Shown: in pieces, positions 1 through 64,000 of the stretch
Layout: each line of letters begins with the position of its first letter
Numbering within the stretch: the first letter of the stretch is position 1
Assembly: GCA_965219955.1 (NCBI GenBank)
Contig: OZ244799.1
Coordinates: 1,376,001-1,440,000, forward strand
Reading direction: 5' to 3'
Source of the DNA: a bacterium
Lineage (GTDB): Bacteria; UBA8248
Length of the DNA stretch: 64,000 nucleotides
The notes under the pieces: generated by a model
What the model was told of the DNA's origin: nothing
The model's database searches: none
The model's input: only the letters and a program-made list of their open reading frames with translations
Made by a program: the position numbers and the translations under genes

Positions 1-2035
1 GAATCAAGGATGTGCCATGATGTTGCTGAATTAAATCGATGATCTCTTTGGGCAGTTTATGGCTTTTGGCAAGTTCGACTCCCTCTTTTACATGGCTGAT
101 CAGGATGAGCGCGCTCATATTGGGCTTGAGTCTGTCGTGGCGGTTTTCCCGCTTCTGGTTTTCAATGAAATATTCCGGCTTCATCATCTTGCCGATATCG
201 TGAAAATAAGCACCCACGCGAGTGAGAAGCGGATTCGCGCCGATTGCCTCGGACGCCTCCTCCGCCAGGTTGCCTACGAGAAGACTGTGGTGGTAGGTGC
301 CCGGCGCGCTGACGACCATCTTTCTCAGCAGCGGGTGATTCTGGTCGGCCAACTCCAAAAGACGCATATCGGTCGTGAGCTTGAAAACCGACTCGAGCAG
401 GGGCATGGCGCCCGCCACGATGATGACGTTCGAAAGGCCGCCGAGCAACGCGATGGGAATATCCGTCCACTGCGTAATCGCGGCACGGAAACCCTCCTGC
501 ACATTGAAGCCCAGAGCGAGCGCGGCGCCCAACAAGCCCAGGATCAGCGCCACGATGAGCACGGAAGTTCTGCGCCGGTATTCTTTCCAGCGAATGGCCG
601 CCAGCACGCCGCCGCCCAGGGCGACGAGGCTCAAGTTGATGTGGTTCGGCAAAATCAGCCCGGTCAAAACAGCGGAGAAAACCGCCATCAGCACCGCGGC
701 CGAGCGTCCCTGCAAAACGGCTGCAAGAAGAGAAGCGGAACAAAATGGAATCACATAGTAAAACGAGTGGAGCGGGATTCCCCTGAAAGTTTCATGCAAC
801 ACTTCCGAGAAGAGAATGCCCAGTTTCAGCAATACAGCCTGGCTCAAAAGCAGTATGACAAAAAGCGTCACGTTTTTTTGCGATGATAAAAAGCTCACGT
901 CGTATTTTTGCACACAAATCCATGCCAGAACGAGCAAAATGAAAATCACCAACCCTGTTCCGGTGAAGTTGCCGACCACATGGCTTTGCCGGTAGATTTT
1001 CTGCAGACTCTTGAGTTTTACGATTTGTCCTTCACTCAGTCGTTCTCCCTCGCGAACGATCATCTCCCCTTGCTTGAGAACCTCGGAAACCGGCGGGACG
1101 GAGGCTGCGGCCTTTTCTCTGCTCTCGAGCGTCGCCCTGTTGTTGAACGTCAACGTCGGCTGAACCATCTTCAAGACCTGGGAGACCAGAAGATCGCTGA
1201 CGCTCCGAGGGATTCTGAGGGACATCTTCTGAATTTCTCGCTTGAGCAATTCATCGACCTGCCTGAGTTCCAGGGGATTCATCGATGGGCTGACGGAGAC
1301 TCGATTCCCCGTTCTGATGTCACGCGCCGTCATCCCCTTCGCCGCGTGGGTGGCGTACAATCGCTTATCACTCACAATCTGGCGCGAATACGCCACTTTC
1401 AAGAGTTTGGCGATATCCTCCCGGATCGGGTTTGCGAATCTCTCCTCTCTCAACCAATTCGACAATTTCTTCGGAACAGCGCCACCCACCAGCTTGTGAA
1501 ACGCACTCTCCGCCTTCATGAAGGCAGGCGTAGCGTACATTTCCCGATAAGCTTCCGACTCGGATAAAAGTGACGGGTTCTTCTGTTTGGCGCGTCTGCT
1601 CAACTGCTCGGCTTTCACCTTCTCGAGCTCTTTGTCCACCGTCCGTTGAATGGATTCAAAAGCGCCATTCAATTTGGTATGGACGACTTTTGAAACTTGC
1701 GTATCGATATCGTAACGCGGCAAGACTTTTTCTCTGGCCGCCTGGCGCTTCGCATTCGTAGCGATGGGGTCGACCACGCGCATATCCTGAGGGGCTTTGA
1801 TGTCCCTGGGGACGACATCGCCCACTTCAAAAGACACGCGGGGCGCCGAAAGGTCGGTTGTCAGCAGGAACGAGAGCACAACGGCGAGCGTTCCACCCAG
1901 AATCCACGGGTAAGCCCTTGTGTTGGCAAACGCCAAAGCATAACCCGCGAACAACCGTCCCAGCGACACGAATTGTCGCAAAAAGAAGTTTTTGGGTTTC
2001 CCGGCAGCTTTTCCGACGCCGGCTCGATGAATCAC
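1..2035 (-). CDS. 7TM receptor with intracellular HD(IG) phosphohydrolase domain (PgpH-like); 3' end runs off the window
   Basis: Absent from the ORF track because it is open at the edge. Hand translation of the minus strand gives APGTYHHSLLVGNLAE...GAYFHDIGKM...HVKEG...QQHHGTSLI near 1-330 and VGDVVPRDIKAP near 1800. GTG at 2035 has GGAGG upstream and an in-frame stop lies at 2057-2059. The middle part was not translated codon by codon. It follows phoH, the usual context. Confidence 0.88.
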   Translation of the reverse strand, partial: MIHRAGVGKAAGKPKNFFLRQFVSLGRLFAGYALAFANTRAYPWILGGTLAVVLSFLLTTDLSAPRVSFEVGDVVPRDIKAPQDMRVVDPIATNAKRQAAREKVLPRYDIDTQVSKVVHTKLNGAFESIQRTVDKELEKVKAEQLSRRAKQKNPSLLSESEAYREMYATPAFMKAESAFHKLVGGAVPKKLSNWLREERFANPIREDIAKLLKVAYSRQIVSDKRLYATHAAKGMTARDIRTGNRVSVSPSMNPLELRQVDELLKREIQKMSLRIPRSVSDLLVSQVLKMVQPTLTFNNRATLESREKAAASVPPVSEVLKQGEMIVREGERLSEGQIVKLKSLQKIYRQSHVVGNFTGTGLVIFILLVLAWICVQKYDVSFLSSQKNVTLFVILLLSQAVLLKLGILFSEVLHETFRGIPLHSFYYVIPFCSASLLAAVLQGRSAAVLMAVFSAVLTGLILPNHINLSLVALGGGVLAAIRWKEYRRRTSVLIVALILGLLGAALALGFNVQEGFRAAITQWTDIPIALLGGLSNVIIVAGAMPLLESVFKLTTDMRLLELADQNHPLLRKMVVSAPGTYHHSLLVGNLAEEASEAIGANPLLTRVGAYFHDIGKMMKPEYFIENQKRENRHDRLKPNMSALILISHVKEGVELAKSHKLPKEIIDLIQQHHGTSLI

Positions 2036-2132
2036 GCGACCAACCTCCAGAATCCTTCACGATGAAGGGATCGTGGACGTATCGGCTATATGTGAACGCC
2101 CGGGCAATGCAAGTGCTCTTGAGAGAACTCGC

Positions 2133-3089
2133 TTATAAACTGTGGGCCTCGTATGCAGAAACGATTCTTCTCACCAATTGTGTGCGAACTACGTCCCGCT
2201 CACTGAAATAGACGAAACAGACTTCTTCCAACTTCCCCAAGACGTCTCGGGCGTGAATCAACCCGCACCCGGATGTTTCGGGCAAGTCAATCTGCGTAAT
2301 GTCCCCCGTTACGACCGCCTTGCTCCTGGTGCCAAGGCGGGTGAGGAACATTTTCATCTGTTCAGGCGTCGTGTTCTGCGCTTCATCCAGAATGATGAAA
2401 GAATCATTCAGCGAACGACCCCTCATATATGCGAGCGGCGCTATCTCTATCTCACCTCTTTGAATAAACCGCTCCACCCGCTCGAATTCCACCATATCGT
2501 TCAGAGCGTCAAACAACGGCCTGAGATATGGATTCACCTTCTCCTGCAAATCACCAGGCAAAAACCCGAGCTTCTCGCCCGCTTCCACCACCGGCCTCGT
2601 CAACACGATGCGGGCATACGCCCTCTCCAACAGCCCGGAAACCGCCATCGCCATGGCCAGATAGGTTTTCCCCGTTCCGGCCGGTCCGATTCCGAATGTG
2701 ACCCCTTTTTCGCGAATCGACCTGATGTAATCGCTCTGGACCGGGCCCTTGGGAACAACGTATCGCTTCTTCGATGAAACCGAGATCCGATTCGCCACCA
2801 GGGAGCGGAGCGTAACGTCTTGTTCCGCCGCAACGGTCTGAGCCAGCGTCTTGACGTTCAGCGGATCGAACCGAAACCCTTCGTCCACGCACTCCGTCAA
2901 CTCGTCCAGGAACAGCCGGGCCTTTTCGGCGGCATCGGGCGGGCCTTCAACCACGAACCCCTCGGATACGATTCTGATTTTTACGTCAAACGCCCTCTCC
3001 AATGCCCTGAGAGATTCATCCCGGTTACCAATGATGTGAACCAACCTGTCCGGCCCGGCCAGCGGGCTTGCTGACATCCTCGTCGCCAA
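2133..3089 (-). CDS. phoH: PhoH family ATPase
   Basis: GPAGTGKT Walker A, LTRPVVEAGEKLGFLPGD, APLAYMRGR, LDEAQN, GDITQIDL. Confidence 0.95.
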   Translation of the reverse strand: MATRMSASPLAGPDRLVHIIGNRDESLRALERAFDVKIRIVSEGFVVEGPPDAAEKARLFLDELTECVDEGFRFDPLNVKTLAQTVAAEQDVTLRSLVANRISVSSKKRYVVPKGPVQSDYIRSIREKGVTFGIGPAGTGKTYLAMAMAVSGLLERAYARIVLTRPVVEAGEKLGFLPGDLQEKVNPYLRPLFDALNDMVEFERVERFIQRGEIEIAPLAYMRGRSLNDSFIILDEAQNTTPEQMKMFLTRLGTRSKAVVTGDITQIDLPETSGCGLIHARDVLGKLEEVCFVYFSERDVVRTQLVRRIVSAYEAHSL

Positions 3090-3153
3090 AAGATCAGGCT
3101 CCCCGTATCTGTATGTCTCGGCTGTCTAGAATCGAATTCCCATGCGCCACCGG

Positions 3154-3182
3154 ATCGTATGCTCTATCATTTGGGGCGTCAA
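3154..3182 (-). promoter_or_regulatory. sigma70-type promoter for phoH
   Basis: TTGACG-17 bp-TACGAT on the minus strand in the xerD-phoH gap. Confidence 0.6.
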
Positions 3183-3217
3183 CACGATAACGCCATTATC
3201 GTTTCGTTTTTTATTCT

Positions 3218-4171
3218 CTAGCCCCTCGGGTGGCTCTTGTCCAAAAGCCCCCGCAGTTTTTGCCTGTCCACATGCGTGTAAACCTCGGTGGTGGATATAT
3301 CCGAATGCCCGAGCATCGCCTGGACGGCCCGCAGGTCGGCCCCGTGGCTGAGCAGATGAGTCGCAAAGCTGTGCCGGAATACATGGGGACTCACGCCCTT
3401 GCCCACGCCCGCTTCTTTTGCCCACCTCTTGACCCTCGCCCAGAAAGCCTGGCGGGTCATGGGCCCTCCCCGGCTCGTGAGAAATACATAGTCCGATCTC
3501 CGGGCGCGGAGGAGACTCAGCCGGGCGGTATCCAGATAACCCGCAAGCATTTCTTTCGCCGCATCCCCTATGGGAACAAGCCGTGATTTATCGCCTTTGC
3601 CGTGGACGATGCAAAATCCCGATTCAAGTTCAATCTGGTTAAGCTTGAGTCGAATGATCTCGCTGACGCGCATGCCGGTGGCGTACAAAAGCTCGAACAT
3701 GGCCCTGTCCCGAACCGCCTGCGGCGTTTTGTCGTCGGGCGCCAGCAAAATCCTGGACATATCTTCCTGAGAGAGCGTCTTCGGTAAACGCTTCCACTTC
3801 GCAGGCTGCACGATGTCCGCCGTAAAATCCTCCTTTATCTCTCCATCGCGGACCAGCAACCTGGCCAGCGCGCGAATGGACGCCAGGTGGCGCCGGAGCG
3901 TGGTATCTGATTTCCCCTTCTCCCGCATGTCCTTGAGATAATCGATAACGGTGTTTTTCGACCAATTCGCCGGTGAAACATCCTCGTTTTCCTGCAGCCA
4001 GCAGAAAAACGATTCGATGTCACGCCCATAACTCTCCACGGTATTTATCGCACGGCGACGCTCGATCAGGAGAAAATCCCTGAAAGTCATTAAAGTATCG
4101 GCCAAGCGGGCATCCAGCGATACGCCATGTTTTTTTTCATGATCTTCGGTCGAAACTTTCTCTTTCGTCAT
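3218..4171 (-). CDS. xerD: Site-specific tyrosine recombinase XerD
   Basis: LYATGMRVSE, GKGDKSRLVP, HVFRHSFATHLL, LGHSDISTTEVYTHV, C-terminal HPRG. Start placed at ATG 4171 (GAGG upstream) to avoid overlap with murJ. Confidence 0.92.
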   Translation of the reverse strand: MTKEKVSTEDHEKKHGVSLDARLADTLMTFRDFLLIERRRAINTVESYGRDIESFFCWLQENEDVSPANWSKNTVIDYLKDMREKGKSDTTLRRHLASIRALARLLVRDGEIKEDFTADIVQPAKWKRLPKTLSQEDMSRILLAPDDKTPQAVRDRAMFELLYATGMRVSEIIRLKLNQIELESGFCIVHGKGDKSRLVPIGDAAKEMLAGYLDTARLSLLRARRSDYVFLTSRGGPMTRQAFWARVKRWAKEAGVGKGVSPHVFRHSFATHLLSHGADLRAVQAMLGHSDISTTEVYTHVDRQKLRGLLDKSHPRG

Positions 4172-4188
4172 CGTCCGAACCTCATTGC

Positions 4189-5868
4189 TCAGGATTTGCT
4201 CCATGCGAGGCGGGTGAACCGGCACCAGCAATCATACGAGGAAGAATCTATTTTTTTCGCCGCGAAAATATAGAAACAGGCGGCCAGTGATACTTCGAGC
4301 AGCATCATCACCAATTTCAGAACCGACGAGCCCTGCGAATCCCACAATTGCAGATGAACGAGTTGAAGATGAACGAAATACGCGAGCAATCCCGTCAGGA
4401 TTCCAAGCCCCAGAAGCCTGCCCAGGGAATGAGCCAACTCCTTTTTCGGGAAATCGCTCCATTCCCGCATGACGCCTCTCAGCAGCAACACCGCGTTCAA
4501 AGCGCTCGAGCACGACGTGGCGAGCGCAAGACCGATAAACCCGAACGGAAGCATCAGGGCGACGCTGAGCGCTACGTTCGCGAGCACGGCGATATTGGCG
4601 CACTTCACCGGGAAACTCGTGTTCAATCGAGCGTGGAACACCCCGGCCAAAAGCCGCGTGACGCCGAAAAACATCAGCCCGACTGCATACGCCTGCAAGG
4701 CGGCTGCGCTTGCGGCCGTATGGTTTTGCGTAAAGGCGCCTCGTTCGAAAATGACCTCCATGATCGGATGCGCCAAAGCCATCAGGCCGAACGTAGAGGG
4801 AATCGTGATGAACAGCGTCAGTCTCCCCGCTTCGAGCATGGTGCTGCGCTCGGGGTTTCCGGATGCGGCATTTTCCCTGTTTTTCGCCGCATAATCCGAC
4901 AAGACCGGCAATACGGCGGACACCACCGCGAGACTCAATATGCCGTGAGGAAGCTGAACCAACCGATTCGCATAGTAAAGATAAGAGATGGAACCTTCGG
5001 CCAGGAACGAAGCCAGCCAGCGATCAACGAGAACATTGACCTGAAAAATAGCGCCTCCAAGAGCTGCCGGCCCCATCAGAGCCAGGCATCTGCCGACGCC
5101 CTCCACCCGCCACGGGATGGAGGGAAGCGGCAAAATCCGCAGTTTCCCCATGAAAGGGAGCTGGAAAAAAAACTGCGCAGCCCCGCCGATTACGACGGCA
5201 CAGGCGAGCCACCGGATCGCCTCCGCCCTGGTCACCAAATAACCCGCCAACAAGAGGGCGATGATGATGACCACGTTCTGGAGCGCGGGCGCGAAAGCGG
5301 GCACGAAGAAGCGGCGCGCCGCGTTCAACATGCCGGCCGCGACCGCCCACAGGCCGATAAAAATAATGAATGGGAACATGATTCTGGTCAGTTGCGCGGC
5401 AAGGCGCAGTTTTTCCGGGTTGCTCGAAAAACCGGGCGCCAGCGCTCTCATCAAAGGTTCTGCGAACCAGATCCCGACCGCACAGCCCACGCCTCCCGCG
5501 AGGATGAGAAACACCAACATGCCGCCGGCGAATTTTCTGGCCTCTCTGGCTCCGGATTGTTCACGCACATCGGAGTAGACGGGAAGAAACGAGGAACTCA
5601 GCGCACCTTCCATGAACATGCGCCTGAAGAGGTTGGGAATCGCGAAGGCGACGAAAAAAGCATCGGCCATCATCGCGGCGCCGAAGAATTTAGCGATCAG
5701 CAAATCACGGAAAAAACCCGCAACCCGACTCAGGAGAGTCGCCAGGCTGACGGGACCCGCAAACCTGGAAATGCTCTCCTCCGCAGTAGAGTCACCATTT
5801 CCTGCCGACGCAGCAGCAGGAACATTTTTTTCCCGTTCCGGATTAGGGGATTCAGGTGGTGTGGTCAC
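4189..5868 (-). CDS. murJ: Lipid II flippase MurJ (MviN)
   Basis: SRVAGFFRD, DAFFVAFAIPNLFRRMFMEGALS, LYYANRLVQLP, FERGAF; many TM helices. Confidence 0.95.
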   Translation of the reverse strand: MTTPPESPNPEREKNVPAAASAGNGDSTAEESISRFAGPVSLATLLSRVAGFFRDLLIAKFFGAAMMADAFFVAFAIPNLFRRMFMEGALSSSFLPVYSDVREQSGAREARKFAGGMLVFLILAGGVGCAVGIWFAEPLMRALAPGFSSNPEKLRLAAQLTRIMFPFIIFIGLWAVAAGMLNAARRFFVPAFAPALQNVVIIIALLLAGYLVTRAEAIRWLACAVVIGGAAQFFFQLPFMGKLRILPLPSIPWRVEGVGRCLALMGPAALGGAIFQVNVLVDRWLASFLAEGSISYLYYANRLVQLPHGILSLAVVSAVLPVLSDYAAKNRENAASGNPERSTMLEAGRLTLFITIPSTFGLMALAHPIMEVIFERGAFTQNHTAASAAALQAYAVGLMFFGVTRLLAGVFHARLNTSFPVKCANIAVLANVALSVALMLPFGFIGLALATSCSSALNAVLLLRGVMREWSDFPKKELAHSLGRLLGLGILTGLLAYFVHLQLVHLQLWDSQGSSVLKLVMMLLEVSLAACFYIFAAKKIDSSSYDCWCRFTRLAWSKS

Positions 5869-5895
5869 AAAATTCCTGGCGCCGGGGCGGAGAAC

Positions 5896-5923
5896 TTGAC
5901 AACCCTTTGTTCCGTGGTATTTT
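5896..5923 (+). promoter_or_regulatory. sigma70-type promoter for rpsT
   Basis: TTGACA-16 bp-TATTTT with an extended TG(n) before the -10. Confidence 0.55.
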
Positions 5924-5986
5924 ACCGGGGCTGTGAAACAGCCTCAAGGGAAACATTTCAACTATATTCACGGAGAATGAAACAAA

Positions 5987-6241
5987 TTGCCACATATTCG
6001 TTCGGCCAAAAAGCGCAATCGTCAAAATATTGTTCGCCGCGCCAGAAACCGCGCTATTCGCACGCAGTTTCGCAACACCATCAAACAACTTTTGGATAGC
6101 AAAGAAAACCCCGAGGAACTGCTGAGACAAGCCCAGTCGCAACTGGACCGCGCAGCCACCAAAGGAATTATCCACCAGAAAACAGCGTCGAGACGCGCGG
6201 GAAGATTGGCCAAGCGAATTCACGCGGCCTCTGCGAAATAG
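5987..6241 (+). CDS. rpsT: 30S ribosomal protein S20
   Basis: MPHIRSAKKRNRQ...LDRAATKGIIHQKTASR; TTG start with GGAG upstream. Confidence 0.95.
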   Translation: MPHIRSAKKRNRQNIVRRARNRAIRTQFRNTIKQLLDSKENPEELLRQAQSQLDRAATKGIIHQKTASRRAGRLAKRIHAASAK

Positions 6242-7285
6242 CTAAGCAACCTTGTGCGTTCCGCTTCCGGCGGAGCGCACGTCCACCAAGAACAACTCGA
6301 GCGCCTGCCGAGCCGCCCTCACGTCGCTCGTACGCTTGAGCTTGCGATCCACCTGAAGCAACTTCCCGTACAACTCGCGCAGATGGGTCGAACCCAGCCC
6401 CCTGACCTGATTCTCAAGCCTTTTCCCCACGAAAGGCGGCAGACCCAGCACCTGGGAAATCCCCTGGGCGCCCCGGCCGTTTCGAATCAGGGCCTTTGAA
6501 ATCGTCCAGCGCCTGATCAGATTGCGCAACACACCGACGAAAACAACGGGGTGTTCGGTTTCCATCATCCGGCGCAAGAGAACAAGGGTTCCACTCAAGC
6601 TCCCCTGGCTGAGCGAATCACCCAGCTTATAGAGCAACTCTTCTCTGGAGTGTCCGATGATTTCACGAATCTCATCTTCGCCGGCCAGTGTTCCCGGCAT
6701 CACGAATGAGGCGATCTTCTCGAGCTCGGTACTGAGCCTCATCATGGAGGGCTTGACCATTTCGACCAGCAAACCGGCGGCTTCCGGACGCAACTCAAAT
6801 CCCAACTCCACGGCGCGCCCATGAAGCCATTTCTTCAATTCCTCCCCCTCCAGGCTATCCACCCGACAAACCACGCTCCCCTTTACCAGGCGTTGGAAGA
6901 AAGTGGTCCGCATGTCGATGTTTTCCGCGCAAAAAACAAGAACCGTCGACTCGGACGGGTGCTCGAGGTAAGAGAGAAGGATGGATTCATCCCTCTCGCC
7001 CGGCCTGGCGAAATTGAGAACTTCGATGAGGCGTCTCTCCGCGATGAACGGCAGCGTCTGGGCAATGGCAATGATTTCGGACGCATCCGCCTCAGTCCAG
7101 TCGAAACGGTCATGGTTGAAATCACCCGGCTCATCACCAAAAACCTTACGGCGAACGACGCGCAGGTATTCATCCCGCAAAAAGGAATCCTCACCCTCCA
7201 AAAGGTATACGGGTTGAATCGGCGAGTTTTTCACATCGGATAGCGCCGCCAGGGAACTCTTTGGCTTTTTGCGGCTCGGGGACAA
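6242..7285 (-). CDS. holA: DNA polymerase III delta subunit
   Basis: PVYLLEGEDSFL, AQTLPFIAERRLI, ELEKI; lptE-holA-rpsT context. Confidence 0.9.
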   Translation of the reverse strand: MSPSRKKPKSSLAALSDVKNSPIQPVYLLEGEDSFLRDEYLRVVRRKVFGDEPGDFNHDRFDWTEADASEIIAIAQTLPFIAERRLIEVLNFARPGERDESILLSYLEHPSESTVLVFCAENIDMRTTFFQRLVKGSVVCRVDSLEGEELKKWLHGRAVELGFELRPEAAGLLVEMVKPSMMRLSTELEKIASFVMPGTLAGEDEIREIIGHSREELLYKLGDSLSQGSLSGTLVLLRRMMETEHPVVFVGVLRNLIRRWTISKALIRNGRGAQGISQVLGLPPFVGKRLENQVRGLGSTHLRELYGKLLQVDRKLKRTSDVRAARQALELFLVDVRSAGSGTHKVA

Positions 7286-7286
7286 C

Positions 7287-7823
7287 CTAAAAGCCCTCTA
7301 ACACGAGGCTCACGAGGTCTTCCGACAATGAGTCGGCTGCTTGTTGATTGGCGTTCGAGCGGTTTGCGTCGCTTCGCGCGATGGATGAGGAAACCGCGAA
7401 TTCGGCATAAGACTCCATATCCTGATTGATGAGCAATTTCCCCCGCTCTTTGTCACGCAGCCGTATGCGGGTGCGCACAACGACACGATACTGCAAAGCC
7501 CTGTCAGTCCGGGTGAACCCAATCGGCGAGAGACGGTACTCGCGTAAAACGCCTTCGAGAGCGATATCCGCATCGGGGGAGCCGGAAACCCGAAGGCGGC
7601 CGTCCCGCAGGAACCTTCCTCTCACCGCTTTCGTAACGGCGCGCCCCAGGCCCGGCTCGTTCGTCTGGTTCAGGAATGGTGGTATCGAAATCGTTCGAAC
7701 GTCTTTCAGGTTCCCGGGGCGAAGCGTTCCCTCAAGATCGTAGCCGCAGCCCGCCGCCAGGAAAACGGTTAGCAGGAGTGAGAAACGGAGCGTGCGAATC
7801 ATCCTCAAAAGCACTCCACTCAA
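7287..7823 (-). CDS. lptE: LptE family LPS assembly lipoprotein
   Basis: Lipobox LAAGC-GY, PPFLNQTNEPGL; upstream of holA; start could be 7802. Confidence 0.8.
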   Translation of the reverse strand: MSGVLLRMIRTLRFSLLLTVFLAAGCGYDLEGTLRPGNLKDVRTISIPPFLNQTNEPGLGRAVTKAVRGRFLRDGRLRVSGSPDADIALEGVLREYRLSPIGFTRTDRALQYRVVVRTRIRLRDKERGKLLINQDMESYAEFAVSSSIARSDANRSNANQQAADSLSEDLVSLVLEGF

Positions 7824-8374
7824 ATGAAGACCTCCAGGGAGAGTTCCCGGTTTTTCACGCTGCTAAAAGCAATTTGCTCGCTCAGCGCGACCAGCTCGTC
7901 ATAATTCTCGTCATCCGGTTCGCAGACGAGAATATCGACATCCCAGGGGGTTCCGATGACACCCCGTATCGCGCCGTTCATGATCTCCGTGGCCACAGGA
8001 ACGAAGCCGTCGGGGAGTTGCGCAAAGCCTGAAACCTCCAACGACAAATTCTTCGCCGACGTCTTCATCATTCTTCCGAAAATCTCCTTCGCGCACCGGT
8101 AGAGCTTCGTCAGGGTCAAGTCCTCCAAAGAGCCGACTCCTGCGAACAAAACATATTCGGGCGCGAGTCGCCCTTTTGAAGCCAGCATGGCCTGGGATTC
8201 CCATACACCGCTCAATTTGCCTTGTTGCACCAAGCGGCTCGCCTCGTTTTCCAGCAAGCGATCGATCGCTTCCAACCGCCCCTGAAACGGAAAATCTTCC
8301 ACCGCGAACATGGAAACAGCGGCGAAGCTTTTCACCTCGTGCAATCCCCGAGGAAGCAAGCGAAGGCGAATCAC
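7820..8374 (-). CDS. Stand-alone peptidase M17 N-terminal-like domain protein
   Basis: EDFPFQGRLEAIDRLL...SRLVQQGKLSG...LAPEYVLFAGVG resembles the leucyl aminopeptidase N-domain; no catalytic domain; tightly packed with both neighbours. Confidence 0.6.
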   Translation of the reverse strand: MIRLRLLPRGLHEVKSFAAVSMFAVEDFPFQGRLEAIDRLLENEASRLVQQGKLSGVWESQAMLASKGRLAPEYVLFAGVGSLEDLTLTKLYRCAKEIFGRMMKTSAKNLSLEVSGFAQLPDGFVPVATEIMNGAIRGVIGTPWDVDILVCEPDDENYDELVALSEQIAFSSVKNRELSLEVFI

Positions 8375-8375
8375 C

Positions 8376-8792
8376 CTAGACCGCCATTTTCTCTTGATGG
8401 AGACGATCCAGAATGCCGTTCACGAATCCGGGCGCATTCTCTGGTCCATACCGCTTGGCCAGGCGAATGGCTTCATCCATCGTAACCGCAGGCGGGATAT
8501 CCGGCAGAAAATACATTTCGCAAACGCCCAGGCGCAGGATGCTCCTCGATACAGAATCCATGCGTTCGAGCGACCAACTCGCGCTCGCCTCGGTGAGTAT
8601 ATCGTTAATCTGCCGGTTTTTCTCCAGCATGATCGCCATCAACCTGTCGGCGAACTTTTTTGAACTCTCGCTCGCCGGATGCAACCGCCAGTAACGCTCG
8701 ACTTCCTCCGGTGTCAGACTTCCGATGCGATCCGTATGGTAAAGGATCTGAAACGCAAGCTCTCGCCCCCCCCTTCTGTTCTCGACCATCAC
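8376..8792 (-). CDS. nusB: Transcription antitermination factor NusB
   Basis: [42 protein letters not shown]; follows ribH. Confidence 0.95.
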
Positions 8793-9289
8793 TTCCCCTC
8801 TTCGAGAGCGTCGTTTCCATCCCTGTCCATTTTCGAGAATAAATTCGCCATCTCCACAGCCGCCAGGGCGCCTTCGTATCCCTTGTTTCCCATCTTTGTT
8901 CCCGAACGCTCGATGGCCTGTTCAATCGTATCCGTCGTGACAACGCTGAATATGGTCGGCACCCCCGTCTGGGCGCCCACCTGGGCGATGCCCTTCGTCG
9001 CTTCGGCGCACACCAAATCGTAGTGGGAGGTAGCGCCCCGTATCACGCATCCCAGGCAGATGATGGCGTCGTAATTTTGTGATCCCGCCATCTTCATCGC
9101 AGCCGCCGGAATCTCGAACGAACCCGGCACCTGCACGTGCGCTATGTCGGCCGCGGAAACGCCGCATTGGCGCAAAGCCGTCTCGGCCCCTCGGACGAGG
9201 TGCGTCACTACAAAATCGTTAAACCGCGACGAGACGAGGCCAATCCGCAGGCCCCGCCCGTTGAGATCGCCTTCCACCGGATTACCCAT
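8789..9289 (-). CDS. ribH: 6,7-dimethyl-8-ribityllumazine synthase
   Basis: [36 protein letters not shown]; ATG 9289 with GGAGAG upstream. Confidence 0.96.
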
Positions 9290-9307
9290 GGACTCTCCAA
9301 GCACGTT

Positions 9308-10540
9308 TTATGGACGCTGCAAGTAGGATTCCTTGCCGTCCTTCCTCTTCTTTTGCATGGACGGCAAAGGCGGCTCCATGTCCACCGCCACCCTGTCTTC
9401 CAGTTCGAGGCCATAGCCTTCGAGCGCAACAATCCTGCGCTCATCATTCGTCATGATCCGAATCCGGCGCAAGCCCAGGTCCACGAGGATCTGGGCGCCT
9501 ATGCCGTAATCGCGCAATCCCTGGAACGGCGCGCTCTTGATCCTGATTTTCTCATCCACCTCACGCGCACCGGAGGCCACCTGCTCTTTTCTGGGAAATT
9601 CCTCTCCCATCGAATCGGGTTGTAAAAATACCAACACACCCTTGCCCGCTTCCTGAATCTTGGCCAGCGCGCTTCTGATCCTGTCCGGACAATCGGAGCG
9701 TAAAAGCGCCAGCAAATCCCAGATGGCATTCACCGGCTGCACCCGAATGTGGGTGGGCTCGTCCGGGTTCAAGTCCCCCATCACCAAAGCGGCGTGAATC
9801 CTTCCGCTGCTTTGATTGTGGTACGCATACACCTTGAACGTGCCGAATACCGTCGGCACCTCGGCCTCCTCCACACGCTCCACGAGGCGATCGTGACGCA
9901 TGCGGTAAGCGATGAGATCCTTGATGGTCACAAGGGAGAGATTATTCTTTTCCGCCACCTTTCGCAGGTTGGGCAGACGCGCCATCGAACCGTCTTCGTT
10001 CAATACCTCGCAGAGAACACCCGCGGGCTGAAGGCCGGCCAGACGAGCCAAATCCACCGTGCCCTCCGTGTGGCCTGCTCTCCTGAGCACGCCCCCCGGC
10101 TGCGCCCGCAGCGGAAAAATATGGCCCGGCGTCACGAGGTCCGACGGCCTGGCGTCTTCCTGTATGGCGGTTTGTATGGTGTGGGCCCTGTCGAAGGCGC
10201 TGATGCCTGTGGTGACGCCTTCGCGCGCTTCTATGGAAACCGTGAAAGCCGTGCCGAAAGCGGAGCCGTTCTCGCGGCTGGGCACCATCATGGGAAGACC
10301 CAGCGATTCCACCTTCTCCGGCGTGAGCGCGAGACAAACGAGGCCACGCGCATGTTTCGTCATGAAGTTGATCGCCTCGGGCGTCACCCTCTCGGCCGCC
10401 AGGATGAAATCGCCTTCGTTCTCGCGGTCCTCATCATCCACCAGGACGACGATGCGGCCCTCGCGGATATCGCCAATCGCCTCTTCAATCGTGGAGAAAG
10501 GACTCGCGCCCAAATCCTTTTCCTCCCTCGGCTCAGGCAT
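9308..10540 (-). CDS. ribB: 3,4-dihydroxy-2-butanone-4-phosphate synthase fused to a degenerate GTP cyclohydrolase II domain (RibBX-type)
   Basis: DDEDRENEGD, TAFTVSIEA, PGHIFPL, RAGHTE intact; the C-terminal RibA-like part has RDYGIGAQIL but lacks the Zn-binding Cys cluster. Confidence 0.92.
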   Translation of the reverse strand: MPEPREEKDLGASPFSTIEEAIGDIREGRIVVLVDDEDRENEGDFILAAERVTPEAINFMTKHARGLVCLALTPEKVESLGLPMMVPSRENGSAFGTAFTVSIEAREGVTTGISAFDRAHTIQTAIQEDARPSDLVTPGHIFPLRAQPGGVLRRAGHTEGTVDLARLAGLQPAGVLCEVLNEDGSMARLPNLRKVAEKNNLSLVTIKDLIAYRMRHDRLVERVEEAEVPTVFGTFKVYAYHNQSSGRIHAALVMGDLNPDEPTHIRVQPVNAIWDLLALLRSDCPDRIRSALAKIQEAGKGVLVFLQPDSMGEEFPRKEQVASGAREVDEKIRIKSAPFQGLRDYGIGAQILVDLGLRRIRIMTNDERRIVALEGYGLELEDRVAVDMEPPLPSMQKKRKDGKESYLQRP

Positions 10541-11183
10541 AACCTTGCTCCCTCAGTTTTTCCATCGTGACGCCACCATGAGACCTTGATTCCGCGTGGG
10601 GGGCGAGCAGTTTTTCCACGTATTTTCCAATCAAATCCGCTTCGAGATTCACCGCGGCGCCGTCATTCTTCTCCGTGAGTGTCGTTTGCTCGCTCGTATG
10701 CGGAATGATCGACACCGAAAAAGTCTCCCCATCACACGCCGCCACCGTCAGGCTGATTCCATCAACCGCGATAGACCCTTTATAAACGACATAGCGCATC
10801 ACCTCCACCGGGGCCTCGAAAGTGAGCCAAATCGAATCGCCCTCGTTTTTCCTGCTTCTGATCCTGCCCACACCGTCGACGTGGCCACTCACGAGATGCC
10901 CGCCCAGGCGTTCTCCCAGCGCCATGGCGCGTTCCAGATTGCACCGGCCGCCGACGGCCAGTTCGCCCAAATTCGTCCGCCGAAGCGTCTCGATGGACAA
11001 ATCGGCCTCGAATTTTCTTTCATCAAAATCGATCACCGTGACGCAAACGCCGTTGAGGGCGATGGAATCACCGAGTCCCACGCCATCCAAAACACCCGGC
11101 GCCTCGATGGCAATTCGCGCGCCATCGGCGTCTTTTCTCAATGAGCGAATCGCGCCTACGGCCTCGATAATTCCGCTAAACAC
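10533..11183 (-). CDS. ribE: Riboflavin synthase (alpha chain)
   Basis: (M)FSGII N-terminus from GTG 11183, GDSIALNGVCVTV, GGHLVSGHVD, KGSIAVDGISLTV. Confidence 0.95.
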   Translation of the reverse strand: MFSGIIEAVGAIRSLRKDADGARIAIEAPGVLDGVGLGDSIALNGVCVTVIDFDERKFEADLSIETLRRTNLGELAVGGRCNLERAMALGERLGGHLVSGHVDGVGRIRSRKNEGDSIWLTFEAPVEVMRYVVYKGSIAVDGISLTVAACDGETFSVSIIPHTSEQTTLTEKNDGAAVNLEADLIGKYVEKLLAPHAESRSHGGVTMEKLREQGYA

Positions 11184-12336
11184 CTTTTCCACCCTCGAAT
11201 TCTTTCCAAATCGGTTTTTTGAAATATCCTTGAATCAATAAATCATCTCCAATAACTTCATGTGTTACATTAAATAACCCGGGCAGAGATTGCAATTCCT
11301 CTTCATCAAGGCCTGAAACCGCGCCCGGTGCCTGCGCATCCCCCACTATCAGGGGCGCCAAAAAATACAAGAGCCGATCCGCCAAGCCTTCCCGAATGAA
11401 AGAACCGTGAACCCGGCCGCCGCCTTCTACTAGAATATGACGAACGCCGCGACTTCCCAATACCTCCAGCATCGGAGCGAGCGAAACCCGGCCTTGCGGG
11501 TCTGCCTGTACGCGAACGACTTCCGCGCCCGCTTCGCGCAACGCCGTTTCTTTGGCCAGGGGCGATGCGTCCGTAGTCGCAACGATGGTGGAACTCCCCT
11601 GCCGGGAGGCCAGGACCCGGGCGTGGGAAGGCGTCCTGAGCCTCGAGTCCAGCACAATCCTCGTCAACGGCTTGCCCGCAACACCACCTGGCCGCGCAGT
11701 AAGCAACGGGTCGTCTTCCAGCACCGTCTCCACGCCCACCAGAATGGCGTCCATTTTGTTTCTGAAATGATGGCCTGCGTTTCTCGCCGCCTCGCCCGTT
11801 ATCCATCTGCTCTGCCCGCTCCGGGTGGCGATTTTCCCGTCCAGACTCGCGGCGGCCTTAAGCGTCAGAAAAGGACGGCCGCACCGCCACCAGTGAAAAT
11901 ATACTTCATTCTGGCGCACCGCCTCCTCGGCCATTATACCGACTTCCACCTCGACGCCACGTTCGCGCAGGTGCGAAAACCCTTTGCCTGATACTTGCGG
12001 ATTCGGGTCCGTGACAGCGGCGATGACGCGAGCGACGCCCGCCTCCACCACAGCAGGCGCGCAAGGGGGCGTTCTGCCCTGGTGGGAACACGGCTCCAGC
12101 GTGACGAACAAGACACCGCCTCGCGCACACCCGCCCGCTTCCCGCAGAGCCAGAACTTCTGCGTGCGGCTCCCCCGCCTTTCTGTGCCAGCCCCGGCCCG
12201 CTACCTCTCCGTCGGCGTCAAGAACAACGGCCCCGACGAGCGGATTGGGGCTCGTCATCCCCTCCGCGCGCCCCGCGAGAGAAAGGGCTTCGGCCATCAA
12301 CTCGTTTTTGCGCTCGGCAGAGAGACGAACCATCAA
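11176..12336 (-). CDS. ribD: Bifunctional diaminohydroxyphosphoribosylaminopyrimidine deaminase/reductase
   Basis: PNPLVGAV, HAE, TLEPCSHQGRTPPC, SLDGKIA, DDPLLTAR, VEGG. Confidence 0.96.
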   Translation of the reverse strand: MMVRLSAERKNELMAEALSLAGRAEGMTSPNPLVGAVVLDADGEVAGRGWHRKAGEPHAEVLALREAGGCARGGVLFVTLEPCSHQGRTPPCAPAVVEAGVARVIAAVTDPNPQVSGKGFSHLRERGVEVEVGIMAEEAVRQNEVYFHWWRCGRPFLTLKAAASLDGKIATRSGQSRWITGEAARNAGHHFRNKMDAILVGVETVLEDDPLLTARPGGVAGKPLTRIVLDSRLRTPSHARVLASRQGSSTIVATTDASPLAKETALREAGAEVVRVQADPQGRVSLAPMLEVLGSRGVRHILVEGGGRVHGSFIREGLADRLLYFLAPLIVGDAQAPGAVSGLDEEELQSLPGLFNVTHEVIGDDLLIQGYFKKPIWKEFEGGKGV

Positions 12337-12349
12337 AGTGAAATCCCGC

Positions 12350-14998
12350 TCAATGGATTTCGACCGTTTGGTATGAGCCGTGCGTTACGGTCGCCTGTGC
12401 TGCCGCGAGCCTCGCAATCGGCGCACGGTAAGGCGCGCAGGAGACATAATCCATTTTCATCATATGGCAAAATTCAACCGACGTGGGTTCGCCGCCATGT
12501 TCCCCGCAAATGCCCACTTCGAGATTCTCCCGTCTCGCACGGCCGCGCTCGATACCGATCTTCACCATCTCACCCACTCCGTCACGGTCAACGGCGACGA
12601 AGGGATCTCTGGGGATCAGATCCTTCTCGATGTATTTGGGCAGGAACCAGCCGGCATCGTCCCGGCTCAGGCCATAGACGAGTTGCGTCAGATCGTTCGT
12701 GCCGAAACTGAAGAATTCCGCGCTGTCGGCGATCTCTCCCGCCCGGAGGCAAGCCCTGGGGATTTCGATCATCGTGCCCGTGAGATACCGCGGCGTGACG
12801 CCTTTTTCCTCGATCACCTTCTGTGCGATGTCGTGCACGATGTCGCGATTGAACGCCCATTCCCTTACGCCCGAGGTGAGAGGAATCATGATTTCAGGAA
12901 GCACGTCCACGCCACGCGATTTCATCTCACAGGCCGCCTCGATGATGGCCCGCACCTGCATTTCGGCGATTTCAGGATAGGTGACCACCAGGCGACAACC
13001 GCGGTGACCCAGCATGGGGTTTTGCTCTTCGGTCGCTTCCGTGGCGTGGCGCACGGTTTCGAGGCCTACGCCCAGCAGCCTGGCCACATGCTGCATGTCT
13101 TCTTCCGTCTTGGGCAGAAACTCATGAAGCGGCGGATCCAGCAGCCTGATCGTTACGGGCCTTTCTTTCATCACTTCGAAGATGCCGATGAAATCCTTGC
13201 GCTGCATGGGCAGGAGGTGATCAAGCGCATCCCGCCTGCCTTCCTCCGTAGACGCCAGAATCATCGCGCGCACGTAGTCGATGCGCTCTCCCTCGAAAAA
13301 CATATGCTCCGTGCGGCAAAGGCCAATCCCCTCGCAGCCGAATTTGATGGCCGTCTCGCTATCCGTGACCGTGTCGGCGTTCGCGCGTACGCCCAGGGTC
13401 CTGATCTCGTCCGCCCATTCCATCAAGGTGGCGAAATCCCCCGAAAGCTCGGGTTGCTTGAGTTTCGCCTCGCCCAGGATCACCTCACCGGTAGTACCGT
13501 TCAGGGAAATGAAATCACCCTCCAATACCGTCGCGCCGTTCACGCGCATCACCTTCTCATCCGCCTTCACGTTCAAGGCGCTGCAGCCGGTGACGCAACA
13601 TTTCCCCATCTGTCTCGCAACGACGGCCGCATGCGAAGTGAGTCCGCCGCGCGCCGTGAGGATGCCCTGGGAAACGTTCATCCCGTTAATGTCCTCCGGA
13701 CTCGTCTCCTGGCGCACCAGGACAACGGGATCCCCCGCTTCGGCCCGCTCCACCGCATCCGCCGCGGTGAAAACCACCCGGCCCACGGCGGCGCCCGGCG
13801 ATGCGGCCAGACCCGTGGCCACCACCTTCAATTCCTCCTCGGCGTCGATCGTGGGATGCAGCAACTGATCCAGGCTGTCAGGGTCCACCATCTTCAGGGC
13901 GGTTCGCCTGTCTATCACGCCTTCCTTCACCAACTGAATGGCGATCCGCACGGCCGCCGCCGCCGTTCGCTTGCCGTTTCTCGTCTGGAGCATGAACAGG
14001 CGTCCGTTCTGAATGGTGAACTCCATGTCCTGCATGTCTTTGTAATGGGCTTCGAGTTTTTCGGTAATGCTTTCAAACTCGGCGAAGCAATCGGGCATCT
14101 TCTCCTTGAGGCTTTCGATGGGCTCAGGCGTCCTGATTCCCGCCACTACGTCTTCCCCCTGGGCGTTAAAGAGTATCTCGCCATAAAGCGCGTGCTCGCC
14201 CGTCGCGGGATTTCGCGAGAAAGCAACCCCGGTGCCGCAATCCTCCCCCATGTTGCCGTACACCATGCACTGCACGTTCACGGCAGTGCCCCAGTCATGG
14301 GGAATGTGATACAGCCTGCGGTAGGTGAAGGCGCGATCGTTGTTCCAGGAGCTGAACACCGCCTCAATGGCGAGCCGGAGTTGCTCGTAAGGGTCCTGGG
14401 GGAAACTCGAGCCCGTCTTCTCTTTCACGAGGGCGGCGTATTCGTCCACCAGTTCGGCCAGGTCGTCCGCCGTCAGATCCAGATCGGACCCGGCGCCCTT
14501 GCGCTGCTTCATCGCCTCGATCTTCGATTCGAAATCGTGGTGCTCCATCTCGAGAACCACGTTGCCGAACATGTTGATGAACCTGCGGTAGCTGTCGTAC
14601 GCGAAGCGGCGGCTCCCTGATTTCTTCTCGAGAGCGGCGACCGTCGTGTCGTTCATCCCCAGATTCAGGACGGTATCCATCATGCCCGGCATCGAGTCGC
14701 GCGCACCGGAGCGCACACTCACCAGCAGCGGGTTTTCGTCGCCGCCGAATTGCGCCCCCATCGCATCTTCGAGCCACGCCATCTGTTCCTTCACGCCCTC
14801 CCAGAGCCCCTCGGGAAAATCGTTTTGTTTCAGATAATCGACGCAAACCTGCGTGGTGATCGTGAAGCCCGGCGGCACGGGAATGTCCAGGCTCGCCATT
14901 TCCGCCAGATTCGCGCCCTTGCCACCCAGCAGATTGCGCATACCGGCGCTTCCGTCGGTCTGCCCGGCACCAAAGGAATAAATCATCTTCTCCGTCAT
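12350..14998 (-). CDS. ppdK: Pyruvate, phosphate dikinase
   Basis: LLGGKGANLAEM, SVRSGARDSMPGMMDT, GGLTSHAAVVAR, GIGLCRTEHMF, SFGTNDLTQ, GICGEHGG. Confidence 0.98.
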   Translation of the reverse strand: MTEKMIYSFGAGQTDGSAGMRNLLGGKGANLAEMASLDIPVPPGFTITTQVCVDYLKQNDFPEGLWEGVKEQMAWLEDAMGAQFGGDENPLLVSVRSGARDSMPGMMDTVLNLGMNDTTVAALEKKSGSRRFAYDSYRRFINMFGNVVLEMEHHDFESKIEAMKQRKGAGSDLDLTADDLAELVDEYAALVKEKTGSSFPQDPYEQLRLAIEAVFSSWNNDRAFTYRRLYHIPHDWGTAVNVQCMVYGNMGEDCGTGVAFSRNPATGEHALYGEILFNAQGEDVVAGIRTPEPIESLKEKMPDCFAEFESITEKLEAHYKDMQDMEFTIQNGRLFMLQTRNGKRTAAAAVRIAIQLVKEGVIDRRTALKMVDPDSLDQLLHPTIDAEEELKVVATGLAASPGAAVGRVVFTAADAVERAEAGDPVVLVRQETSPEDINGMNVSQGILTARGGLTSHAAVVARQMGKCCVTGCSALNVKADEKVMRVNGATVLEGDFISLNGTTGEVILGEAKLKQPELSGDFATLMEWADEIRTLGVRANADTVTDSETAIKFGCEGIGLCRTEHMFFEGERIDYVRAMILASTEEGRRDALDHLLPMQRKDFIGIFEVMKERPVTIRLLDPPLHEFLPKTEEDMQHVARLLGVGLETVRHATEATEEQNPMLGHRGCRLVVTYPEIAEMQVRAIIEAACEMKSRGVDVLPEIMIPLTSGVREWAFNRDIVHDIAQKVIEEKGVTPRYLTGTMIEIPRACLRAGEIADSAEFFSFGTNDLTQLVYGLSRDDAGWFLPKYIEKDLIPRDPFVAVDRDGVGEMVKIGIERGRARRENLEVGICGEHGGEPTSVEFCHMMKMDYVSCAPYRAPIARLAAAQATVTHGSYQTVEIH

Positions 14999-15066
14999 CA
15001 CCTGCACCCTCCCGCGCCTCTCGCGCGTCTGAGTAAGAGTTATGGATGGCCGAAAACCTGCTCCGG

Positions 15067-17265
15067 TTATTTCGTCGCCCTTAACTGAATTTTCGTGAAA
15101 TCCGCGTTTGCCGAAAACAGCGCGCCCACGCCGGCCATCAGCGCAAGACGGTTTTTCCGCAAGGCGGCGTCCTCGTCCATCACCATCACCTCATCGAAAA
15201 AACCATCCACCACGGGCCGGATTTCCGCGATGGCGGCGTTCACGGAAACATAGGCCTCCTCCAGGGAGGCGGCGTCCTCCGCCCGGACGTTCGCCAACGC
15301 TTCTTCCACCGATTTTGAAACAGCGCCCAGGGATGCGTTCAGCCTTTTCTCGGCATCATCTACGAGAAGCGCCTCATCCAGGCTGTCCGCCGCATCATGT
15401 TCACCGCCCTGATTCGCCTGGCGGATAATGTTGCTCACCCGCTTGAAAGTCGTCGTGAGGGGCTCGAAGGTCTCTTCGCTGGACGCCAGCCGCTCCAGTG
15501 CGCGGAGCCGCGCCCGCGCGTCTATCACGTCGCGCCAGCCCGAGTCGTCACCTGCAGCCAGCACCGCTTCCACCAGGTCGCCTCGCGCGCCGCCGCGAGA
15601 GAGATGGGCGGACACCCGATTGCGAATAAAAACCAGAATCCTCTCAACCACCTCGGCGGCATCACCTTTGAACTTGTCCTGCAAAGGTTCGCTCGCGGCC
15701 TCCACCCATTCGGACAACGAGATCCTGAAGCCCTTATCCTCCAGGATGAGCAAAATCGCGTTGGCCGCGCGCCTGAGTGCGTAAGGGTCCTCCGAACCAC
15801 TGGGCAGATAGCCCAGGCCCACCATGCCGACGATGGTGTCCATGCGGTCGGCAAGCCCCACGATGGCGCCTGCTCGGCCTCCCGGCAGGTCGTCCCCCTC
15901 TCCCCTGGGGAGATAATGCTCATATACGGCGCGGGATACCGCTTCGTCCCTGCCCTCAAGCTCGGCATAGCGCCGGCCCATGACGCCCTGAAGCTCGGGG
16001 AACTCATACACCATGCCGCTCGTTAAGTCCGCCTTGCACAGAGACGCCGCCTCGTCCACGGTTTTCGCCAGCGCGGCGTCGCCCGGCGCGAGCTTCCCGC
16101 ACAACCATGCGCCCAGGCGCCTGAAGCGCTCGACCTTGTCCCAACTCGTGCCCAGCTTCGGGTGATAGACCACGCCCTTGAGCTCCTCCGCCATGTCGAC
16201 GAGGGGCGTTTCGAGGTCCTGTCGCCAGTAAAAATCCGCGTCTTCCAATCTGGCGCGCACGACGCGCTCATAGCCCTTCCGCACCACACTCATATCGTTC
16301 GCCCGCGTGTTGCTCACTCCGATGAAGCAGGGAATGAGCCGCTCTCCACCCTTTTCCCTGAGCGCAAAACACCTTTGGTGCACCTCCAGGGTGGAGATGA
16401 TGACCTCATCGGGCAGGTCCAGAAATTTATCATCAAACCCGCACGCCACCGGAAACGGCCACTCCACCAGGTGCGCCACCTTCTCCACCAGGCGCTCCAC
16501 GGCCTCCGCATCCGCCGCGGGCTCACCACCCTGGGACCCGGCCGCCTCCAGGACGGACGCACGCACCATGGGTACGCGTCCGCCGCCGCTTCCGTCATCG
16601 ACAAAAGGCTCTACATTGTTCTTATGCAACACTTGAACATAATCCCGGTAACTATTGATATTTAATTCATTATTCCCATGAAACCTATGGCCGAATGTGA
16701 CTGAACCGAAAGGCGGGAGCGATGCGTCCCCATCCGATGCGGGGCCGTCGACACTCTCCTGTCCATAGACAGCCAGAACCCATTGCACGGGCCGGACAAA
16801 CGAAAACTTGCCGGCTCCCCAGCGCATGGATTTAGGAGACGGCAAATCCTGGATGAGTTTCGTCAGCAAAGGCCCCAGAACGGTTTTGGCCTCATCGCCT
16901 GGGTCTTCTCTGAAATACATCAGGCGCGCCCCCTTGGGCGTGTCCACCTGCTTGAGCTCGGACACATCCGCCCCGTTCGTCCGGGCGAAGCCGAGGGCCG
17001 CTTTCGTCGGATTCCCGTCCTCATCGAATGCGTTTCTAACGGGGGGACCCAGGATTTCCTCCTGGAGCGGTTTCTGGCGCTCCGCCAGATCGGCCACATG
17101 CAAGACGAGCCGTCTCGGTGTCCCGAACGTTTCCAGGCCATCGTAACCCAGGCGCGCTTCGGCAAACGCCGCCTCGGCCCGCTCCTTCAGTGCGGCAAGC
17201 ATCCCCGGCATATAGGTGGAGGGGATCTCCTCGGTCCCGATTTCAAAAAGCAGTTCTTTGCCCAA
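15067..17265 (-). CDS. glyS: Glycine--tRNA ligase beta subunit
   Basis: LLFEIGTEEIP, GTPRRL, KSMRWG, FVRP, EFPELQGVMG, GSEDPYALRR; TTG 17265 with GGGAG just after the glyQ stop. Confidence 0.95.
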   Translation of the reverse strand: MGKELLFEIGTEEIPSTYMPGMLAALKERAEAAFAEARLGYDGLETFGTPRRLVLHVADLAERQKPLQEEILGPPVRNAFDEDGNPTKAALGFARTNGADVSELKQVDTPKGARLMYFREDPGDEAKTVLGPLLTKLIQDLPSPKSMRWGAGKFSFVRPVQWVLAVYGQESVDGPASDGDASLPPFGSVTFGHRFHGNNELNINSYRDYVQVLHKNNVEPFVDDGSGGGRVPMVRASVLEAAGSQGGEPAADAEAVERLVEKVAHLVEWPFPVACGFDDKFLDLPDEVIISTLEVHQRCFALREKGGERLIPCFIGVSNTRANDMSVVRKGYERVVRARLEDADFYWRQDLETPLVDMAEELKGVVYHPKLGTSWDKVERFRRLGAWLCGKLAPGDAALAKTVDEAASLCKADLTSGMVYEFPELQGVMGRRYAELEGRDEAVSRAVYEHYLPRGEGDDLPGGRAGAIVGLADRMDTIVGMVGLGYLPSGSEDPYALRRAANAILLILEDKGFRISLSEWVEAASEPLQDKFKGDAAEVVERILVFIRNRVSAHLSRGGARGDLVEAVLAAGDDSGWRDVIDARARLRALERLASSEETFEPLTTTFKRVSNIIRQANQGGEHDAADSLDEALLVDDAEKRLNASLGAVSKSVEEALANVRAEDAASLEEAYVSVNAAIAEIRPVVDGFFDEVMVMDEDAALRKNRLALMAGVGALFSANADFTKIQLRATK

Positions 17266-17276
17266 ATCCGAACTCC

Positions 17277-18250
<974 letters not shown>

Positions 18251-18254
<4 letters not shown>

Positions 18255-19459
18255 CCGATAAACTCCTTATGCAGGACGCGCACCGCATTCTCGGAATCCG
18301 CCTGGCGAACCACGACGGATATGGAAATCTCGGAAGTCGAGATCATCATGACGTTGATGCGGCTCCTCGCCAAAGCGGAGAAAACGCGCGCCGCCACGCC
18401 GGCCTGGCTTTTCATGCCCACGCCCACGACGGAGACTTTCGCGATGTCGTCATCGCGGGAGATGGTGGCTCCGCCGAAGGCTTCATTCGATTCCACCATA
18501 ATCTGTTCCGCCTGCTGCGCCATATCGCTGTTCACCGTGATGGAGATGTCGGTCAGGCTGTTTTCGCTCACGTTCTGGACGATCATGTCCACCATGATGG
18601 ATTTCTCGGCCAACTGGCCGAAAAGAGCGGCGGCGATTCCGGGCCTGTCGGGCACGGCGCTTATCGTGAGTTTCGATTGTTTCGAATCGCAACTCACGCC
18701 GCGAACGGCGGGCGACTCGATTCCCGTCGACTCTGGAATGATCAATGTTCCCTCTCCTTCATCAAACGCGGAGCGGACGACGAGTGGGAGGTCATACTTC
18801 GCCGCCAGATCCACAGAGCGCGCCTGCAGCACTTTCGCGCCCAGGGACGCGAGTTCCATCATCTCCTGGAACGATATCTGCTCCATGCGCTTCGCGTCGG
18901 GCACAAGGCGCGGGTCGGCCGTGTATACCCCGTCCACATCGGTATAAATCTCGCAGCGGTCCGCTTCAAGCGCCGCGGCCAACGCCACGGCGGTGAGGTC
19001 GGAGCCCCCGCGCCCCAGCGTCGTCTCCTCGTCGAACTCATCGACTCCCTGAAATCCCGCGGCGACGACCACCTTTCCCCCGTTGAGTTCCTTGAGAATC
19101 CTCGCGGGGCGGATGGAGCGCACGCGGGCCCGGGTATGGGCGCCCTCCGTCAGAATGCCCGCCTGCCCGCCCGTCAAGGATATGGCCGGGATTCCGGCCG
19201 CATCGAGAGCGATGGCCAGAAGCGAACTCGCAATGCGTTCGCCCGAGGTGAGCAGCAAATCCATCTCCCGCCCCACAGGCTGAGGCGAAAGCGCATGCGC
19301 GAAGCGAATCAGCTTGTCGGTCTCTCCCGCCATCGCGCTCACCACGACGATGATCCGCTCCCAGGAACCCTTCGCCGCCGACACCCGCTTCACCACGCCG
19401 CGAATCTTCTCCAGGTTCGCGACCGAGGTGCCGCCGAATTTTTTTACGACCAGACTCAT
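18251..19459 (-). CDS. lysC: Aspartate kinase
   Basis: [33 protein letters not shown], two ACT domains. Confidence 0.96.
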
Positions 19460-19468
19460 TTTATCCCA

Positions 19469-20719
19469 TCATCCACTGAACAATCGCTTCTTCACCGCGT
19501 CGAGTGAATGGACGCGCCCCGCTCGAGCCAGTTCTTCGGAAAAACCGACCGCCGGTTTCTTCCGCCCCCCCTCGCCGCCGCGAATCATTTCCCAGAGGGC
19601 GGCCAACCCGCCCGGGCGTTTCGGCGGCGTCAAGTTCTCTCCGTCGAAATCCGCCATGGCGAACGGAACGGCATCGGCGATCCATTCCTGGGATTCCACG
19701 CTGAATCCATGATCCACCATCACGAGGATGCGGCAAGGCTGGTCCAGTTTTTCCAGCAACGGCGACATAAACGCGGCATCGAATCTCTCGATGGCCCCGA
19801 TTTTCTCCTCGGGTTCGCGCCACGGGGATATGCTGTCCACGTCCTCGAGCAAGAAGACGAAATCATGGCTCGAAAGCGCCTCGCTCACCCTGGCGGACAC
19901 CTCCTCCCCCGGCTCATATACATCCGCGCCCCCCAGTTTGGCAAAGCCCTTTGCGAGTTGCGAGTCGGTTATCAGCACCGAATCCCTGCCCCCCGTCTTT
20001 TCGGACATTCTCCCCACCTCCTCGTGGAGGCCGCCGCCCCAAAGCCACACGGAGTTCGCAGCGAACATACGGGTTTGCGCCTTTTCCCTCAAACCCGCAT
20101 GCGTGGAGAGCACCATCTGGGAATCGTTGACGAAATGAACGAAGCGCCGCGCAGCCTCCGCCACCGGCATGTGCTCCCCGATGGGCATTCCGGTAATCGC
20201 ATGCGGGGGCGAGAAGCCGTGAAAAGATTCCGGTGAAAGCGGCGCGCCCGCACGCCGATAATAGAGAAGCGCCTCGCAGCCGCCCAGGGGTTCGAAACGG
20301 AAAGATTCGCCCTCATCGGGCGGCATGTGGCGCTCCAGATAAGCGATGAGTTCGCGGTTCTCCTCATCCGTGACACCGAAGCCCGTCGGGTCCAGCATGA
20401 CGACGCTCGTCGCGCCGGGCTTCAAGCACACGAAGTTGAGCCGGAAGACCGCTTCACCGGCTTCGGGGAGAACGTCCGCTGCGGCGGCCAGCATCAGGCC
20501 GGAAGAGGGTGCGCCCGAGGAGCCGAAAAAATGATTCAGAAATCCATCCAGCGAGGGATACGCATCATCGGCTGCGGGAGACCATGCACCGGAAAAGCCC
20601 GAACCCGCCACCCGATCCAGCACCGGCGTCCGCGCTCTTTGCAGGGGTGTTTCGCCTCCAAAGTCCGCCACCGGCCTGTCGGCGAGACCGCGCGCGAGAA
20701 CCACAAGGATTTTTCGCAT
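19469..20719 (-). CDS. ApgM-like (cofactor-independent phosphoglycerate mutase fold) protein, divergent active site
   Basis: GLADRP...GETPLQRARTPVLD, FRLN, PPH, ANSVWLWG, DH, VPF; sits between hom and lysC. Confidence 0.75.
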   Translation of the reverse strand: MRKILVVLARGLADRPVADFGGETPLQRARTPVLDRVAGSGFSGAWSPAADDAYPSLDGFLNHFFGSSGAPSSGLMLAAAADVLPEAGEAVFRLNFVCLKPGATSVVMLDPTGFGVTDEENRELIAYLERHMPPDEGESFRFEPLGGCEALLYYRRAGAPLSPESFHGFSPPHAITGMPIGEHMPVAEAARRFVHFVNDSQMVLSTHAGLREKAQTRMFAANSVWLWGGGLHEEVGRMSEKTGGRDSVLITDSQLAKGFAKLGGADVYEPGEEVSARVSEALSSHDFVFLLEDVDSISPWREPEEKIGAIERFDAAFMSPLLEKLDQPCRILVMVDHGFSVESQEWIADAVPFAMADFDGENLTPPKRPGGLAALWEMIRGGEGGRKKPAVGFSEELARAGRVHSLDAVKKRLFSG

Positions 20720-20743
20720 CAGGAAGAGCTCACGTCTGCTCGA

Positions 20744-22072
20744 TCACATGAAAGCCATGCCGTCCGATTCCACGCGAACGAGCGCGTAAGCGGGCTGCAC
20801 CACGTCGAGGCGGGAAATCTCCTCGAGCGCGTTTTGCATGTTCTCCTCCGTCGCCTTGTGGGTGAGCAGCACCAGACGGGCATAGCCGTCCTCGTCGGCG
20901 CGGCCCTTCTGGACGACGGTTTCGAGGCTGATGTCGTGTTCGCCGAAAACACCGGAGATGCGGCTCAATACGCCAGGCTTGTCCAGCGCCGCGAAGCGAA
21001 CGTAGAAGCGCGTCGAAATTTCCCGCGGGGGCAGGATGTCGAGGCGCGCGCGCTGGTCCGGCAAAAAAGCGGCGGCGGGGATCCGCGAGTCGCCCCCGTT
21101 CTTCAGCCACCTCGCCACTTCGATGATGTCGCCCACCACGGCGGAGGCCGTAGCCTCCGAGCCCGCGCCCTTGCCGATGAACACCTGCGGCCCGGCATTC
21201 ACCCCCGAGACGGCCACCGCATTGTAGACCCCTCCCACCTGCGAGAGAGGATGACTTTCGGGAAGCATTGTCGGGTGAACGCGGATATCGAGTTTCCCCT
21301 CCCTCTCCTGCGCCATGGCGATGAGCTTGATCCGGAAGCCGAGCTCCTTGGCGATATCGATGTCGACGGACGTGATGTTGCGGATCCCCTCGGTGTGGTA
21401 ATCCTCGAGATCCACGGGCGTTCCATAGGCCAGGTTCGCCAGAATCGCTATCTTGTGCGACGCATCGACGCCGTCGATATCGAAAGCGGGGTCGGCTTCC
21501 GCGTAGCCGAGTTCCTGCGCGCGCTTCAGCGTTTCGCCGAAATCCGCACCCATCTCCGTCATGCAGCTCAGAATGTAGTTGCACGTGCCGTTCAAGATAC
21601 CGGCGAGCCTCTCGATTTTGTCCGCAGCGAACGCCTCGCGCAGGTTTCTGACTATCGGAATGCCGCCCGCGACGGACGCCTCGAAACCCAGCGGGCAACC
21701 CGCCTTCTCCGCAGCGGCGAATATCTCCTCCCCGTGAACGGCAAGCACCGCCTTGTTCGCGGTCACGACCGGCTTGTTCTTCTCGATCGCCCGCAGGATG
21801 TGGCGCCTGGCGTCATCCGTCCCGCCGATAAGTTCCGCGACCACGTGCACCTCGGGCGCGTCGATGACGGCCTCGAAATCCGTGCCCATATTCCCGGGCG
21901 ACACCCCGCGCGCCGTCTTTTTCTTTGTGAAAACGCTGCGGTCCGCAATTCTGGAGACGCACACCTCTACGCCGAGGCGTCTCTTGATCAACTCCCGCTG
22001 CTCGTCGAGCAGATTCACGACCCCGCTTCCGACGGTGCCCAAGCCCAATATGCCGACGCAAATTTTCTTCAT
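20744..22072 (-). CDS. hom: Homoserine dehydrogenase with ACT domain
   Basis: GLGTVGSG, VVTANK, FEASVAGGIP, GILNGTCNYIL, GYAEADP, DKPGVL. Confidence 0.97.
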   Translation of the reverse strand: MKKICVGILGLGTVGSGVVNLLDEQRELIKRRLGVEVCVSRIADRSVFTKKKTARGVSPGNMGTDFEAVIDAPEVHVVAELIGGTDDARRHILRAIEKNKPVVTANKAVLAVHGEEIFAAAEKAGCPLGFEASVAGGIPIVRNLREAFAADKIERLAGILNGTCNYILSCMTEMGADFGETLKRAQELGYAEADPAFDIDGVDASHKIAILANLAYGTPVDLEDYHTEGIRNITSVDIDIAKELGFRIKLIAMAQEREGKLDIRVHPTMLPESHPLSQVGGVYNAVAVSGVNAGPQVFIGKGAGSEATASAVVGDIIEVARWLKNGGDSRIPAAAFLPDQRARLDILPPREISTRFYVRFAALDKPGVLSRISGVFGEHDISLETVVQKGRADEDGYARLVLLTHKATEENMQNALEEISRLDVVQPAYALVRVESDGMAFM

Positions 22073-22098
22073 ATCTCCTTGACCCGAAAAGCCGCGAA

Positions 22099-23301
22099 CT
22101 AGCTCGCCGCCTGCTCGGGCGCTCTCTCCTGGAACAGGGGACGCAAGTTTCTGAGCGCCTGCCGCGTGCGGTGCTCATTCTCCACGAGCGCGAATCGCAC
22201 GTGCCCGTCGCCCAACTCGCCGAAACCGACACCGGGCGAGACGGCCACCTCGGCTTTCTTCAACAAGTATTTGGAAAACTCCAGAGAACCCATCTCCCGG
22301 AAGGCTTGTGGAATCTCCGCCCATACGAACATCGTGCCCCTGGGCTTTTGAACGGGCCAGCCGATTCTCTCCAGTCCGTTGCACAGCGCGTCGCGGCGAT
22401 TCTGGTAAATCTGCCGAATTTCCTCGACGCACTCCTGAGAACCGTTGAGCGCGATGATCGAAGCGATCTGGATGGGCTGGAACGCGCCGTAATCGAGATA
22501 GCTCTTGATGCGCCTGAGCGCACCGATAATCTCGCGGTTCCCCACGGCGAAGCCCATCCGCCACCCCGGCATGGAGTAGCTCTTGGAGAGCGAGAAAAAT
22601 TCCACACTCACATCCTTCGCACCCTTCACCTGCAGAATGCTGGGCGGCTCATAGCCATCGAACCCTAAGTCGGCATAGGCGAAATCATGAACCACGATGA
22701 GGTTGTATTCTTTTGCGAAGGCGACGACTTTTTCAAAAAAATCCAGGTCCACGCAAACCGTGGTGGGGTTGTGCGGGAAACTCAAGACGAGGATTTTCGG
22801 CCGCGGCCATATCGGGCGGATGATGTCGGTCATGTTTTCGAAGAAATCATCCCCCTGAGACAGCGGCAAGTGAACCACGTTGCCGTTCGCCAGGACCATG
22901 GCGTACGTGTGGATGGGGTATGTGGGGCTCGGCACCATGACCAAATCGCCCGGGTTCGTGATGGCCAACGCCAGATGGGAGAGCCCCTCCTTCACCCCGA
23001 TGGTGACGATGGCCTCCTCTTCGGGGTCGATATTCACGTCATAGCGGCGGCCGTACCAGCCCGCGATGGCCGCCCTCAGCCGGGTGATGCCGCGCGAAGC
23101 GCTGTAGCGATGATTCCTGGGGTTCGTCGCCGACTCCACCAGTTTTTCCACGATGTGCGGCGGGGTGGCGAGATCGGGGTTCCCCATACCGAAGTCGATG
23201 ATGTCGTCGCCCCGGCGGCGGGCCTCGATCTTCAACTCGTCAACGCTCGCGAAAACATAGGGCGGCAGGCGAGTGATGCGCTGGAACTCATACATGTTCA
23301 A
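22099..23301 (-). CDS. Class I/II PLP aminotransferase (AlaC/LL-DAP aminotransferase-like)
   Basis: [41 protein letters not shown]. Confidence 0.9.
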
Positions 23302-23307
23302 AAATCC

Positions 23308-24291
23308 TCAACTGACCGGCAAGGATACCAGGCGACGGGAGGGCGCCGGAACGTTCCGGCCCGAGCCATCGGCCGTCATAAACGCGCGACCCTCGGGGTC
23401 TCCTTTTGATGTTTCCTCCCCCAATCCCCGGGAGGCGTGCAGGGCTTCCTCCGCATTGTAGGAGCTTCTCACGAAAGGACCCGCGAACACGTGCGCGAAA
23501 CCCCTCGCCGCGCCCGCCAGGCGGTAGCGCGCATAGACGTCGGGGTGAACGTATTCGCGAACGGGAATCGCCTTTTTCTTCGGTGAGAGATACTGGCCAA
23601 TCGTCATGATTTGGCAATCGACTTTTTCATCTCTCAAATCATCCATCAAGGAGAGCACGTCCTCTTCGGTTTCGCCCATGCCGACCATGACGCCGCTTTT
23701 CGTCACCATATCCGGGTCAATCTCCCGCGCCATGCCGATGACGCGCAGCGAGCGTTCGTAATCGCCGTTCGGCCGCGTGCTCTTGAACAGCCTCTTCACC
23801 GTTTCGATGTTATGGTTGAAAACGTCGGGCGCCGCGCGGACCACCCGCTCGACCGCGTCGAAATCGCCCATGAAATCACTCACCAACACTTCCACCGTGG
23901 CCCCGGGCAGCAATTCGCGAATCGCCTCAATCGTCGCAACCACGTGGGAGGCCGCGCCATCGGCCAAATCATCGCGATTCACCATCGTGACGACCACGTG
24001 CTTGAGGCCCAATTGCTTCGCGGCCTCAGCCACATGCCGCGGTTCGTCTGCGTCCAGAGCCTCCGGCGCGCCCTTTGTGACGGCGCAATAGCCGCAAGTT
24101 CTCGTACAGACGTCCCCGCCAATCATGAAGGTGGCCGTGCTGCGGGAAAAACACTCGAACAGGTTCGGGCACCGGGCTTCCTCGCACACGGTGTGCAGAT
24201 GCTTGTTGCGCATCAGCGCCTTGACTTCGTGCGACCGGCTCGGACTCGGCAGCCGCTTTACGAGCCAAGGCGGAAAGCGTCGAGAAGCCAT
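23308..24291 (-). CDS. lipA: Lipoyl synthase
   Basis: CEEARCPNLFEC (CX4CX5C), CTRTCGYC (CX3CX2C), NHNIETV, RSSY. Confidence 0.97.
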   Translation of the reverse strand: MASRRFPPWLVKRLPSPSRSHEVKALMRNKHLHTVCEEARCPNLFECFSRSTATFMIGGDVCTRTCGYCAVTKGAPEALDADEPRHVAEAAKQLGLKHVVVTMVNRDDLADGAASHVVATIEAIRELLPGATVEVLVSDFMGDFDAVERVVRAAPDVFNHNIETVKRLFKSTRPNGDYERSLRVIGMAREIDPDMVTKSGVMVGMGETEEDVLSLMDDLRDEKVDCQIMTIGQYLSPKKKAIPVREYVHPDVYARYRLAGAARGFAHVFAGPFVRSSYNAEEALHASRGLGEETSKGDPEGRAFMTADGSGRNVPAPSRRLVSLPVS

Positions 24292-24326
24292 CGAATTGCC
24301 TCCAGCCCCGGGAATCGGGAGGCTGC

Positions 24327-24355
24327 ATCTTAGGAATGCAAAGCGCGGGTGTCAA
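24327..24355 (-). promoter_or_regulatory. sigma70-type promoter for the lipA-led operon
   Basis: TTGACA-17 bp-TAAGAT on the minus strand, with an AT-rich upstream region. Confidence 0.7.
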
Positions 24356-24408
24356 GCTTAAAGCCATTTATAGCAAACAAAGTACAAAACATTGTATTCA
24401 AATATACT

Positions 24409-25218
24409 TTACATTGCTATGATTATGGCCCGCCGGAGCCTGATCCTCGCCCGCATCCCGGAGAGCGCTTTTTGGGCCTCGGCCTTGTCCGGATAGTGCC
24501 CGACCCGGACGCGATACCACCTGCCCCTGGCGCCGAGATCCGCATTCTTGATGAAGGGCCGGAGTCCCGCCTCCCTCAGCTTGCGGACGACTCGAAGCGC
24601 CTCATCGAATTTTTGGACCGAAACAACCTGTATGGTATAGCCGCTCGCCTTCGCCCAGGGTTTCGATGAGCGGGTATCCGCCTCTGCCCGCATTTGGGCA
24701 TCTTCGCCGACCCCATTCGTATTTTCTTTCTTCTCGGCATTCTTCTCGCCGGCTGGCTCGCCGAGGGGCTTTTCCTGTGCAGGGGGGTTCTCAACCAACT
24801 CCGCCAGGGGGGGCGCCGGTTTCGGCGGTATTTTTTTCTTCACCACCGGCAGCTTGATGAGTTCGATGGGCTGTTCGCCTTCCTGATTCTCCTTGAGCAA
24901 GTCCTGATAAAATTTCGGCTTGATGACATCCACGGTTTTTTGAACCACTTCCGTTCCCGTTTCGGGTTCCGGTATTTTTTTCAGCGCGGCGACCTTCTCG
25001 CGTTCCGCCTCTTTTCTCTCGCCCTTTTTCCCGGCCTCCGGTTCAGGCTTGACCTCAGCCATAACCTTCTTGCCCGACGCGCCGCTGGTGCCCCATAGGT
25101 AGCCGAAGCCGAAGGACGCCCCCATTCCCGCGCAGATAACGAACGCAAAAACGCCCGCCTGCGCTTTGCCGAAAACAATCCTGTATTGTTTCGCAGATGT
25201 CCTCTGCCGGGACTTCAT
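24409..25218 (-). CDS. SPOR domain protein (FtsN/DedD-like)
   Basis: N-terminal TM helix, low-complexity linker, C-terminal YTIQVVS...WYRVRVG SPOR motif; follows argS; start placed at ATG 25218. Confidence 0.85.
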   Translation of the reverse strand: MKSRQRTSAKQYRIVFGKAQAGVFAFVICAGMGASFGFGYLWGTSGASGKKVMAEVKPEPEAGKKGERKEAEREKVAALKKIPEPETGTEVVQKTVDVIKPKFYQDLLKENQEGEQPIELIKLPVVKKKIPPKPAPPLAELVENPPAQEKPLGEPAGEKNAEKKENTNGVGEDAQMRAEADTRSSKPWAKASGYTIQVVSVQKFDEALRVVRKLREAGLRPFIKNADLGARGRWYRVRVGHYPDKAEAQKALSGMRARIRLRRAIIIAM

Positions 25219-25247
25219 GGACTTCTCGTTTCGTGGGCGGATGCTGA

Positions 25248-26921
25248 CTACATCTTCTCGGGAGCGGAGACTCCCAGCAAATTCAAGCCGTTCCTCAAGA
25301 CGACTTGCACGCACTTCGCGAGGCACAGGCGGGCGCGGGTGAGTCCATCGCCCTGGCCCAGTATGCGGTTGCGATTATAATAGGCATGGAATTGTTTGGC
25401 GAGAGCGATGAGGCCGAATGTAACGTGGTGGGGCTCGAGCCTCTCCGCCGCGGTTCGCACCACGTCGGGCCATTCGAGGAGATTCTTCATGAGCTGGCGC
25501 TCCTCGGCCAGCACGAGCACTCCGGGCGGCGGATCATCGAGACCGTCGAGCGACTCGCCTTCTTCCGCCGCCTGCCTGAAAAGGCTGCAGGCGCGCGCGT
25601 GCGCGTACTGCACGTAATAGACCGGATTCTCGCTGCTTTGCTCTTTCGCCAAATCGAGATCGAACTCCAGCGCCGTGTCCGCGCTCCTCATCAGGAAGAA
25701 GAAGCGGGCCGCGTCCACGCCCACCTCATCCACCACCGTGGACAACTCCTCGAACTCGCCCGAGCGCGTGCTCATCTGCACCGCCTCTCCGCCACGACGC
25801 AGGCTCACGAATTGAACGAAGAGGACGTCGAGCTTTTCGGGGTCATGGCCGAGCATCTCCATCGACGCGCGCACCCGGGGCAGATACCCGTGATGATCCG
25901 CCCCCCAGACGTTGATGTACCGATCGAAGCCGAGCTCATACTTCAGGTGGTGATAAGCGATGTCCGACGCCAGGTAGGTCGGGCGGCCATCGTCCCGCAC
26001 GACGACGCGGTCCTTCTCGTCGCCGTATGCGCTCGACGCGAGCCACCTGGCCCCGTCTTTCTCATAGAGTTTCTCGTTCGCTTCGAGCGCGGCGACCGCC
26101 TCTTCCACCTTGTTGCCGTTTCCGGTGAACAAAGATGACTCGCTGAACCATTCATCGAAGCGAACCCGGAACCCGGCGAGGGAATTTTCGATGTCCTCCA
26201 GGATCAAATCCTTGGCGATGACGCCCGCCCGAGCGAGAAGCGCTCCCTCCTCCTCCAGCGTCCCGACGCCCTCCAGGAACCTCGCGGACTTGACGATCTC
26301 GCGAATGTATTCCCCCTGGTAGGCGTCTTCGGGAAAAGGGACCGCCTCCCCTTTCACGTCCTGCAAGTAACGCGCGTAGGCCGATTTCGCCAGCGTCTCT
26401 ATCTGGTTGCCCGCGTCGTTGATGTAATACTCCCGGTGCACGCGAAAGCCCGAAGCCTCCAGCACGCGCCCCAGAACGTCGCCCAGCGCGGCGCCCCGGC
26501 CGTGGCCGACATGAAGCGGCCCCGTGGGGTTCGCGCTCACGAACTCCAGGTGAACGGATTTCCCCGCGCCCGATCCGTTTTTTCCAAAATCATCCGGTGC
26601 GGACAGTATCTCCCCGAGCTTCGCGCACAGGTAATCGCCATCGAGGTACAGGTTGATGAAGCCGGGCTTTTCGACCCGGACATCAGTGAAAAACCCCTCG
26701 GGCGCCTCGAAGTGCTTGACGATCTGCTCCGCAATCACCATGGGCGCCTTCCGCTCGGCTTTCGCCAGCGTCATCGCGATGTTGCAGGAGAAATCGCCGA
26801 ACGCCTCGTTCGGCGGCGTCTCGATGACGACCGCCGGCTTCTCCCCGGAAGTCAGGTCGCCCGCCGCGCGCGCGCTTTCGAATGCGTTCTCGAATATGGG
26901 GACCATCAATTCTTTCAGCAC
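25248..26921 (-). CDS. argS: Arginine--tRNA ligase
   Basis: EFVSANPTGPLHVGHGR, EYYINDAG, WGADHHGY, MSTRSG, NPVYYVQYAHAR, SAPEKM. Confidence 0.98.
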   Translation of the reverse strand: MLKELMVPIFENAFESARAAGDLTSGEKPAVVIETPPNEAFGDFSCNIAMTLAKAERKAPMVIAEQIVKHFEAPEGFFTDVRVEKPGFINLYLDGDYLCAKLGEILSAPDDFGKNGSGAGKSVHLEFVSANPTGPLHVGHGRGAALGDVLGRVLEASGFRVHREYYINDAGNQIETLAKSAYARYLQDVKGEAVPFPEDAYQGEYIREIVKSARFLEGVGTLEEEGALLARAGVIAKDLILEDIENSLAGFRVRFDEWFSESSLFTGNGNKVEEAVAALEANEKLYEKDGARWLASSAYGDEKDRVVVRDDGRPTYLASDIAYHHLKYELGFDRYINVWGADHHGYLPRVRASMEMLGHDPEKLDVLFVQFVSLRRGGEAVQMSTRSGEFEELSTVVDEVGVDAARFFFLMRSADTALEFDLDLAKEQSSENPVYYVQYAHARACSLFRQAAEEGESLDGLDDPPPGVLVLAEERQLMKNLLEWPDVVRTAAERLEPHHVTFGLIALAKQFHAYYNRNRILGQGDGLTRARLCLAKCVQVVLRNGLNLLGVSAPEKM

Positions 26922-26984
26922 ATCAACCTCATCAAAAAATCACCCCCGAAACGAGGGAACAAATACTCCTCCGGCGGGATTCCG

Positions 26985-27737
26985 TCAACGCGTGACGGAG
27001 GAATGGCCGGAGCGTCTCGGCAGGCTCTTCCCGCCGTGGTATTGCAAAAACGCCTCCGCGCACCCGATGATCTCGGGCCCCAGGGAAGCGGCGAATCGAA
27101 TGGAAAAACATTTCTCGGGCGACAGGCGAAGAATCTCTCTCATCGCGGCGACGGCGCCGGCGCGCAGGCGCACCTCCCGCGCCGCCGGCTCAGGGCACCT
27201 CGCGCAGCGAAGCTCACCCGTGGCGATATCGAAACGCGCCGTCTCGCTGCCCGGCTTTATCTCGCAGGCCGCGCAATAGTCGAGGCCCGGTTCGAGACCC
27301 ATCGTCTTGAGCAGCATGAGCAGGAAAACCCCTTCCATGCCCGCCGTTCCCGCGCCGGCCTCCAGCGCCTCGAGCGAGGAGCGGAGCAACCAAAAGTGCG
27401 CGCTCTCGCCCTCATCCACGTTCAACACCACATCGAGTATCTTCAAGAGGCGCGACGCCACCCGCATGGCCTCATAATCCTTCCAGACTCTTTGATAGAC
27501 CCGGGTCGTCTCGCATTTTCGCATCGTGCCCAAACCGGAACCCGTGCGCCGGCTCCACTCGATATGGTTCTCGCTCGCCGGTTCGAGTCCCACGCCCACC
27601 CTCGACTTCGCCGAGCGCACGCCCTTCGCCACCAGGCGCACCTTGCCCTGGCCTTTACTCAGAAACGTCACGATCAGGCTCGTGTTCGAGAACGGGCGCG
27701 CGCCCAGGACAATGGCTTCGTCACTCAGAATGGCCAA
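26985..27737 (-). CDS. recO: DNA repair protein RecO
   Basis: AIVL...[20 protein letters not shown], CxxC...CxxC zinc motif. Confidence 0.88.
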
Positions 27738-27865
27738 GAAAACGCCTCCCGACAGGTCTTCTTTTCTGGGGTCTTGACGAAACCGGGCGGATGAGAGATA
27801 GTTTGCGACCGGAAAGATTCTATTTTCTAACGCAAGTTACCGCAAACAGGAGGAACGAAACCAAT

Positions 27866-28054
27866 ATGCCAGGAGTAAAAGTACACGAGGGTGAATCCAT
27901 CGACAAGGCTTTGAAGCAATTCAAGAAACAATGCGAAAAATCAGGCATTCTCACCGAAATCAAAAAGCGCGAGTACTATGAGAAGCCCAGCGTAAAGCGC
28001 AAGAGGAAGATACTCGCCGCGCACAAAAAGCGCATGCGCGCCCAGAACCGCTAA
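27866..28054 (+). CDS. rpsU: 30S ribosomal protein S21
   Basis: [21 protein letters not shown]...[14 protein letters not shown]; AGGAGG RBS. Confidence 0.96.
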
Positions 28055-28056
28055 GC

Positions 28057-29046
28057 CTAGACATTCTCATAGCCGAGCTCGGAAAGCGCGGCGTCCTTTT
28101 GCCGCCAGTTCGGCTTGATGCGCACCTTGAGGCCGAGATATATCTGCTCGCCCAGGCGCCGTTCGATCTCCGTTCTCGATAATTCTCCGATCTTCTTGAT
28201 CTGAGCACCCCCCTTGCCCACCAGAATCCCCCGCTGGCTCTTCCGCTCCACGTAGATTTCCGCTTCGACGTGCAACAGGCCGGAACGCCCGGCGCGCTCC
28301 ATCTCGCGCACCTTCACCGCCACGGCGTAGGGGATCTCCTTGTGCAGCAGGCGGTACACCTGCTCGCGAACGAACTCCTCTATCAGGAGCGCTTCGCTCA
28401 CGTCCGTCGTCATATCGGGCGAAAAGTACCTGGGGCCTTCGGGGAGCGCCTGGATGATGTCTTCCACCAGCGGCTCCACGTTGTCCCCCTTGAGCGCCGA
28501 GACGGGATAGGCGCTCCTGAACCCGTCGTCTTCGGCGTATTTCGCCAGAACGGGCAACAGTATCGCCTTGTCCTTGATCCGGTCCACCTTGTTGATGACG
28601 AGAAACGCGGGCACGCCCGCATCCTCTATCAGCGCGAGCGCGTTTTCGTCCACCTCCCCCTCGGCGTCGTCCGTCATGAACAGGGCGAGGTCCGCACCCG
28701 CGCAGGCGGCCTTCACCTCTTCGAGCAGAAAGCGCCCGAGCTTCGAGGCGGGACGCTCGAGACCGGGCGTATCGAAAAAAGCCGCTTGCGCGTTATCGGT
28801 GTTCAACACGCCGAGAAGCCTGCGCCTCGTGGTTCCGGGCTTGCGGGTGACGATGGCGAGCTTTTCCCCGAGGATGCGGTTGAGCAGGGTGGATTTGCCC
28901 ACGTTCGGGCGTCCGATGATGGCGATGAAGCCCGAGCGGAATCCGTCGGGCGTCTCGTCGCGAACCTCGCCGCTTCTTAAGATTTTATCGAGGTCGAGCG
29001 TGCGCGCGTCGCCCCGGGTGCGAGTTTTCTTTTTCCTCGTGGACAC
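28057..29046 (-). CDS. era: GTPase Era
   Basis: GRPNVGKSTL, DTPG, NKVD, SA, KH domain GILVGKGG. Confidence 0.96.
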   Translation of the reverse strand: MSTRKKKTRTRGDARTLDLDKILRSGEVRDETPDGFRSGFIAIIGRPNVGKSTLLNRILGEKLAIVTRKPGTTRRRLLGVLNTDNAQAAFFDTPGLERPASKLGRFLLEEVKAACAGADLALFMTDDAEGEVDENALALIEDAGVPAFLVINKVDRIKDKAILLPVLAKYAEDDGFRSAYPVSALKGDNVEPLVEDIIQALPEGPRYFSPDMTTDVSEALLIEEFVREQVYRLLHKEIPYAVAVKVREMERAGRSGLLHVEAEIYVERKSQRGILVGKGGAQIKKIGELSRTEIERRLGEQIYLGLKVRIKPNWRQKDAALSELGYENV

Positions 29047-29055
29047 CCGCGCGCC

Positions 29056-30861
29056 CTACCGGAACGCCGCGTCGATGCCCAGCTCGCGGAGCTGGAGACG
29101 TTCGACAGAGGCCGGCGCGCCGGTCATCAGGCAGGTGGCTTTCTGGGTCTTGGGAAACGCGATGACGTCGCGGATGGATGGCGCGCCCGTCAGCAGCATC
29201 ATGATGCGGTCCAGGCCGAACGCGATCCCCCCGTGGGGCGGCGTGCCGAACTCGAGCGCCTCCATGAAGAAGCCGAAACGCCGCTGCGCTTCTTCCTCGT
29301 CCATGTCCAGGGCGGCGAACATCTTCTGCTGCACCTCGCGCTGGTGGATACGCTGGCTGCCGCCGCCGATCTCGCTTCCGTTCACGACCATGTCGTAGGC
29401 CTGGGAGCGGATGGCGCCGGGGTCGGAATCGAACAGACTGGCGTCCTCGGGCACGGGCGCCGTGAAGGGGTGGTGGAGCGCGTGATACCGCTTCTCCGCC
29501 TCGTCGTATTCCAGAAGCGGGAAATCCACGACCCAGCAGAAATCGAATTCCCCGTCGTCGCGGGAGACGAGGCCGAGACGCGCGCCGATTTCATCGCGCA
29601 GATGCCCCAGCACCGACGCGCTCACGGCAGGGGCGTCGGCCACCATCATCAGCAAGTCACCGACTTCCACGCCCGCTCTCGCGCCTATCTCCTCCAACTG
29701 GCCGTCGAGGAAGAACTTGGTGATGTTCGACTCATACCCGTTTTCCGTGCGCTTCGCCCAGGCGAGGCCGCCCGCGCCCAGCTCCTGCGCGCGCGCGATG
29801 ATGTCGTCAATCTCTTTTCGCGAGGCCGACGCCATGCCCGGCCCCGCCATGGCGCGCGCCACGCCCCCTTTTTCCACCGCTCCCTTGAACACCTTGAACT
29901 CGCTCGCCCCCGCGACGTCGGTGATGGTGGCCAGCTTCATGCCGAAGCGCCTGTCCGGCCTGTCGGTCCCATACTGCGCTATCGCCTCCGCGTAGGGGAC
30001 CCGCTCGAAGGGCGTCTCGATCTCGACCCCGCCCACCTCCTTCCATATCCGGGCCACCAGACCTTCCATGAGGCCGAAGAAGGTATCGCGGTTCAGGAAG
30101 GAGCATTCGACGTCGATCTGCGTGAACTCGGGTTGCCTGTCGGCGCGCAGGTCCTCGTCCCGGAAGCATTTGACGATCTGGTAGTAGCGATCGAAACCGG
30201 CGACCATGAGAATCTGCTTGAACATCTGGGGACTCTGGGGGAGCGCGAAGAAACTCCCGCGCGCGAGGCGGCTCGGCACCAGATAATCCCTCGCCCCCTC
30301 GGGCGTGCTTCGGGTGAGCACCGGGGTTTCCACGTCGACGAAGTGGTTTTCCGTCAGGAAATTGCGGATCACCTGGGTCGCCTGATGACGTTTGATGAAG
30401 TTCTCGCGCAAGGTGGAGCGCCTGAGATCCAGGTAGCGGTACTGGAGGCGCAGCGCTTCGCCGGCGTCGGAATCGTCTTCTATCTCGAAGGGCGGCGTTC
30501 TCGCCTCGCTCAGGACTTCGAGCTTCGTGATCCGGACCTCGATTTCGCCGGTGTCGAGACCCGGGTTCGCCATCCCCTCGGGGCGTCCAATGACGACCCC
30601 CTGAACGGCGAGCACCCACTCGCCGCGCACCCGCTCGGCGAGCGCGTGGGACGCCTCGTCATAAGAGGGGTCGGCCACCACCTGGGTGACGCCGTAGCGG
30701 TCACGCAGGTCGATGAAAATCAGCCCGCCGTGGTCGCGGTTCGACCCCGCCCAGCCCATGAGGACGACCTCTGCGCCGACGTCCGATGCGCGAAGCGCTC
30801 CGCAGTCGTGGGTTCTTCCTTTTTCCACAAGTTCACTCAAGATTTCTTGTCCTTTATTCAT
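29056..30861 (-). CDS. aspS: Aspartate--tRNA ligase, probably non-discriminating (Asp/Asn)
   Basis: RDHGG, RPEG, STPEGARDYLVP, CFRDEDLRADRQPEFTQ, PPHGGIAFGLDR; His in RDHGG and Gly in RPEG match non-discriminating enzymes; start could be TTG 30840. Confidence 0.96.
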   Translation of the reverse strand: MNKGQEILSELVEKGRTHDCGALRASDVGAEVVLMGWAGSNRDHGGLIFIDLRDRYGVTQVVADPSYDEASHALAERVRGEWVLAVQGVVIGRPEGMANPGLDTGEIEVRITKLEVLSEARTPPFEIEDDSDAGEALRLQYRYLDLRRSTLRENFIKRHQATQVIRNFLTENHFVDVETPVLTRSTPEGARDYLVPSRLARGSFFALPQSPQMFKQILMVAGFDRYYQIVKCFRDEDLRADRQPEFTQIDVECSFLNRDTFFGLMEGLVARIWKEVGGVEIETPFERVPYAEAIAQYGTDRPDRRFGMKLATITDVAGASEFKVFKGAVEKGGVARAMAGPGMASASRKEIDDIIARAQELGAGGLAWAKRTENGYESNITKFFLDGQLEEIGARAGVEVGDLLMMVADAPAVSASVLGHLRDEIGARLGLVSRDDGEFDFCWVVDFPLLEYDEAEKRYHALHHPFTAPVPEDASLFDSDPGAIRSQAYDMVVNGSEIGGGSQRIHQREVQQKMFAALDMDEEEAQRRFGFFMEALEFGTPPHGGIAFGLDRIMMLLTGAPSIRDVIAFPKTQKATCLMTGAPASVERLQLRELGIDAAFR

Positions 30862-30925
30862 GCCTGTGCTTCAATTTACGAATCTCCTCACTGGCGCGGG
30901 AGCGTATAAGCTTCGCATCAGGAAT

Positions 30926-32173
30926 TCAAGCATCCTGCGCCCGCCTCTTCATTATACGGGAAAGCCAGACGATTCCGCCCAGGCCGATCCAGACGGCCAC
31001 GCCCACCGACGCCCAGGCCGCCGTCCATTCCGTCGGCAGGACCTCGCCCCGGGAATCGGGGTTCGTGACGTCCAGAATGTAGCCCACCTCGATGGAGGAG
31101 AGCGCGCCGAACAGGAAGCCGAACCCGGCGAGGCAGCCCAGCGCCGTGCCCAGGTGGCGTTTGGGCGCGATTTCGCTCATCACGACCAGGAAAACGGACG
31201 CATCCGCAGCCATCGTCACCGCCCACACCAGCAACACGATCAGCAGAAGCGGAATCGGCGCGTGGAATAGAAAACCGATCCCGTACGTCATCGCGCCGCT
31301 TAAGAGCAGACTCCACCCGATGCTCGGAAGCCGCCCGAACCTGTCCGCCGACCACGCGCCGATAAAATTCGAAAAAGCCGAAATCGCGATCATGAACGCC
31401 AGGGCCGTCGCGGCGTTGTCCACGGCGTCACCTCTCGGAAGGCCGTGCGCGATGAACGCCGCAGCCAGGAACGTGACGCCCCAGCCCCTGAAGGCGAACA
31501 TCTCCCAGCGGTGCATGACGTAGGAGCCGATGAGCACCCAGCACCTGAGCGGCAGGCGCGGAAAGGCAAATTTCTCCCCGCTTCCCGACTCCTCCCTTCC
31601 GGGGTCGGGCACCCAGAGCAGCACCATGAAGATGCCGACGACGGGACCGAGCGAACCCACGGCGAAGGTGAAGCGCCAGCCGAAATCGGGAAGCAGGTAA
31701 CCCGTCAGGAACATCGAGACCGACACGCTGAAGGTAAAGAAAAAAGCGTAGCCAGAAACCGTCTTCGCCCTCAAGGCCGCCGATGCGTGTTCGGCCACGA
31801 TTCGCAGGCCCGGCCCGAACACGCCCGCAAGCCCCACCCCGCAGGCGCACCGCAGCAGTGCGGCCGTCCAGAGACCTTCGGCGAAGAAAGGGAACATGAG
31901 GTTCGTGAGGCCAAGCCAGGCGGCCGAGAAGAGATAGATCGTCCTCGCGCTGAAATAATCCGTCGCCCCGGTGAGCACGGCGGAGGCGACAACGTAGCCG
32001 ACGTAAAACATGAAATAGATGAAACCGGCATCGGCATTGGTGAGGGACCATTCCGCCTTCAGTATCGGGATGGCGGTCGGGTAGTTGGCGTAGACCAGCA
32101 TGATGGGAAGCTGGGAGAAGCTCAAAATCCACAGGGATGCCTGACTGAGACGCGCTTTTCGGGGATTGTCCAT
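30926..32173 (-). CDS. MFS transporter
   Basis: About 12 hydrophobic helices, GAWSADRFGR motif-A repeat. Confidence 0.88.
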   Translation of the reverse strand: MDNPRKARLSQASLWILSFSQLPIMLVYANYPTAIPILKAEWSLTNADAGFIYFMFYVGYVVASAVLTGATDYFSARTIYLFSAAWLGLTNLMFPFFAEGLWTAALLRCACGVGLAGVFGPGLRIVAEHASAALRAKTVSGYAFFFTFSVSVSMFLTGYLLPDFGWRFTFAVGSLGPVVGIFMVLLWVPDPGREESGSGEKFAFPRLPLRCWVLIGSYVMHRWEMFAFRGWGVTFLAAAFIAHGLPRGDAVDNAATALAFMIAISAFSNFIGAWSADRFGRLPSIGWSLLLSGAMTYGIGFLFHAPIPLLLIVLLVWAVTMAADASVFLVVMSEIAPKRHLGTALGCLAGFGFLFGALSSIEVGYILDVTNPDSRGEVLPTEWTAAWASVGVAVWIGLGGIVWLSRIMKRRAQDA

Positions 32174-32200
32174 GGATTCTGCGATCGGTTTACTCTCTGT

Positions 32201-33199
32201 CTAGGCGAAATCGTTTGCCCAAATCTTCTTGAGCTCCTGCATTTCATCTCCCCTCAGCGGATCGGCGTCCGCACCGGCGAGGACTTCTGCGAGCTGTTCC
32301 TCGCCCGAGAAACCCACCAGCGCGCAGGAGACCTCTTCATGCATCAGGACGAACCGCATCGCCGCCTGCGCAAGCGTGCATCCCTCGCGGACGAGAAACG
32401 CGAGCTTCTTCGCGCGCGCCGCGTCCTTGTCGTATTCCGAACCGAGCGAGAGAACCGGCGGGCGATCGTCCAGAAAACCCAGCAGATTCGGCTCCGCCGT
32501 CAGCGCGCCGAGCGCCAGGGCGCGAATCGCCAGCACCCCCATCCCCATCTTTGCTGCGCGCTCGATGAGCAGGCCGTAATCCACCGCGCTGAAACCCTCG
32601 GGCACCGGATAGGCCGCGCTCGGGTTGAGCAGGTTGAAATACGCCTGCACCGTGTGGAACTCGCCGCTGTCGACCATCTCGGCCAGCGAGGCGGGATGCC
32701 CGATGCCGGTGAACCCGAAAAAGCGCACGAGCCCGCGCTCGCGCAATCTCTTAAAGCCATCGAGCACGCCGCCTGCGCGATAGATATCGGAGAGATCGAA
32801 GGCCACCTCCCCCACCGGCCAGTTCCGCTCGGGGGCCACGTAGTTGTGGATCTGGATCAGGTCGACGTGGGGTCGGCCCAGCCGCTCGAGACTCTTCTCC
32901 ACCGAGGCGACAACCGCCGCTTCGGGCGCTTCACGCTCCTCGGCGGTGAGGCGGATCTTCGTCGTGAGGACGACTTCGGCCCCCAGGCGATTGAGCGCGG
33001 CGCCCAGGTTGGCTTCGGATTTCCCGCTCCCGTAGCCCATCGCCGTATCGAAGAAGTTCACGCCCCCGTCCAGCGCGCCGCGCACCGCGCGAAGCTGCGC
33101 CTCGCCGTCGTCGCCCACCATGAGGCGGCTGATGCCGCCCGTGCCGAAACCTATCCCGGACACCGGGATGCCCGTATTCCCCAGGGTGCGCCTGCGCAT
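32201..33199 (-). CDS. Aldo/keto reductase
   Basis: RTLGNTG, GVNFFDTAMGYG..SE, SLERL...DLIQIH; ATG 33199 with GAGGA upstream. Confidence 0.92.
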   Translation of the reverse strand: MRRRTLGNTGIPVSGIGFGTGGISRLMVGDDGEAQLRAVRGALDGGVNFFDTAMGYGSGKSEANLGAALNRLGAEVVLTTKIRLTAEEREAPEAAVVASVEKSLERLGRPHVDLIQIHNYVAPERNWPVGEVAFDLSDIYRAGGVLDGFKRLRERGLVRFFGFTGIGHPASLAEMVDSGEFHTVQAYFNLLNPSAAYPVPEGFSAVDYGLLIERAAKMGMGVLAIRALALGALTAEPNLLGFLDDRPPVLSLGSEYDKDAARAKKLAFLVREGCTLAQAAMRFVLMHEEVSCALVGFSGEEQLAEVLAGADADPLRGDEMQELKKIWANDFA

Positions 33200-33276
33200 C
33201 GTCTTCCTCTTTATAAAATTTCTCCATACGTCCGGGGCGAAGCCTACCACGAGCGGGCGAACAGGCGAAGGAGAAC

Positions 33277-33577
33277 GGGGTTGTCGAAAAAGTCATGATT
33301 TCGTGATTCGGTGATGGCGCCGACTGAAGAGGGTTGAAACGATGGGACTGTAGGGGCGGTTCGCGAACCGCCCCTACGGGCGAATGCGGTTTTGTTCGTC
33401 ATTCCGGCGAAAGCCGGAATCCATTTGCGGGTGCGGGGGAATGAGCGGGGACGTTTCATTCCCCACCGATGCGCAGGAACCCTGATGAAAGGCAAAAGGC
33501 GTAAAAATGGATTCCGGCTTTCGCCGGAATGACGGCGGTGGTCAATTCCGGGCGAGGAGGACTTTTTCAACAACCTC
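33277..33577. mobile_element. Composite MITE-like element E1: TIR shell + GTAG palindrome + paired CGTC arms
   Basis: Ends GGGGTTGTCGAAAAAGTC / GACTTTTTCAACAACCTC; 28-bp palindrome GTAGGGGCGGTTCGCGAACCGCCCCTAC at 33350-33377; inverted arms starting at 33397 and ending at 33534; homologous along its length to 38732-39037. Confidence 0.85.
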
Positions 33578-33665
33578 ACTCGCCAGCCTCATGCGCAACT
33601 CTTACCTCGTCCCAAACAGGTCCGGCGGCGCGCCGTAGGGACAGGCTCCGCCGTTCTCCGACACC

Positions 33666-33910
33666 CCTCATCCTGAGTAGGCGCGTAAGCGCCGTATCGA
33701 AGGTCAAACGTGATTGATGAATGAGCGTTTGCTCTCGTCCTGAGCGAGCCCCTCGCCCTTCGATACGCGGCTTCGCCGCTACTCAGGGTGAGGAAGGTGG
33801 GGGGACGGCGGAGCCTGCCCCGAGCGGAGTCGAGGGGGCGGCTACTCAGGGTGAGGAAAGAGACGTTGGCGGTTTGCGGGGATCGCAGACGGAATTTTCA
33901 CCAACGCCGG
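33666..33910. repeat. Palindromic repeat family D (CCTCATCCTGAGTAG...CGTATCGAAGG / CCTTCGATACG...CTACTCAGGGTGAGG)
   Basis: Inverted arms 33666-33703 and 33757-33793, second right end finishing at 33856; arms and the following ~50 bp tail resemble 50687-50855. Confidence 0.8.
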
Positions 33911-33967
33911 AATGCGCGCGCGGCGCATTTTGATGTAGGATGGGCGTATTCATTACATGGAGAGAAC

Positions 33968-36493
33968 GTGCACCCCCTGCATCTGCTGGCGATTGGGTAC
34001 ATAGCGGGTTTGCTGACGGGCGGGCTTTCCTTCGACTTCGAGCGGGGAGACGCGGCCTCCACCCTCACCGCCGCGCTCGTCCTGGCCTTCTCGATCCTGC
34101 TCGCCATGAGCCGCCGCATCCGGGGGAAGAGGCAGCGCGTCCTCGCGGCGCTCCTCCTGCTCCTGGGATTCGCCGCCTCTATCGCCGCCCCCGCGCTCCA
34201 TCGCGGCGCCACGCCTGCGCATCACTTGCTGCGGCACATCCCCTACGAGCGCATGAACGTCACGGGCCACCTCTCCCGGCCCGTGGAGCGAAACGACGGC
34301 GAGACGCCCAGACCGCGCATCTACCTCGACGCCGAGCGCGCCCTCATCCGCGGCGTCGAGGTTCCCATGACCGGCGTCGTGCGGATCACGCTGGCCTCGC
34401 GGCTCGAAAAGGTTCCAGAAGTCGGCGACAGGCTGCTCATCCGGCGCGTGCGTCTCAACCCTCCCGAGCGCTTCAAGAACCCAGGCGCGTTCGACTACCG
34501 GGAATTCCTGCGCCTCAGGGGCGTCCACGCCGTCGGCTACAGCTCCGTGCGCAACCTTCACGTTTTAGAGCCAAGGGAAAAATGGGGCTGGCGGCGGCTT
34601 CTGTTTCAATTCCGCGAGCGCATGAGCGCCCACATACACGCCGTCTACCCCGACCGCGCCGCCGGTTTGATCGAAGCGATGACCATCGGCCTGCGCGAGG
34701 GGCTCGACCTTGATCTCAAAGACGCCTTCAGGAGATCGGGGGCTGCGCACCTGCTCGCCATCAGCGGCCTGCACGTGGGCTTCATCGCCGCCTTTTTCTT
34801 CTTCTTTCTCCAGGGTCTTCTCCGCAGGTTCCCGCCCCGGGTTTTTCCCCTGCGCCCGTTCGTGCTCACGCCGTCCAAACTCGCATCGCTCGGCGTCATC
34901 CCCCTCGTGATCCTCTTTGCGCTTCTGAGCGGGGCGCGGATTTCCACCGTGCGCGCCACGATCATGATCGTCGCCTACCTCCTCACCCGGCTCCTGGAGC
35001 GGCCGGGAAGCGCGATCCATTCCGTCCTGCTTGCCGCCCTGATCATCCTGCTGGCGGAGCCCGGCTTCATCTGGGACGTGGGCTTCCAGCTCTCCTTCGT
35101 GGCGGTGAGCGCCATTATCCTGGCGGCGGACAGGCTCCCGCGGCCCGAGGCGCGCCTGAGAATCTGGGAGAAAGCGTGGTGGCTGGCGCGGGCGCATCAA
35201 CTCGCCATCATCCAGCTGGTCGTCACCGCGGCGATCACGCCGCTCACGGCGCTGCATTTCCATCAGGCGCACCCCATCGGCCTGGTTGTGAATTTTCTGC
35301 TCATTCCGGTCGCCTCGCTGCTCGTGCCCCTCTCCTTCGTAACGAGCGCCCTCGCTGTGGTCTTGCCGGCGGCCGGAGCCGCGCTCCTGCTTCCCGCCAC
35401 GTGGCTCACCGGCGCCCTCGCTGGGTTCATGATCTTCGTATCGACTTATTCCTCCGAAATCCCCTGGGCCAGCATCGTCGCGCCGAGTCCCCAGGTCTGG
35501 CTCATCGCCTCGGTCTACGCCCTCATGGCTTTCGCACTGCGCTCAAGACGGGCGCGGAGGCGGCGTTTCGCCTGGGCGGGCGTGTGCGGCCTGACGGTCT
35601 TCCTGCTCCTCCCCGACGCCGGCGCACGGCCCGTGATTCCAAAGCGCACCACGCTGCTCCTGCCCGACGCCGGGAGCTTGGACGCCTTTTTCCTGCGCCT
35701 GCCGGACGGAAAGGGCCTGGCGGTCGACGCTTCCGGCAAACGGGCGGGCGGCTTCAACGCCTGGGGCAACGTGCTCGCTCCCCTGATGCGCCGGGAGAAT
35801 GAGTTGAGCTGGCACGCGATGCTCAGCCTCTCCAGGTATCCCAAAGACCGGCTCGCCGCGAACGCGTTCGCCACAGGCATACGGGTCGATAACTTGCTTC
35901 GCATCAGCGACCTCGGCGCTTCCGCGCCATATCGTTCCCGCATCAGGAGGCGGCGGCGTTCTCCCCGCACCGTCTGGCGGATGAGCGGAGGCGGAGCGCG
36001 GGTTTCCCTGCGTTCCTGGAGAGGAGGCGCGACGGGATTCGAGGTCGAAAGCCCCCGCTCCCGCTGGCTGCTCATGCTGCCCTCGAAATATCCGGCTTTC
36101 GACGCCAGGTGGTTTCGGGGCAAGAGATACGACCTCGTGCGCCTGCCCGAGGGCCTGCTCAGAAAACGGGAAGTGCTCGACTGGCTCGAAGCGCGTCCGC
36201 CCCGCGCCGTCGTGGCCACTCCCCAAAGGGTGAAATGGATGCGGACCGACCTGTGGCGGGAAACGAGGAGACGGCAGAGAAGACTGGGAGTCTACCGCCC
36301 CTGGCGCGGCGGGATGCTCCGCGTCCAGGCAGGCGGCGAAGGTGATGCGGCGCGCATTTCCGTCGAGCGATACCGCGCGGCCGAAGCCTGGCCGGGGAGC
36401 GATGCTGCGCGGTGGACCGCGTTCCGCAGGAGCCTCGTCCCTGAATTTTCAAGCCGTGAAAAGAGGAAACGCAGAACCGCTTACGACCGGTGA
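33968..36493 (+). CDS. comEC: ComEC/Rec2 family DNA uptake channel protein
   Basis: NPGAFDYREFL, GAAHLLAISGLHVG, STVRATIM, GFQLSF; start placed at GTG 33968 (GGAGAG upstream) because the upstream extension is repeat sequence. Confidence 0.9.
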   Translation: MHPLHLLAIGYIAGLLTGGLSFDFERGDAASTLTAALVLAFSILLAMSRRIRGKRQRVLAALLLLLGFAASIAAPALHRGATPAHHLLRHIPYERMNVTGHLSRPVERNDGETPRPRIYLDAERALIRGVEVPMTGVVRITLASRLEKVPEVGDRLLIRRVRLNPPERFKNPGAFDYREFLRLRGVHAVGYSSVRNLHVLEPREKWGWRRLLFQFRERMSAHIHAVYPDRAAGLIEAMTIGLREGLDLDLKDAFRRSGAAHLLAISGLHVGFIAAFFFFFLQGLLRRFPPRVFPLRPFVLTPSKLASLGVIPLVILFALLSGARISTVRATIMIVAYLLTRLLERPGSAIHSVLLAALIILLAEPGFIWDVGFQLSFVAVSAIILAADRLPRPEARLRIWEKAWWLARAHQLAIIQLVVTAAITPLTALHFHQAHPIGLVVNFLLIPVASLLVPLSFVTSALAVVLPAAGAALLLPATWLTGALAGFMIFVSTYSSEIPWASIVAPSPQVWLIASVYALMAFALRSRRARRRRFAWAGVCGLTVFLLLPDAGARPVIPKRTTLLLPDAGSLDAFFLRLPDGKGLAVDASGKRAGGFNAWGNVLAPLMRRENELSWHAMLSLSRYPKDRLAANAFATGIRVDNLLRISDLGASAPYRSRIRRRRRSPRTVWRMSGGGARVSLRSWRGGATGFEVESPRSRWLLMLPSKYPAFDARWFRGKRYDLVRLPEGLLRKREVLDWLEARPPRAVVATPQRVKWMRTDLWRETRRRQRRLGVYRPWRGGMLRVQAGGEGDAARISVERYRAAEAWPGSDAARWTAFRRSLVPEFSSREKRKRRTAYDR

Positions 36494-36513
36494 GACGAAC
36501 AGGGAGCGGGAAA

Positions 36514-36720
36514 GGGGTTGTTGAAAAAGGCTGTTTCGGGGTCGGCGGCATGGAGGTTCACGCGGCGCAGGAGCGATGGTTTTGTAGGGACAGGCCTCCG
36601 TGCCTGTCCTGACGAAAGGCAACCACGGAGGGCAGGACAGGCACGGAGGCCTGTCCCTACGGTGAACAATTCGATAATAGGGATTCCCTCCCTCCTCATG
36701 GGGACTTTCTCAACAATCCC
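36514..36720. mobile_element. MITE-like element E2: TIR shell carrying a GTAG-type REP doublet
   Basis: Ends GGGGTTGTTGAAAAAG / CTTTCTCAACAATCCC; perfect 28-bp inverted repeat GTAGGGACAGGCCTCCGTGCCTGTCCTG at 36584-36611 and 36633-36660; lies between convergent genes. Confidence 0.82.
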
Positions 36721-36735
36721 GCAAAAAACCTCGAA

Positions 36736-38439
36736 TCAGTCGCCCGCATCGGGCGGCGGCGCGGTGGCGGCCCCGCCCCGGAAGGATTTCACCGTCCGCG
36801 TCCACCGGGAGGAGAGCACGTCGCGATCTATAGGGCAGTCGATGACGTGAACGCCGCCCCCCGACTGCGCATCGCGAATGGCGCTCCCCAACGCCTCCGC
36901 CGATCCCACGCGATGGCCATGCGCGCCGAAAGCGCGCGCGAGATCCGGGAAATCGGGGTTGTTGAGCGAGGTGGCGATGTAGCGCTCATTGAACACGTGC
37001 TTTTGCGAGTGTCTGAGCGCGTTGTATTCCCCGTCGTTGAAAATAAGATAGGTGACGGACAAACCGAGCGCCGTCGCCGTGGCGAGTTCACCGCAGGTCA
37101 TGGTGAAGCTGCCGTCTCCCACGATCGCGCACACCGGCCGCTCGGGCGCTCCGAGCTTCGCCCCGATAGCCGCGCCTATGGCGTAGCCCATCGACTGGTA
37201 GGCTTCCGAGAGCAGGATGCTCCGGGGGCGGTGAATCGTAAACGCCTGCTCCATGAGCCAGCTCTGGGTGGCGGAGGAATCGGAGATGAAAATCGTATCG
37301 GGCGAGGTGTTCTCGCGCAGCGTCTTCATCACGAAAAGACCATGAAACGGCGGCTCGGCGGGTTCCGCCAAAAACGAGCGCAGCCTCTCCTCATAGCGCC
37401 GCTTTCCCTCGCGCACGCGGACGTGACCTTCGGTGAGGGCGACGTCCTCCGCGTCTGCGATTCGCCTGAGCAGGCCCTCGAGCGCGGGCTTGAGATCACC
37501 CACCAGGCCCAGCGATGCCGGGTAATTCCGCCCGATGCGCTCGGGGTCGATGTCGATTTGAACGAGGTTCTTCGGCATCGGCGCCTTGAAGTAAAAGGTG
37601 GCGAACTGCCCGAAGCCCGTCCCTAAGGCCAGACACGAATCCGCCTCTTCGAGCATCTCCTCACAGCCCAGGAAGTGCACGAGGCCGAAGGAGAGCGGGT
37701 CGGCTTCCGAGAGAATCCCCCTCCCCTTCACGGAGGTGACGACGGGCGCGCCGAGCCTGGAAGCGAGAAACTGCACCTCCCTCTCGCAGCGGGCGGTCAC
37801 AACGCCGTTTCCCGCATAGATCACCGGGCGTTTGGCGGCCAGGAGCGATTCTGCGATCTCATCGAGCGCACGCTCGTCGACGGGGGGTGCTGCCGGCGGC
37901 CCCTCGAATTCGGGCCCTGCGATCACCCGCTCCTCTTCGGCCTGAAACAGGTCCGCCTTCATCACCACCTGGACAGGCCCCGGCCTTCCCGCCGCCGCCC
38001 AGCGGAACGCCGCCTCCACGGCGGGCGCTATGCCTGCGACCGAATCGGGCGTGAACGATTTTTTGACGCAAGCACCGAGCGCCTTTTCCATGTCCACGTC
38101 GTGGATGGCGCTCCTGTTCCGCATGTTGTCGGCGAGGGTGGCCGTCACCGCGACGACGGGAACGGCATCCTCATAAGCGGAACGAAGCGCGGTGGCGAGG
38201 TTCGTCCCGCCCGGCCCCGGCACGGTGAAGACCACGCCCGTCTCCCCGGACACCTTGGCGTAGCCGTCCGCCGCGAAGCCCGCGCCCTGCTCGTGGCGCG
38301 TGACGATGGGCACAGCGCCCGCGCCGTCGATCATCGCGTCGTAGACCGGCAGCGTGAGCGTGCCCGGAATGCCGAAAATGTATTCCGCGCCGTTTTCCTT
38401 GAGCGCATCGAGCAGGACCTGCGATCCGTTTCGCGCCAC
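36736..38439 (-). CDS. Thiamine pyrophosphate-binding protein (acetolactate synthase-like family)
   Basis: IFGIPG, RHEQGAGFAADGYA, GPGGTN, GRPGPV, GDGSF...NDG; GTG 38439 with GGAGGAG upstream. Confidence 0.92.
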   Translation of the reverse strand: MARNGSQVLLDALKENGAEYIFGIPGTLTLPVYDAMIDGAGAVPIVTRHEQGAGFAADGYAKVSGETGVVFTVPGPGGTNLATALRSAYEDAVPVVAVTATLADNMRNRSAIHDVDMEKALGACVKKSFTPDSVAGIAPAVEAAFRWAAAGRPGPVQVVMKADLFQAEEERVIAGPEFEGPPAAPPVDERALDEIAESLLAAKRPVIYAGNGVVTARCEREVQFLASRLGAPVVTSVKGRGILSEADPLSFGLVHFLGCEEMLEEADSCLALGTGFGQFATFYFKAPMPKNLVQIDIDPERIGRNYPASLGLVGDLKPALEGLLRRIADAEDVALTEGHVRVREGKRRYEERLRSFLAEPAEPPFHGLFVMKTLRENTSPDTIFISDSSATQSWLMEQAFTIHRPRSILLSEAYQSMGYAIGAAIGAKLGAPERPVCAIVGDGSFTMTCGELATATALGLSVTYLIFNDGEYNALRHSQKHVFNERYIATSLNNPDFPDLARAFGAHGHRVGSAEALGSAIRDAQSGGGVHVIDCPIDRDVLSSRWTRTVKSFRGGAATAPPPDAGD

Positions 38440-38480
38440 CTGAAACTCCTCCGGTTTCCTCATAGAAACAAAGCCCGCCA

Positions 38481-38509
38481 AAGCTAGGCGGCATCCGCGC
38501 GCGTGTCAA
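38481..38509 (-). promoter_or_regulatory. sigma70-type promoter for the TPP enzyme gene
   Basis: TTGACA-17 bp-TAGCTT. Confidence 0.6.
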
Positions 38510-38715
38510 CTTCCATCCCCGTTTGCGCGCGCGGGGGGGATGGACTACCTTCTCGACTGATTCATACGGGCGCGCATGGCGGGAGGCGGCGTCAGAAGCA
38601 GCCGGGGTTCGTTGCGAACAAACCCGACTGTGCGGGGGTTGTTCAAAAGCCCTCTTTGGGGGGTCGAGTTTCTCCGCCTCGGAAAACCCGGCGGCAAGAC
38701 GAGCAAAAGCGAGAT

Positions 38716-39053
38716 TCACTCTTTCATTGAGGGAGCTGTTGAAAAAGCCCTGACTTCGTGATTCGGCGTATGAAACCGGCCGGGGAGGGAGGGTTTGACA
38801 CGATGGGATTGTAGGGGCGGTTCGCGAACCGCCCCTACGGGCGAATGCGGTTTTGATCGTCATTCCGGCGAAAGCCGGAATCCATTTGCGGATGCGGGTG
38901 CATGAACGACGGCGTTTCATTCCCCGCCGATGCGCAAGAACCCTGACGAAAGGCAAAAAGCATAAAATGGATTCCGGCTTTCGCCGGAATGACGGGGATG
39001 GCCAATTCCGAGCGAGGAGGGGTTTTTCAACAACCCTCCCAAGGGGGGAGTGA
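38716..39053. mobile_element. Composite element E3: copy of E1 enclosed by family-C half-palindromes
   Basis: Shell GGAGCTGTTGAAAAAGCCC (38732) / GGTTTTTCAACAACCC (39036); GTAG palindrome 38811-38838; arms 38858-38994; outer TCACTCTTTCATTGAGG / CCCAAGGGGGGAGTGA; an extra shell end at about 38634-38652. Confidence 0.82.
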
Positions 39054-39096
39054 TGCCGTCTCGCAGCCGGGCGGCGGGCGCAGAACGGAGAAAGCG

Positions 39097-39846
39097 ATGT
39101 TCAGCCAACGGGCGGTAGACGCTCTCAAAGACGCGGAATCGGTGGCCGTCCTGACCGGGGCGGGCGTGAGTGCGGAGAGCGGCGTGCCCACCTTCCGGGG
39201 CGCGGGCGGTCTCTGGCGCGAGTACAGCGCCACCTCGCTGGCCACGCCCGAGGCCTTTCGCGCCGATCCCAGGCTCGTCTGGGAGTTTTACAACTACCGC
39301 CGCGAGGTGCTCGACCCCCTGACGCCCAACGCGGGCCACTACGCCATCGCCTCGCTGGAGGAGCGCTTCGCGCGCTTCGCACTCATCACGCAGAACATCG
39401 ACAACTTGCACCGCGTCGCCGGGACGCGCGAGATCGTGGAGTTGCACGGCAACATCTGGCGCGTCCGCTGCACGAACCTGGGCTGTGAGCGCTACACGCT
39501 CGCGTGGGAGAACCGGGACGTGCCGATCGACCCCCTGCCCCCGAAGTGCGAGGCGTGCGAGAGCCTCCTGCGCCCCCACGTGGTGTGGTTCGGTGAGATG
39601 CTCGACCCCGAGCAGTTGCGCCGGGCGCTCGTTGCGGTGGATGATTGCGATTACCTGATCGTGGCGGGCACGTCCGCCGCGGTGCAGCCGGCCGCCTCGA
39701 TGCCCATGACGGCCTCAAGGGGCGGCGCGTTCGTGCTCGAGGTGAACCCCGAGCCGACGGACATCAGCCCGTACATGAGCGAGGCGGTGCAGGAGCCCTC
39801 GGGCGTCGCCCTGCCCCGCCTGTTCGAAGCGGCCTTTGGAGGATAG
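39097..39846 (+). CDS. cobB: NAD-dependent protein deacylase (sirtuin)
   Basis: TGAGVSAESGVPTFRG, YxxR, TQNID.LH, HGN, RPHVVWFGE, GTS; ATG 39097 with GGAG upstream. Confidence 0.95.
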   Translation: MFSQRAVDALKDAESVAVLTGAGVSAESGVPTFRGAGGLWREYSATSLATPEAFRADPRLVWEFYNYRREVLDPLTPNAGHYAIASLEERFARFALITQNIDNLHRVAGTREIVELHGNIWRVRCTNLGCERYTLAWENRDVPIDPLPPKCEACESLLRPHVVWFGEMLDPEQLRRALVAVDDCDYLIVAGTSAAVQPAASMPMTASRGGAFVLEVNPEPTDISPYMSEAVQEPSGVALPRLFEAAFGG

Positions 39847-39848
39847 TG

Positions 39849-41111
39849 ATGGCGCGGCCCAGACTCACGGCGGTGCGCGGCGTGAAAGACGTCCTGCCCG
39901 AAGAATCTTCGAGGTGGCAGGGAGCCGAACAACTGGCGCGGGAGATTTTCGCGCGCTACGGCTACGGGGAGATAAGAGTGCCCGTGTTCGAGCGCACGGA
40001 GCTCTTCGCGCGCGGCATCGGCGAGGAGACCGACATCGTCTCCAAGGAGATGTACACCTTCGAAGACAAAGGGGGCGACTCCATCACGCTGCGCCCCGAG
40101 GCGACCGCCTCGATCTGCCGCGCCTACGTCCAAAACGGACTCCACAACCGCGCGAGCGTCTCGAAGCTCTTCTGCATCGGCCCCATGTTCCGCTACGAGC
40201 GTCCCCAGGCGGGCCGCCTGCGGCAGTTCCACCAGATAGACGCGGAAGTGTTCGGCTCGGTGGACCCGGCGGTCGACGCCGAACTCATCGTGATGCTCAT
40301 GGAATTTCTCGATAAAATGGGCGTCGAGGGCCTGGCGCTCCAGATCAACAACCTGGGCGATGCGGAATGCCGCCCGGCCTACGCCGCCGCCCTCCAGGAG
40401 TATCTCAGGGCAGAAACGAAGCACCTGGGCGCCGAAGTCGCCGAACGGGTCGAGCGCAACCCGCTGCGCTTTCTGGACAGCAAGAACCCGGACCACCAGG
40501 AGATCATCGCGCGCGCGCCGAGGATAGACGCGTTCTGGAACGATGACTGCCGGGAGCATCTGGAGAGCGTATGCCGGCTCATCGAGAGCGCGGGCGTCGC
40601 GTATGAGATCAACCCGAGGCTCGTCCGCGGCCTCGACTACTACTGCCTCACCGTCTTCGAGGTGACGAGCGAGAGCCTCGGAGCGCAGAACGCGGTGTGC
40701 GGCGGAGGGCGCTACGACGGCCTCATGGAGGAGCTGGGCGGCCCCAAGACGCCGGGTATCGGCTTCGCGGTCGGGGTGGAGCGTCTCCTGCAGCTGGCGG
40801 GCGAAAAGGCCCCGGCCCGGAATGAGGAGATCCAAGCCTACATCGTCGCACTCGGTGACGCCGCACAGGCCGAAGTCTTTGGACTCGCCGCCGAACTGCG
40901 CGCGGGGGGCATTCGGACCGAACGCTCCTTCGGCGGGGGCAGCATGAAAAGCCAGATGAAGCGCGCCGATCGCTCGGGTGCGGCGTTCGTGCTCCTGCTG
41001 GGCGACGACGAGGCCGCCAAAGGAGTGGTGAGCGTCCGCCACATGAAGGAGAGCCGCCAGACCGAGGTGAAACGAGAGGAAGTGTCCGGTTATATAAAAG
41101 ATAATTTATAG
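39849..41111 (+). CDS. hisS: Histidine--tRNA ligase
   Basis: TDIVSKEMYTF, LRPEAT, FRYERPQAGRLRQFHQ, LVRGLDYY, GGGRYDGL. Confidence 0.98.
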   Translation: MARPRLTAVRGVKDVLPEESSRWQGAEQLAREIFARYGYGEIRVPVFERTELFARGIGEETDIVSKEMYTFEDKGGDSITLRPEATASICRAYVQNGLHNRASVSKLFCIGPMFRYERPQAGRLRQFHQIDAEVFGSVDPAVDAELIVMLMEFLDKMGVEGLALQINNLGDAECRPAYAAALQEYLRAETKHLGAEVAERVERNPLRFLDSKNPDHQEIIARAPRIDAFWNDDCREHLESVCRLIESAGVAYEINPRLVRGLDYYCLTVFEVTSESLGAQNAVCGGGRYDGLMEELGGPKTPGIGFAVGVERLLQLAGEKAPARNEEIQAYIVALGDAAQAEVFGLAAELRAGGIRTERSFGGGSMKSQMKRADRSGAAFVLLLGDDEAAKGVVSVRHMKESRQTEVKREEVSGYIKDNL

Positions 41112-41152
41112 TTTAACAACAAATGCTTACCGGTTATTATTAAAGTTGATTC

Positions 41153-42088
41153 TTAATTATTGCAGAGCCATTCATACACGCTGATGACCCCCATTTCGCT
41201 GAAACCCAGATCCTGATAAAACGCGCGCACATCCTGATCTTCGGCGGAGACGATGAGTTCGAGCGCCTCCGCGCCGCACGCCAGCGCCCTCCGGGCGGAC
41301 GCCTGAATCAGCAGGCGGCCCAGGCCGCGTCTCCGGTGAGCGGGCATGATGCCGATGTCGGGGATGTAGACGGCTTTATCACCCGCAGCCAACCGGTTCG
41401 GGTCGACGGCCAGTATCGCCATCCCCGCCCCCTCGGGGTCTCCCGACTCGCCGCCCAGGTATTCGAAGATGAACGAATTTTCCGGGCGCGTATCCGGCGC
41501 GTCGTACCAGGCGGTGATCGTCTCGGCGGTATGCGGCGTGAAGTTCCACATGTCCGGGAAAATCCCGTTGAAAAGATCGGCGAGGTATCGCGCATCGCCG
41601 GGCAGGGCCGCCGCGCGAAGCCGGTAGCCCGCCGGCAGGCGCGGTTCTCCCAACTCCGTGAGCGCGTCATGCTTCAGGAAGCGGAGGTCGCGCACTTTCC
41701 GCCCGCCGCTCAGATAGATGAAACGCCCCGGAAGCGAGACGGGCAGATACGCCCAGATGCCGCCCAGGCCGTTTTCCCGCGCTTCGGCGAGGGCCGCCTC
41801 CAGGAGATGCCGGGCGTAGCCCGCCTTTCTGGCGTCGGGCCGAACGAAAAGGGCGTCGATGCAGGCCCTGTTCCTCGCTCTCGCCTCCCGGTTCACCACC
41901 ATGCGGCAATAGCCCGCCGGGGTCTCGCCGCCGCCCTCTTCCGGCCAAACCACCCAGACCTTCGTGCCCGGCGCGCCGAAACCGGCATCCACCTCCTCGC
42001 GCGAAAGCCCGAAAGCCTCCGCCGCCAGGGCGGTCAACGCATGGCGGTGCTCCGGCCCGATGCGCTCCACCCTAGCCGCGGTGGACAT
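41153..42088 (-). CDS. Tandem-domain GNAT N-acetyltransferase
   Basis: Two acetyl-CoA motifs (VRPDARKAGYA, IMPAHRRRGLG) and FYQDLGF. Confidence 0.82.
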   Translation of the reverse strand: MSTAARVERIGPEHRHALTALAAEAFGLSREEVDAGFGAPGTKVWVVWPEEGGGETPAGYCRMVVNREARARNRACIDALFVRPDARKAGYARHLLEAALAEARENGLGGIWAYLPVSLPGRFIYLSGGRKVRDLRFLKHDALTELGEPRLPAGYRLRAAALPGDARYLADLFNGIFPDMWNFTPHTAETITAWYDAPDTRPENSFIFEYLGGESGDPEGAGMAILAVDPNRLAAGDKAVYIPDIGIMPAHRRRGLGRLLIQASARRALACGAEALELIVSAEDQDVRAFYQDLGFSEMGVISVYEWLCNN

Positions 42089-42464
42089 GCACCCTGCCCT
42101 CTTCGATCATCTTTTCGAACTTCCGCATCAGCCAGCCGCGCACCACGGCCCGCACGGCGGGGACCATCAGGGCGAAACCGGCGGCGTCCGTCAGGAGGCC
42201 GGGCGTCAGGAGCAGCACGCCGCCCACGAGCACCATCGCGCCCTCGACCATCTCGGCCCCGGGAAGCCTCCCCTCCGCCATTTCCGCCTGGATGCGCGAT
42301 ACCACGTAAAACCCCTGGGTCCTCGCCGCCCATGCGCCGAGCGCGCCGGTGAGAATCACGACTCCCAGCGTCGGCGCCAGGCCGATGGAGGTTCCCAGAT
42401 CGATGAGGATCATCAACTCGATGATGGGGATGAGCGTGAAGAGCAAAAACAGTTTGAAGATCAA
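42072..42464 (-). CDS. fxsA: FxsA family membrane protein
   Basis: PIIEL, ARTQG, GGVLLLTPGLLTD. Confidence 0.92.
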   Translation of the reverse strand: MIFKLFLLFTLIPIIELMILIDLGTSIGLAPTLGVVILTGALGAWAARTQGFYVVSRIQAEMAEGRLPGAEMVEGAMVLVGGVLLLTPGLLTDAAGFALMVPAVRAVVRGWLMRKFEKMIEEGRVHVHRG

Positions 42465-42609
42465 GAGGTTTCTCCCTGGCGGCGCATTTCGCGGATTTTA
42501 GCATGAGTACAGGCGGAATGGGTATATGGGGATTTATGCGGAGCCAAGAGAAAACAGGTGATGGAGGAGAAGAATCGCCAGGCGGAGCAACCCCTCGCCG
42601 ATAGCGCCC

Positions 42610-42636
42610 TTGACGCATTTGTCAATTATGACAACG
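42610..42636 (+). promoter_or_regulatory. Putative toxin-antitoxin promoter/operator
   Basis: TTGACG followed by overlapping palindromes TTGAC-N6-GTCAA and TTGTCA-N4-TGACAA, just before ATG 42644. Confidence 0.5.
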
Positions 42637-42643
42637 TTTTCGG

Positions 42644-43152
42644 ATGAACGACGATACCGTAGGGCCTGATGAAAATCTCAGGAATTCATGGTTCGGGATA
42701 TGCAGCCGACCGGCGAGAGAGGAGACTTCACTCCCTCTTGAGAGACTGGTTTCCCGAGGGGAAAGCCAGACGATGAAGTCGAGCGGTTTGTGCGAAGGCC
42801 GATTCGGCAGGGGGTTCACCACAAAGTCGTCATTCCGGCGAAAGCCGGAATCCATTTTGACTTTTCATCGGGTGGAGCGGCCACAACCTTGTTGTCGCGC
42901 AGCGTACGGATGCGGAATCCAGGGAATTCGCCTTTCGTTTTTGTGTTCGATTCCGCTCTTCCCTGCCCGGGAGTAAAGACGTCCGATCGAGGAAGCGCAA
43001 AGGCAAAGGCGAAAATGGATTCCGGCTTTCGCCGGAATGACGGCAATCACGGCTTGCAGGACTTTTTCAACAGCCCTCAAGGGGGAGTGAATTCATAAAC
43101 TCATGTCGGCTGAAAATCCATTCCCTGTTTGAGGAAGGAGTTGCAGCAATGA
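42644..43152 (+). pseudogene. Probable remnant of a RelE/ParE (Gp49-like) toxin gene, interrupted by a repeat mosaic
   Basis: 5' stub MNDDTVGPDENLRNSW; 3' stub LRKELQQ* whose TGA overlaps the antitoxin ATG (ATGA); the middle is repeat sequence; family assignment inferred from the partner gene. Confidence 0.5.
42727..43091. mobile_element. Composite repeat element: family-C ends + paired CGTC arms with long cassette + one TIR-shell end
   Basis: TTCACTCCCTCTTGAG / CTCAAGGGGGAGTGAA; GAGCGGTTTGTGCGAAGGC shared with the element at 45405; arms 42828-43042; GGACTTTTTCAACAGCCC at 43059-43076. Confidence 0.82.
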
Positions 43153-43481
43153 ATGAAACCGATTTCGAACTCGTCCGGGGAAGCGGAAACGTCTTTCGGG
43201 ATTTCGACGATCCTCACGCGGATTTGAAGCAGGCCAAAGCGCTCCTCGCCGCCCGGATCATCGCGGTGCTCGACGAACGCGGGCTGACGGTGCGAAAGGC
43301 CGCGAGCATGACCGGTTTCGCCGCGGCGGATTTCTCGCGCATACGCAACGCGGCTCTCGGGCGCTTCACGCTGGATCGGCTGATGAAGATGCTCGCCGCC
43401 CTGGATGGGCGCATCCGGGTCACTCTCCAATTCGACGCACGCCAAAGCGAACAAGCGGCCGTGTCGGGCGCCGGCCGATAA
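43149..43481 (+). CDS. XRE-family HTH antitoxin (HigA2-like)
   Basis: VRGSGNVFRD...AAADFSRIRNAALGRFTLDRL; GGAG RBS. Confidence 0.85.
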   Translation: MNETDFELVRGSGNVFRDFDDPHADLKQAKALLAARIIAVLDERGLTVRKAASMTGFAAADFSRIRNAALGRFTLDRLMKMLAALDGRIRVTLQFDARQSEQAAVSGAGR

Positions 43482-43603
43482 CCGGCCAATCCTGGCGGCC
43501 TCTTTTCAGGACAGGTGAAAAACCCTTATAAAGTCCCTCAAGACATTTCGACATTTGCACTCGCTGCGGCCATCGCACCGATGAGACGGAAGGAGGCTCA
43601 GAC

Positions 43604-44665
43604 ATGGCATCCACGATGAAAGCAATGCGGCTTCATGAGCTTGGCGGCTCGTTTCAGCTGGAAGAGGTTCCGGTGCCCCGGCCGGGGCCGAACGACGCAC
43701 TGGTGCGCTTGAAGGCCACGGGCGTGGGCCTCACGCTGGTCATCATGCGGAGCACGCCCGGCCTCGTGGATGAGTATCCCCGAATCCTGGGACACGAGAT
43801 CGCGGGCGAGGTCGTCGAAACAGGCTCCCACGTCACGAACGTGGGCGTGGGCGACCACGTGACGTGCCATTTCTACCTCACCTGCCACAACTGCCGGTAC
43901 TGCCGCAGCGGGCGCGAGACGCTTTGCGAGAATTTCCGGGGATACGTCGGCCTCGTCATGGACGGGGGCTATGCCGAGTACACGAACGTCCCCGCCGTGA
44001 ACCTGTGCAAGATTCCCGAAGGCGTGAGTTCGCTCGACGCCTGCGTGGCGGCGGACGCCATCTGCACGCCCTATCACAACTGCGTGGCCGAGGCGCAGAT
44101 AAAGCCCGGCGACGTGGTGGCTATCGTGGGGGCGGGCGGCGGCGTGGCGATTCACGCGGTGCAGATGGCCCAGGTCTGCGGCGGCCACGTGATCGGAATC
44201 GACGTGTCGGAGAAAAAACTCGAGACGGTATCCCAGCTCGGGGCCTTCGCCACCCTGAACCCCGCGCAGACCGACACCGTGGAGGAAATCCTCTCCCTCA
44301 CCGACGGGCGAGGCGTGGACGCCTACATCGACTACGTGGCCTCGCGCGAGACGCTCGAAGCCGGCGTGGCCAGCCTCGGGCGCGGGGGCAAGCTGGTGAT
44401 CGTGGGCTACCGCCCGGCGGCGGCGTACGACAACGTATCGCCGAACTTCACCGTCGACCCGCTCCAGTTGCTCACCTACGCGCAGGAGATCCACGGCTCG
44501 CGCTACTGCTCGATGGAGGAACTCGGACAATCGCTTGCGCTGATTCAGCAGGGGAAAATCAAACCTATCGTCACCGAGACTTATCCCCTCGAGGAGACCG
44601 AAACCGCCTTCCAGGCGCTCTTGGAAAACCGGGTAACCGGAAGGGCGGCGGTGGTGTTCGACTAG
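43604..44665 (+). CDS. Zinc-binding alcohol dehydrogenase (MDR family)
   Basis: ILGHEIAGEV, CHNCRYC...C structural Zn site, GAGGGV. Confidence 0.9.
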   Translation: MASTMKAMRLHELGGSFQLEEVPVPRPGPNDALVRLKATGVGLTLVIMRSTPGLVDEYPRILGHEIAGEVVETGSHVTNVGVGDHVTCHFYLTCHNCRYCRSGRETLCENFRGYVGLVMDGGYAEYTNVPAVNLCKIPEGVSSLDACVAADAICTPYHNCVAEAQIKPGDVVAIVGAGGGVAIHAVQMAQVCGGHVIGIDVSEKKLETVSQLGAFATLNPAQTDTVEEILSLTDGRGVDAYIDYVASRETLEAGVASLGRGGKLVIVGYRPAAAYDNVSPNFTVDPLQLLTYAQEIHGSRYCSMEELGQSLALIQQGKIKPIVTETYPLEETETAFQALLENRVTGRAAVVFD

Positions 44666-44716
44666 GCTCCATACGCGAAGACGCATTCGTTTTCATACGC
44701 TTAAGGAGAAATACCG

Positions 44717-45193
44717 ATGGTGGAATCCGTAGACAAGGAAGTGATGGCCAAACAGGAGCGCCGCGTGCGCGCCACGCGCGCGGAGGGCTGCCGGGTCGAG
44801 TTGAAAGCGCGCAAGCACGCTTTCGTCGCCGATGAACCGGCGCAGGGCGGCGGAACCGACACGGGCCCCACGCCGCGCGAACTGGCGCTCGGCGCGCTTT
44901 CCGCCTGCATCACGGTCATCACGAACAAGGTCGCCGAGGGACTCGACTTCAACGTCATCGCCCAGGAGGTGGAGGTCCGCGGCACGGCCGACCCCCGGGG
45001 CGCCAAGGACCCGGACAACGGCATCAGCCCCAACTTCGATTACGTGGAGGCGAAAATCCACCTCACCACGGACGAGCCCGACGAGCGGGTGGCCGAACTC
45101 AAGCGCCAGCACCACGGGCGCTGCCCCATCTCCGCGCTCTACCGCGAGAGCGGCTGCGAACTGGTGGAGGAGTGGATCGTCAAGCGGCCCTGA
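44717..45193 (+). CDS. OsmC family protein
   Basis: DEP..GGTDTGPTPREL.LGALSAC...RCPI; AAGGAG RBS. Confidence 0.88.
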   Translation: MVESVDKEVMAKQERRVRATRAEGCRVELKARKHAFVADEPAQGGGTDTGPTPRELALGALSACITVITNKVAEGLDFNVIAQEVEVRGTADPRGAKDPDNGISPNFDYVEAKIHLTTDEPDERVAELKRQHHGRCPISALYRESGCELVEEWIVKRP

Positions 45194-45321
45194 GGGGGGA
45201 GGTCCGCGCCGAAGGCGTCGCCTTTACCCCCTGGCAAGGGGGGCCCAGAGGGGCGCCTTTCAAGGGCGATGGTTTTCCGTGTACACGCCCCTGCGGGTTC
45301 GTTTTGATTTGCGTGGTTTTT

Positions 45322-45383
45322 GTAGGGGCCGTTCGTGAACGGCCCTCCCCAGAAAAAGCGGGCGGTTCTCGAACCGCCCCTAC
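45322..45383. repeat. GTAG-type REP doublet
   Basis: GTAGGGGCCGTTCGTGAACGGCCC ... GGGCGGTTCTCGAACCGCCCCTAC. Confidence 0.8.
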
Positions 45384-45404
45384 GAAACCCTCTTGAATCG
45401 GGAA

Positions 45405-45569
45405 TCACTCCCCCCTTGAGGGGGAGTCGAGGAAGCCGAGCGGTTTGTGCGAAGGCTGATGCGGTGGGGGGTAAAATGCGTTTTATCGCCATTCCGAATT
45501 ATACCCCCCACCGAATCGCTTTCGGGCTTACGCCCTCAGCTCTTCGACTCCCCCTCAAGGGGGGAGTGA
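45405..45569. repeat. Intact family-C palindromic element
   Basis: Perfect 26-bp inverted repeat TCACTCCCCCCTTGAGGGGGAGTCGA (45405-45430 / 45544-45569) with an inner CGGTGGGGGGTA/TACCCCCCACCG stem. Confidence 0.85.
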
Positions 45570-45673
45570 ATCACTGTTCTCCTCAGTCGGGGCTGGCACC
45601 GGAATGACGAACCCAGCCAAACGGTGGTGCGGCTAACTGCGGCGGCGCGCCGCTTAGCGGGAGGCTTTCGCCC

Positions 45674-46117
45674 CTACTCCACCTTCGCCTTCACGTTCTT
45701 TGCGAAGTCGGCGAAAATCTTGTTCGCCTGGTTCTTGATGACGCTGAAGCCCAGCGAGCCGAGCTTGCCGAACACGTCGACGCTCGAGTCGATGCGCACC
45801 TTCGTTTCGTTCTCCGAGACGGCCTCGAGCGTCACCTCGTTTTTCTGCTTGAGGCTCGCCGCGAGTTTCGAGTCCTTCCCCTCGCCCACCGTGCGGATGT
45901 ACTCGGGCGCGCGGACTTCCTCGATGTTGATCTGAAGCTGAAAGCTCGCCTTGAGGAAGCTGACCTTCTGCTCGACACGAACGCCGTAGGTCGCGTCGTC
46001 TATTTTCTCCACGTCCTTCACGCCGGGCACGCAGGCGGCGAACTCCTCGACCTGCCAGATGAAGTCCCACACCTTCTCCCGGGGGGCGGCGACGGTAATC
46101 TCCTGGTTGAATTCCAT
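45674..46117 (-). CDS. CoxG/SRPBCC family protein
   Basis: VAAPREKVWDF...ACVPG, GKLGSLG. Confidence 0.85.
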   Translation of the reverse strand: MEFNQEITVAAPREKVWDFIWQVEEFAACVPGVKDVEKIDDATYGVRVEQKVSFLKASFQLQINIEEVRAPEYIRTVGEGKDSKLAASLKQKNEVTLEAVSENETKVRIDSSVDVFGKLGSLGFSVIKNQANKIFADFAKNVKAKVE

Positions 46118-46227
46118 GTTGGGTGTCCTTTTTGCTCGGTGTGACGCGAAATGATAATCAAACGAGGGTATGATTCTAACAAGACGTGGCGTTTTACTCC
46201 ACAGACCCTTATCTCTCAGGAACCTGG

Positions 46228-46908
46228 ATGTCAGCCGAATCCCTCATCCTGTTCGCCAAACCACCCCTCGCCGGCCGGGTGAAAACGCGCCTCGCCGAAA
46301 GCCTCGGGCGCGAGGGCGCCGCGCGTCTCTATTCGTGTTTCCTTCGAGACGCAGCCGAAACGGCGCGCACGCTTATGGAGGCGAGGCCGGGCGTCTCCCT
46401 CGTCTGCGAGTGGGCGCTTGAGCACGGTGAATCGCTCGATGAGTTTCCGCTCACGGACTGGCTGCCCGGCGCCTTTCTCCACCGGGCGCAAACGGGTGCG
46501 GACATTGGCGCGCGCATGGCGGCGGCGATGGGGCGATGCCTGGCTTTCGGGAGGAATGCTGTGCTCATCGGTACGGATTTCCCGGATCTTCCGCACGAAG
46601 TTCTGATCGATGCGTTCGAGAAGCTGGATTGCGGGGATGAGCCGACCGTCGCGCTCGGTCCCGCTGCGGACGGGGGCTACTACCTGATCGGGATGAACCG
46701 GTTCCTGCCTGAAATTTTCACCGGCATCCCCTGGAGCACGGGCGAGGTGTTCTCGTACACGATGGAGAAGGCCGCCGCGCTCGGCGTCGGGACTGCCCTC
46801 CTCCCCGAGTGGTGCGACGTGGACGAGGCGGATGATCTGGAAGCTCTGAAGAGCCGCCTCTCGCAGGACGCATCGCGCGCCCGGCACACGCGGGAATACC
46901 TGCGCTGA
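46228..46908 (+). CDS. TIGR04282/DUF2064 family glycosyltransferase-like protein
   Basis: LILFAKPPLAGRVKTRL, QTGADIGARM, LIGTDFPDL, LGPAADGGYYLIG, IPWST, DVDEADDL. Confidence 0.9.
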   Translation: MSAESLILFAKPPLAGRVKTRLAESLGREGAARLYSCFLRDAAETARTLMEARPGVSLVCEWALEHGESLDEFPLTDWLPGAFLHRAQTGADIGARMAAAMGRCLAFGRNAVLIGTDFPDLPHEVLIDAFEKLDCGDEPTVALGPAADGGYYLIGMNRFLPEIFTGIPWSTGEVFSYTMEKAAALGVGTALLPEWCDVDEADDLEALKSRLSQDASRARHTREYLR

Positions 46909-46987
46909 TCCGCCCGGGGCGTTTGCGCCGCGTAGCTCAAAATGAAAGGATTGGCGCCTCAGTCCGCCGAACGATGAGGAGCGCGCA

Positions 46988-47617
46988 TTGCCGAACGAAT
47001 CCGTCGTAGAAGCCACGTATACCTATTGCGTCCACTGAGCCTGGTGCCTGATCGCGACCGGGCGGTTGCGAACACTGAGCGAGCAGGCCGGCGGACGCCT
47101 CGCCATCCGCTACCGCGCCTTTCTGCTCTCGCCCGAGCCGGACCATCGTCCGGCCCGCAAGGAGGCCATCATGGGCCACTGGGCGATGGCGAAAAGCCAC
47201 CCCGGCGGCGAGGCGATCAACCCCGAACTCATGGCGCGCCGCGACTTCCCCTACCCCCACTCCACCCCCGGCGCGATTGCGATAAAGGCCTTCGCCGCCC
47301 AGCTCCCCGAGCGCGAGGGCGAATATCTCGAAGCCGTGGAGCGAACGCATCTGGTCGAATGCCTGAGCATCGACGACGCCGACGTGCTCGTGGCCGCCGC
47401 CGAGCGTCTCGGAGCGGAGCCCGCGATCATGCGCGAGGTCATGGCCGACCCGGACATGGAAAAGCGCGTATGGGCGGATCACATCGAGGCCGTGAACGCA
47501 GGTATCCAGTCCACGCCCACGGTCGATTTTTCGGGCAAATACAGGATCACCGGCGCGCAGCCCATGGCGATATTCGAGCAAACCCTCAAGCGCGCCGTGG
47601 CCGATCAGGACACCTAA
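46988..47617 (+). CDS. DsbA/FrnE-family thiol oxidoreductase, probable selenoprotein (in-frame TGA = Sec17)
   Basis: TTG start with GAGGAG upstream gives MPNESVVEATYTYCVH-U-AWCLIA, in frame with track ORF 47066..47617 (YRAFLLSPE...GIQSTPT...ITGAQP). Confidence 0.8.
47052..47071 (+). promoter_or_regulatory. Putative bacterial SECIS hairpin
   Basis: TCGCGACC-GGGC-GGTTGCGA: 8-bp stem (one G-U), G-initiated loop beginning 21 nt after the TGA at 47036-47038. Confidence 0.65.
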
Positions 47618-47624
47618 ACCCACT

Positions 47625-48530
47625 ATGCGAGAAGGCGGCCGGGCTGCAAGAGTTATCGCCGTTCTGGCGGTGCTCCTGGCGCTTGCAGGCTGCGCGAACA
47701 TCCGCGCCCTCTTCCTGCCCAAAGAAGAAAAGAAGCCGGCGCTTGAAACAAAACGACCGCGGATGAAAAAAGCAGAAGACCCTCATTTTTTCCGCGTCCT
47801 GACGCTTCCCACTTACGACTTGGCGAAAGAGGCGTATGACAAGACGGCCATCCTCGGGATTCCCTTCCGCAAGGTGGCCCTCGAGTTCAGGGATAAGGCG
47901 GTCGCCGTCCGCAAGGCCGAGCCCTCGGAGTTCAGCGTCGGCGTCCGGGCCGAGGTGCAGGATTTGAAACTCGGCGCCACGTCGAGAATCATCGAGTCGG
48001 ACGAGGGATTTTCGATTCTCCAGAAAACGACAAGCGCGCATTACGAACGCGCGCTGAAACTCATGGAGAAGAAAAAAGACGAGGCCGCGCTTGCGCTCAT
48101 CCGCCGCGATCTCGAGATCAACCCCGGAAACGTGGACGCCTGGCTCGCCCTGGCGAAGATGATGGACGAGGCGGGCGATCTGGAGGAGACGCTCGCCGCG
48201 TACGGGAAAGCCCGCGAACTCGACCCCGGGAACCCGGCCGTCTCCAACAGGTACGCCAGATACCTGGTCTCCCAGTACCGCTACGAAGAGGCGGAGGAAA
48301 TACTGAGAGACGCGGAGAAAAAATCGCCCGAGGACACGGGCGTGCTCCTGAACCTCGCCTCCCTGCTCGTCTACCTGAACAAGGAGCCGGAATTCGCCTC
48401 GCGCCTCATCGATCGCGGCTCCAGAATCGACCCCGGCCGCGCGGAATGGTACCGCCTCTCGGGCGTGATTCGGAAACGAAGGGAACTCGGCATCGCGCCG
48501 AAAGCGGAGGGAACAAATCAGAAACCGTAG
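47625..48530 (+). CDS. TPR-repeat lipoprotein with parvulin-like N-terminal domain
   Basis: Lipobox LAGC; TPR helices (INPGNVDAWLALA, AYGKARELDPGN); LKLGATSRIIESDEGFSIL resembles a PpiC C-terminus. Confidence 0.72.
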   Translation: MREGGRAARVIAVLAVLLALAGCANIRALFLPKEEKKPALETKRPRMKKAEDPHFFRVLTLPTYDLAKEAYDKTAILGIPFRKVALEFRDKAVAVRKAEPSEFSVGVRAEVQDLKLGATSRIIESDEGFSILQKTTSAHYERALKLMEKKKDEAALALIRRDLEINPGNVDAWLALAKMMDEAGDLEETLAAYGKARELDPGNPAVSNRYARYLVSQYRYEEAEEILRDAEKKSPEDTGVLLNLASLLVYLNKEPEFASRLIDRGSRIDPGRAEWYRLSGVIRKRRELGIAPKAEGTNQKP

Positions 48531-48550
48531 GGACAGGTCGCGACCTGTCC
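48527..48550. repeat. GTAG-type REP overlapping a stop codon
   Basis: GTAGGGACAGGTCGCGACCTGTCC; its TAG is the stop codon of the TPR gene. Confidence 0.7.
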
Positions 48551-48598
48551 GGCACGCTCCTTTTTGAAGGTAGTTGCCGATCTGGAAAGAAGGAAATT

Positions 48599-48998
48599 AA
48601 CTCCCCTCTTGGGGGGTTGTTGAAAAAGTCATCCTTGGTCGGAATTGACCACCGCCGTCATTCCGGCGAAAGCCGGAATCCATTTTGACTTTTCACCCGA
48701 CGGGGCGGCCACGACTTTGTTGTCGCGCGGTGTCCGGATGCGGAATGCAGAGGATACGCCTTTCGTTTTTGTGTTCGATTCCGACCCTCCCCGTCCGGGC
48801 TTAAAGACGTCCGAACGAGGAGGCGAAAAGACAAAGGCGAAAATGGATTCCGGCTTTCGCCGGAATGACGAACAAAACCTCACCGTCTCACAGGGACAGG
48901 TCGCGGACCTGTCCCTACGGGAAAACACGTCTCCCTGCCAAACCCCCAATCCCCCTTGTCAGGGGGATTTTTTCAACAGGCCCCTCAAGGGGGGAGTT
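48599..48998. mobile_element. Composite element E4: family-C ends + inverted E1-type shell + long cassette + GTAG palindrome
   Basis: AACTCCCCTCTTG / CAAGGGGGGAGTT outside; GGGGTTGTTGAAAAAGTC (48613) / GATTTTTTCAACAGGCCC (48983); arms 48656-48870; AGGGACAGGTCGCGGACCTGTCCCTAC at 48892-48918. Confidence 0.85.
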
Positions 48999-49199
48999 GA
49001 TTAGAAATTCTCTTTGGTGGAGAGAGATGCTGTAGATTACGCACACCGGGTTTTAGAAACCTGCACCTGTCGAGAAACCCTCGTTGCTCAGTCGGGTTTC
49101 ACCCCTTGGCCCCCTACGCTCTTATGCGTCATAATGCCCTCTGTTCTCGAACCACGCGAAGTTTCAAGCCGACACGCCAATTCATAAGAGGGCAACCGC

Positions 49200-50552
49200 A
49201 TGAGCGCCGAGCTTTTGATCAAGAACGCGAAAATCGTGACGCCGACCGACACCTACGAGGGCTGCGTCTATGTTGATGAGGGGCGGATCGCCGCCATCAC
49301 GCATAAGGCCGAGGCGAATGCCGCGCGCGAAATCGACGCCGCGGGCCGATACCTCCTGCCGGGCATGGTGGACGAGCACGTCCACATGATGGACCCGGGC
49401 TTCACCGACCGGGAGGACTGGACGACGGGCACCGAGGCGGCGGCCCGGGGCGGCATCACCACCGTGATCGACCACCACCGGAGCGACCCGCTCGTCTACA
49501 CGCGGGAGATTCTCGAAGACAAGACGGCCTACGTCGACTCGCGCTCGGTGGTGGATTTCGGCCAGTTGGGCGGCCTCGACGTCGACAACCTGGAACACCT
49601 GCGCCCCATGTGGGAGGGCGGCGCGCTGGGCTTCAAGGGCTTCATGTGCGATCTGCACGGCGTGCCTGACCTCTCCGAAGGCGTATTGTTGAACATCATG
49701 CGCGAGGTCAAATCCTTCGGCGGCACGGTGATGCTGCACTGCGAGAGCGACTCCATTCTCCGGAAATCGAAAGAAAAGATCGACGCCGATAACCGGACGG
49801 ACTACATGTGCATCAGCGACTGGCGAAACCCCGAGAGCGAGTACGTGGCGACGCTCGACGCCGTGGCGCTCGCCGAACTCACGGGCTGCAAGGTGCTGGT
49901 GGCGCACGTGAGCCAGCCCGTTCTGCTCGAAGCCATCCAGGCTGCGCGCGGGCGCGGCGCGAGAATTTTTGCCGAAAGCTGCCCCCAGTATTTCTATCTC
50001 GACCATTCGCACCTGGAAGAACTGGGGCCGTTCGTCAAGTTCACGCCGGTCATCCGCTCCGCCGAGACGCGCGACGGCATGCGCGTGGCGCTCGGGCGCG
50101 GCATGGTGGACACCATCGGCACCGACCACTGCCCCTTCCCCCGCCAGCGGAAGGTGGACGGGCTCGAGAACATCCACGACGCGCCCTTCGGGATACCGGG
50201 CGTGGAGACCACGGTGCGCCTGATGCTGAACGCCGTGAGCGAAGGCGTGCTGACGCTGAACCAGATGGTGCGGGTCTGCTGCGATCAGCCCGCGCGCGTC
50301 TTCAACATCCACCCCCGCAAGGGGTGCATCCAGGTGGGCGCGGATGCGGACTTCATCGTCGTGGACATGGAGCAGGAAGAGACGCTGCGCGATGAGGACA
50401 TCGTCTCCAAGTGCAAGTGGACGCCGTTCAACGGGTGGACGATGAAGGGCGCGCCCGTGATGACGCTCGTGCGCGGCCAAGTCGTGATGGAGGACGGCGA
50501 GGTGACAGGAAGGGCGGGGTACGGCGAGACCGTCGAGCGCCCGGGGGGGTGA
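49200..50552 (+). CDS. Cyclic amidohydrolase (allantoinase/dihydroorotase/hydantoinase family)
   Basis: PGMVDEHVH, AAARGGITT, GFKGF, HCE, HVS, GTDHCP. Confidence 0.9.
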   Translation: MSAELLIKNAKIVTPTDTYEGCVYVDEGRIAAITHKAEANAAREIDAAGRYLLPGMVDEHVHMMDPGFTDREDWTTGTEAAARGGITTVIDHHRSDPLVYTREILEDKTAYVDSRSVVDFGQLGGLDVDNLEHLRPMWEGGALGFKGFMCDLHGVPDLSEGVLLNIMREVKSFGGTVMLHCESDSILRKSKEKIDADNRTDYMCISDWRNPESEYVATLDAVALAELTGCKVLVAHVSQPVLLEAIQAARGRGARIFAESCPQYFYLDHSHLEELGPFVKFTPVIRSAETRDGMRVALGRGMVDTIGTDHCPFPRQRKVDGLENIHDAPFGIPGVETTVRLMLNAVSEGVLTLNQMVRVCCDQPARVFNIHPRKGCIQVGADADFIVVDMEQEETLRDEDIVSKCKWTPFNGWTMKGAPVMTLVRGQVVMEDGEVTGRAGYGETVERPGG

Positions 50553-50662
50553 GGGGCGGCATCGAGGGAGCGAATTCAGGGTTTGCAGGCAGGGGCGAAT
50601 CCGCGTGTCCGCTTCGACAAATTACGACCCCTCCTTCCACGCACAACAATTCCTTTTTCTCC

Positions 50663-50855
50663 GGGTCTGTTGAAAAACCCTCTCCGCCTCATCCTGAGTA
50701 GCGGCGGAGCCGCGTATCGAAGGATGCCTCTCGCCCGGCGTGAGGCATTCGACTCCCCTCGCCCTTCGATACGCCGCCTTCGGCGGCTACTCAGGGTGAG
50801 GAAAAAGGCGTTTGCGATTTGCAGGGTTCGCAAACGAAACTTTTTCAGCATCCCC
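50663..50855. mobile_element. MITE-like element E5: TIR shell carrying a family-D doublet
   Basis: GGGTCTGTTGAAAAA / TTTTTCAGCATCCCC; family-D arms spanning 50687-50801. Confidence 0.78.
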
Positions 50856-50965
50856 TCTTCAGTCCAGATTGATCCGCCTCAAGGCGCACTCCCGATGCGA
50901 ATCATGTCCGCCGGAGGGGCGCAATTGCCCGCATTTGCGCTTGCCGGAAGCCGGTCGCGAGCGGC

Positions 50966-50994
50966 TTGGCAGCGGCATTCTCCTCTCCTATGAT
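50966..50994 (+). promoter_or_regulatory. sigma70-type promoter
   Basis: TTGGCA-17 bp-TATGAT upstream of the CNNM gene. Confidence 0.55.
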
Positions 50995-51037
50995 CCGGGT
51001 TCCCTGCTGTCTCGACATCCTGAAACGGAGGAACGAC

Positions 51038-52291
51038 ATGACGGTGCTTTTGATTGTGGCGGGACTCACGGTTCTGCTTTCGTGTATGTGTTCGCTCTTC
51101 GAGGCCACGCTGTACTCCACCCGCCTCGGGACGCTCGAGGCCGAGAAGGCCACGGGCAGATACGCGCGCCGCGCCGACCGGCTCATCGCCATGAAGACGA
51201 ACATCGTCCGGCCGACCTCCGCGATCCTGGTGCTCAATACGTTCGCGAACACGGCCGGCGCCACGATCTGCGGGATGTACGCCGCCCAGCTGATGGGCGC
51301 AGGCTGGGTGCCGGTGTTTTCCGTCGGCCTGACCGTCGTCATCCTGTTCGCGGGAGAGATACTGCCCAAGACCTACGGGGCCACCCACTGGCGCACCACA
51401 TGGCCGTGGATCGTCTTGCCGCTCGCGCTGATGCAGACCGTCCTTTCGCCGATCATCCGGATCACCCAGGGGTTCGCGCGCCGCTTCGCCGGCGACTCGA
51501 ACGTAACGCCGGTCACAGAGGACGAGATTCAGGCCGACATGCGGCTGGGGAAGGAGGCCGGCGAACTCACCACCTCGGAGCTCCAGCTTCTCAGCGCGGT
51601 GTTTCGTTTCGACGATATGCTGACGCGCCAGGTGATGCTCCCGCGCCGGGACGTCGCGTTCCTGGATTCGCAGTGGCCGATCGAGAAGTGCCTGGCCGTC
51701 ATCAAGGAAACGCGCCACACCCGGTTCCCGTTGTGCGCGGGCTCGCTGGACGAGGCGATCGGGCTGATCCACGTCAAGGACCTGCTGGGCATCGTCGACG
51801 GCACGACGGACACGCTCAAATCCCTGGCGCGGCCTCTTCACCATGTTCCCGAAACCCTGCCGCTCAACCGCCTGCTCCGAGAGATGCAGCACACCCGGCA
51901 GCACATGGCGTTGGTCGACGACGAGTTCGGGACGGTCGTCGGCGTCATCACCCTGGAAAACATCATCGAGCAGATCGTCGGCTCCGTGCAGGACGAGTTC
52001 GACAACGAGTCGCCGGACATCGTGCCGGAAGGAGCCAACGTATTCATCGTGCGCGGCCTGTTGCCCATTGAGAGGGTGAACCGGGAGCTGGGTCTCGACT
52101 TGTATGCGCCCGACGTGGATACGCTGTCGGGTCTGCTGGTCAGCCGCATGAACCGGCTGCTCAGGACCGGCGACCGGATCCGGCTTCGAGGCGCTCTCGC
52201 CGAGGTCGTCGAGGAGGAAGACGGACGGGCGACCAAAGTTCGCATCCGTATTTTCGACGGCGAAGAAGACGAGGAGACGGCGGCGGAGTAG
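51038..52291 (+). CDS. CNNM/CorB (hemolysin-family) protein: DUF21 + CBS pair + CorC domain
   Basis: CSLFEA, AILVLNT, GEILPK, HTRFP, VDDEFGTVVGVITLENIIEQIVG, DEFD, DTLSG; GGAGG RBS. Confidence 0.92.
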   Translation: MTVLLIVAGLTVLLSCMCSLFEATLYSTRLGTLEAEKATGRYARRADRLIAMKTNIVRPTSAILVLNTFANTAGATICGMYAAQLMGAGWVPVFSVGLTVVILFAGEILPKTYGATHWRTTWPWIVLPLALMQTVLSPIIRITQGFARRFAGDSNVTPVTEDEIQADMRLGKEAGELTTSELQLLSAVFRFDDMLTRQVMLPRRDVAFLDSQWPIEKCLAVIKETRHTRFPLCAGSLDEAIGLIHVKDLLGIVDGTTDTLKSLARPLHHVPETLPLNRLLREMQHTRQHMALVDDEFGTVVGVITLENIIEQIVGSVQDEFDNESPDIVPEGANVFIVRGLLPIERVNRELGLDLYAPDVDTLSGLLVSRMNRLLRTGDRIRLRGALAEVVEEEDGRATKVRIRIFDGEEDEETAAE

Positions 52292-52450
52292 AACGAACCC
52301 CACCCTGCCCTTCAGAGGACGCCATAGCAAGAGACGACATGGCAGGTGGTTCGACTACGAAAGCCTCCCTTCCCGGACGGCGCTCCCCTCCTGGCCCTTC
52401 AGGTATGACTCTATTCAGAGCATGTTCTCCGTGTGGATTTCGCAAGAAAG

Positions 52451-52775
52451 AAGGGCGCAATTCCCCGCATTTTCGGCGGGTGGATGCTGAGGCAACCGGG
52501 TATCCTGACGGGTTGATTCAAAACCTGAAAGACTTCTGGAATTTCCGTAAAATTAGATAAATTCAGATAAATTCAGATAAATTCACGGGGTTTTTCGATA
52601 AATTTCTTAGAATTTTCGAGGGGAAATGCGGGATTTTGCGGGGAATTACGGGGCCTGAAAGTGCGCCAATGCGGGGAACCGCGCGGGCTGAATTCTCCCT
52701 TACGCAGAAACTTCGTGAGGATACCACGGCCCGGAAGGCGTGCGCGCGGCGGCAAATGCGGGGAAATGCGCGCTT
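52451..52775. repeat. Inverted-repeat-bounded element with 10-bp tandem repeats and phased A-tracts
   Basis: AAGGGCGCAATTCCCCGCATTT / AAATGCGGGGAAATGCGCGCTT (20/22 complementary); (AGATAAATTC)x3 at 52555-52584. Confidence 0.7.
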
Positions 52776-52847
52776 GCTCGGGACGGCGCCCGATACGCCG
52801 GAGCCCGTTCGTGCGCCCGATTCGTTTTGCCCGGTAACCTGTTGAAG

Positions 52848-53891
52848 TTACTTGCGTTTTTTCTCCGACTCCAGGAGCTTTCTCTTGCGCTCCACGCCCC
52901 AGCGATAGCCTGCGAGGGAGCCGTCCGCCCGGACCGCCCGGTGGCAGGGCACCAGCAGCGCCACCGGATTCCGGGCGCAAGCGCTTCCCACCGCCCGCGC
53001 GCCTTTCGGGAGGCCAAGATCTACAGCAATATCTTTATAACTCATTGTTTTTCCGTGAGGAATGTCCTTGAGCCGCTCCCAGACGCGGCACTGGAAAGCG
53101 CTGGCGCGCACGTCGAGCGGCAAGGATTCAGACGGGGTATCTCCTTCGGCGAGACGCGCGACGATATTCAAGTATGCCTTTAACTGATCATCGCTACGTC
53201 TACGATTCGAATGGGGATATTCGTTCTTCAGATCGGTGATGAGTTCGCCGGCCGTATCCGCGATGCTCACGCGGCACACGCCCTTCTCCGTAGCCGCCAC
53301 CAGCAGCCTGCCCAGCCTGCAAGAGGTGATTCCGTAGCGTATCGAGACACCCTCCCCGCCCTTCTTGTAGGTCGCCGGCGTCATGCCCAGGTAGCGCGAT
53401 GCGCCCTCGTACACCCCCCTGCTCGAACCGTAGCCGGCCTCGTAGCCGGCGCCCGCCAGGTCGCGCCCGTTTTTGAGTAAATCCTTGTATTTCTGGGCCT
53501 TAAGGGATTCGAGATACCGGCGGGGGCTCACGCCCAAAGCCCTCTTGAAGCTTCGCTGCAGGTGGTGGGGACTTGCGCCCACACTCCGTCCCAGCACTGC
53601 AAGAGTCGGGCTTTCATCGGCATGTTCTTCGAGATAGCGAACGGCTTTTCTCACCTTCTCCAGACGTGGATCGTAGCCCGCATCCTGCGGCGCGCACCGC
53701 AGGCAGGGCCTGAAGCCGCGCGCTTCGGCCATTTCCGGGAATTCGAATATCAACACGTTGTTTTTCCTGGGCTTCCGGCTTGCGCAAGAAGGGCGGCAGT
53801 AGATTCCGGTGGAGCGAACGGCGTATACGAAACGTCCATCCGCCTTTACGTCCCGCTTGAGAACCGCTTCCCACTGAGCGTTCATGTTCAC
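52848..53891 (-). CDS. ada: Bifunctional transcriptional activator / O6-methylguanine-DNA methyltransferase Ada
   Basis: TGIYCRPSC, RPCLRC, AraC-type HTH, PCHR active site; start GTG 53891 or ATG 53885. Confidence 0.96.
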   Translation of the reverse strand: MNMNAQWEAVLKRDVKADGRFVYAVRSTGIYCRPSCASRKPRKNNVLIFEFPEMAEARGFRPCLRCAPQDAGYDPRLEKVRKAVRYLEEHADESPTLAVLGRSVGASPHHLQRSFKRALGVSPRRYLESLKAQKYKDLLKNGRDLAGAGYEAGYGSSRGVYEGASRYLGMTPATYKKGGEGVSIRYGITSCRLGRLLVAATEKGVCRVSIADTAGELITDLKNEYPHSNRRRSDDQLKAYLNIVARLAEGDTPSESLPLDVRASAFQCRVWERLKDIPHGKTMSYKDIAVDLGLPKGARAVGSACARNPVALLVPCHRAVRADGSLAGYRWGVERKRKLLESEKKRK

Positions 53892-53971
53892 TTTCCAACC
53901 TCCTCAAAAGACGTGAGCGATTGCATATTCATTCATAATGTAACCGCAACGCCGGGAGCCTTCTATCCGAT

Positions 53972-53986
53972 TCTTGCTGTCAAATC
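53972..53986 (-). promoter_or_regulatory. Ada-box-like site
   Basis: GAT-TTGACA-GCAAGA upstream of ada, compared with E. coli AAT-N6-GCAA(GA). Confidence 0.45.
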
Positions 53987-54056
53987 AGATTTCCGGTTCC
54001 GAGGGATGGAAGTTTAACTGAATAAAATTCAAATAGATACAAGGGCAATCTTAATC

Positions 54057-55733
54057 TTATATACCCGCCCGGAAAACGATTTTCCCTCCGACCATCGTGA
54101 GCAAGGGCTTGATGTCCTTGATTTGATCTTCGGGAATCGTCATGTAATCGCGGTCGAGCACGACGAGGTCGGCCAGCTTGCCCTTTTCGATGGAGCCCAG
54201 CTCATTTTCCTTGAAAAGCAGGTATGCGTTCGAGCGCGTGTGTGCGATTAACGCTTGTTTTCTCGAAACGGTCTCGGCCTGCGAAAGCGCCCTCTCCCCG
54301 CCTAAATCCATGCCCGTCACGGCCCACCAAAGCGATAGCATGGGCGGATACGGAGCCACGGCCCCGGCGTCCGTGCCGAGTCCCCAGATGACTCCGCTGT
54401 TTTGTATTGTCCGCAAAGGCGGCAGTGAGAGGGCTCGCTCTCCATATCGTCGCCTCAGGGCGGAACCAAGAATCGTCATCTTGCTGTGGAGGGCAAAAGT
54501 CATCCCGAGCGCCTTGGCGCGCTCGATATTTCTCTTCGTGATGAAATCCGCATGGTGGATCGACCAGCGAAGTTTCGTGATGTCTTTTCTCTGATTTATC
54601 TTCTCGAAAATATCCAGGTACCGCGTGATCGTCGTGTCGCGAAAGGCGTGTTCATGAATCGTCCATCCCCCGTCTGCGGCCGCCCGGGAAACCTTTGCAA
54701 ATTCTGCGTAATCCTCATCCGGGAACCTGGAGGGCCTGAACGCCGAATCGTGGATGGGCGCATACATATGCTCCCCGAGCGCGATATTCCCCATCATTTT
54801 GGCGGATTTATCTGGACGGGATTTTCGAATGCGCTCAATCACTCTTTTGTTCGCCTCAGGAGAACGAACCCGGAAGCGAGGCGTGTGAAATATCCTCAGC
54901 GTGAGACCATCGTTATCAGCCAGTCTTCTCCTGATCAACTCGTATGTCGCATCCCGGACCCCGCCACCACCCAGCTCGAGCAGACTCGTTACGCCGGCGC
55001 GGTTGAAGTCCGCCATCAGCTTCTTGAGGCCTGATATGGTTTTGTCGTCCGTAATTCCCGGCAGTTCACGCCGCCAGAACCTAAAAATGGCCCGACGTCC
55101 ATGAATGACGCCCGTGGGAGCGCCGGACTCGTTTCTGGCTATCCGCCAACCCCTCGGCGCTTCGAAATTCTCATCGATGCCCGCCTTCTCGAGAGCCAGG
55201 CTGTTCAGAATCATGAACCGGTATGATTGCTGGATGAATACCGGATTGTCCGGGGCGGCCCTGTCCAGTTCCGCCTTCGTGAACAATCCCGGCTTGTCGC
55301 GAAACTGGCCTGGGCTCCACCCGCCGATGATGAGGAGCCACTCCCCGCGTTTCAGCGATTTCGCCTTGGCGGAAATGATGGACAGGGCTTTGCTGCGGGA
55401 GGTAACCCCGTCAATTCTTGCCTCATGCTCCCAGCGCAGCGCATGGCGGATGAAATGCACGTGGTTGTCAATCAAGCCTGGAATAATCGTTTTGCCTTGC
55501 AGATCAATCACTTTCGTTTTCGAATCTATAAATTGCTTTATCCGGGAATTATCCCCTACAGACAAAATGCGTTCGCCCTGAACAGCCACGGCCTGTTGGG
55601 CGGAAAAACTCGCATCGACGGTTAAAGCTTTCCCGTTCACCAGGGCGACATCTGCAGATTGGGCAAATACAGGAAGCGGGAGAACCCCCAAAGCCACGAA
55701 AATGATTGCGAATACTCTAATTTTCAGAATCAT
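54057..55733 (-). CDS. Exported amidohydrolase 3 family protein (YtcJ-like)
   Basis: Signal peptide ending VFA-Q, PGLIDNHVH, LNSLAL, EHA, GTD, GSIEKGKLADLVVLD. Confidence 0.88.
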   Translation of the reverse strand: MILKIRVFAIIFVALGVLPLPVFAQSADVALVNGKALTVDASFSAQQAVAVQGERILSVGDNSRIKQFIDSKTKVIDLQGKTIIPGLIDNHVHFIRHALRWEHEARIDGVTSRSKALSIISAKAKSLKRGEWLLIIGGWSPGQFRDKPGLFTKAELDRAAPDNPVFIQQSYRFMILNSLALEKAGIDENFEAPRGWRIARNESGAPTGVIHGRRAIFRFWRRELPGITDDKTISGLKKLMADFNRAGVTSLLELGGGGVRDATYELIRRRLADNDGLTLRIFHTPRFRVRSPEANKRVIERIRKSRPDKSAKMMGNIALGEHMYAPIHDSAFRPSRFPDEDYAEFAKVSRAAADGGWTIHEHAFRDTTITRYLDIFEKINQRKDITKLRWSIHHADFITKRNIERAKALGMTFALHSKMTILGSALRRRYGERALSLPPLRTIQNSGVIWGLGTDAGAVAPYPPMLSLWWAVTGMDLGGERALSQAETVSRKQALIAHTRSNAYLLFKENELGSIEKGKLADLVVLDRDYMTIPEDQIKDIKPLLTMVGGKIVFRAGI

Positions 55734-55901
55734 ACGTTCCCCTCGGATTCCAATAACCATTCTTTATAAATCATCAAAAAATCAAGGATGAAATACTCCT
55801 GTGATGGTGATAACATATTCACCCGAATCACCATTTACGGCAAATGCGAGCAAATGCGTAGTCGGAGAGATGGTAATTCTCACTGCCGAGGAGAATCAAG
55901 A

Positions 55902-56903
55902 ATGAATACTTCCAATAATTCAAGCCAGCAGACTCTCAGGCCCAAAACGACCGTGGCGCCGGTTACCGTCATTCGCTTCGGCGAAATGATGCCCGATTGG
56001 GGCGAATATCATGAATCACACGCCGAAGGGAACCACCGAGCGATTTACCGGTACATCGGTGGTATTTCCGGTCAAAATCTTCGTTCCCCCCTCCCCGGTT
56101 GGGAGTTTACCTGCGGCATCGCCATGGCTCCTCCTCAAAACGGCGCACCGCTGCATGATCACCCGGATGAAGAGATTTTCATGGTCTGGGAAGGTGAATT
56201 CGAGATATTTTGGGAAGATTTCGAGACCAAAGCCCTGAAAAACGTCATCCTGGGCAAGTATGACCTGATCCGCGTGCCCTCGGGCATCATGCGCGGGTTC
56301 AGAAACGTAGGGAAGGAAGACGGGTTCATTCATTTCATCCATGGGCAAGGCGACTACCAATATCCCGTCTACCCCGATTCCCTGCAAGAAGGGTTGCCCG
56401 ATGGCGCCAGAACCGAAGCTTACGTCAAACAACCCGCCTATGACCCGGCCACCCAATTAGTCCGTCATGAAGAATGTCCTCGCAACTGGAATGTTTACCA
56501 CGAAGCCAAACTCCCCGAGGGAGTTCGTTCGCTCAGACGCTATATCGGCGGCGTTTCCGGGGACAGGGAGGACGGACCACCGCCTTCTCTCTCCGAGGGA
56601 GAGATCGGATACGCGATGGTCGAATGCGGCAATGGCCGGGGCGCCCCGCTTCATGACCACCCCTGTGAGGAGCTTTTTATCGCCCTGGAAGGCAGATGGG
56701 TCGTCTATTGGGCAGATGAGCGCGGAGAGAACCATCAGGCCGTTCTCGATCCATGGGATGCCTGCTGGGTGCCCACAGGTGTGCAGCGCGGATTCCGAAA
56801 TGCCGACCGGACCGAAGGAAAAATTCACATTATCCAGGGACAAGGAGCAACCCCGGCTCCCAACTACACGAAGGATTATACCGCCCTGAAAGAAAATGCG
56901 TAG
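55902..56903 (+). CDS. Bicupin protein
   Basis: Two repeats of GAPLHDHP(D/C)EE(I/L)F...VP(S/T)G..RGFRN; ATG 55902 with GAGGAG upstream. Confidence 0.85.
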   Translation: MNTSNNSSQQTLRPKTTVAPVTVIRFGEMMPDWGEYHESHAEGNHRAIYRYIGGISGQNLRSPLPGWEFTCGIAMAPPQNGAPLHDHPDEEIFMVWEGEFEIFWEDFETKALKNVILGKYDLIRVPSGIMRGFRNVGKEDGFIHFIHGQGDYQYPVYPDSLQEGLPDGARTEAYVKQPAYDPATQLVRHEECPRNWNVYHEAKLPEGVRSLRRYIGGVSGDREDGPPPSLSEGEIGYAMVECGNGRGAPLHDHPCEELFIALEGRWVVYWADERGENHQAVLDPWDACWVPTGVQRGFRNADRTEGKIHIIQGQGATPAPNYTKDYTALKENA

Positions 56904-57030
56904 CTCAAACCGCAGGCTCACGATTGCGATCAAACGTGTATTTCGCGAGGATGAGAAACCGGAACCAAATCAAACAGTCAGGGACTAATTGCCCTGACGG
57001 GGGATGCGCCCCGCTTGTATCGCTCCGCTT

Positions 57031-58119
57031 CTAATGCCCCTCCCCCAGTGGCAATTGCACGGCCTCTCCCGTTTGGGAAGACAATTCCATCGCGATCGTC
57101 ACCTCCAGGGTTTGGCGCGCATCCTCAGCCGTGGCGTGCGTTGTAGCTCTCCCATTGATCACATGATCAAGCCAGCTTCTCGTTTCGTCACCCAGCGGGC
57201 CCCAATAATCACCCGCCGCCCAGTCGCCAGGGGTCGTGCTGCTCAAAAATGCCGTGTTGATGTGATGATCCGGTATGTATGTGTGCGGAATTCCCTTGTC
57301 GGTGTACAGCATCTCATCCTTGTGGTCTTCATCCAGCATTAAAACGCCATCCGTACCGTAAATCTCCATCCTCACACTCTGGCCCAGCGCCGGGTATTTC
57401 GCAGGCAGGGCATAAAAAACGCCCAAATTCATCACAGCCCCATTGTCAAACGTGACGATGGACCAGGTGACATCGTTCGCCGAATACCCGTGTTCTTTAT
57501 AGATTTTCCCGTTTCCCCGGGCGACAACTTCCACCGGTCGATGACCTTCCATGAACCAGCAGGCCATATCCACCCAATACGTGAGCACGTCGAGCACAGG
57601 CGTTGCGTGGGGGGAGCGCTTCAGGATCTGGAGCCCCTGGGCGCGGGTGTTACAGGTTCGACCCGTGCCTGCGAGAATCTCCCCGAGTCTCCCTTGAATA
57701 ATTTGCTCTTTCGCCATCTGGTAGCGACGTTTGAATCGTTGGGCATAACCTACCCTGAGTTCAGTACCTGTCCTCTCGGCAACCGAGAGTATCCGGTCCG
57801 CATCCTCCAATGTCAGGGAGATCGGTTTTTCCACCAATACCGGCTTGCCTAATTCCAGGGCATGGATGATGGAATCGGCGTGATCGTGCTCGGGCGTGGA
57901 TACGATGACCGTCGTAACTTCGGGGTGTTCAATCACTTCGTCATTTCTGCCGGTAGCGAGTTGGGCGCCTACCTGCTCCCCCAATTCTTTCGCGCGGCCC
58001 TGATCGATATCGGATACCGCCAAAAATTCAAGAGACGGATGATGTGAAACCAAATTCGCTCGCAGGGTTCCGATTCTGCCGGAACCAACAACACCTACTC
58101 CCAATGACTTTTTGCTCAT
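57031..58119 (-). CDS. Gfo/Idh/MocA family oxidoreductase
   Basis: GSGRIG, STPEHDH, GKPVLVEKP, VGYAQRF. Confidence 0.92.
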   Translation of the reverse strand: MSKKSLGVGVVGSGRIGTLRANLVSHHPSLEFLAVSDIDQGRAKELGEQVGAQLATGRNDEVIEHPEVTTVIVSTPEHDHADSIIHALELGKPVLVEKPISLTLEDADRILSVAERTGTELRVGYAQRFKRRYQMAKEQIIQGRLGEILAGTGRTCNTRAQGLQILKRSPHATPVLDVLTYWVDMACWFMEGHRPVEVVARGNGKIYKEHGYSANDVTWSIVTFDNGAVMNLGVFYALPAKYPALGQSVRMEIYGTDGVLMLDEDHKDEMLYTDKGIPHTYIPDHHINTAFLSSTTPGDWAAGDYWGPLGDETRSWLDHVINGRATTHATAEDARQTLEVTIAMELSSQTGEAVQLPLGEGH

Positions 58120-58208
58120 TTTGACCCTCTGGATATTCTTAAAGAGTAATCTCGTAACACAAGCCTACGAAGAAACACGCCGCTTCTCTTCAGCTACACG
58201 AACAAATC

Positions 58209-58236
58209 AAAAAAAACCGGCCTCAAAGGAGACCGG
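58209..58236 (-). terminator. Rho-independent terminator after pnp
   Basis: CCGGTCTC-CTTT-GAGGCCGG followed by T8 on the minus strand. Confidence 0.82.
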
Positions 58237-58260
58237 CGCAAACATCATCATTTGGTTTCA

Positions 58261-60396
58261 TCAGGTCACGGGCGCATAAAATTGCTTCCATTCTTCGGGC
58301 AACTCTTCTTCTGTCACATCTTTCATCGAGAGGCGAATTCTCCCATTTCCTTCCACTTCGATGCATTTCACCAAAACCTTCTGACCTTCTTTCAAGACAT
58401 CGCTCACTGAACCGATTCTCTTCTTGGCAATCATGCTGATATGGCAAAGGCCATCCGTTCCCGGGAATATTTCGACGAATGCTCCAAAGTCCATGATCTT
58501 TCTGACTGTACCATAGTAAACCGTGCCCTTTTCGGCTTCCTGAGTCAGTTCACGAATGATCTCTATGGCCCTAAGGGCTGCCGCCTCATCGGTGGAAGAG
58601 ATGAAGATTGTTCCATCATCTTCAATATCTACATCCGCCCCCGTCTCCTCGACGATTCCGCGAATCACTTTCCCGCCAGGCCCAATCACATCCCTCACAC
58701 GATCTTTCGAGACCTGTATCGTCATAATCCTCGGCGCGTAGGGAGAAATCTCTTCGCTAGGCTGGGAAATCACTTTATCCATCTGCTCGAGCACGTGCAT
58801 TCTCGCATCGTTGGCCTGCGCCAAAGCATCTCTCACGAGGCGCAATTGCAATCCTTTGATCTTGATATCCATTTGAAGAGCGGTAATGCCATGACGCGTA
58901 CCACCGACCTTGAAGTCCATATCCCCCAGATGATCTTCCAGCCCAAGGATATCCGTCAGTATTGCTGTTTTTCCTGTGGATTCTTCACTGATCAACCCCA
59001 TGGCAATGCCGGCCACTGGAGATGTTATCGGTACGCCCGCACTCATCAAGGCCAGGCTGGCGCCGCAGATGCTCGCCATGGATGAGCTGCCATTGCTCTC
59101 CGTGATGTCTGAAACAACCCGGATTGTATAGGGAAAATCTTCCTGCTCCGGCAATATCGCCTGCACTGCCCGAGATGCCAGCGCGCCGTGGCCGATTTCG
59201 CGGCGACCCGGGCCGCGGTTTGGTTTCGCTTCCCCAACGCTAAACCCGGGGAAATTATAGTGCAGCAGAAAAGTCCTGTCGGCTTTCCCGTCCAGCGTGT
59301 CTATCAATTGGGCCTCGGAGGCAGTGCCAAGCGTCACCGTCACCAACGCCTGCGTCTCACCTCGTGTGAACAATGCGCTGCCATGGGGTCTGGCAAGGGG
59401 CGACATTCTAATGGTAATCGGCCGAACATCACGAAGCCCCCGGCCATCCGAACGTTTCCCCTCATCTAAAATCAAGCCCCGGAAAACTTCTTTCTCGATT
59501 TTGCCAAAATAATCTGAGACAACTCCCTTATCCGCAGACCCTTCCTCGTCTGCGCAAAGAGTATCGACCGCGGCAGCTTTCGCCTCATCGATAGCGCTAT
59601 ATTGTCCCGCTTTGTCGTGAATCTCTGCAGCCGCTTGTAGTTTGGGAACCACAATTTCACGTACCTTCCCCATTAGTTCCGCATCTTCTTCCTCAGACTC
59701 GACTACACGTTTGGTTTTTCCGCATTCCGCCCTAAGTTCATCCTGCATAGCGCACAACTCTTGAATCACAGAATGGCCTTGCTCGAACGCTTCCATGTAG
59801 ACGTCTTCGGAAACTTCAAAGCTGCCGGCTTCCACCATGACTATCGCGTCCGAAGTTCCAGCCATCACACAATTCAGATCGCTGTCAATTTGCTGTTCGA
59901 CCGTCGGATTGACAATAATTTCGCCGTCAATTCGCCCGACGCGAACAGCACCGATAGGACCGGAGAATGGGATATCCGAAATGTGGAGAGCGGCGGAAGT
60001 TCCATTGATTGCCAAAATGTCGGAATCGTTCAACTTATCGTAAGACATGACCATGACCTGAATCATCGTCTCACAACGAAATTCCTTCGGGAAAAGAGGA
60101 CGGATAGGCCTATCGATTAAACGACAAGTTAATGTTTCCCTCTCGCCAGGTTTTGCCTCGCGCCGGAAAAAATTGCCGGGAATAATTCCTGCGGCGTAGA
60201 AAAACTCTCGGTAATCAACTGTAAGGGGGAAAAAATCTATTCCCTCACGTGTAGAGTGCGAAGCGCAAGCCGTACACAGCACACTGGTCTCACCATAATG
60301 CATCATTACGGCGCCACCGGCTTGCTTGGCGATCTCACCTGTTTCAAAGGCAAGAGTATAACCATTGATGGATATGTCTTTTCGATACGGTGGCAT
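58261..60396 (-). CDS. pnp: Polyribonucleotide nucleotidyltransferase (PNPase)
   Basis: DFFPLTVDY, RLIDRPIRPLF, FTRGETQ, ESNGSSSMAS, EDHLGDMDFK, KH and S1 domains. Confidence 0.98.
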   Translation of the reverse strand: MPPYRKDISINGYTLAFETGEIAKQAGGAVMMHYGETSVLCTACASHSTREGIDFFPLTVDYREFFYAAGIIPGNFFRREAKPGERETLTCRLIDRPIRPLFPKEFRCETMIQVMVMSYDKLNDSDILAINGTSAALHISDIPFSGPIGAVRVGRIDGEIIVNPTVEQQIDSDLNCVMAGTSDAIVMVEAGSFEVSEDVYMEAFEQGHSVIQELCAMQDELRAECGKTKRVVESEEEDAELMGKVREIVVPKLQAAAEIHDKAGQYSAIDEAKAAAVDTLCADEEGSADKGVVSDYFGKIEKEVFRGLILDEGKRSDGRGLRDVRPITIRMSPLARPHGSALFTRGETQALVTVTLGTASEAQLIDTLDGKADRTFLLHYNFPGFSVGEAKPNRGPGRREIGHGALASRAVQAILPEQEDFPYTIRVVSDITESNGSSSMASICGASLALMSAGVPITSPVAGIAMGLISEESTGKTAILTDILGLEDHLGDMDFKVGGTRHGITALQMDIKIKGLQLRLVRDALAQANDARMHVLEQMDKVISQPSEEISPYAPRIMTIQVSKDRVRDVIGPGGKVIRGIVEETGADVDIEDDGTIFISSTDEAAALRAIEIIRELTQEAEKGTVYYGTVRKIMDFGAFVEIFPGTDGLCHISMIAKKRIGSVSDVLKEGQKVLVKCIEVEGNGRIRLSMKDVTEEELPEEWKQFYAPVT

Positions 60397-60428
60397 TAGA
60401 TGACTTCCCTCTGGGGCAAGACCCGCAT

Positions 60429-60698
60429 CTAGCGACGCAGGCCCAGATCCTGAATTATCGTGCGGTAGCGGTTGATGTCTTTTTCTTTCAGATAATCAAG
60501 CAGGCGACGGCGCTGACCCACGAGTTTCAGTAGACCTCTGCGGGAATGATGATCTTTCTTGTGGGTCTTGAAATGGTCTGTGAGGTAGGTGATACGTTCG
60601 GTCAGGATAGCTACCTGCACTTCCGGTGAGCCAGTATCTGTGTCATGTGTACGAAATTTCTCGATAACTTCCGACTTTCGCTCCTTCGCTAGGGGCAT
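60429..60698 (-). CDS. rpsO: 30S ribosomal protein S15
   Basis: [38 protein letters not shown]. Confidence 0.98.
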
Positions 60699-60784
60699 TT
60701 CTGTCACTTCCTCCACAGCTTATATGTTGCTCTCTATCTTTTAAGCTTCATTAGCGCGAATGCAACGTCGTCAAAAACGCGCGG

Positions 60785-60813
60785 ATTTTATACGACTTTG
60801 CCATCAATGTAAA
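60785..60813 (-). promoter_or_regulatory. sigma70-type promoter for rpsO-pnp
   Basis: TTTACA-17 bp-TAAAAT. Confidence 0.6.
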
Positions 60814-60837
60814 TACAAAGCGTATTCTCTCGTGATT

Positions 60838-61782
60838 CTATGTGACAAATACTTTTTCAGGCGCCACAAACCCTTGGTTTCGTTTTCGTTTCCTTTCATG
60901 GACCGTCTTCCCGACCGCCAATAACTCTCCCGGTTCATTTAGCATACGGACGCGAGTATCTGCCGGCAGATCAACAACTTGCTGAACATCTTCAAACCTG
61001 ACTATCGCACCATTCAATACCCGCACCTCCGCACTGGGGTGCACGTAGATGGCAGGCAAATGTGCAAGCGCCTGCGCCGGACTCATCAGAATGTCCTGAA
61101 GGCGTTTTCCTTGCAAGTGACGATGAACATCCTCGATAGAAACGGAATCTGATAGCTCAAACGGACCCAAAGCCGTCCGCGTAAGGGCCTGCAAACATCC
61201 ACCGGACCCTTGCTTGGCACCAATATCATGACAAATTGAACGAATATATGTTCCCCGAGAGCATGTGACATCAAAGGTAAGTTGTGGACCATCCATACCA
61301 ATCGCCTTGATCCTAAATACTTCAATTTGGCGCTTTTCTCTTTCAACTTCCTTGCCAGAACGCGCTAATTCATGCAGGCGCTTTCCATTGGCCTTCAATG
61401 CAGAATACATCGGAGGTACCTGCATTGTTTTTCCCAATATCTCACTTAAAAGCTCTTGCGCTCGAGAAAGTGAAATATCACCCGGCTCAGTTTCAGCCAG
61501 CAATTTTCCCGTAATGTCCTGTGTATCTGTCACTCGCCCAAACAACATGACAGCCCGATACGTTTTCTTGCACTCTAAAAAATATGAGAACAATTTTGTC
61601 GAATTACCGATACAAATCGGCAAAACTCCTTCGGCCATCGGGTCAAGCGTACCCGCATGCCCGACTTTTGTTTTTCCGGGAAGCAGCTTTCTCACTTCAT
61701 CAACCATATCATGTGAGGTAGGACCGTGTTTTTTCTTCAGATTCAAAACACCCGAGAGTTCCAACATCTTGTCCTTTTTCAA
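60838..61782 (-). CDS. truB: tRNA pseudouridine(55) synthase
   Basis: KVGHAGTLDP, TDTQD, QVPPMYSALK, CSRGTYIRS. Confidence 0.97.
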   Translation of the reverse strand: MKKDKMLELSGVLNLKKKHGPTSHDMVDEVRKLLPGKTKVGHAGTLDPMAEGVLPICIGNSTKLFSYFLECKKTYRAVMLFGRVTDTQDITGKLLAETEPGDISLSRAQELLSEILGKTMQVPPMYSALKANGKRLHELARSGKEVEREKRQIEVFRIKAIGMDGPQLTFDVTCSRGTYIRSICHDIGAKQGSGGCLQALTRTALGPFELSDSVSIEDVHRHLQGKRLQDILMSPAQALAHLPAIYVHPSAEVRVLNGAIVRFEDVQQVVDLPADTRVRMLNEPGELLAVGKTVHERKRKRNQGFVAPEKVFVT

Positions 61783-62138
61783 AATGATCTCTTTGCACCG
61801 GATAACAAACGTTCAATTTCGTCGCTGAATGCCAAACTCCGGTCGGCAAAGAATTTCAGCCTGGGTGTACATTTCAATTCCAAGCGTTCGGCAAGTTTTC
61901 TCTGCAAGAATCCACCGGCTCGTTCAAGTCCCTCGAGACCCTCTTCCATCTCCTTGACATTCCCTTGATTTTCACCGTAACGGCTAAAGTAGACCTTCGC
62001 AACTCTCAAATCCGGGGATATTTCGACTCGAGTGATCACAACATGCCGCACACGCGGGTCCTTCACATCCCTCATCACCAAGTTAGCAAGTTCGGATTGT
62101 ATGAGTTCAGAAACGCGCAGTATGCGAGCATTACCCAT
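61779..62138 (-). CDS. rbfA: Ribosome-binding factor A
   Basis: VKDPR, SPDLRVAKVY, TPRLKFFAD. Confidence 0.94.
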   Translation of the reverse strand: MGNARILRVSELIQSELANLVMRDVKDPRVRHVVITRVEISPDLRVAKVYFSRYGENQGNVKEMEEGLEGLERAGGFLQRKLAERLELKCTPRLKFFADRSLAFSDEIERLLSGAKRSF

Positions 62139-62162
62139 TTGTTGAATTGCTCTCCATGAATT

Positions 62163-62447
62163 TCAAAAAATCTCGATATCAAAATCCAGGATAATCACCA
62201 GCCCCGTTCCCTCAAGGAAATTCAGCACTTTTCTAAGTTGGCTATCTACAAGTCGACAGTCATTGCTCACCACGCAAACGCCGATGCGACATCTCTGCCA
62301 CTTATCCTGGAAACCGACTTCAGCGACAGAAACATTAAAACGCTGACGCAGACGTGTTGTTATCGATTGAACTATCTTGCGTTTTGCTTTGAGCGAGCGG
62401 CACTCGGGAATCTGAACATCGATATTCAAAAGGCCAACGAAAGGCAT
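62163..62447 (-). CDS. DUF503 (YlxP) family protein
   Basis: SLKAKR, FNVSVAEVGFQDKWQ; between infB and rbfA. Confidence 0.92.
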   Translation of the reverse strand: MPFVGLLNIDVQIPECRSLKAKRKIVQSITTRLRQRFNVSVAEVGFQDKWQRCRIGVCVVSNDCRLVDSQLRKVLNFLEGTGLVIILDFDIEIF

Positions 62448-62490
62448 GGATAGAAAATATCAAAAAAAGCGACACAAGACACAAATCAAC

Positions 62491-64000
62491 TTAAAGCGTC
62501 CGAGATACTTCTTCTGTAATATATGGTTCTATGATATCGCCTTGCTTGATGTCGTTATAATTCTCAATTCCGATTCCACACTCATAACCAGATTGGACCT
62601 CGTTCACATCATCTTTGAACCGCCTCAAAGATGAAATTTTACCCGTATAGATAACTACATTATCCCGGATGAGACGCACACTTGAATTTCTATTGATATT
62701 TCCGTCGATGACATAGCAACCCGCTATCGTCCCCACATTGGGAACATGAAACAGCTCCCGAATTTCCGCGTGCCCGCGGACTATTTCTCGCTGAACGGGC
62801 TCGAGTATTCCTTCAAGAGCCGACTTTATTTCATCGATAGCGTCATAGATGACGGAATATAATCGAATATCTACTTTTTCATGTTTCGCGACTTCCCTGG
62901 CTCCTGGCGTCGGACGAACATTAAAGCCTACGATAACGGCCGCCGAGGCAGCTGCGAGCATCACATCGGTTTCGGTAATACCACCCACCGCACTATGTAA
63001 AACCTTAACTCCTACTTCCTCATTCCCTAACTTGCCCAAGGATTCTTTCAATGCCTCTATGCTTCCCTGCACATCTGCTTTCAAGATTAAACTCAACTCT
63101 TTTACCTGGCCTTCTTCTACACTTTCCATGAAACTTTCCAAAGAAACGCGCGCAGAAGCCATAAGCGCAGCCATTCGTTCACGTTGTTGGCGCCTGGCGC
63201 TTATCTCTCTTGTCATCTTCTCATCTTCTAAAACGGTAAATGTATCACCAGCCTCAGGAACACCGGCGAAACCTAAAATTTCTACTGGCGTAGAAGGGCC
63301 CACAAGCTTCAACTTGCGGCCTTGGTCGTCCAATAGTGCGCGAACTTTGCCACTCCATTTGCCAGCCACGAAATTATCACTCACATTCAAAGTGCCTCGT
63401 TGAACCAAAACCGTAGCCACCGGTCCTCGTCCCCTATCCAACTTCGCCTCAACCACAACACCACTAGCGAGCCGGCTTGGGTTGGCCTTCAACTCCATGA
63501 GTTCAGCCTGCAAAATGGCAAGGTCCAAAAGCTCATCAATTCCGAGATTCTCTTTTGCGGAAATTTCAGAATAAACCGTATCTCCACCCCAATCTTCCGG
63601 GATTAAGTCCAATGTTGAGAGTTGTTGTTTTACCCTGTCGGGATTTGCATCTGCTAAATCCATTTTATTCATCGCCACCATAATCGGAACTCCAGCGGCC
63701 TTCGCATGATCGATCGCCTCTCGAGTTTGGGGCATGACGCCTTCATTCGCCGCTACAACGATGATTACCAAATCTGTCACTTGCGCCCCACGCGCCCTCA
63801 TTGCTGTAAAGGCTTCATGCCCAGGGGTATCTAAAAATACAGCCGTCCCCTTGTCCGAAGTAACTCGATAGGCACCTATATGTTGAGTGATCCCACCAGC
63901 TTCGCCTTCCATCACATTGGCTTTACGGATGGCATCGAGAAGCCTCGTTTTCCCATGATCAACATGACCCATAATTGTTATGACAGGAGCCCTGGGCTGA
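62491..64000 (-). CDS. infB: Translation initiation factor IF-2 (5' part outside the window)
   Basis: [46 protein letters not shown]. Confidence 0.98.

Follow-up and report, generated by a model that had tools for sequence, protein, structure and literature searches.

A predicted selenocysteine-containing FrnE-like oxidoreductase with an additional cysteine encoded in a UBA8248 bacterium

Results

The gene and its neighbourhood

The window, that is, the whole stretch of 64 kb that was analysed, derives from a bacterium of the UBA8248 lineage. On its plus strand we found a frame that runs from a TTG to the stop codon at 47615–47617 and contains a single internal stop, a TGA in the context Y-T-Y-C-V-H-*-A-W-C (Table 1). 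The preceding in-frame stop is located at 46943. A preliminary description of this DNA had extended the frame through the TGA to a TTG with a GAGGAG ribosome-binding site, yielding the motif YCVH-U-AWC, and every feature stated there is present. In the mechanical ORF list the gene begins further downstream, at the TTG at 47066, and encodes 183 amino acids; the database forms of the closest related proteins (about 183 residues) begin at the equivalent codon. A scan of GTDB resulted in 80 related loci (L001–L080), of which the 22 closest (L001–L022) and the window gene are referred to below as the clade. A purine-rich GAGG/GGGG element followed by a TTG start is common to the window and L001–L019.

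The gene upstream (46186–46908, plus strand) encodes a glycosyltransferase of the TIGR04282 family (172.7 bits, cutoff 134). Downstream, a TPR gene with a lipoprotein-like signal (47625–48530, plus strand) starts 7 nt after the stop codon and adjoins the gene in L001–L019 as well. The TIGR04282 gene is adjacent in L001–L018 and about 1 kb off in L019; the flanks of L020–L022, the three most distant members of the clade, lack it. L001–L018 share the gene order, which there extends over unrelated genes from hisS to an Ada-like gene; L019 keeps it more loosely, and neither L020–L022 nor L023–L080 have it. A functional link to the TIGR04282 gene was rejected because the adjacency is confined to L001–L019. 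Judged from this distribution, the conserved neighbourhood is a matter of shared ancestry and no evidence for a role related to arsenic. Further upstream in the window, an OsmC-related protein is encoded at 44717–45193 (plus strand); it has a weak match, below cutoff, to the NF041052 OsmC-like (seleno)protein model (56.8 of 95), and its gene has no in-frame TGA.

Table 1. Features of the predicted selenoprotein gene (positions in the window)
Feature	Position	Strand	Remarks
Shine-Dalgarno-like GAGGAG	46976–46981	+	6 nt 5' of the TTG start
Gene for a predicted cytoplasmic DsbA-family (FrnE/FrnE-like) selenoprotein, 209 aa	46988–47617	+	TTG start; predicted Sec at residue 17
Cys14, replacing the family Asp at the end of strand beta-1	47027–47029	+	TGC in 23/23 clade members
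His16, clade-specific (Leu/Val in the sister subfamily)	47033–47035	+	23/23 clade members
In-frame TGA, predicted Sec17, nucleophilic position at the start of helix 1	47036–47038	+	Aligned with FrnE Cys22
Cys20, predicted resolving Cys of UxxC	47045–47047	+	22/23 clade members; Arg in L013
Putative bacterial SECIS-type hairpin, 8-bp stem, loop GGGC	47052–47071	+	Stem/loop fold and cross-genome comparison
TTG (Leu27) in the 3' arm of the hairpin; false start chosen by gene callers	47066–47068	+	TTG in 23/23 clade members
Helical-domain segment E118-x-x-H121-L-V-E-C125	47339–47362	+	Clade-specific Glu118, invariant Cys125
Thr176-Pro177, position of the thioredoxin-fold cis-Pro loop	47513–47518	+	Pro nearly invariant in alignment A5; cis geometry presumed from the thioredoxin fold

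Conservation of the in-frame TGA

We scored the 80 loci at the codon aligned with the window TGA. It is TGA in 46 loci and TGC or TGT in 24; the remaining 10 were not scored (seven read DCLSAWC, one reads DVLSCWC, one is cut by the contig end, and one has no reliable motif). All 22 closest loci, which share 49–94% identity with the window gene, have TGA and read C-[VI]-H-U-[AS]-W-[CR], and 24 further TGA loci occur in Chloroflexota, Actinomycetota and others. The frames of the related loci are open after the TGA. In a quick tree, which carried a long-branch warning, the window gene and the 22 loci form one branch of 23 rows with a support of 100. The codons upstream of the TGA and the start are conserved in the clade, and residues 10–26, on either side of the TGA, vary mainly at third codon positions, a pattern that the DNA upstream of the start does not show. 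The named close relatives are labelled Nitrospinota or Nitrospinaceae and, going by their names, are presumably sponge-associated.

The preliminary description had regarded TGC or TGT in close relatives as speaking against recoding; no such codon occurs at this position in the clade. A form of the clade protein with Cys at residue 17 was likewise not found among 21 protein hits, the best 150 of 567, a further 72 hits, or the 80 loci, with one of the protein searches scoring 8000 candidates. The motif occurs in none of the 34 clade database proteins retrieved in three protein searches, 21 close ones included. All 34 are annotated without their active site, and 46 species-level loci of GTDB in several phyla carry an apparently recoded TGA not covered by any NCBIfam model.

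In the databases, the clade is represented by truncated forms throughout, which would suit a real stop, in a pseudogene, by a sequencing error, or with a truncated protein starting at TTG 47066. We regard this as extremely improbable, and equally so a code in which TGA specifies Trp or Gly: against the former stand the TGA in 22 of 22 independent assemblies and the conservation of the upstream codons and the start, against the latter the usage of TGA and TGG in the window. TGA ends 16 of the 43 window genes, indicating the standard genetic code, and together with the 158 TGG codons present this rules out an alternative code.

Several loci display irregularities. Arg replaces Cys20 in L013 (10058–10060), L022 has a frameshift in the C-terminal third, and archaeal L068 has a TAG at a conserved Trp (10037–10039); these are probably assembly errors or signs of decay. 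In the protein pair P0189/P0029 (89% identical), one member is full-length with Cys and the other starts just past that codon, possibly indicating a recent Sec/Cys switch.

A hairpin follows the TGA in most TGA genes and is rare in Cys genes

Downstream of the TGA, an 8-bp stem (47052–47059 paired with 47064–47071) encloses a GGGC loop (47060–47063) that starts 21 nt after the UGA; the folding energy is −11.8 kcal/mol. These values agree with the preliminary description of an 8-bp hairpin with a G-initiated loop at bacterial SECIS spacing. According to the bSECIS model (PMC13188914, section 5), the loop has 3–9 nt with a G in its first two positions, the stem has 4–16 bp, the distance from the UGA is 16–37 nt, and the folding energy is at most −7.5 kcal/mol. 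The window hairpin lies within all four limits as implemented in our own script, which is not bSECISearch. Run over all 1965 TGA trinucleotides of the window, this script accepts 127 (6.5%), and 37 of 1965 reach −11.8 kcal/mol. Folding energy was rejected as evidence for a SECIS element, as the 60-nt region folds no better than shuffled sequences (z −0.75). Taken alone, the hairpin is weak evidence for a SECIS element.

It is the comparison across genomes that raises the hairpin above chance. When its position was left free, a hairpin of at most −7.5 kcal/mol was found in 37 of 47 TGA genes (window included) versus 3 of 24 Cys genes. Requiring the loop to start at +20 or +21 left a stem of at least 5 pairs with a G-started loop in 43 of 47 TGA genes versus none of 24 Cys genes; the exceptions among the TGA genes are L062, L069, L071, and L077. 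In the subset with 4-nt loops (29 genes, 25 distinct), pairing holds in 150 of 150 cells, and two of the base pairs have undergone compensatory changes. The loop positions, the registers, and the 4-nt-loop subset behind these counts were all picked after inspection of the data. Forced into one register, the 47 TGA genes reached 69% pairing, and the Cys genes in that same register 53%, a level no better than that of shuffles (176/500).

The stem codons ACC, CGG, and TTG are fixed in all 23 clade members, and TTG accounts for only 9% of the 482 Leu codons in 13 window genes. Usage of a single codon was also observed at 10 of 50 invariant degenerate residues downstream, and many members of the clade are closely related. 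The start codon chosen by gene callers is this stem TTG, in the hairpin's 3' arm.

Selenocysteine as the probable meaning of UGA17

A search of the 64-kb window and of the DNA flanking the 22 clade loci found no selA, selB, selD, or tRNA-Sec, and tRNA-Sec was not found in the window, in 46 of the 80 loci searched with ARAGORN, or in 8 of the 80 searched with Rfam. A SelB-like match at window positions 63984–63616 is IF-2, located inside the infB-rbfA-truB-pnp run, and was rejected as selenocysteine machinery. In L024, a TGA gene of the sister subfamily described below lies 8.6 kb from a true selA (591.6 bits, cutoff 267.9). As listed in Table 2 of PMC13326102, three genomes labelled Nitrospinota, Nitrospinaceae, or Nitrospinae at NCBI and assigned to UBA8248 in GTDB carry 48–54 selenoprotein genes, which that paper places among the ten most selenoprotein-rich bacteria. 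Two further papers report UBA8248 from sponge microbiomes (PMC9531527) and separate it from Nitrospinota proper (PMC10839748). We also considered a second selenoprotein in the window and rejected it. The window holds 11 candidates that combine a TGA with a hairpin, this gene included; a recurring one at 39642 is an off-frame shadow of a Sir2 gene, and the remaining ones, judged by eye, appear to be gene ends or shadows.

In a few bacteria, tRNA-Cys species read UGA. With such cases in mind, and with the selenocysteine machinery not found in the window or the clade flanks, one may ask whether a special tRNA inserts Cys or another residue here. The hairpin, however, fits the canonical bSECIS model, the contig of a TGA homologue carries selA, and UBA8248 genomes appear rich in selenoproteins by the table cited above; accordingly small is the chance, in our view, of a special tRNA, which we hold to be very improbable. 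UGA17 is almost certainly decoded as selenocysteine, as far as sequence comparison can tell, and would be so through the hairpin that follows the codon (the SelB/SECIS route). The recoding proposed in the preliminary description is thereby strongly supported: all 22 closest loci carry TGA, Sec and Cys pair up across phyla at this codon, the hairpin tracks the TGA, and the genetic code is standard.

The predicted protein is FrnE-like and cytoplasmic

The read-through protein matches PF01323 with 46.3 bits versus 32.8 bits for the truncated form (cutoff 25.6); no NCBIfam cutoff was reached by the read-through protein. With a clade profile, SCO1869 and Deinococcus FrnE scored best by sequence among proteins of solved structure (E about 1e-10). 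The TGA aligns with FrnE Cys22 and so falls on the first Cys of the FrnE CPWC motif, just where it had been placed before. An AlphaFold2 model (117 sequences, U entered as C) had a mean pLDDT of 97 and a pTM of 0.92; it places a strand at residues 7–13, Cys14 just after it, and a helix at 18–34 following residue 17. The best fold match was 2IN3 (Z 25.9, rmsd 1.9 over 199 residues), followed by FrnE (Z 23–24), YjbH (23.1), and DsbM (22.2), with kappa GST and HCCA isomerase next in the ranking (Z about 19.5). Since YjbH, kappa GST, and HCCA isomerase share the fold, it does not fix the activity. No signal peptide was recognised in the sequence, strand beta-1 starting at residue 7, which indicates a cytoplasmic protein. 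Based on the model and the fold searches, the gene product would be a cytoplasmic FrnE or FrnE-like protein.

DsbA-like UxxC selenoproteins (COG2761, PF01323) are reported in PMC1088965, and a DsbA-like selenoprotein form 1 is catalogued in Table 1 of PMC13188914. As this group has been catalogued since 2005, the selenocysteine call for the gene is not new, and the gene may already be an entry in BSepDB. It belongs with form 1 by its PF01323 score above cutoff and its UxxC at the start of helix 1, and the clade shares with form 1 the Pfam domain, Sec as the first residue of UxxC, and a predicted SECIS directly downstream. From form 1, whose catalogue representative is NIP15863.1, the clade would differ by Cys for Asp at −3, His at −1, and a helical-domain signature of its own.

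Deinococcus radiodurans FrnE (5CNW/5CP1) and Streptomyces SCO1869 (3GL5) resemble the clade protein in having a CxWC-type motif and no signal peptide (Z 23–24, rmsd 2.1–2.3). They differ in that identity is about 20%, that the clade reads U-A-W-C where they have C-P-W-C, and that the clade protein lacks the C-terminal CxxxxC, has Thr before the cis-Pro, and carries the extra Cys14 and Cys125. The thioredoxin fold with a helical insertion and the missing signal peptide agree with FrnE (cd03024); assignment to the strict class was rejected, the motif being U-A-W-C and not CP(W/F)C and both the CxxxxC of many FrnE members and any C-terminal Cys being absent. The predicted protein may thus work like FrnE while falling outside the strict FrnE class. 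Compared by motif and fold with FrnE-like proteins (cd03025), which have C-x-W-C without Pro, U-A-W-C resembles the CGWC and CIWC forms, and the top fold matches are 2IN3 and YjbH. The FrnE-like Nitrosomonas protein 2IN3 (the top structural match), YjbH (6GHB), and Pseudomonas DsbM (5HFG) have the same fold at 16–20% identity; none is called a selenoprotein in its entry title, and YjbH is bound to Spx in its structure and has an extra region.

Two other assignments were rejected. The Rcas_1661 family thioredoxin-like (seleno)lipoprotein model NF041057 scored 24.5 bits versus a cutoff of 190 and matched the C-terminal part only. Proteins of the SelW/SelT/SelH type have a CxxU motif in which Cys occupies the nucleophilic position and Sec the second one; here, the predicted Sec matches the first FrnE Cys, and Cys14 falls in the Asp column.

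A sister subfamily with the motif HDVL-[U/C]-x-W-C (L023–L077) occurs in Chloroflexota, Actinomycetota, Bacillota, and some archaea. It shares with the clade H64-W65, M82, F-x-Y-P-x-S-x-P, and H121, and the SECIS-type hairpin lies at the same position in 20 of its 24 TGA genes. It differs by Asp at −3, Leu at −1, Gln118, and mostly Cys99, and Cys versions of it exist, whereas the clade was found with TGA only. Eight homologues (L067, L070, L072, L073, L075, L076, L078, and L079), several of them from Immundisolibacter and other Pseudomonadota, read DCLSAWC or DVLSCWC, with Ser at the nucleophilic position and Cys shifted nearby; this may be a second remodelled active site in the subfamily.

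Given selenocysteine at residue 17, the family relationships make a UxxC oxidoreductase very likely, most likely a cytoplasmic disulfide reductase or isomerase. By analogy with the family, the Sec17 selenolate would attack a substrate disulfide, and Cys20 would resolve the mixed selenenylsulfide. The enzyme would then be re-reduced by a thiol or thioredoxin-reductase system and might serve as a disulfide reductase or isomerase in protection from redox stress.

An additional cysteine and co-varying residues are specific to the clade

In alignment A5, all 102 non-clade rows (22 TGA and 21 Cys rows of the sister subfamily and 59 less closely related proteins) have Asp at −3 to the predicted Sec, where each of the 15 aligned clade rows has Cys. 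At the DNA level, the codon is TGC in all 23 clade members, down to 49% identity. Residue 118 is Glu in all 15 of these clade rows and Gln in all 43 sister rows, Cys125 is invariant in all 23 clade members, and Cys99, present in 37 of 43 sister rows, is lost in the clade. The preliminary description had noted an extra Cys at a position usually occupied by Asp and had suggested a resolving or metal- or metalloid-binding thiol. The swap is real and clade-wide; the metalloid idea gains nothing from the neighbour of the arsenosugar family, which reflects shared ancestry. As inferred from the sequences, Cys replaced Asp once, on a long branch, and for that reason the change is no proof of function. 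No literature source was found on DsbC Asp95 that would speak to the role of the family Asp. The motif CxxUxxC or C-x-H-U-x-W-C was not found in print, the 15 papers listed of 59 matches being unrelated, in a search whose scope excluded subscription papers, figures, and bioRxiv supplements.

In FrnE, the C-terminal CxxxxC regenerates the active site, and homologues without this tail must do so otherwise (PMC8945050, section 15). The tail being absent from the clade protein, Cys14 or Cys125 could plausibly stand in as an auxiliary thiol. In the reading that we prefer, the extra Cys14, possibly with Cys125, would act as an auxiliary thiol that recycles or protects the Sec-Cys centre. Taken as a whole, a cytoplasmic DsbA-family (FrnE/FrnE-like) selenocysteine oxidoreductase with an auxiliary Cys14 thiol appears likely to us; for Cys14 itself, a redox role can be proposed only tentatively.

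Cys14 may instead be a tolerated structural swap for Asp, fixed in the lineage and held by kinship, in an otherwise ordinary UxxC FrnE-like reductase. This alternative concerns Cys14 only and leaves the selenoprotein as it is. Many other changes lie on the one long branch that carries the clade, so the swap counts as a single event, and the model keeps the canonical fold, with pLDDT 97–98 around the motif. The constancy of the column argues the other way: all 102 other rows have Asp, and all 23 members have Cys, accompanied by His16, Glu118, and Cys125. We give an inert swap somewhat less than an even chance; if it applies, a long-known selenoprotein family has gained one more ordinary member.

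Cys14, His16, Sec17/Cys20, Glu118, His121, and Cys125 could also form a metal or metalloid site (Zn, Cd, or As(III)); the protein would then act in sensing, as a chaperone, or in detoxification, and reduction would not be its main task. Several of the candidate ligands were altered jointly in the clade, Deinococcus FrnE is induced by cadmium (PMC8945050, section 15), and TIGR04282 is by name an arsenosugar biosynthesis glycosyltransferase family. However, the flanks of L020–L022 lack the TIGR04282 gene although these loci keep the full motif, and we noticed no ars gene in the neighbourhoods that we examined. We consider such a site improbable.

Returning to the auxiliary thiol, we can envisage, as a rather unlikely elaboration drawn from the sequence comparison, that a FrnE-like site was rebuilt in one lineage as a three-chalcogen centre, C-x-H-U-x-W-C, in which CxxU and UxxC overlap. 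Together with the co-changed Glu118 and the fixed Cys125, such a centre might provide an internal electron relay that replaces the FrnE CxxxxC, or bind soft metals or As(III). As no form with Cys at residue 17 was found, it may work only with Sec. An otherwise invariant Asp beside a thioredoxin-fold UxxC has turned into Cys in a lineage found only with Sec, and the natural Asp/Sec, Asp/Cys, and Cys/Sec versions of this small, well-folded protein are suited to testing what a third chalcogen contributes: recycling, protection from over-oxidation, or metal binding.

Further observations in the window and the related loci

Intergenic palindromic repeats resembling REP/MITE elements occur in the window at 38800–39050, 42770–43090, 45360–45625, and 48600–49000. 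Among them are two 215-nt copies (42828–43042 and 48656–48870) that are 88% alike and have 38-nt terminal inverted repeats. From 58000 to 64000, the G+C content is 47–51% compared to 60–65% elsewhere, despite the core genes pnp, truB, rbfA, and infB, possibly indicating a compositional gradient or an assembly join.

In the related loci, a group I intron match lies within a large ORF of L024 (13570–13809), and Moco riboswitches were found in L020 (16066–16189) and L021 (18618–18741). The Anaerolineae contig L035 carries further UxxC candidates at 6329 (minus strand), 12178 (plus), and 13349 (plus), comprising two DYVUPWC DsbA-like frames, one of them confirmed as PF01323, and one LTUPYC frame. 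A glutaredoxin-like selenocysteine candidate with the motif PGUFTC is located in L074 at 2774.
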